Shown: piece after piece, positions 1-36,187 of the stretch
How positions within the stretch are numbered: position 1 is the first letter of the stretch
Layout of the letters: each line of letters opens with the position of its first letter
From: Octopus bimaculoides
Lineage: Eukaryota
Assembly (NCBI RefSeq): GCF_001194135.2
Contig: NC_069005.1
Coordinates: forward strand, 15,752,903-15,789,089
Reading direction: 5' to 3'
DNA: 36,187 bases
Notes under the pieces: model-generated
Database searches by the model: none
The model's input: only the letters and a program-made list of their open reading frames with translations
What the model was told of the DNA's origin: nothing
Program-made: the position numbers and the translations under genes

Positions 1-58
1 ATCACATATATATCATACATATATCATATATCTATCTATATATACCTATATATACATT

Positions 59-448
59 AGGCGTAGAAGTGGCTGTGTGGTAAGCAGCTTGCTTACCAAT
101 GACATGGTTCCGGGTTCAGTCCCACTGTGTAGCACCTTGGGCAAGTGTCTTCTACTATAGCCTCAGACTGACCAAAGCCTTGTGAGTAGATTTTATAGCC
201 AGAAACTGAAAGAAGCCTGTTGTGTATATATATATGTATGTGTGTGTATGTTTGTGCGTTTGTGTCTGTACCCCCAACATTGCTTGACAACTGATGCTGG
301 TGCATTTATGACCCTGTAACTTAGTGGTTCAGCAAAAGAGCCTGATAGAATAAGTATTAGGCTTAAAAAGAGTAAGCCTTGGGGTCGATTTGCTCGGTTT
401 GGTGCTCCAGCATGACCACAGTCAAATTACTGAAACAAGTAAAAGAGT
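59..448 (+). mobile_element. SINE family A, full length (tRNA-like head, internal TG/TA microsatellite, AAAG/AATA tail)
   Basis: GTGGCTGTGTGGTAAG...GGTTCAGTCCCACTG head and GGTGCTCCAGCATG...TGAAACAAGTAAAAG tail recur at 1733, 6353, 34391(-) and elsewhere. Confidence 0.85.
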
Positions 449-454
449 AAATAA

Positions 455-503
<49 letters not shown>

Positions 504-1724
504 CAGAGTGCGTAAGATATTTGAGGATAGATTTATTTTTATAAAAAAACAAATATATAATAACAGATAATAACTTTATTTATCAAAAAAATGCTATGAG
601 GATAAAAATAAAGTTTCTTTTCTATAATGTCATTCAGTAAAGCCACCTTCAGCTTCAACAACTACTTCTATATGAGATCTAAATCATCTACATGCTCGAT
701 TCAAGTGGTTCTGGTTCATTTGGGACATTACTGACTATGGCAGCTTTGGTGTTATGGGTGTGTTCCTTGACCTCTCTCTTAACAATGCTCCACATGTAAT
801 AGTCCATTGGATTGAAATTGGGGAATTAGGAGGCTAAATACTAGGAGTTAGCATGAAAATTTTCAGCCATCCATTCCTGTGTTACTAGAGTCGTGTGTGA
901 GAGTCTTACTGAAACACATATGGCCTTCCATTGTATACACTGTCTATGCAGGGCTTAACAATTGTTTCCTGGACTTCATTGTAGGTAGCAAAGTTAACTC
1001 TAAGGCCTTCTGGAAAGAAGTAAGGAGGCATCACATGTCCTCCACTGCTGACAACCCCTAAAACCATGACAGCTGCAAGAAATTTTGTATGCATAACACC
1101 TGGAACTTCAGAAGGGTCTGCACATAAGCATCTGTTATTTCTTCTGTTAGCTTTTTGATCTTGGGCGAAGTTTTTCTTATTTGAGAAAAACCAGATCAAA
1201 TCTTCTGTTGGATTTTTCAGTTTGTTTAAAAACCTTTTAAATCTGATGTAGTGATTTTCTTTTGCTTTTTCTGATATAAATTAACCTTTCCGCATCATAT
1301 AAGACTTCGTGAACAACATTTCTGACTGTTCCTTCTGACACATGGAGATCTTTTGCAATTGACCTCATGGACTTTCTGGGATTGTAATCAATGATCTGTT
1401 GAACTTGCTGAATAAATTCAGGTGTTCTAATGATTTCAGAGCATTTAGAATGCTTTTTATGCTATGATACTGGTGATACGTTTCCACCTTCAGTCTCTAG
1501 CTCCTTACAAACTTTGTAGACGAAAGATCTGGCAACTTTTAAAAATCAAAATATTTCTAAATTGCTATGCTCAGCCTTTATAACCACAAAACAACATGCC
1601 TCTTCATTTCTTGAGTAAGCTGAGGGTCTGCCATTATTATTTTCTGAAACAAAGATTATAGAGTTAGCAAAAAATGCAGCAATGACCCCAAAAAGCTATG
1701 TCCTCAAATATGTTATGCACCCTG
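504..1724 (-). mobile_element. Full-length decayed Tc1/mariner-superfamily DNA transposon (maT/DD37D-like)
   Basis: 26-bp TIRs: CAGAGTGCGTAAGATATTTGAGGATA (504-529) and the reverse complement of 1699-1724, CAGGGTGCATAACATATTTGAGGACA (4 mismatches); TA TSD at 502-503 and 1725-1726; internal transposase remnant. Confidence 0.92.
630..1634 (-). pseudogene. Transposase pseudogene (multiple stops and frameshifts)
   Basis: MADPQLTQEMKRH... HTH-like SMRSIAKDLHVSEGTVRNVVHE; WFFSNKKNF (normally SDEKxF); VMVLGVVS; YVFQ*DS; PPNSP..NPMDYYMW; ends VEAEGGFTE*. Includes ORF 906-1199. Confidence 0.9.
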
Positions 1725-1732
1725 TACATAAG

Positions 1733-2126
1733 TGCAGAGTGGCTGTGTTGTAAAAAGCTTGCTTCCCAAACACATGGTTCCGGGTTTGGTCCCACAGTGT
1801 GACATCTTGGACAAGTGTCTTCTACTATAGTCTCAGGCTGACTAAAGCTTTGTGAGTGAATTTAGTAGAGAGAAAATGAAAGAAGCCTGTTGTGTGTATA
1901 TGTATGTATGCATGTATGTATGTGTGTCTGTGTTTGTACCCCCCACCATCACTTGACAACCAATGTTGGTGTGTTTAAGTCCCTGTAACTTAGCGGTTTT
2001 AAAAAGAAACCAATAGAATAGGTACTAGCTTACAAAGAATAAGTCCTGGGGTCGATTTGTTCGACTAAAGGTGGTGCTCCAGCATGGCCACAGTCAAATG
2101 ACTGAACAAGCAAAAAGATAAAAGAA
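1733..2126 (+). mobile_element. SINE family A, full length
   Basis: Colinear with the copy at 59-448. Confidence 0.85.
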
Positions 2127-2469
2127 TATGTCTAACCACATCTACCCCTATTTCTAGCAGTTACTCACTCTCTCACCTCCCACCCATCCCTACATATTCA
2201 TGCTTGCAAATTTTACCCACCCTCTCTGATCTGTTCTCTATGCTCCCTTTTACTCACATTCTTGGGCATGTTATCTTTGGGGTTACTCTCAGGCACCCTT
2301 AATCACCATCATCATTTCCTCTTTTCTGGCATCACTCTATACACCCCAATCTATCCATATATAATGCAAGATAACCAGACAGCCCTGAATCTCCTCTATA
2401 AGAACAGATCTATCTATTCCTGTTTCTCCCATAATACCTTAGTTTTCAGCCTCCCACATAAATCTATCT

Positions 2470-2640
2470 CCTCCTCTCAGTTTTGCAAGTTACAAGGTGA
2501 CTTCCCTAGTATGGGTACCATGAAGAAAGCACCCCCATACACTCTGGATGTTGTTTTCATGCTGGTTAGAGAAGAAACCATGCCAAAACAGGGATGTGTG
2601 AGGAAGACTCAGTTCTCCAGTCCATTGGATCCAGATGAAT
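2470..2640 (+). mobile_element. Degenerate SINE family B fragment
   Basis: GGTACCATGAAGAAAGCACCC...AGAAACCATGCCAAAACAG resembles 25860-26040. Confidence 0.45.
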
Positions 2641-2745
2641 AATCCAGGGAGAGTGGACTTTTCCTTTCATTTCCGTACTGTTTCTGTAAATGCTACAAGC
2701 TCTGTGTTATATCTCAGCCACTTACATTTCTTTCAGATAGCCAAT

Positions 2746-3095
2746 ATCATCAACATCATCACCCTTTAACATCTGTTTCCCATACTGGCATGGGATGAAC
2801 AGTTTGACCAGAGCTGTCAAACCAGAGAGCTGTACCAGGTTCCAGTTTGATTTGGCTTGGTTTCTATGGTTGGATGCCTTTCCTAACACTAACCACTTTA
2901 CAGTGTGTACTTGGTGCTTCTAACGTAGTACTGGCACAAGTTTTAATGCGGCACCAGCACAGGACTCTTACAGGTCAGTCCTCTTCACCAGGGGATGCGG
3001 CCTTAACACTTCTGCTGTGGAGTATGGATCTTCTTGAGTACAGCAAGGCACAAGATATCTTGGTTCAGAATCCCAAGGTTGGACTTTGTTGTAGG
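2746..3095 (-). mobile_element. SINE family B (GAT-repeat tail)
   Basis: Reverse complement of the GGTTGGTGTTAGGAAGGGCATCCA...GTTAAA(TGA)n tail seen at 4290-4432. Confidence 0.75.
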
Positions 3096-3125
3096 TTACT
3101 AGTTTTTAAATATCAACTGGATAGT

Positions 3126-3156
<31 letters not shown>

Positions 3157-3315
3157 AGTGAAGATGCATGGCTCAGTGATTTGAGCATCGAGCTCACAAT
3201 CACAAGGGAGTGAATTCAATTCCTGGACTGGGCTGTGTGTTGTATTCTTGAGCAAGACACTTTATTTCACATTATTTACATTTGGCGGATATTTGTCTTC
3301 ATCTGGTTTGTTATT

Positions 3316-3358
3316 AACACGTTTTGGCTGATATACCCTCCATCCTTCATCAGGTGTC
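3316..3358 (-). ncRNA. Degenerate copy of the hammerhead ribozyme motif
   Basis: Reverse complement GACAC-CTGATGA-A-GGATG-GAGGGTATAT-CAGCC-AAAAC-GTGTT: GAAA changed to AAAA, a stem II mismatch and loss of 3 nt at the cleavage site. Confidence 0.6.
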
Positions 3359-3405
3359 TTGGGGAAATTTCGAACTTGGGTTCTCATTCCTAAGGTATTT
3401 TTCAA

Positions 3406-3470
<65 letters not shown>

Positions 3471-3567
3471 TCACTGCTTGGAATTGAACTCGGACCTGAA
3501 TAATAACAATAATAATAACATCAAAAAATACCTTAGGAATGAGAACCCAGGTTTGAAATTTCCCCAA

Positions 3568-3613
3568 GACACCTGATGAAGGCTGGAGGGTATATCAGCC
3601 GAAACGTTGTGTT
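3568..3613 (+). ncRNA. Minimal type I hammerhead ribozyme motif (Penelope-associated, dimer type)
   Basis: ACAC(3569-72)-CTGATGA(3573-79)-A-GGCTG/CAGCC stem II with 10-nt loop-GAAA(3601-04)-C-GTT^GTGT; stem I ACAC/GTGT; stem III is the loopless palindrome AACGTT. Confidence 0.75.
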
Positions 3614-3925
3614 AACAACAAACAAGACGAGGACAAATATCCATCAAATGTGAATAATGTACATAATTCCTCATCTCTTAAATATAGAACTACTTTATTT
3701 CATGTTGCTTCAGTTCACTCAGTTGTAGAAGTGAGTTGTGATGTCACTGGTGCCAAGCTGTATCAGCCTTTGCCTTTCCCTTGGATAACATCAGTGGTGT
3801 GGAGAGGGGAGGCTGGTATGCCTGGGCGACTGTTGGTCTTCCATAAACAACCTTGCTTGGACTTGTACCTCAGAGGGAAACTTCCTAAGTGCAATCCCAT
3901 GTCCATTCATGACTGAAGGGGGTCT

Positions 3926-4000
3926 TTTATGGGGTCTACCAGAATAAAATAATAATAAAAAGGGTCCAAAGGTAAAAGAATTGTTAAAAATCACTAGTCT
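3926..4000. mobile_element. Right end of an hAT-type MITE (family D); the left part continues at ~3100-3128
   Basis: GGGGTCTACCAGAATAAAAT...GGGTCCA..GGTAAAAG...GTTAAAAATCACT matches 9035-9288 and 31035-31104. Confidence 0.6.
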
Positions 4001-4204
4001 ATATCCTCCCATAGCGCATAGATTTCAAGAACGAAACACAGCTCTTATTTCCCTCCCTTTCCTCTAAACCAAAATCCTGCAAACAACTGCTATAAAAAGT
4101 CACAGCAAACATACATAACAATGATATTGTTAATGACATTAGAAATACTAATTTATATATTCATATATACTCAAGAAGACCAGTCCTTCACAACAGAAGC
4201 ATTA

Positions 4205-4432
4205 AGGCTGCTCCCCCAGGTGAGGGGGATTGGCTTGCAAGTGTCCTGTGCTGGTGCCACATAAAAGCAGCCAGCACACTCTGAAAAGTGGTTGGTGTTA
4301 GGAAGGGCATCCAGCCACAGAAACTAAGCCAAAACAGACTAGAATTTAGTGCAACTCTCCAGTTTAGCAGCTCTGGTCAAACCATCCAACCCATGCCAGC
4401 ATGGACAACAGATGTTAAATGATGATGATGAT
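4205..4432 (+). mobile_element. SINE family B, 3' part
   Basis: GCTGGTGCCACATAAAAG...AGGAAGGGCATCCAGCC...CCCATGCCAGCATGG...GTTAAATGATGATGATGAT. Confidence 0.8.
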
Positions 4433-4636
4433 TTATTGACAGTAGTTGTAAATGATACCTATTCCTAAGCCTAAGGAACAAAGGGTTGGAAAATGAATGA
4501 TGACTGAATGTGATGAAAGGGCAAATGTAATCAAGTGTATAAACCTACCAACTGCCAGCAGACCATGGCACAACTTATTTTATTCTTTAAGGGTAGAGAC
4601 ATTGTCAGCCTGTAATAAATCAGCAAAACGGAAAGT

Positions 4637-4760
4637 GCAAGTATGGCTGTGTCATAAGAAGTTTGCTTCCCAACCACATAATTCCAGGTTCATTTCTACT
4701 GTGAGGCATCTTGGGCAAGTGTCTGCCACTATAGCTTTGGGTTAACCAAAGATTTGCGAG
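4637..4760 (+). mobile_element. SINE family A, 5' head only
   Basis: GGCTGTGTCATAAGAAGTTTGCTTCCCAACCAC...GGGCAAGTGTCT. Confidence 0.75.
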
Positions 4761-4762
4761 TG

Positions 4763-4876
4763 AAGTTGAATTTGTCTTTCATCCTTTCGGAGTCAATAAA
4801 ATATGTACCACTTGAACATTGGGGTCGATGTAATCAATTTACCTCACCCCTAAAATTGCTTGTACCAAATTTTGAA

Positions 4877-4908
<32 letters not shown>

Positions 4909-5165
4909 ATTTTATGTTTTTTATTTCATCAGGTGGCGAGCTGGTAGAAGAGGCAGTGAGCTGACAGAATCATTGGCACATTGGACAAAATGCTTAGTCG
5001 CATTTCATCTGTCTTTGCATTCTGAGTTCAAATTCTGCCAAGATCAACTTTGCCTTTAATACTTTCAAGGTCAATAAATTAAGTACAAGTTGAGTATTAG
5101 GGTCGATGTGATTGACTTAACTCCTTCCTGAAATTACTGGCCTTGTGCCAAAATATTTGAAATGA
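4763..5165 (+). mobile_element. Two tandem SINE family E copies (3' half, then near full length) separated by (ATT)n
   Basis: Shared CTTTCATCCTTTCGGAGTCAATAAAAT..GTACC...GGGGTCGATGTAATC core; head GGTGGCGAGCTGG/GAGCTGACAGAATC. Confidence 0.8.
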
Positions 5166-5622
5166 TTATTAGTATTGAGTGAGAGAGCAATAAATTCCAT
5201 CAAAGGGACACTGGGGTACAGCCCAATATATACATCATGACTACTCATCTAATAAGAGTACATCAGGCACATGCATCACAACCAGGTGGGGCCCTGTTAG
5301 AATTTTTCTTCAGGTCAAGTAGCCCATCCCATGCAAAAGGCCCCTGAATAAGGGTTATTTAAGGACAACCCATGTTTCCAAAGGTGAATTATTCAAACCC
5401 CAAAGAATTCCTCTCAACACACAGCTATGATGCTCCCCCCACTACTTCCAATTGTGATCAGAGATGCACATATTGTCAACTGACAAGCAAATTTGTGGTA
5501 TTGAGCAGAATATTTGCTGTAGCCCATCCTTTATATCAAGACAAAACCTGTACAAGATAACACTTCCAATCAGTTAAGATCGAAAGCCATAAGAGCCATT
5601 GCCTGGTACTGCATCAGGGCAT

Positions 5623-5630
5623 TTATTATA

Positions 5631-5680
<50 letters not shown>

Positions 5681-5692
5681 CATTATTATTAT
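5623..5692. repeat. (ATT)n microsatellite
   Basis: Direct inspection. Confidence 0.95.
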
Positions 5693-5694
5693 GA

Positions 5695-6068
5695 TTTCAA
5701 AGTATGCCAAGGTCATCTTTGCCTTTCATCTTTTTGGAGTCACTAAAATGAATACCAGTCAAGAACTGGAGTCGATGTAATTGACTAGCTCCCTTCCCCC
5801 AAATTTCAGGCCTTGTGCCAATAGAAGAAAGAATTATTATCAAGGTGGCAAACTGGCAGAACCATCAACACACTGGGCAAAATGCTTAGTGGCATTTCAT
5901 CTATCTTTACATTCTGAGTTCAAATTCTACTGAGGTCATCTTTGCCTTTCATCCTTTTGGGATCAATAAAATAAGTACCAGTTGAGTATTGGAGTCGGTC
6001 TAATCAACTATCCCCCTCCCAACAAATTTCAGGCTTTGTGCCTATAGTAGAAAGGATTATTATTATTA
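5695..6068 (+). mobile_element. Two tandem SINE family E copies (partial 5695-5835, full 5840-6068)
   Basis: Repeated GAGGTCATCTTTGCCTTTCATCCTTTTGG...AAATTTCAGGC..TGTGCC..TAGTAGAAAG. Confidence 0.8.
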
Positions 6069-6352
6069 ATTTTTAAAAATTTTGTTTTTTATTTTCTTAC
6101 AAATATATTTACATTCATGTGTTATTTCTGACATCCGTGGTTGGGTTTGTTGTTGCTTAACTGAAGAAATAGTTGCTTGAAAATGAAACATTCCCCTATG
6201 AATGTGGCCATCTTTGGAGTGAAGTATGAATATTGCAATATTTAAAAATGGACTCCTGCAAGAAAAATAAGTGAGTATTTACCATTCTGTTCTGAATTCA
6301 CTGATGAGAACCTGAAGGAACAAATTCAAAAGCCTACCCCATTTCACAGATT

Positions 6353-6765
6353 ATAGGGTGGTTGTGTGGTAAGAAGTTTGCTTCCCAACCTTATGGCTCT
6401 GGGTTCAGTCCCACTGTGTGGAACCTTGGGTAAGTGTCTTCTACTGTAGCCTCCTCAGACCAACCAAAACCTTGTGAGTGAATTTGGTAGCTGGAAACTG
6501 AAAAGAAGCCCATCGTATGTATATATATGTATATATTTATGTGTGCGTGTTTCTCTGTGTCTGTATTTGTCCCCCCACCATCACTTGACAACTGATACTG
6601 GCATGTTTATGTCCCCATAACTTAGCAGTTCAGCAAAAGAAACTGATAGAATAAGTACTAGGCTTACAAAGAATAAGTCCTGGGGTCGATTTCTTTGACT
6701 AAAATCCTTTAAAGTGGTGCTCCAGCATGGTCACAGTCAAATGACTGAAACAAATAAAACAATAA
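6353..6765 (+). mobile_element. SINE family A, full length
   Basis: Colinear with 59-448 and 1733-2126. Confidence 0.85.
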
Positions 6766-6863
6766 ATAAAAGAATATATATATATAGAGAGAGAGAGAGA
6801 GGGAGCCTTCTACGAATCCATGTGAGAAAACATATGCTCTCGTATCTTTGCCAATAGAGTGAG

Positions 6864-7136
6864 TATATCAATCGAAGCGTACAGTGTATGTACATTACGA
6901 CTGATCCTACCAATTGGCTTTGCACCAGGGCTTCAACGGGGTGTTCGATAACAGCCTGATGATGTAACACTGTGCTCTTCAGAGATGGCAGAGTTACATA
7001 ATCAGGCGGTAATCTAACACTGTGGAAGGGTTTGTAATCAGGTTGTTATCTAAAACTTTGTTGAACCCCTAATGTGAAACCAATTGGTAAGATCGGCAGT
7101 AATGGATATATAATACTGAACACTTCAATCAATATA
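6864..7136. mobile_element. Foldback element/MITE with ~97-bp imperfect terminal inverted repeats
   Basis: 6864-6960 matches the reverse complement of ~7037-7136 (e.g. GATCCTACCAATTGG vs GATCTTACCAATTGG; GATAACAGCCTGAT vs GATAACAACCTGAT); ends in TA-rich sequence. Confidence 0.7.
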
Positions 7137-8399
7137 TATATATATATATGTATGTATGTATGTATGTATATTGTGTATGTACATACAAAAAGAACAAGAG
7201 GCTGAGGAAGCAGAAGACAAGAGAAAGACTGAGAGAATAAGAGAGCAAAAGGAGTGAGAAGATGTAAGACAATGCATGTACGAAAGAAATGAATTTTAGA
7301 TATGAAAGAGGGAGAGAGAGAGAGTATGAAAATTCCAAAAATCTTTACCTTAAACTTCAGCTCTTGAAGTTGACAGCAAAGTAGCGTTATAATTTTGAGG
7401 ACTTCCATATGCAGATGTAAATAATACAGAAGTCTGTCCATGCTACAGCGATTTTGTTTCATTGAAAATTCAGAGCCTCTCATTTTTTTTATCATGTAAT
7501 TTAATCTGCCCTCCCTTTGTGTTGCTGGACAACATTTTTTTAGGGTGTTTGATAATTTAATCCCCTGCAGCATTTTGTCATTACAAAGTCATCAGACTGC
7601 ATGCAGAATAAGTTGGAGAAAGAAAATTTAGAAATAATTGATATTTCGGGTGAAGATTTATCCATGATTGAATGTTTGAAAGACAAGGAGCATCTAGAAT
7701 AGAGTTTTTTGGAATTTCTTTCAGAAATTCTTGTGAGATAATGGCACTCTTCAGAGGAGTTTGAGCAGATAAAATTGGAAAAATATAGAACAGGGTGTTA
7801 TATAGACACAGAGACAGACACATGAGTAAACTTCAGTATTTTAGCAGGTAAGTCGTCATCGTCATCATCATCATCATGTTATCACTGTTTTGACAATCTT
7901 TCAAATATACCTGAATAGAGGAGGAATTATACACATGAATGAGCCTAAAGATACACACACACACATATATACATATAGATACATATACACACACACACTG
8001 ATGTGCAAACATAGATATACACACTTATATAAACACAAATACACAATTTTTTTATTAGCAATCAAGATTTTCTTTAGCAAATGTATTTCTGTTAAAGATG
8101 CAAGCCACTTTCTTTATTCATATATCTGATACAGGTACAAGGCCTAAAATATTGGTGGGGAAGGGTTTATTCAATTAAGATTGGCCCAAATTCTTGGCTA
8201 ATTTTAAACTATTAACTTACAAAATGAAATTCAAGACAAAGACAACTTCAAAAAAAAAAAGAAATTAAAAACTTTGCATCAACCATTAAATGACATTTTA
8301 ACTTTCAAAGCTTATTGTATATAAGAATATTTATTCTGGAATTCTAATTGTAAAATATTGTCCAGTAAGTGGTCGTACACTGAAAGAGTCTCAACACAG

Positions 8400-8606
8400 T
8401 TGTTTGAATTGTTAGAAATAGTAGCTAAAATCTCTATGACACTTCACTCTATTGTTTATTTTAAAATAAAATAGAAAGGATGCATTGGATAACGTAATGT
8501 TAAGTAAACTGTGTCTGCAAAGATAAAGACAGGCCATTATGGCTAGAAAAGCTTTGATCTTCAACCTACTTGATCAGGACTGATCTGCAACTAAGCAACA
8601 AAAACA
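8400..8606 (+). mobile_element. SINE-like family G, 3' part with (CAA)n-type tail
   Basis: TTAGAAATAGTAGCTAAA...CATTGGAT...CTAAGCAACAAAAAC; similar to 16235-16436 and 21310-21390. Confidence 0.55.
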
Positions 8607-8796
8607 GTTTTGTAACATAAGGTGATTTAGATGATAAATGAAAACAATAAAATATCAATATATATATCTGCCAAAATGGGTTGCTCCAAAAGATCTCTGA
8701 AGTAATGTTACTCAACAGGGTACATAACTCAAAGATCAGCTAGTCTCACCAGGTGGAGCTATTACTTCTCTGGTACTATAAACAGAATGATTAGAA

Positions 8797-9288
8797 CAGT
8801 GATTTTCAACTGGAGGTTTGTATAAGATTTTTAGGGGACCACACAAGCAAAAGTTAGTCCACAATAGCATTTTATGGCCCCATGAAACATTTTTGCTTTA
8901 GATGTGTTTATTGCAAGAAACAAACAGGTTTCTTTCTCTGATGTTTTACATAGTTCAACCGACACATGTGAATGTATGAAAAACAAAATAGGAATTTGGA
9001 AAGAACATTAGTTTTTAAACATCAAATGACAATGGGGGTCTACCAGAATAAAATAGCAATCAAAGGAGTCCATCGTCATCATCATCATTTATTGTCTGTT
9101 TACCATGCTGGCATGTGTTGGACGATTTGACTGAAAACTGGTAAGCTGGGGAGCTGCACTAAGTTCCAATCTGACTTGGCAGGGTTTCTATATTTGGATG
9201 CCCTTCCTAATGCCAACTGCTCCAAGAGTGTAGTGGGTGCTTTTTACGTACCACAGGTCCATAGATAAAAAATGGTTGAGAACCACTG
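8797..9288. mobile_element. hAT-type MITE (family D) containing a SINE B insertion
   Basis: TIRs CAGTGATTTTCAAC / GTTGAGAACCACTG; degenerate 8-bp TSD GATTAGAA / GA-TAGAC. Confidence 0.75.
9074..9256 (-). mobile_element. 5'-truncated SINE family B
   Basis: (CAT)n start and TGGATGCCCTTCCTAATGCCAAC; TSD GTCCAT at 9068-9073 and 9257-9262. Confidence 0.85.
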
Positions 9289-9692
9289 GATAGACTCTTC
9301 AAGCTGAGCTAACTAGTAGGAGACCAAGGGATAGACCAAAAAATGAGATGGTTGGATAATATAATATACATAGTCTCAGTTGGTCATGCTTAAGAATCCA
9401 ATGAGAAAGTTTAATAATGGTTTCTTCCAGTCAGACCTTATAAATGAGATGCTTGAGGCTTACACACAACCCTTCTAGGAAAAGTGGGCAGAGAAGAAGG
9501 CTGAATGGATTGATGCAATATAGATTGGACTTGTGTTTTAATTAGATCCAAGCTGTTTACAACTCCTTCGGGGGTGAGTAGGTGTCTAATGTTTTTTAAG
9601 ATTTTTTTATTTTCTTAAGGAATGCCTATACTTTTTATCTCAGTTTAAATTAGGCTACTTTTGTCCACCATATCATGAAGGGTAAAAGGTAA

Positions 9693-10026
9693 TGACCCCC
9701 TTTGGTCATTAACGATCATGGGATTGCACCTAGAAAGTTACCCTCTGAGGTACAAGTCCAGCCAAAGTTGTTTATGGAAGACCAGCAGTTGCCCATGCAT
9801 ACCAGCCTCTCCCCTCTCCACGCCACTGATGTTATCCAAGGGAAAGGCAAAGGCCGATACAGCTTGGCACCAGTGATGTCATAACTTATTTCTACAGCTG
9901 AGTAAACTGGAGCAACAGGAAATAAAATGTCCTGCTCAAGAACACAACACAGCCTGGTCCAGGAATTGAACTCACTACCTCATGATTGTGAGCTAACACT
10001 CTAACCACTGAGCCATTCACCTTCAC
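9693..10026 (-). mobile_element. SINE family C, full length
   Basis: Reverse complement of the reconstructed 3157-3925 copy. Confidence 0.85.
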
Positions 10027-10154
10027 ACTATACCACAGGTAGTGCATTTTAGGGTATGCCAAAGTTCCATGAAAAAAGAAAAAACATTCTAGGCCTCTTT
10101 TCATAAAATCTAATTGAAATTCATTTTATAAAACAAATTTTATTTCCTATTTAA

Positions 10155-10369
10155 CTCTTCAGCATTAAGATCATCATGTCAAATGTAATGCCTACGGATT
10201 TACATTGTTTTGAATTAATCATGCATTACTCATAGCTATGAGGTTTTGATGATATGATTATTTTTAGAATGACATTGTGGGATAGGTATGAAAGGCTGAA
10301 TCTGGCTAGTTTGAACAAAAACAAGGTAGAGTATTTGGACCTAATATGGACAGTTTAAGTGCTAAAGGG
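10155..10369. mobile_element. piggyBac-type MITE (family H)
   Basis: TTAA TSD at 10151-54 and 10370-73; termini CTCTTCAGCATT / AGTGCTAAAGGG; matches 34345-34946 and 13001-13152. Confidence 0.75.
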
Positions 10370-11267
10370 TTAAACTATGTTATCTGTTGCTGTTGTCATT
10401 TTACCATATAAATAAAACAAGCTTTGTTCTGTTAATGTCATCTTAAAAATGGATCTTATGAGAGCTGTCTATAAAATATAGATATGGCTTCTGCAATTTT
10501 CAGAAAATCCCAAAATGGATTCAGAGAATTATATAATGCAGTTGGTTCCATGCCAAAATAAGTTTAGGAATCTCTGATTTATTTTACTGGCAGTGGATGA
10601 TTTGAGCCAGGGTTAAAAAACTTAAACTGTGACATGGGTTATAGCCAGCTAACTTTTCATATAAATGGTAATAAGAAAGATATGCAAGGACAGGGAGCAT
10701 GAGAGGGAGGAGGAAGAGAGAGATACTCAGAGAAAGAGAGGGATGAGAGAGGAATGGATGGATGGAGAGGGAAGGGAGGGGAGGGAGGGTCTGAGGTAGT
10801 TAGCTAAAGAAGAAATTGGATAACAAAAAATAGCAATCTAAAGCTGAGTTTTAAGGATTCTTAAATTTAGATTTAAAAATCTGAATAAGTATTTTAATGA
10901 TTAGTGTTGAGCATAAACAATTAACCTGATAACTGTTTTATTAAATTCTTGACAGAACTCATTAGTATTTGTTCATTTTTAGATGGACACATACAGACAG
11001 ATACATGTACACAGACACACACACACACAAGTATAACCTAGAACTGTTCTTAATAAAATGCTACACAAATATACATGTACTCTGTGTGTGTGTGCGGTAA
11101 TTAAAAATCAGGGAACGAATGGAGAGAGAGAGAGAGAAAGGACCAGGTGCTTTATTTCTTCTTGGATTGATTAGCTAATGCTAATTAATCTTCTACTTCA
11201 TTAATCTTATACTAGTTTCAGCCAGGAGTAGCAACCATGAAGGAGTACAGCTATCATTCCCTTACAT

Positions 11268-11577
11268 CAGGAGTTCTCAACTATCTTTTTGATCTGTGGA
11301 TCCCTTTGATAACCATTTTATTCTGGTGGACTCCCAGAGCCATTCGATGCTTAAAAACTACTTTCATAGAAACTTCTTTCAAAATTCTATTTTGTTTTTC
11401 ACACATTAACTTGTGTAGGTTGAATTATGTAAAAAGTTAGAGAAAGAAACTGAGCTGTTTCTTGCAATACATACATCTAAAGCAAATTTTTTTCAGGAAA
11501 CCTTAAAATTCTATTGTAGACCCCTAATTAACTCCAAAAATCTTACATAGACCCTCTGTTAAATTTTTCCCCCCCTA
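11268..11577. mobile_element. hAT-type MITE (family D), opposite orientation to the 8797 copy
   Basis: Starts CAGGAGTTCTCAAC; body is the reverse complement of 8797-9070. Confidence 0.7.
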
Positions 11578-11583
11578 GTTTTA

Positions 11584-11794
11584 TGAGGTAATGCTTAAAA
11601 GTTCCTGGCTTTGGACAAAAAAAAACACAGGAGGGTCAGTTAATTAGGATTTTATTCAACATATTCCCTTCTCAGACTCACTTATTGCAATGGTCCTTCA
11701 GTTTTTCTAAGCGCTGTAAAAGAACTCAGATGGTTGGGCTTCCAACCTGTCCTTTCGTGATATCCTTTAAGCCAGGAAGTTTTTAGCCCCCTTG
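11584..11794. mobile_element. Mariner-type MITE (family J)
   Basis: TIRs TGAGGTAATGCTTAAAAGTTCCTGGCTT / AAGCCAGGAAGTTTTTAGCCCCCTTG; TA on both flanks; second copy at 29352. Confidence 0.8.
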
Positions 11795-12072
11795 TACATC
11801 AGATGTGACCAATGTATAACTTTTAAGATTCTAAGAAAATATCAGAGCAAAGTATGGACTTGGATGAATATTCTCATCCAGACTACATATTCTGACACCA
11901 TGAAATGATTTTATTTACCAAATCTTCAGTTCATAATTTAAATAAAATGTAAGTTATAATAAAAGTCACTCAAAAATAGCATTTAGTAATAAATTTCTCA
12001 CATATTTATTAAGAGCAGCAATTTTTTTTTTATTCTATGAAGGTTTAAATAATTTATAATTGTATCCATTAA

Positions 12073-13509
12073 CTCTTTAGATACCAACCTGTCTGAAGCT
12101 ACCTCTGGCTCTCTGATACAAGCTTTAGTCTTCAAATTACTCTGATAAATGTAAGACTTATTTATTCATATTGTTCAAAATTAATCAAGCATTGAGTTAA
12201 TATTTATCCCCATTTAAATGTGGATGTTCTATTATAACAAACTATAATGCAGTAGATACCATGAGAGAAGCTCTCACATTGGCTTTTGGTCCATATAAGC
12301 ACTCTTGTTTATATCACTAGTGGGGAGATAAATCACCACCCATCTCCAGTGCTGAGACCACCTGATCACATGATTGCAATCTTCCTTGGTCTCGTTCATG
12401 ATGGATGCTCAACTGCTAGAGGTAGGTAGCAGCAACTCATCTCCCTGCTAAAAGTACATAGAAAAACAGTGCCAGAACAGGCCTTGGTGTCATGATTAGC
12501 CAATTAGAAGATATACATTAGCGACAGAGGCAGTATTCATATCAAGAGGTAATATTTATCCCCACTTAAACATGGATGTTCTATTAGAACAAACTATACT
12601 ACAGTAGATACAATGAGAAACTCTGATATTGGTTTTTGGTGTTAAATGCACGCTAGGAGGGAGATAAATTCCTGCCATCTCCAGTGCTGAGACCACTAGA
12701 TGATTTGATTTTGACCTTACTTAGCCTTTTCAATGATGGACGCTTGACCGCTAGAGATAGCAGCAACTCATCTCCCCACTTGCAATATATTGGAAAACAG
12801 TGCCAGAACAGGCACTGGTGTTACGATTAACCAGTGATCTTGTTAAAAGATATATATTAGCGACAGAGGCAATATTAATTCTGTGAAGTAATATGAATCC
12901 CCACTTAAACATGGATGTTCTGTTGGAATAAACTACATTGTGGTAGATACCATGTGAGGAACCCTTATACTTACTTTTGGTGCAAATGCACTCTTGTCAA
13001 TGTATTGTCTCATAGCTTTGAGATTATAATGATGTTATTGTCTATTTTTAAAATGGCAATGAAGGGTAGATGTGACAGAGTACATCTGGCTAGTTTGAAC
13101 ATGAAATAGATAAAATATTGGGCCGGACATGGCCAGTTTAAATGCGAAAAGGTTAAAGTGATCTAAATTTAAAATTTCCATCGAAATTTTTATATAAATT
13201 TAAGTCTCAAAACCCAGCTTAGTCCCTTTACTGCAGAAATCAGATATAGCCACTCAAAATTTTATTACCCTTAAATGTAGAAAGTAGTTTTATATATCAA
13301 TCTATCTTCTGTTGAGGAATGTCATGTTTGAAACAGCATGACTTTCAGAAAATACCAATTCTACTTTTGATAAATATTTAACATCATTATTAGAATAACC
13401 GTGAAAATTAATTCTGTAGTTACAGGGTTAATGAAGACAAAGTTATTTTAATAAATTCATTAATTCAAACATGCAATGTATTTCAACAGGAATATGGTAA
13501 CAGAAAGGG
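12073..13509. mobile_element. piggyBac-type MITE (family I) containing a nested family H MITE and a tandem array
   Basis: TTAA at 12069-72 and 13510-13; left end CTCTTTAGATACCAACC, right end GGTAACAGAAAGGG; family I resumes at 13157 (AGTGATCTAAATT) after the TTAA that closes family H. Confidence 0.65.
12198..13000. repeat. Tandem array of a ~340-350-bp unit (about 2.3 copies) with HINE-like internal termini
   Basis: Units start at 12198, 12550 and 12889 (TAATATTTATCCCCA.TTAAA..TGGATGTTCT); shared ACAGTGCCAGAACAGGC and CATTAGCGACAGAGGCA motifs. Confidence 0.9.
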
Positions 13510-13734
13510 TTAAGATAGCTATGTGTACTGGAGTAAATATATAACTTTCAAAAGGAAAACCTGAAGAATAATCATTCTGTTGATTTTGGGAACTTTTTAT
13601 CAGTTTCCTAAAGAAGAGTATAGAAAGCAGGGGAAACGTAAAATTCAACTCTAAATTCATTAAATTAGATAAGGAATAGTAAATCTGTTCAAGGGAGATA
13701 ACTCTAAAAGACTCCAAGCAGAGTAGTGTTTTAC

Positions 13735-14230
13735 AACTGGATGGCGAGCTTTTATAAAAAGTTTGCACACGAACGCAAATATAGTTAACGCTACACATCA
13801 ACTAAAATTACACACACACACACACCGTTTTTATCTGTAGAACTCGTTAAGTGAATAAAGCTATTGATGTGCATCTGAGCCCCGTATACAATAAGTTCAT
13901 TACACATTATATACCTATTAAATATAAAAGGGTTTTTAAGCTGATTTCAGTATTTATATGCTATAAAATAAAGCTTTATCTATTTCAAGTGCTACTGTTA
14001 AAAACAATTTATTTCACATTTTCTGGAAGTTTCTAAATCATGACATAAACAACGCGCGCGCGCGCATATGCACGCACACAAAATGGGAGACTACGTGTGT
14101 AGACTCGTAAACAATAGTTTGAATAATAATAATGAAAAAGTTTTAAAAGGAAACAGCTGAAGTTATAGGACGTTGTGGGTGAGTGTTTTTGACAGCTAGT
14201 CTATTCTATTATCGCAGTTTTCAGTTAATA
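13735..14230. promoter_or_regulatory. CpG-enriched, TE-free promoter-like patch with a candidate first-exon donor
   Basis: Many CpGs in an otherwise CpG-poor window; (CG)6 at 14053-14064; consensus donor TGG|GTGAGT at 14178/14179. Confidence 0.4.
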
Positions 14231-14515
14231 TCTATTTTACTATGCTGATGTAAAGAAACAAAAAGTTTTCTCCTTCCACATCAGTCACTTTTCTGAATGT
14301 TTATAAAGATGTAATAATTCCTTTTTATAGCACAGAAATGTTAATCTAGATACAGATATAACACTGAATTTTCAGACACTGAGGGTCCAGAACCTCTTAC
14401 AATCTGTATTAAGCAGAAGCAAGGTGGAACTTAATATTCTTGCTGCTGTCAGGCTAATTTACCAATACTTTAAACAGATTAGTAACTTGCACAGTACAAG
14501 ATCAATAAACTTTTA

Positions 14516-14835
14516 CCGGTGACATGTAAAAGGTACTGGTGCCAGTGACACATGAAAGGCACCTGTGCCAGTGAAACGTGAAAGACTCCATGCTAGTGTC
14601 ATTTTAAAAGGTCCCCATGCTGGTGACATGTAAAAGGCACCCATGTCAGTGAAACATAAAAACCTCCAGTATGCTTTGTGGAGTGTTTGGCATTAGGAAG
14701 GGCATCTAGCCATAGAAACTAAGCCAAAACAGACTGGAACCTGGTGAAGCTCTCTGGCTTGCCAGTTCCAGTCAAACTGTCCAACCCATGCCAGCTTGGA
14801 AAACAGGCGTTAAATGATGATAATGATCATTATGA
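14516..14835 (+). mobile_element. SINE family B with a 5' minisatellite (six ~25-27-bp units)
   Basis: GCC(A/G)GTGACA(C/T)GT(A/G)AAAGGCACC-type units at 14516-14670, then the standard B tail. Confidence 0.8.
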
Positions 14836-14852
14836 TGAAATATCATTTATAC

Positions 14853-15170
14853 CAGTGGTTCCCAATCATTTTTCTTCATCTATGGACCCTTTTGATTGCT
14901 GCTTTATTCTGGTGAACTGCCATAACTACTTGTTATTTAAAAATTAGTTTTAACCATTTCTTTCAAAATTTCTATTTTGTTTTACAGACATTAACTTGTG
15001 TAGGTTGAACTATGTTAAATGCTAAAGAAAGAAATTTTAGCCGTTTATTGCAAAAAAAAATTATGTGAAACAAATTTTTTTCATGGATTTTTAATACACT
15101 ATGTGGGTCCCCAATTTAATATTTTTCTTGCATGGAGCCCTGCCCCCAACTCTTATATGGACTCTGGTCT
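14853..15170. mobile_element. hAT-type MITE (family D)
   Basis: Starts CAGTGGTTCCCAATC; colinear with 11268-11577. Confidence 0.7.
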
Positions 15171-15248
15171 AGTGTAATATAGTGCTGTGAAGGCACTGGG
15201 TTTAGTAGGAGAGGGTGTTGATTATACTATCTGTTCATTAGTGTGAAT

Positions 15249-15400
15249 CAGTGGTTCTCAGTTGTGGTCTACATGATTCCCCCCCCCCCCACACACACCC
15301 GAGGGTCCATTTAAGAATTTGGGGGGTTCACGCAAATAAAAGATTAGAGATCCACAGTAGTACGTTTCAATTAGAAAGTCCTAAAAAATGGTGAGAAGCT
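15249..15400. mobile_element. Short hAT-type MITE
   Basis: CAGTGGTTCTCAG ... GGTGAGAAGCTAC degenerate TIRs; GGGTCC motifs as in family D. Confidence 0.5.
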
Positions 15401-15432
15401 ACATAGTGTAAGAGACTATGAAGAAGGAGAAA

Positions 15433-15565
15433 TTAAGATGAAAAGAATGAATTTACTTTAGACTTGAAAGAGTTCAGATCATAAGGAGGAAAACAATGAG
15501 ATGGAAGAGAGTTCCAAAGTCTGGCAGTTCAAAGAAAAAAACAGTTACGACCGTAGAAGGCTTCC
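15433..15565 (-). pseudogene. C-terminus of a CR1/Jockey-group LINE ORF2
   Basis: RNCFFL*TARLWNSLPSHCFPPYDLNSFKSKVNSFFSS*: the SFFPRT..LWNSLP...FKS terminal motif of this LINE group. Confidence 0.7.
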
Positions 15566-15644
15566 TTATTCCTTGGTAAGGGCCTGAAAGTCAGAGGTTC
15601 TGGAAAATCCATGTTGTACTAGTATAACTTTTCTCAGAGAGAGA

Positions 15645-15676
<32 letters not shown>

Positions 15677-16070
15677 GTGGGCAAGCAGTGTTAGGCTTTT
15701 GTGTCTGACAAATCTAACAAGGGAAATAACTCATGTAGCTACAAACATTTGATTCCTGAATTACATTAGATTTAATATAATTTTATGACCCTGGTTATTT
15801 GTAGAAATTACGTAGCAAAATAAGAGGAAAGAAAAAGCTCTAAGTGTTTAAGGTTCAAATTATCAAGGAGATAAAATTATACGGCTTTAATATACATCAG
15901 TAAACTCCTGAGATTAAAGTGGAGTTCCTGGTTTTAAAAAATAAATAAAATTTAATATCTTAAATAGTTCTTTTAGTTGAAATCCACATTCAACTTTTAA
16001 TTACTGAGAAGTAAATATTTAGAGAATTCAGAGAAAAAGAGAGACAAAGCAATAAAAGCATGCATTGCGC

Positions 16071-16101
<31 letters not shown>

Positions 16102-16214
16102 GGGGAGAGAGAGAAAGATTGAGAGAGAGGTAAGACTGAGAGAGGGAGAGAGAAGGAGACTGCTAATCCAAAAAGAAGCCTCTATGAGTCAAGAAGGGAA
16201 CCTGTATGATGAGT

Positions 16215-16436
16215 CAACAAGGAGGTTTCTACGTAGTCATTGTATCTGCTAGAAATAGCAGCTAGGTTTCCTATAAATCTCATTTACTCTTTGAAACAAG
16301 CTGATAATTATAAGCAGTATATTGGATGATGCAGTAGTTAAGTATACAATGCATGAATAAAAGATAAGATGGACCTAGCAAATACAGCGTTTGGAGACAA
16401 GACTGACCAGGGGTTAAACAACAACACCACCAACAA
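16215..16436 (+). mobile_element. SINE-like family G
   Basis: ATCTGCTAGAAATAGCAGC...GACTGACCAGGGGTTAAACAACAAC. Confidence 0.6.
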
Positions 16437-16599
16437 CATTATACTGAGTGAATAATACCTTTTGCCTTCTTCATTAAGGTCAGAATTACTAAGAAAGTAC
16501 TACTTTTAGGAGTTACTTTTCAATTAGTACAAATTTCAGTTTCTCTGAATTACTAATTCAACAATTAGTATTATTACTCATCATTTTAAAAAGCAGTGT

Positions 16600-16790
16600 T
16601 AAAATGGACAAAATGCATGGCAGCATTTGTTGTGGATCTTTACAATCCAAGTTCTAATCCTTAGAGTTTCAGCCATCTAGGGTCAATAAAATAAGGTACC
16701 AATCAAATACTGGGGTTGATATAATTGACTAATCCCTACCTCCTCCAAAATTACTGGCCTTGAACCCAACTGAGAAACTAATTATTGCAA
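16600..16790 (+). mobile_element. Degenerate SINE family E
   Basis: GGGTCAATAAAATAAGGTACC...GGGGTTGATATAATTGAC...AAAATTACTGGCCTTG. Confidence 0.6.
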
Positions 16791-16841
16791 ATTATTTTGT
16801 ATAAATTTCTATTGACTATGTAAGAATGATTAAAACCTGTT

Positions 16842-17012
16842 CTTCAAATTTTGGCACAAGGCCAGCAATTTTGCAGGAAGTGGGTAAATCGACCCCAGTG
16901 TTCAACTGGAACTTATTTTATCGATCCCAATATTTGAACTTAGAATGTAGAGACAGATGAAATGCTGCTAAGCGTTTTGCCCGGTGTACTAAAGATTTGG
17001 TCAGCTTGCTAC
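16842..17012 (-). mobile_element. SINE family E with an internal deletion
   Basis: TTCAAATTTTGGCACAAGGCC...ATCGACCCCAG...TTTGAACTTAGAATGTA is the reverse complement of E. Confidence 0.75.
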
Positions 17013-19261
17013 TTTAAAAACAAAAAAGAAAAAAGTAAAAAAAGAAAAAAAGAAGAAAAAAGGAAAAAAAGAAATTAAAAAACTTTTCTTAATATTACTG
17101 ACAAGAAATTTACTTTAGAAATATATCTGTTTGCTTTTTAATAAAAATCGGTAAAATGAAAGAAAAAAGAAATTTTAAACATCTTTATCCAAATAACATT
17201 TTGCATTTTACAGAATCTGTCCAGCATCGTTAGAAAGACATAACTAATGATACCTTGAAGGAAATTAAATCCTGTTTAGCAGCTTACTCTTAAATCAAAC
17301 TAAACATATATTGAAGAAACTTTGCATGGATATTCCATATTTATATTCCAGAATCTATCAATTATTTATTTATTTACTTATTTTGGCTAAAATAAATCAA
17401 TAGCAAGTACTAGAATAAAGCCCATTCAAAAGTTGACAAATATTATTTTAGAAAAAAGAATTATTGCAACAGAGAAACTGTAATCTTTTTTCCCATTTGT
17501 TGACTACAAAATGTTTGCTTTTCTCCTCCTTTTTTTTTTTTTTTTTCTCTCTAAGCAGGTTTATTATTTTTCTCTTTCTTTCTTACATTTTCTTTTAGCC
17601 TACATTTCGAAGAGGAATCAATTTTCAAACAAACATAGACACATATACATTCACACGCAAACATATACAAAACTATTGTGAGAGAGGTGGGAGGGTTAGT
17701 GTAGGAGGAGCAGGAGGAAGAAGAAGAAGAAAAGAAGAATTAAAGAAACAATATTAATGTGAGACAGAAAACAAAACAATCATGCAGTTTGAGATAAGAT
17801 TTTTTAAATATATAATAAAGGGGGAGGGGGTAAAAAAAATCCAGCTGAAGTATAAAACCTAAATCTATCTATTAAGCAGTATTAATAGTAATTCCAATAA
17901 TATTTATAGGATCAGTGAAAGAACATTATCTGTTTGTTTATTCATACTTTGCCTGCTAAGCCACAAATCTATCTGAGGGATCAGTTGACAACAACAACAA
18001 AAAATAGGAAAAGAAAGCTACTTCTGGTACACTTTTCAAAGAGAGAAGTTATTTGTTTTTTGTTGTTTTCTTAAAATTTATTAATTTTATTCTGTTTATA
18101 TACATATTTGTGTGTGTATGTGTGTTTGTAGTGAGAGAGTAACATAAGCTATATATCACTAACAGAGAAATAATAGTGACTGATAAATTTTATCTTTAAA
18201 ACTTATTTTCTTCTAAAGCATCAAGCCCACATAACAGCATTTATAATATTATCAATATCAATAATGAAAATAGCATTAAAAATAATAATAATAATAATAA
18301 TTATAACAATGATGATGATGATAATACTATTAGTATCATTATTGTTGTTGTTATTTTCAGAATATATACACAAACTGGAAATAAGATAACTGGCAGAAAT
18401 TAGAAAGGAAACTGCCGGAATAGATACCTTCTGAACAGCTAAAACCAAAAGAGAATGTACAGGGGAAACTTTTATGCCATCTCATACTGCGGACTTTGAA
18501 ATAAGTTAATCTTGTCCCAAAAAACTCAGTCAAAAAAAAGTACGGTAGACTTAATGCACTAACATTTTGAAATATCAGATTCCCTTTCCTTGTTTTTTGC
18601 TTTCTTTTTTCCAAGTTTTCTTTTTCTTTTCCTTTTTGTCTTTGTTTTCAAAAATGTTTAAATGTCATTTATATTGGATAATGTGCAAGAAATTATAATG
18701 AGAAGCAAAATGAATGAAAAGCTAAGAGAAACAAGCATAAACAAAAAAACTGAGAGGGTAAAGAAGGAAAAATATTAAAAGTTAAAAAAGGCAAAAGTTA
18801 TGGTGTGTGCCGTGCCATGAATGAAGTGAGAAGAATGAATGAAAGAGTGAATGAATGAATTAATGAATGAATCAATTAATGAATCAATCAATTAAGGAAA
18901 ATGAAGGAATGAAACTGCCACTGGTCAGTAGGTGGTTGGTTGGTTGGTTGGTTGGTAGCATTGTTGGCTCTCTATGATAGATAGCAGAAGAACGAAGAAC
19001 TGTTGAATGAAATCAACGAACGAAAGAGAGATTGCTCGAATGAAGTAACCAAAGTCAGCTCCAGCAGATAAAACTGAATATTGACAGCATGTGACAGCTA
19101 CCGATTCCGAAAACAATAATGACAAGTGGATAGACGGCAAACCAGCCAGCCAGTTGGTCAACCAGTCAGATAGAATGAGAGAGACAGAGAGAGAGAGAGA
19201 GAATGGCTAATGTAGCTAATAAAAACATGCAAACATACACCGATACACATAAAACATATAC

Positions 19262-19290
19262 ATGAATGTATGTATGTGTGTGTGTGTATG

Positions 19291-19343
<53 letters not shown>

Positions 19344-19630
19344 NNNNNNNNNNNNNNNNNNNNNNNNNNNNNNNNNNNNNNNNNNNNNNNNNNNNNNNNN
19401 NNNNNNNNNNNNNNNNNNNNNNNNNNNNNNNNNNNNNNNNNNNNNNNNNNNNNNNNNNNNNNNNNNNNNNNNNNNNNNNNNNNNNNNNNNNNNNNNNNNN
19501 NNNNNNNNNNNNNNNNNNNNNNNNNNNNNNNNNNNNNNNNNNNNNNNNNNNNNNNNNNNNNNNNNNNNNNNNNNTGTATATATATATATAATCATCATCA
19601 TTTAGTACAGACAATAAATGACGATGATGA

Positions 19631-19670
<40 letters not shown>
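19262..19670. repeat. (TA)n/(TG)n microsatellites around an assembly gap (N 19344-19573)
   Basis: Direct inspection. Confidence 0.95.
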
Positions 19671-19671
<1 letters not shown>

Positions 19672-19830
19672 CAGAACTTTTTTTTTGCTACAAAACCTAA
19701 TGACGGGGAAAGTTACTAAAAAGAAGGAAGACAAACAGACAGTCTAAGTTTGGAACCTGATAATTGTAATTCAGTTTTACACATGATTTCTTTAGTTGAA
19801 ATTACTTTTCTATTATCATATCTTCTGCAT

Positions 19831-20010
19831 AAGGCAGTGAGCTGTCAGAACTGTTAACACACTGGGCAGAATGCTTAGCAGCATTCCATCTCTCTTTACA
19901 TTCTAAGTTTAAATTTTGCCCAAGTCAACTATACATTTCATCCTTTTTGGAGTTGAACATTGAGATCAATGTAACCAACTTTCACCCTCCCACCACAAAT
20001 TTCAGGATTA
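19831..20010 (+). mobile_element. SINE family E
   Basis: AGGCAGTGAGCTGTCAGAA...TTTCATCCTTTTTGG...AAATTTCAGG. Confidence 0.75.
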
Positions 20011-21059
20011 TTAGTACCTCTACCTTAGCGAAGGCAGAGATATTGTTTCAGTTGTGTTTGTTTACTTGTTTGTCCGTGGACAAGATATCCCAAGAACTGC
20101 TGGATGGATTTGCATGAAACTTTCAGGGATGTTTGGCCTCATGACTGGCATGAACTGATTAGATTTTGGAATCAATCTGGTACCGAACAAGGATTCTGGA
20201 TTGTTATATTTACTTTACATTACATGAAGTATTATGATCTTATGTTGACTTTCAAGTTTTTCTCTGATAATCTCTCTTGAAAGTATGCTCATGGTTTCCA
20301 TATAAGTTATGGCAGTGTTGCTGTTTCCAAAGTATTCTCTTTCTCTATTATTAATTTTACTCGCATCTCTCTCTTAGTAGAAACCGATGGATAAAGAAAT
20401 CAAAATACATAAACAAACGGCAGTAAAACTGTTCAGAAATTAAATAACACTAACATATTCAGTAACAAAAATAAATTTAATTTATCCACAACAATTTTAG
20501 TTGTACCAATTTTGAATATATTGCTCCTGTTTAAAACCACTTACCTACTTGACAATTGCATTTCTAGCTCTGTCTTGAAGGAAGCTTTACTTCTTGGACT
20601 CATGTTTTTGTGTGCAACAATGTTAAACTTCCGTTAACAGCACCGTATGCAGGTCCTTTCCATTTTCTTTTGTGCATGGATAAATTTTTCACTGTAGACT
20701 TTAATGGTTGTAAAGACACTCTATCAGTGAATAGACTAAAAAAGGCCTTCATAGAGAAAACTGTCCCTGTTCCAACTGCAGACGACACACACACACAGCA
20801 TTACAAACATGGCTTGCACACCCACCTTCACATTCCATGATGACCATTGGGATCAATGAGGTACTGGACAAGGATTCTAGATTATTTTGTTTTTTTTTTT
20901 ACTTAATTTTTGAGAGCGGTTGCATTCAGTTTTAGTATTCTCATTTGTGAAAGCAGTCAAGTTTATTTCAGATTTTCTCATTTTCAAAAATCATCTTCGT
21001 CTAATTGCTGAGAGGACATTGGCGTTGCTTTAGTGGAGGTTTGCACTCTCTGAGTGCTC

Positions 21060-21062
<3 letters not shown>
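20011..21062 (+). mobile_element. Helentron-associated non-autonomous element (HINE/DINE-1-like) with internal cargo
   Basis: 5' TACCTCTACC with a nearby inverted GGCAGAG; (GTTT)n tract at ~20052-20072; 3' subterminal GTGGAGGT followed by the hairpin GCACTC-TCT-GAGTGC (21043-21057) and TT. Confidence 0.7.
20598..20756 (+). pseudogene. Ty3/Gypsy integrase C-terminal GPY/F module fragment
   Basis: THVFVCNNVKLPLTAPYAGPFHFLLCMDKFFTVDFNGCKDTLSVNRLKKAFIE fits the THVFVR..PL.PPY.GPF.V......FT....G....VS.DRLK.A pattern. Confidence 0.8.
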
Positions 21063-21090
<28 letters not shown>

Positions 21091-21110
21091 CATTATTATT
21101 ATTATTATTA

Positions 21111-21144
<34 letters not shown>

Positions 21145-21228
21145 CAACCCCAAAAAAGGATGAAATGTATAGCTGACTTGGGCAAAATTTAAACTTAGAA
21201 TGTAAAGAGAGATGGGATGCTGAAAGTA
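21059..21228 (-). mobile_element. (ATT)n tract followed by a partial SINE family E
   Basis: CAACCCCAAAAAAGGATGAAA...AATTTAAACTTAGAATGTAAAG is the reverse complement of the E core. Confidence 0.65.
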
Positions 21229-21309
21229 TACACAATATAAAATAGAATAAAGAAAGAGAGTATACATAGTATACAACAGTAAAAAAAAATAATATTAATA
21301 ATAATAATA

Positions 21310-21390
21310 AATCACGAGTGGTTATGGGTTTGAATGCCTTTCTTCACAGGTCGGCTCAGTTACAGCTGACCTAAGGCTAAGCAACAACAA
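21310..21390 (+). mobile_element. Family G tail
   Basis: GAATGCCTTT...GCTGACCTAAGGCTAAGCAACAACAAC. Confidence 0.5.
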
Positions 21391-21696
21391 CACACACAAA
21401 CATAAATACAGATGAATGAATCTTTACAGCAACAGCTAATGAAACTAGACACAGTTTTTATAATGAAACTAGACACAGTTTACAATGTCTGATGAGTCAC
21501 CAGCTTTTATCTCACTACACAAGACTTCAAAACAACAGTTCCATATTGCACTGACATCTATATAATACAGGTACAACATAGATTTTCCAGAATCTTTGGT
21601 TCCAGAGGATTTCTGAATTAGTGGTTTTTCCAAACCAGGAGTGATCACCATGCTCAATACACATTGAATTAAACAAATATTTAATGTACTTATAGA

Positions 21697-21902
21697 TGCA
21701 GATGTGGTTGTATGATAAGAACACTACTTCATAACCACATGGTTCCGGGTTCATTGTCACTGTACAGCACCTTGGGCAAGTGTCTTCTACTATAGCTTTG
21801 GGCTAACCAAAGCCTTGTGAATGGATTTGGTAGACCGAAACTGAAAGAAGCATGTTACATATATATATATAGATATATATATATATCTATATATATATAT
21901 AT

Positions 21903-21933
<31 letters not shown>

Positions 21934-22087
21934 CAGGTGGATGCGTGGTAAGAAGCTTGCTTTGCAACCACATGATTCCAGGTTCAGTCCCACCATGTTG
22001 CACCTTGGGCAAGTGTTTTCTACTATAGCCTTGGGCTGAACAAAGCCTTGTAAGTGGATTTCGTAGACAGAAGCTAAAAGAAGCGCA

Positions 22088-22090
<3 letters not shown>
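21697..22090 (+). mobile_element. Two tandem SINE family A heads (21697-21855 and 21934-22090) separated by TA/GATA repeats
   Basis: Each has GTGGT..AAGA...CACCTTGGGCAAGTGT...AAAGCCTTGT...AAAGAAGC. Confidence 0.8.
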
Positions 22091-22147
<57 letters not shown>

Positions 22148-22149
22148 CC

Positions 22150-22500
22150 TTATCATCATAATCGTTTAATGTCCGTTTCCCATGCTGGCATGGGTTGGAT
22201 GGTTCAACTGGGGCCTGGGAAGCCAGGAGGCTGCATCAGGCCCCAGNNNNNNNNNNNNNNNNNNNNNNNNNNNNNNNNNNNNNNNNNNNNNNNNNNNNNN
22301 NNNNNNNNNNNNNNNNNNNNNNNNNNNNNNNNNNNNNNNNNNNNNNNNNNNNNNNNNNNNNNNNNNNNNNNNNNNNNNNNNNNNNNNNNNNNNNNNNNNN
22401 NNNNNNNNNNNNNNNNNNNNNNNNNNNNNNNNNTATGTGCTACCAGCACAGGGCTCACAACTACAATTTCCATTCAATTTGATTTTGATATTGCTGATGT
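22150..22500 (-). mobile_element. SINE family B spanning an assembly gap (N 22247-22433)
   Basis: CATCATAATCGTTTAATGTCCGTTTCCCATGCTGGCATGGGTTGGATGG before the gap; CACAACTACAATTTCC after it, as in 30078-30370. Confidence 0.7.
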
Positions 22501-22511
22501 ATATCTATCTA

Positions 22512-22546
<35 letters not shown>

Positions 22547-22814
22547 TGTAAATGCAAAAATAAAAACAAAAACACAAAGGATTCTGCGGTACACATGTTT
22601 CAAGCTTTATAGTTGTTACATCAGTGTATAATTGACAATATAAAGCTATCTTCAGCCGCAAATGTATTCTCTCCCAAGAATTATATCACATAGGCATTAA
22701 AGGAGGAAGAAAGATGAGATATAAGAGGCGAGGTTCCGTTTGGTATTTTGCAATGTACTATACCTCGTAGAATTCTTAATTTGATATATTTATACATAAT
22801 TTTCTCGGTACTCC

Positions 22815-23046
22815 GTGTGTGTGTGTGTGTGTGTGTCTTTGTGCCAGCACTTATACCCCACCACAGCTTGACGATTGGCGTTGGTGTGTTTACATCCCCT
22901 TAACTTAGTGGTTTGGCATAGGAAACTGATAGAATAAGTACTAAGCCTAAAAAAAAAAAGGATGGGGCCGATTTGTTCAATTAAAACTCTTCAAGGAATT
23001 GTCCTAGCATGACTGCAGTCAAATGACTGAAACAAGTAAAAGATAA
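22815..23046 (+). mobile_element. SINE family A, 3' half
   Basis: CCCCACCACAGCTTGAC...GATAGAATAAGTAC...TGACTGAAACAAGTAAAAG. Confidence 0.8.
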
Positions 23047-23057
23047 GTGATATATAT

Positions 23058-23247
23058 AGTGGTTAGGGTGTTGCGTTCATGATTGCCAGATCAAAACACT
23101 TCATTTCATGTTCCTCCAGTCCTTGTCAATTAGGGAGGAATGTTGGCCTGCTTACCTAGCCAACCAGGTGGTGTCATTCGAAGGATAAAACAATGCAAAG
23201 TGCACTGTGACCAGCAATGTGTAAGAGCATCTGATAGTCTGGTCAGT

Positions 23248-23317
<70 letters not shown>

Positions 23318-23560
23318 CTCCTTGTCTTGACATTGTGTGATAGTCACAAATGAGTTTCGCTGTCATACATGCAGTGTAATTCATTTCCAATATCCTGCAA
23401 AAACATGTCTGGTCATGGAGATATATTCCCTTACTTAGAAACCAGTGATGGTTACAGGATGAGTGTCCACCCTTAGAAAAAAAATCTGCCTCAAATCAAT
23501 TTCATCCAACCCATACAAGCATGTGAAAATGGCCATTGCTTAATGATGATGATAATGACA
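23058..23560 (+). mobile_element. SINE family K with internal (TG)n
   Basis: GTGGTTAGGGTGTT head; TCTCCTTGTCTTGACAT...AATCTGCCTC...CCAACCCAT.CAAGCATG tail, as in 33490-33705 and 29040-29310(-). Confidence 0.7.
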
Positions 23561-24094
23561 ATTAATTAAATGAAATACTGGTCCCTAACATTAGTATAAA
23601 TGATACAAGTTTATTAATACTGCACTGCGAAAAGTACCACCAGCAAACAAATTTGGTGGCTGCAGAAATTTGAAGTTCTCGCTCAAGGATTAGTGCAGAG
23701 TATATGAGATTCCAGCCCATCGGTGTCTAGATAGTCGGGGATGTACATGGTCGTACTTATACAAACAAACAGAAAGAAACTATAGTAATTGTCTAACTCT
23801 TATCACTTGTCTCCTTTCCACTTATCACCCTTATTGTATATACCCTGCACCACAGACTCTGCACTAGTCACTACCCCTAATCTTTCCTTTTCAGAATGCT
23901 ATCCCTCTGTAATCTCTTCTATGTTTTCTTTTATTTGTAAGATTCTGAAGTAAAATCCTTAAGTGATGGCAGTAATTATAGAGTAAATAGTAGATTTAAG
24001 GTTTTCATTTATTAGTGAATGGTGAGCTCAGATGACGGATAACCCCGGATGCTCCCAAGGTCAATAAAATAGAGTACCAATGAAGTAGCCTGGT

Positions 24095-24650
24095 TCTCCA
24101 CTGGTTACAACAATGAGGGTTCCAGTTAATGCAATCAATCAAACAGCCTACTCGTGAAATTAGCATGGAAGTGGCTGAGCGCTCCACAGGAGATTCAGTG
24201 TGACACAGAATAATGTGACAAAGCTGGCTCTTTGAAATACAGGTACAACTCATTTTTGCCAGCTGAGTGGACTGAGCTGATAAAGTATCTTGGTCAAGGA
24301 CTTGGTCAAGGACTTGGTCAAGGACTCACTGCACCACCAACACACTCCGTCAGTTATGATGACAAGGGTTTCAATTGATCTGATCAAAGGAACTACTTAC
24401 TCGTGAAATTAACTTGCAAGTGGCTGAGCACTCCACAGACATGCAGACCCTTAACGTAGTTCTCAGGGAGATTCAGTGTGACAAGGCTGGCTCTTTTGAA
24501 TTACAGGAACAACTAATTTTTGCCAGCTGAGTGGACTGGTGCAACGTGAAATAAACTGTCTTGCTCAGGGACACAATGCACCACTGGGGATCAAACTCAT
24601 GACCTTATGACCGTGAACCAAGTGCCCTTCTCCACTAAGCTGCACACCTT
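24095..24650 (-). mobile_element. Two tandem SINE family L copies (head and central domain shared with C)
   Basis: TACTCGTGAAATTA.C.TG.AAGTGGCTGAGC.CTCCACAG...TTTTTGCCAGCTGAGTGGACTG is repeated at ~24148 and ~24398. Confidence 0.8.
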
Positions 24651-25089
24651 CTCAAGTCAAGTATTCAGGCTACCATTGCCATCATTACTGTTACCATTTG
24701 GTGCACCTATAACCAGTAACAGACTTTCTCTTTGTTTCTACACTTCAATACAAGGCTGTTAGATGTTGTAACATTGAATTTCTCTCATTACATGCACAGC
24801 CACAGCAATGGTGGAGATGGTGGTGGTTGTTGCCTTATATTCAAGACAGCATTGAACTCCAGCAAATATGAGTAAAAAATAAGGCTTGGTCAAGTAAATC
24901 AGAAACTGACCCAGAACCAAACAAACCAGTTGGAGAAAGAGAATGTGCGCTGGCAGCAGAGCTCCTATTCTTTAAAACTTACTAATGAGATGACATTAGT
25001 TGATGAAAGGACACAAAGATGGTAATTAAGAAAAATAAAGAAAAAAAAAAGAACAAAAAAAAACGATTAGAAACTAATTGCTTCTGAAT

Positions 25090-25245
25090 ATGTATTGGAG
25101 GGTGTTAAGTTTGCTTTGCAACGATGGTTTTGGAGTTCCATCCCAATGCATGGCACCTTGAAAAAGTGTTTTTAATGAGAAGCTTGCATTGTCCAAATGT
25201 CTTCTTCTAAGTGAAATTTGGTAAGCAAAAATTGCAGGGTAACTT
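25090..25245 (+). mobile_element. Degenerate SINE family A head
   Basis: AAGTTTGCTTTGCAAC...TGGCACCTTGAAAAAGTGT. Confidence 0.5.
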
Positions 25246-25263
25246 GCCATGTATGTGTGCAGC

Positions 25264-25298
<35 letters not shown>

Positions 25299-25518
25299 CA
25301 CACACACACACACATGAACACATACATATACACACACACAAATATATACACACACTCACATGTGCGTGCACACATACACACACACACATCAAATTACACA
25401 ATGAAAAGAGTTACTAAGTTTCATGTTATTATGACACTTGAACAGGCATATTTATAAGATACATCATGTATCTTAAAGCAATCTTTCAGGCTCTGTTTAT
25501 GCACACACATACAGATAT

Positions 25519-25575
<57 letters not shown>

Positions 25576-25593
25576 AGCATTAAGGGCACGACA

Positions 25594-25785
25594 GACTTAA
25601 ACTCTCTCAAATGCTCAGGAAGCTCTCTTGAAGTAGTAGATTGTTTCTTCTATTTAGGTGACCAAATTAGTGAAGATGGTGGATGCTCTGTAAGTATTGT
25701 TTCTAGAATAAGAATAGGGTGGAGGAAGTTCAGAGAACTACTAGCTCTGTTGGCAGCAAAAGGACTCTCTGTCAGAGTGAAAGGA
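25594..25785 (+). pseudogene. RTE-clade LINE reverse-transcriptase C-terminal fragment
   Basis: Stop-free DLNSLKCSGSSLEVVDCFFYLGDQISEDGGCSVSIVSRIRIGWRKFRELLALLAAKGLSVRVKG (LE.V..F.YLG motif followed by RI..GW..F). Confidence 0.85.
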
Positions 25786-25794
25786 ATTCTGACA

Positions 25795-26125
25795 GGAATT
25801 CCCCTTCTCAAATATCTCTGCCCTTCTCATAATTCCTTGTCTTGTGAGTTACTTGGTGCCCCTGTCAGTGCTGGTGCCATGTAAAAAGTCCACACTACAA
25901 AGTGGTTGGCATTTAGAAGGAGATCCAGCTGTAAAAACCATGCCAAAACTAACTTTGCCACATAAAAAGCACAGAGTCCACTCTGCAGAGTGTTGGTGTT
26001 AGGAAGGGCATCCATCTGAAAAAACCCTGCCAAAACAGACAATAGCATAGGGTAGATTTTCTACCTGGCCAGTTCCTGTGAGCTGCCCTACCAATGCATG
26101 CATGGAAGATGGACCTTAAGCAATG
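25795..26125 (+). mobile_element. SINE family B, long copy
   Basis: Two GGTTGG..TTAG(G)AAGG(G).ATCCA modules; GCATGGAAGATGGAC tail. Confidence 0.75.
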
Positions 26126-27154
26126 ATATGGAAGACTATAATGTAGAGTTCTATGCTACTGAAATCCAGTAGATCCAATTTATAAAACTATTTCATGACA
26201 TGTATATAGAACATAAAAAGTTAGGAGGTATAAGAGGTGAGCATATTTATTCAACCACTTGATATCCATAGGATTACAGCTGTTTCACAGCCTTCTTCAT
26301 GTAATAATAATTTCAGTGTATAATAAATTATTTTACATGTCTGCACTAATATGCATGTTATGCATTACACAGTACAATTGTATAATTACAAGTGAATGCA
26401 AATATAGAAGGCTAGCTCTTCAGATCACCAGAACACCATTGTTACACCAATTCTTCAACCCTGCAGATTAACTGAAAGACAGTGCATTTCAACAGAAATA
26501 TGGTAACAAAAGGGCTAATCGTAAAACAAGTAAAGGTTGATAACAGCAAGGATATGTAGTTATAGAATACTGCCTCAGTAAGTCTCATCTAACTCATGCC
26601 AACATAGAAAAAGTAACATAAAAGTACTGATAACGATAATGAGGATGGTGGTGGTGGTAGTGGTGGTTTCGATATTAATTCAGTCATTTCTATAGAAATT
26701 CTGTCTGCAGATAAATGTAAGCTTTTACTTCGAGCTAAGTAGAAGGATATCGTAAAACAGGAAGCTATTTAGTACACAATGGTTGATGAAGTCTATGGCT
26801 TTCTATTACACACACAGACCATAATATAACCTCATCATCATCATCATCATCAGAACTTATTGCAAAATGATCTTCATCTTCAGAAGTTTTATCACTGCAT
26901 CTTCAAGAGTAGATGCAGTTGTATAACATTGGTTGTCACAGCAACTGTCTCCATAGTAAAGAGAAGTTTGCTCAGAGGTAATGTCTTCCAAAGATTTATT
27001 TTCAAGATTGTTGTAGTTTAACACTCATCCCTACCACCCACACTGCTTCACACCCACTGTCCTTAGTTAACCCTCATGAAACAGATCTAAGATCAAAAGG
27101 CATTCTACCTTTGACCACACCATATTTTTTTCTACATCTAGAATAACATTGTCC

Positions 27155-27425
27155 AGTGTGTGTGTGTGTAAATATAAGAAACCTTCCTGTTATAATGTGA
27201 ATCCTCATCCACTTGTATATTGTTGTTGGCACTGTAATATTCTTGTCCCTCACCACTGCTTGACAACCAGTCCCCATAGCTTAATGGTTTGGCAAAAGAG
27301 ACAATAGGAAAAGGACCAGGCTTAAAAAAGAGAAAACAAGTTCTGGGGTTGATTTGTTTGATTAAAAATTCCTCAAGGTTGTGCCCCAGCATGGCTGCCA
27401 TCTAATGATGAAATAAGTAAAAGAT
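27155..27425 (+). mobile_element. SINE family A, 3' half
   Basis: CACCACTGCTTGACAACC...GGGGTTGATTTGTT...CCCAGCATGGCTGC. Confidence 0.7.
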
Positions 27426-27611
27426 AGAAAATATAGGCACAGGTTTGACGATGTGGTTTGAGGTTCTTTCTCACACCTCAAGAAACTCCATCAGCATGGA
27501 CAAGTAAATGAGATGATGATGATCATGACTGATGACTTATTCTCTTAATGTTCCACTTCCAGGATCCGTTTCCTCTTACAATACACAACAATGAAAAAGA
27601 AACTATGATAG

Positions 27612-28084
27612 AAGAACTTGAGTTGATCAAGTAATGTTGAGTTCTTATGATCAAATAACATTTGCCTAATTTATTCAAGCAGACCAATGCAACAAAGGTA
27701 GACAATTAATCCTTTTGATTCTAACTCTGTCCAAGACTAACCCTGATTCTAGGACACAGATTTCCTGTTTTAAAGTCATCTAAATTAAAGCTTCTGCTTT
27801 ACATTAAAGTTTCATGCTAAATTACATAATGACAAAGAATTTGAGTTGATCAAGTGATGTTGGTTGTTGAAGTAGTTCTTATGATCAAATAACATTGGTC
27901 TCAGATGTTTAAGCAGATCAATGCAACAAAGGTAGACAATTAAACCTTCTGATAACCTGCCCAAGCCTCTCACCCCACTCTGCGTTATGGCACAGACTTC
28001 TTATTTTAAAGTGATCCAAGTTAAAGCTTTCCATCAAAGGTTCATGTTAACTCAAAGGTTCCAAACAGCTTAATAATGACAAAG
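27612..28084. repeat. Old tandem duplication (period 223 bp) spanning the left end of a family I MITE
   Basis: TTGAGTTGATCAAGT.ATGTTG...GTTCTTATGATCAAATAACATT...CAATGCAACAAAGGTAGACAATTAA occurs at 27618 and 27840. Confidence 0.85.
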
Positions 28085-28162
28085 TTCTTTCACTAAATGT
28101 TTTATTATTTTTGAAATTAATCGACGCAAAAGCAATGGATTTCAATATGGTAAGAAAAGGGT
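27926..28162. mobile_element. piggyBac-type MITE (family I)
   Basis: TTAAACCTTCTGATA...TTTTAAAGTGATCC...ATATGGTAAGAAAAGGGTTAA; matches 12073-13509. Confidence 0.6.
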
Positions 28163-28643
28163 TAAAGCTTTCACAGTTACAGAATGGTAAGGCAACATTA
28201 GTCGGAGAAGTGAGGAAGGTAAAGGAGGAGGAGGATGAAAAAGTGTAACTGAATAGGTTAAAAGAAGTTAAAAGCAAAACAAGAAAAGGTGAAAAGTTTT
28301 TTAGAAATATTTTTTGTTTACTTTAATGAAATCTTAAAAATTGCTTAAAGAAAAAAATTTTAAAGCTTAATACACTTCAAAAAACCCTTGAAGAAACTGT
28401 CTCCAGGACAATTCACAAAATCTCGAAAATTCTCAAAGAATTTCAAAAAGTTCAAAAGTTTCAGAATGGGTCTAACAACTGACCTACTATTTTGGTGACA
28501 GAAAAATCAATGCTCATCACTTCAAGATTATATATTAAAGTTTCTACTAACATAATAGAGGAGACCATGGAATGTTAGTTATTTAAAATCAGTGTGTTTA
28601 TTCAAGTATAATATATGCATTTTGTTCAGATTTTAAAGCTCAA

Positions 28644-29197
28644 ATGAAAGCATTTCTAACCAGCCGGGAAATACCACCTTGCTTGGAAACAGATAAAGGT
28701 TGGTGACAGGGAGAGCATTCAGCTACAGAAAATCTATTTCAACAAACTCCATCCAACCTAAGCAAACATGGAAATTTTTATATTAAATCCATGAGGATGA
28801 TGTATAATACACATAACACATGAGAACATTTAGTCCTTGTGTATAATACACACAAGACCAAACAGTTCATGACATTCCTTAACAAAAGATAGATTGGTAT
28901 ATAAAACTGATTTCCACAGTTAGGGGTAATGAAATTTTGAGTGGATATATCTGATTGCCCCAGTAAAAAGGTGAACTGTTTGGTCTTGTGTGTATTATAC
29001 ACAAGGACTAAATGTTCTCATGTGTTATGTGTATTATACATCATCCTCATGGATTTAATATAAAAATTTCCATGTTTGCTTAGGTTGGATGGAGTTTGTT
29101 GAAATAGATTTTCTGTAGCTGAATGCTCTCCCTGTCACCAACCTTTATCTGTTTCCAAGCAAGGTGGTATTTCCCGGCTGGTTAGAAATGCTTTCAT
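28644..29197. repeat. Perfect 226-bp inverted repeat with a 102-bp spacer
   Basis: 28644-28869 equals the reverse complement of 28972-29197; no mismatch found by eye. Confidence 0.95.
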
Positions 29198-29310
29198 GCC
29201 TTGGATGATTGGAAAGGAATGACACTATTTGTATAACAGTGACACTCATTTGTGACTATCATGAGATATCAAGGTAAAGAAACAAACACTTACACAGCCA
29301 TGTATATATA
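29040..29310 (-). mobile_element. SINE family K, body and tail (its tail lies inside the inverted repeat arm)
   Basis: Reverse complement of TTGCTTGGAAACAG...GAAAATCT...CCATCCAACC. Confidence 0.7.
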
Positions 29311-29351
29311 CGCACATACATATGTGTGTGTATCTATTATTTATACACACA

Positions 29352-29562
29352 CGAGGGGGTGCAGAAAAGTTCCAGGCTTTAAGGATATTGCAAAAGGCCT
29401 GGTTGGAGGCTCAACCTTCTGAGTTCTTTTACAGGGCTTAGAAAAGCTGAAGGACTGCTACAATAATTGTGTGAATCTGAGAAGGGAATATGTTGAATAA
29501 AATCATAATTAATTGATCCTCTTGTATTTTCTTTTATTCAAAGCCAGGAACTTTTCAGCACC

Positions 29563-29568
<6 letters not shown>
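29352..29568. mobile_element. Mariner-type MITE (family J), inverted relative to the 11584 copy
   Basis: CGAGGGGGTGCAGAAAAGTTCCAGGCTT / AAGCCAGGAACTTTTCAGCACCCCATCA, followed by TA. Confidence 0.85.
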
Positions 29569-29604
<36 letters not shown>

Positions 29605-30077
29605 AATAATTCTTTCCGGAACAAGGTCAGTAATTTTCAGGAGTAGAGAAGTCAATTACATTGACCCCAGTGCTCAACTAGTATTTATTTCATTGACCAC
29701 AAAACAAAAAGTTGACCTCAGCAGAATTTGAATTCAAAATTTAAAGATGGACAAAATGCCACCAGGCACAGTTTAATTATTGGGAATTATTTCATTAGAC
29801 CCTGGATAGTAACAGAAGGCAAAGCAAAACTCTAATGATGCTTGAACATGCAACATAAGACAAGACTAAGTACTGTAAGACATTTTGACCATTAGATAAC
29901 CTAATGAATTTTCAAAGTTGCTTCCTTAGTAATGACAACAGCAGCAGCAGTTGAATCCATAATCTACAGATGTCACCTCCAACACATTTTCACATGAACA
30001 ATATTAGAGATAAAGTGTCAGTCACCAGACTGAAAAACTTAGCTCTTTGCCTAGCTTGTGTATCATGTGATACATCA

Positions 30078-30370
30078 TCATCATTTAATGTCAAATGTCC
30101 ATGTTGGCAGGGGGTGGACAGATTGACCAGAACTAGTAAGCTGAGGGGCTGCACCAGACCCCAGTCGAATTTGGCATGGTTTTTACAGCTGGATGCCCTT
30201 TCTAATGCCAATCATTTCAAGGGTGTAATGGGTGTTTTTACGTGCCACCAGTATGGGTGGCAGTTGTGTGACACCAGTACCTGCCACAACTACAATTTCA
30301 CTTGGCTTGATGGGTCTTCTACCCAAGCATGGCATATTGCCAAAGGTCTCGATCAGGAAATTCCACGGGA
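30078..30370 (-). mobile_element. SINE family B
   Basis: CATCATCATCATTTAATGTC...GCTGGATGCCCTT. Confidence 0.8.
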
Positions 30371-30517
30371 CATATTTGCCTGTCATGTATAGTACATGTG
30401 ATACACAGGACATAATTCCCTTGTATCCATGTGTTTTATATAATACATATTCCCAATTTTTTTCAATCCACCAGAGTAACATGAAACTTATGAAAGGAAA
30501 GCTTTAAACATCTGAAA

Positions 30518-31104
30518 CAGCTAGGGTCCATATGACCCTTAGGGGTCCACAAAGTTTTGTTGGTAAAAGTAAAGACCCCCTTCAGTCATGAATTACCATG
30601 GGATTGCACCTAGGAAGTTCCCTTCTGAGGCACAAGCCCAGGCAAAGTTGTTTATGGAACCCAGCAGTCGCCCATGCATACCAGCCTTTCCTCTAAACGA
30701 CACCAATGTTATCCAAGGGAAAGGCAAAGGCTGATATAACTTGGCACCAGTGATGTCACAACTAATTTCTACAGATGTGTGAACTGAAGCAACATGAAAT
30801 AAAATGTTTTGCTCAAGAACACAACACACAGCCTGGTCCAGGAATCACCCTCACTACCACATGACTGTGAGCTCAACAGTCGAACCACTGAGCCATGTGC
30901 CTTTACATCTAATGTGCACTAAATTGGTTATACTTCTAAAATACACAAAATATTTAAACAATTTTTTTTTATACTATTCCTTATATGTAATTATAGAAGT
31001 ATAATAATGGGATCTTTTAAAACATCAAATGGCTAGGAGGGTCCAGCAGAGTAAAATAGGAATCAAAGGATTCCATAGGTAAAAAAAATGGTTAAGAACC
31101 ACTG
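30518..31104. mobile_element. hAT-type MITE (family D) containing a SINE C insertion
   Basis: Right TIR GGTTAAGAACCACTG; GGGTCCAGCAGAGTAAAATAGGAATCAAAGG as in the 8797 copy; left end degenerate. Confidence 0.65.
30571..30905 (-). mobile_element. SINE family C, full length
   Basis: Colinear with 9693-10026. Confidence 0.85.
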
Positions 31105-31353
31105 CTTTATATTAATAGAGAATGTATGAAAGAAGAACTAACTAAAAGTCTCAAAACAAGAATGGACATTTAAGACAATCTTATAAACAGGCTTTGGACA
31201 GGCAAAGTTTTTAAAACTTTTATGGCTGTGCTAAATCAGCTATAGATAAAAATAAAAAAGTACCTAGCCAGTCTGCTTAGCAACACCAACTCAGAGAACA
31301 TATGTTGAAATGAAAGGTAATTCATAAATCGTTTGTAATGCAACTCTTTAGAT

Positions 31354-31406
<53 letters not shown>

Positions 31407-31739
31407 CACTCATCAACAAATATAGACAAAATTAACCATGATTGGAGCAGTAAGATTGCAGATAACATCAAAACAATGATTCATTAATAAATATAAATAC
31501 AACAACAGCAACAACAACAATGAATAAAATGTGTTTTTCTCTTTTGGTTCTGTTATTGTTTAAAATACAATTTTCTTTTTTTTTATCAAAGTATTTTGAC
31601 TAATTAGTCATGATCATTAGCTCTAAAATGTGTGTGATAAACTAAATAATAAGGAATAATTATTGCAGTGAAAGGAGGAAACTTGATATAAATAGGGGGC
31701 TTGAACTTGAGCAAATTGAAGTTTCCATGAATGCAATGT

Positions 31740-31757
31740 GTGAGTGCAGTTATCGTG

Positions 31758-31802
<45 letters not shown>

Positions 31803-32035
31803 CCATGTCTCTCTCTCTCTCTCACAATATATAGATGATAGAATAAACAGGAGAATTCATTTATCTTTTTATAACATCATAAACTACACACACACACACA
31901 CATATATACATACAGATATACATACACACACACACACATATATACATACAGATATACATACACACACACACATATATACATACATATATATACGTTCACA
32001 TAAACAAAAACTGTTATATATTTACACACACAAAC

Positions 32036-32080
<45 letters not shown>

Positions 32081-32140
32081 ACATACACACACAAGCACAT
32101 ATACATACAAATGCACACATACATAGAGTATGTGTGTGTG
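31740..32140. repeat. Compound TG/TC/CA/TA microsatellite block
   Basis: Direct inspection; explains the ORFs at 31604-32199. Confidence 0.9.
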
Positions 32141-32762
32141 AGAATAATTATATATATCAGATCAGAGTGGAATGATGCTACGTTAGAGATTGTACTCATT
32201 GCTTGCTATGTTAGAGATTGTAGCTATTGTTTATTGACCAATATACCTGTCTTCAGGAAACCAACAATTTGAACACTTAAATAGAAAGTTATTAATGTCA
32301 ACAAGTGATGGATATGTTTTCTATCAGTAACATCAAATAGCAGTTAGCTTTTTGTGCAAGGGTCGTCTACTCAGAAACAGATACTATGTTTTAATGTCAG
32401 AGACTGGAATTCACACACAAGTGGTAAAGCACCAGACTTATTCCCTTGAGGCAGTGGACTCTCAATCTTTTTTGGCTTCATGGTCCACTGGAGATCAAAA
32501 TTTCTGGTGCTTTGGGGATTAAATATAAAATTATCAACCCATTTTACATGCAAATTTAAAAGAAATTATATTTTAGAGCTCAAAAATAGTAAAAGGTGTG
32601 TGAGTGTGTGTGTGAGTGTGTGTGAAAGAGAGAGAGGGAGAGAGAAAGCGAGAGGCAATGGGGGAGAGGATGTTCTGAAGGGACAGAAATATACAGCATC
32701 NNNNNNNNNNNNNNNNNNNNNNNNNNNNNNNNNNNNNNNNNNNNNNNNNNNNNNNNNNNNNN

Positions 32763-32827
<65 letters not shown>

Positions 32828-32996
32828 TTTTAATCCAATATGGAGACCAACATCAATTTTTCTATGTGATTGACTTGAAAAATTGTTGAGATATTTCTTA
32901 ATGTGAAACCAGTGGGAGCCTAAATACACAAATAAAGAATTGTTATCCACCAAAGCAGTGTTGAACTCATTCTCAACGTTTGATATTTATGTGTGC

Positions 32997-33027
<31 letters not shown>

Positions 33028-33261
33028 ATGTTTGTTTTTATGTTTAGTTATAAGAAAAATAATTTTACATTAATCTGATGGCTTACTCTATACCTTTGTA
33101 GAGTACAAATTTATTATTCTTAAACAATGTTATTGACAGTGACTTCAAGGCCATTGGCAGACTGCTGATGATGGCTGAGCTGGCCAAAACTTCAAAGTCA
33201 TTGTCAACAACATTCTTGTTAAAGAATAATATATACGTACATGTGTGTGTGTGTGTATCAA

Positions 33262-33705
33262 AAATAGGTGCAGGTGTGGTAAAAAGTTTGCTTCCCAGCC
33301 ATATAGTTCTAGATTCAATCCCACTTGGGCAAGTGTCTTCTGCTAGAGCCTTGGGCCAACCAAAACCTTGTGAGTCAATTTGGTAGATGGAAACCGGAAG
33401 AAATCCAGTGTGTGTGTGTGTGTGTGTTTGTGTGTATGTGTGTGTGTGCATGTTTGCATGTGTGTATGTCTGAGAGAGAGTGTGTTTGTTTCTCCTTGTC
33501 TTGACATGCGTAATTGTTGAAAATGAAGGCCATTCGTTTACAATATTCTATGAAAATAAGTCTGGCAATAGGGAAAAATATTATTTTGCTTGGAAACAGG
33601 GAAAAGTTGGCCACAGGAAGAACATCCAGCTATAGAAAATCTGGCTTGGTAAACTCTGTCCAACCCATGCAAGCGTGGAAAAGTGAACATCAAAGCCATG
33701 ATGAT
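33262..33705 (+). mobile_element. Composite SINE: family A head, then (TG)n, then family K body and tail
   Basis: GTGTGGTAAAAAGTTTGCTTCCCAGCC head, then TCTCCTTGTCTTGACAT...CCAACCCATGCAAGCGTGG. Confidence 0.7.
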
Positions 33706-34344
33706 ATGTAAGTGTCACTGTCACTATTATTGCTTATTCTATTTGGAAATGATCAGAGATGAATTGGAGCTAAACCACAGTGTGGTTGATTTGATCTGTC
33801 ATTGAACGATATCGCTGGTGACAAAGAGATCAATAAAAAAAATATCACATTAGTCATGGCCAAAAGTCTGGAACATTTTTTTAAAAATTAAAATTATTAT
33901 GCCCAAGTATAATTCAATTCAAATATATACAATATAAAAATTCTAATTTTCAGATCTATGTTCCAAACTTTTGGCCAGAACTGTAGAACACAAAATAAAT
34001 AAGGTGATTAATTAGCATCAAAATAGATATTTATTCTGGCTCTCTGTACTTTGACTTCAAATCCTACAACAATCAACTTTGTTTTCCACTTTTTTTTCAA
34101 GGTTAATAAATAAAGTACCAACTCAATGCTTATGTTGGTTTTCTCTTCCTCCAGATGTTACATTTTGGATGTTCTGCTGGCCCAAGAGTAGGAGGATCAA
34201 GAAGGTGCCAAACTGCATGGGCATCTGAAACTACATGCTACTAAACCACAATTACGGGATCAATAAATGTAAGTACCATCCTAATGGTAACACAGCCCTC
34301 TCCCTCCTTCCAGCAATCACATCTTGAACACTCGATTGAGTTAA

Positions 34345-34946
34345 CCCTTTAGCATCCAGATTACTCTATCAAATGTACTGCTTATTTTTATTCTTTTACT
34401 TGTTTCAGTCACTTGACTGTGGCCATGCTAGAGCATTGCCTTGAAGGATTTTAGTCAAACAAATCGACCCCAGTACTTATTCTATCATGTCTTTTGCTGA
34501 ACTGCTAAGTTACAGGGATGTAAGCACACCAACACTGGTTGTCAAGCAGTAATGGGGGACACAAACACAGACATAAAGACACACATACACACAAATATAT
34601 ATGACGGGCTTCTTTCAGTTTCTGTCTACTAAATCCATTCACAAGTCTTTGTTCAGCCCGAGGCTATAGTAGAAGATATTTGCTCAAGGTGGCATGCAGT
34701 GGGACTGAACCTGGAACCATGTGGTTGGGAAGCAAACTACTTACCACACAGCCACACCTGTGCCTATTCATTCACATTGTTTTAAATTAACCATGCATTG
34801 ACTCATAGCTTCAAGATTTCAGTGATGTAATTATTTATTTTAAGAATGACATTGTAGGGTAAGTGTGAGAGGCCAGATCTGGCTGGTTTGAACATAAAAC
34901 AGGTAGAATATTTGGGTCTGATACGGCCAGTTTAAATGTGAAAGGG
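34345..34946. mobile_element. piggyBac-type MITE (family H) containing a SINE A insertion
   Basis: TTAA TSD at 34341-44 and 34947-50; termini CCCTTTAGCAT / ATGTGAAAGGG. Confidence 0.85.
34391..34764 (-). mobile_element. SINE family A, full length
   Basis: Reverse complement of 59-448. Confidence 0.85.
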
Positions 34947-35104
34947 TTAAGGGGTGGGGTAAGACTGAGATGTCTTTGTCTGCTCATGGATACAAGAGAA
35001 CCTAAAACAATCAGTAAAAGCATCAGATATACTACCAAGTATATGCATACCATTTCTACCAAGAAGGTAGGTGATAGCTATAGTACAAGGGAATGGGTTC
35101 AGGA

Positions 35105-35260
35105 TTGGTGGTATGGCTAAGAAGTTTGCTTCCCAACCACAAGGCATCAGGTTCAGTCCCACTGTGACGCCTTGGGCATGAACCTTCCACTATAGTCCCA
35201 GGCTGACCAATGCCTTGTGAGTAGATTTAGTTGACAGGAACTAACTAAAAGAAGCCCATC
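35105..35260 (+). mobile_element. SINE family A head
   Basis: AAGAAGTTTGCTTCCCAACCAC...GGTTCAGTCCCACTG. Confidence 0.75.
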
Positions 35261-35276
35261 ATTTTTGTGTGGGTGT

Positions 35277-35307
<31 letters not shown>

Positions 35308-35351
35308 CATATATATATATATATATTATTATTATTATTATTATTATTATT

Positions 35352-35670
35352 ATGGTGGTGAGCTGGCAGAATTGTTAGTACATTGGGTGAAATGCTTAGC
35401 AGTGAAATGCGTTCATCCATCTTCACATTATGAGTTCAAATTCTGCTGTGGCCAACTTTGCCTTTCATCCTTTTGGGATCAATTTTGCCTTTTATCCTTT
35501 TGGGGTCAATTTTGCCTTTCATCTTTTCAGGGTCAATTTTGCCTTTCATCCTTTTGGGGTTGATAAAATTAGTACCAGTTGAGTACTGGAGTAAATAAAA
35601 TAAGTATCAGTTGAGTATTGGGGTCGATGTAATCAACTATCCCCTCCCCCAAATTTCAGGCCTCATACTT
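35352..35670 (+). mobile_element. SINE family E with an internal 4x27-bp tandem amplification
   Basis: CAATTTTGCCTTTCATCCTTTTGGGGT units at 35453, 35480, 35507 and 35534. Confidence 0.85.
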
Positions 35671-35779
35671 ATTATTATTATTTAAAATTATTTAAAACCG
35701 TTTGATATGTCCCCATATGCAATTTAGTTTTACAGGCTTCTTACAGAAACCTAGCTCATCAGACTGAGTTAACCGGATA

Positions 35780-36012
35780 TATGTATGTACCTGTCTTTAT
35801 GTTTGTTCCCCACCACCACCTGACAACCAATATTGGTTTGTTTACATCTCTAAAATTTAGCGGTCCAATAAAAGAGACCCATAGAATAAGTAACAAACTT
35901 TAAAAAAAAAACAAAAAAACTAAGTACACTGGGATCGATTTGTTCAATTAAGCCTTTCAAGGCAGTACCCCAGCAAGGCCACAGTCCAATGACTGAAATA
36001 TGTGGAAGATAA
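35780..36012 (+). mobile_element. SINE family A, 3' half
   Basis: CCCCACCACCACCTGACAACC...GGGATCGATTTGTTCAA...ATGACTGAAAT. Confidence 0.75.
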
Positions 36013-36187
36013 AAACCTTCACTGTCACATCCTCCACTACCATGAAGCCCCAGTTTCCTTTTTGCCAGTCGTTTCCCATCTGCTGAATGGTAGAATACCC
36101 CTATGCCTTTCATCTTATTCTAGCTATGTCTTTTCTTATGATTATTGACATCAATAATCAAATATAGACACCATTTTCAAACTGAAG

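Follow-up and report, generated by a model that had tools for sequence, protein, structure and literature searches.

A HINE-like element in Octopus bimaculoides enclosing a Ty3/Gypsy integrase fragment between two copies of a conserved box

How does a short non-autonomous transposon come to enclose a piece of a retrotransposon, and do the two ends that bracket this piece belong to one element or to two? The question is raised by a locus of Octopus bimaculoides within a 36,187-nt stretch of contig NC_069005.1, positions 15,752,903 to 15,789,089 (hereafter the window), in which a first-pass annotation, made from the sequence alone, had described HINE-type 5' and 3' ends around a Gypsy integrase fragment. 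Our analyses established the anatomy of this composite, the family assignment of each of its pieces and its position in one microsatellite. The features, in window coordinates, are as follows.

19832-20017, plus strand: SINE-like repeat of the left flank with an ATTATT(AGTA) tail, 71-86% identical to other copies in the window; the insertion target, outside the element
20018-20039, plus strand: 5' terminal hairpin and sub-terminal inverted repeat region, CTCT.CCTT AGCG AAGG.AGAG, from folding and profile
20022-20034, plus strand: 5' subTIR, ACCTTAGCGAAGG in the window against ACCTCCGCCAAGG in the family, placed by profile
20022-20204, plus strand: HINE 5' module, comprising subTIR, microsatellite, conserved block and box
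20051-20079, plus strand: degenerate (GTTT/GTCY)n microsatellite, which aligns with the (GTCT)n block in the profile
20149-20216, plus strand: repeat copy R1 (core 20168-20202), family 'box-a', positions 87-136 of the long-form reference
20217-20567, no strand assigned: segment X, anonymous AT-rich DNA (29% G+C) without matches
20568-20837, plus strand: 3' fragment of a Ty3/Gypsy pol, integrase C-terminal GPY/F (SH3-like) module, 90 stop-free codons
20836-20897, plus strand: repeat copy R2 (core 20849-20883), its tail at reference positions 126-154; same box as R1
20898-21064, plus strand: HINE 3' module
~21027-21040, plus strand: 3' subTIR, GCTTTAGTGGAGGT
21043-21057, plus strand: 3' hairpin GCACTC-TCT-GAGTGC, with the terminus CTCTTATT near 21064
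21060-21144, plus strand: (TTA/ATT)28 microsatellite of the right flank (TRF period 3, 28.3 copies)
21144-21222, minus strand: inverted partial copy of the left SINE, 95-97% complementary to 19879-19956

Genomic setting and insertion site

The window is AT-rich (~36% G+C) with a CpG observed/expected ratio of 0.22; it contains three N gaps, and SINE-like repeats make up a large share of its sequence. Its repeats match loci of O. bimaculoides and O. sinensis at 78-93%. The composite lies on a 2.7-kb contig between the gaps at 19344-19574 and 22247-22433, almost all of which consists of repeats, and scans of 19575-21400 against Rfam and for tRNAs gave nothing above threshold. Next to the first of these gaps, positions 19577-19671 are occupied by a compound microsatellite arranged as a palindrome, (AT)n(ATC)n ... 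(GAT)n(AT)n, with weak sub-threshold matches to miRNA hairpin models that are probably a low-complexity effect only. A second interspersed repeat of ~400 bp, with copies 70-81% alike, occurs at 58-471, 1723-2129, 6355-6786, 21685-22141, 33266-33467, 34381-34769 and 35091-35322, and is also present in O. bimaculoides and O. sinensis loci (L122, L123). Self-comparison of the window additionally revealed tandem local duplications of 74-75% identity (12194-12654 and 12546-12994; 24116-24274 and 24365-24538; 27612-27820 and 27835-28050).

The left SINE, with 19832-20009 as its extent, terminates in ATTATTAGTA; its other copies end in ATTATT... after a CAGG(CCTTG..) block, and one of them reads ATTATTAGTATT. 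On the other side of the element the right flank, TTATT(ATT)28, has the same strand and the same unit as the tail of the left SINE. The arrangement ...ATTATTAGTA / element / TTATTATT... is compatible with insertion at a TT within an (ATT)n tail, with no obvious TSD and with the exact ends unfixed, and without the element the two flanks would join into one continuous (ATT)n tail. Most simply read, the right microsatellite would be the continuation of the left SINE's tail, and both HINE ends would have arrived together at a TT. That one SINE (ATT)n tail encloses the whole composite is in keeping with a single element and speaks against a pair of independent halves; as (ATT)n arrays are common in octopus DNA, however, this argument is suggestive and does not amount to proof.

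The two SINE arms that flank the composite (19879-19956 and 21144-21222) are 95-97% alike, while the other copies in the window are 70-87% alike and lack the variants TTTAAATTTT and CTATACATTTC that the arms share. This high likeness, together with the shared variants, suggests that the arms arose by a local inverted duplication or have undergone gene conversion with each other.

Termini and their family

The ends of the element were compared with a profile of 17 short, structurally complete elements from metagenome contigs, which were classed as HINE-type by their architecture and not by a curated library. With nhmmer, profile positions 3-179 matched 20022-20204 (E 1.2e-14) and profile positions 219-255 matched 21027-21063, that is, the end of the 3' module (E 3.2e-6). 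These matches are collinear 5' and 3' parts of the profile and occur nowhere else in the 36 kb, bearing out the HINE-type ends of the first-pass annotation. BLAST matched the 5' module to six loci (L022, L025, L074, L088, L090 and L116) at 70-77%. Such identity of the left module between the octopus copy and the metagenome hosts is unusually wide conservation for a non-coding transposon.

Folded as DNA, the 5' hairpin reaches -4.4 kcal/mol (z -3.05) and the 3' hairpin, which is intact and lies ~7-10 nt from the terminus, -5.2 kcal/mol (z -3.25); the 3' palindrome is kept in more than 120 relatives. The subTIRs of the decayed window copy (20022-20034 and 21027-21040) pair at only 8-10 of 13-14 positions, a pairing that is not significant alone. 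Among the relatives recovered through the common 3' motif, 22 of 121 have 12-nt subTIRs, perfect or with one mismatch, within 1.3 kb.

That motif, GGAGGTTTGCACTCTCTGAGTGCT, is the 24-nt sequence at 21035-21058, made degenerate at four positions and scanned against JGI metagenome contigs. It was found in more than 120 of them (a lower bound; loci L002-L121), with ~2 expected by chance as an estimate, and these contigs have an extended 3' terminus in common, CCTTGGC-GGAGGTYTGCGCTCTCYGAGTGCT-(T/C)TT(CTAG)TT. They are animal DNA, with a forkhead-like ORF on L006 and LINE RT-like ORFs on several. Neither the 3' motif nor the core was found in collections of viral and prokaryotic genomes. The short complete elements on these contigs measure 230-330 nt. 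They start with TTA-CCTCCGCCAAGG-AGGTTATGTTTT, followed by (GTCT)n, the conserved block, one box (TTTTGG..GATCC..GGATTCTGGATCAC), ~40 nt, CCTTGGCGGAGG, the hairpin and TTTCTAGTT. Their subTIRs, CCTCCGCCAAGG and CCTTGGCGGAGG, are perfect over 12 nt and lie 3 nt from the 5' end and ~40 nt from the 3' end, and the 3' palindrome has a 6-nt stem ~10 nt from the T-rich terminus. Long members of the family (~400 nt; L013, L016, L027, L041, L046, L049, L066, L080 and copy 2 of L102) carry two related boxes ~200 nt apart.

Canonical Helitrons begin with TC, end in CTRR, have a hairpin ~11 nt from the 3' end and show A/T insertion. Such TC...CTRR ends are absent here; the termini of the family read TTACCTCC... 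and ...GAGTGCT(T/C)TT(CTAG)TT, and the window copy ends in ...CTCTTATT. The sequences of these termini were not found in the literature searched. Six-frame translations of both HINE modules had no matches in a word-indexed protein search, and in the metagenome loci visual inspection of the 45 longest ORFs (>=140 aa) in the 9 kb preceding the motif revealed none that resembled a Helentron. Judged by its sequence, the element is non-autonomous and Helentron-type (HINE or DINE-1-like), old, CpG-decayed and devoid of coding capacity of its own; its tie to an autonomous Helentron would be one of architecture only. The octopus and other animal hosts share the conserved termini and the left module of one HINE family, and the main gain at present is an annotated HINE copy in a cephalopod genome.

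A sample of 229 kb of O. bimaculoides and O. sinensis DNA, taken around eleven relatives of the enclosed Gypsy fragment, contained no second copy of the composite. The only other HINE sequence in this sample was one unrelated 3' end, GGCGGAGGTCTGCGCTCTCCGAGTG, on the minus strand of L131 (positions 6-46; O. bimaculoides CM046602.1), which is canonical and has intact CpGs. It is preceded by ~450 bp of GGT/GAT-rich minisatellite-like sequence and belongs to a different, apparently younger subfamily in the same genus.

The duplicated box and the enclosed DNA

The core pattern GGNATCAATNNGGTACNNNACAAGGATTCTNGATT, 35 nt in length, has exactly two matches, 20168-20202 and 20849-20883, both on the plus strand, and none of 100 shuffled sequences matched it; the core that had been reported twice, at ~20165-20205 and ~20847-20888, is therefore real and could be placed exactly. 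Around it, an ungapped 51-nt repeat (20166-20216 against 20847-20897) is 78% identical (BLAST E 5e-6), and a gapped alignment extends the repeat ~15 nt leftwards, to 20149 and 20836, giving a full repeat of ~50-68 nt. A lenient alignment of 130 nt that would extend the duplication rightwards, into 20217-20352 and 20898-21006, was rejected, since the part beyond the box, taken by itself, did not stand out from shuffled sequence (z 1.3, with 52 of 500 shuffles as good). Copy 2 of L102 served as the long-form reference for aligning the boxes. Both cores align to box-a, which rules out that they are the a/b box pair of the long-form architecture. Since R1 and R2 both represent the first box, which is single in the short canonical members, the window holds a real duplication of one box.

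R1 and R2 differ at 20-22% of positions, a Jukes-Cantor distance of 0.19-0.25, or 0.10-0.13 per copy on the assumption that they began identical. For repeats of O. vulgaris, copy-to-consensus distances of 0.09 and 0.12 correspond to ~25 and 33 My (PMC13282606). With this calibration the divergence of R1 and R2 would make the duplication event tens of My old, a rough figure from ~50 sites.

A similar arrangement was encountered once among the 121 loci, in L102 (minus strand, metagenome animal host), where a 1.2-kb partial tandem array ends at the 3' motif. The first copy of this array runs from its 5' end to reference position 182, is interrupted by an unrelated GC-rich insert of ~320-372 bp and resumes at position 125; the resulting duplication of 55-58 nt is 74.5% identical and overlaps the box region that is duplicated in the octopus element. 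The adjacent tandem copy is uninterrupted and has no insert. Partial head-to-tail dimers of the HINE family are also present in L062 and L068. L024, considered as a second analogue, was discarded as merely two neighbouring HINE copies.

The insert between the repeats occupies 20217-20835 (619 nt) and consists of segment X (~350 bp) and the Gypsy piece (~268 bp). Of the earlier description, an insert of ~640 bp with a stop-free Gypsy integrase C-terminal module of 53 codons, the identity of the module stood; its open frame is longer, with 90 codons followed by a stop at 20838-20840, and it accounts for only ~268 of the ~620 bp, so that more than half of the insert is anonymous DNA. Segment X had no protein or DNA match in the window, the 229 kb of octopus loci or the 120 metagenome loci, nor any Rfam or tRNA match.

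The Gypsy frame has 769 homologues at E<=1e-3 in a representative library of 1.84 billion proteins, named, for instance, 'gypsy-29', 'Gag-Pol polyprotein' and 'K02A2.6-like'. In the full-length homologues the matching stretch lies after the rve core of RVT_1 / RT_RNaseH(_2) / Integrase_H2C2 / rve polyproteins, and BEL/Pao-specific Pfam domains are absent from them. The fragment itself gave no Pfam match, and its peptide none in a word-indexed protein search. Its nearest relative is XP_014777061.1, from a Gypsy remnant of O. bimaculoides (55% amino acid identity over 84 residues). At the DNA level, 20578-20807 is 74% identical to the locus of this protein (L001), in which RT, RNase H and IN stand in Ty3/Gypsy order, and 73.5% identical to another O. 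bimaculoides copy (L123). A copy from O. sinensis (L122) shares 67% identity with 20578-20832, and all three alignments begin at 20578.

The pol homology ends no more than ~15 nt from R2, the Gypsy piece directly adjoining this repeat, and the last ~24 codons of pol are missing. Upstream of ~20568 no likeness to pol was found in any frame, and the sequence around the fragment had no match in the Gypsy loci fetched. Throughout the 36 kb, tblastn with full-length pol proteins matched only 20559-20837, in agreement with the annotated absence of other pol sequence. The peptide retains APYAGPF, that is, the PY.GPF of the GPY/F module, and conserved arginines have become cysteines (VFVR to VFVC, NGRKDT to NGCKDT), as expected from CG to TG decay. 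With these Arg to Cys changes and without the last ~24 pol codons, the Gypsy piece is, on the evidence of its letters, a dead fragment. Given the sharp boundary between X and the Gypsy piece, and the loss of both ends of the latter, the donor probably consisted of a Gypsy remnant that was fragmentary before the capture, together with the DNA next to it. Between R1 and R2, no HINE sequence was detected by BLAST, by profile or by shuffle-tested alignment. A nested DNA transposon or a LINE-type insertion was also considered for the insert and rejected, there being no TIRs and no poly(A) or A-rich end.

Origin of the composite and comparison with known systems

We consider it probable that one HINE took up foreign DNA at its conserved box and that this left the flanking duplication. 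A single capture event would have occurred during copying or repair of the HINE: just past the box, synthesis would have switched from the HINE template to ectopic DNA, probably a Gypsy remnant that was already truncated, together with its neighbour, and would then have re-entered the HINE upstream of the exit point, duplicating the box. Template switching, or synthesis-dependent break repair with filler DNA, is one model for gene capture by Helitrons, and the footprint of the filler-DNA route is an unrelated insert without transposon ends between direct duplications of host sequence. The insert described here is bounded by a ~60-nt direct duplication and has no transposon ends, as template switching or filler-DNA repair produces, and it is from this established knowledge that we infer such a mechanism. 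The data are compatible with the earlier proposal of a retrotransposon domain transduced by a Helentron. Counting against a capture by one HINE are the single copy to hand as a basis for the octopus subfamily consensus, the decayed subTIR pairing, the frequency of (ATT)n arrays, the occurrence of the analogue at one locus of 121 and the unexplained origin of X.

The first-pass annotation had also offered the alternative that two HINE halves bracket pre-existing DNA. In this scenario, two independent truncated HINEs of the same orientation would flank resident DNA, one cut after the box and the other before it, with a coincidental overlap of 50-68 nt, and the pair could later act as a composite. 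The 20-22% divergence of the boxes is what one would expect of independent copies in an old family, and HINE copies do sit near each other, as in L024. However, this alternative needs two truncations that overlap by the same box in the same orientation and two outer ends inside the same (ATT)n SINE tail; the L102 analogue has the same box overlap, and the family is sparse, with no other HINE in the window and one unrelated 3' end in 229 kb of octopus DNA. Two independent insertions are thus disfavoured, and we regard them as unlikely.

An equally unlikely origin, in our judgement, is a head-to-tail partial HINE dimer, a common rolling-circle by-product, whose interior was later replaced by unrelated DNA including the Gypsy remnant. 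Partial tandem dimers of the family do exist (L062, L068 and L102), and tandem Helitron copies with truncated inner ends have been mentioned for the oyster (PMC7492417); yet the stretch between the boxes holds no trace of a 3' module or of the 5' module, the part that the family conserves best, and the Gypsy piece directly adjoins R2. Finally, the composite could be an assembly artefact, a chimeric join of reads from different repeats on a short-read contig bounded by N gaps, and the 2.7-kb length and repeat-rich content of this contig would suit such an error. The boxes, however, are at ~80% identity too dissimilar to bring about a false join or a k-mer collapse, the sequences at the junctions are not identical and the parts of the element are collinear with the family profile; we therefore give an artefact hardly any credence.

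Returning to the uptake of DNA by one HINE, the capture possibly preceded arrival at this locus, in which case the Gypsy fragment would be mobilised cargo, an order of events to which we give somewhat less than even weight. The capture may instead have taken place after the HINE had arrived, and one copy fits either timing. We look with considerable doubt on the more far-reaching idea that the conserved box of this HINE family, which would extend across animal phyla, is a preferred entry point for foreign DNA, with a defined route of capture that produced a box duplication of ~55-65 nt independently in the octopus element and in L102, and that the octopus composite subsequently transposed and spread the SH3-like module of a Gypsy integrase. 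Further genomic copies of the composite, should they exist, would make it a clear instance in animals of retrotransposon DNA carried along by a Helentron-type element, the junctions on either side of the capture being still intact. A recurrent box duplication would provide a concrete footprint of DNA acquisition by HINEs, the mechanism of which has so far only been modelled. As a HINE with captured DNA, the composite belongs to the ordinary by-products of transposon activity and does not represent a new type of element.

The enclosed module can be compared with its intact counterparts. The GPY/F module of Ty3/Gypsy and retroviral integrases was reportedly described by Malik & Eickbush in 1999, and we take it to be Pfam SH3_Tf2-1 (PF24626). 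As in this module, the matching stretch directly follows the rve core in the homologues and carries PY.GP[FY] and then ...DK.F..D..G....S..RLK. Unlike full GPY/F integrases, the octopus locus holds the module alone, with no rve core or RT and apparently no LTR, and with the Arg to Cys changes.

HINEs, or DINE-1-like elements, are the non-autonomous partners of Helentrons (Thomas, Vadnagara & Pritham 2014, PMC4067079). They are recognized by subTIRs of 11-15 nt located 2-4 nt from the 5' end and ~38-60 nt from the 3' end, by a palindrome with a 5-10 nt stem 8-35 nt from the 3' terminus and by T-rich or TT targets without TSD (PMC4067079). The family described here resembles them in the placing of the subTIRs in its short complete members, in its 3' palindrome and 5' microsatellite, in its T-rich termini, apparently in its T-rich target and in having no coding capacity of its own, captured fragments being occasional in the described elements (PMC4067079). 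It differs in that its subTIR and terminus, CCTCCGCCAAGG ... GGAGGTYTGCGCTCTCYGAGTGCT, were not found in the text or supplements of that study and in that the window copy has a duplicated internal box around foreign DNA (PMC4067079).

Among molluscs, the Cg_HINE elements of the Pacific oyster carry GTCY/GTCC/GTCK microsatellites in their left flanks (Vojvoda Zeljko et al. 2020, PMC7492417). The octopus element is likewise molluscan and has a left module with subTIR, IR and GTCY-type microsatellite, a variable middle and a right module of ~60 bp with subTIR and palindrome (PMC7492417). The middle of the oyster elements, however, consists of satellite-like tandem repeats, whereas that of the octopus element is a retrotransposon fragment, and the subTIRs differ, CCTCCGCC and GGCGGAGG not being found in the supplements (PMC7492417).

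Helentrons are also known to carry captured gene fragments, as in Helentron-Cq-32A with its fragments of histone H4/H1 (PMC4067079). Similarly, the octopus composite holds part of a foreign coding sequence, internal and non-functional, that has the element's own orientation and a decayed frame. The fragment in Helentron-Cq-32A is present in eight copies and was mobilised (PMC4067079), whereas the octopus composite is known here from one copy. In contrast to Helentron-Cq-32A, the octopus fragment came from a transposon rather than a host gene, and the insert is bordered by a ~60-nt duplication.
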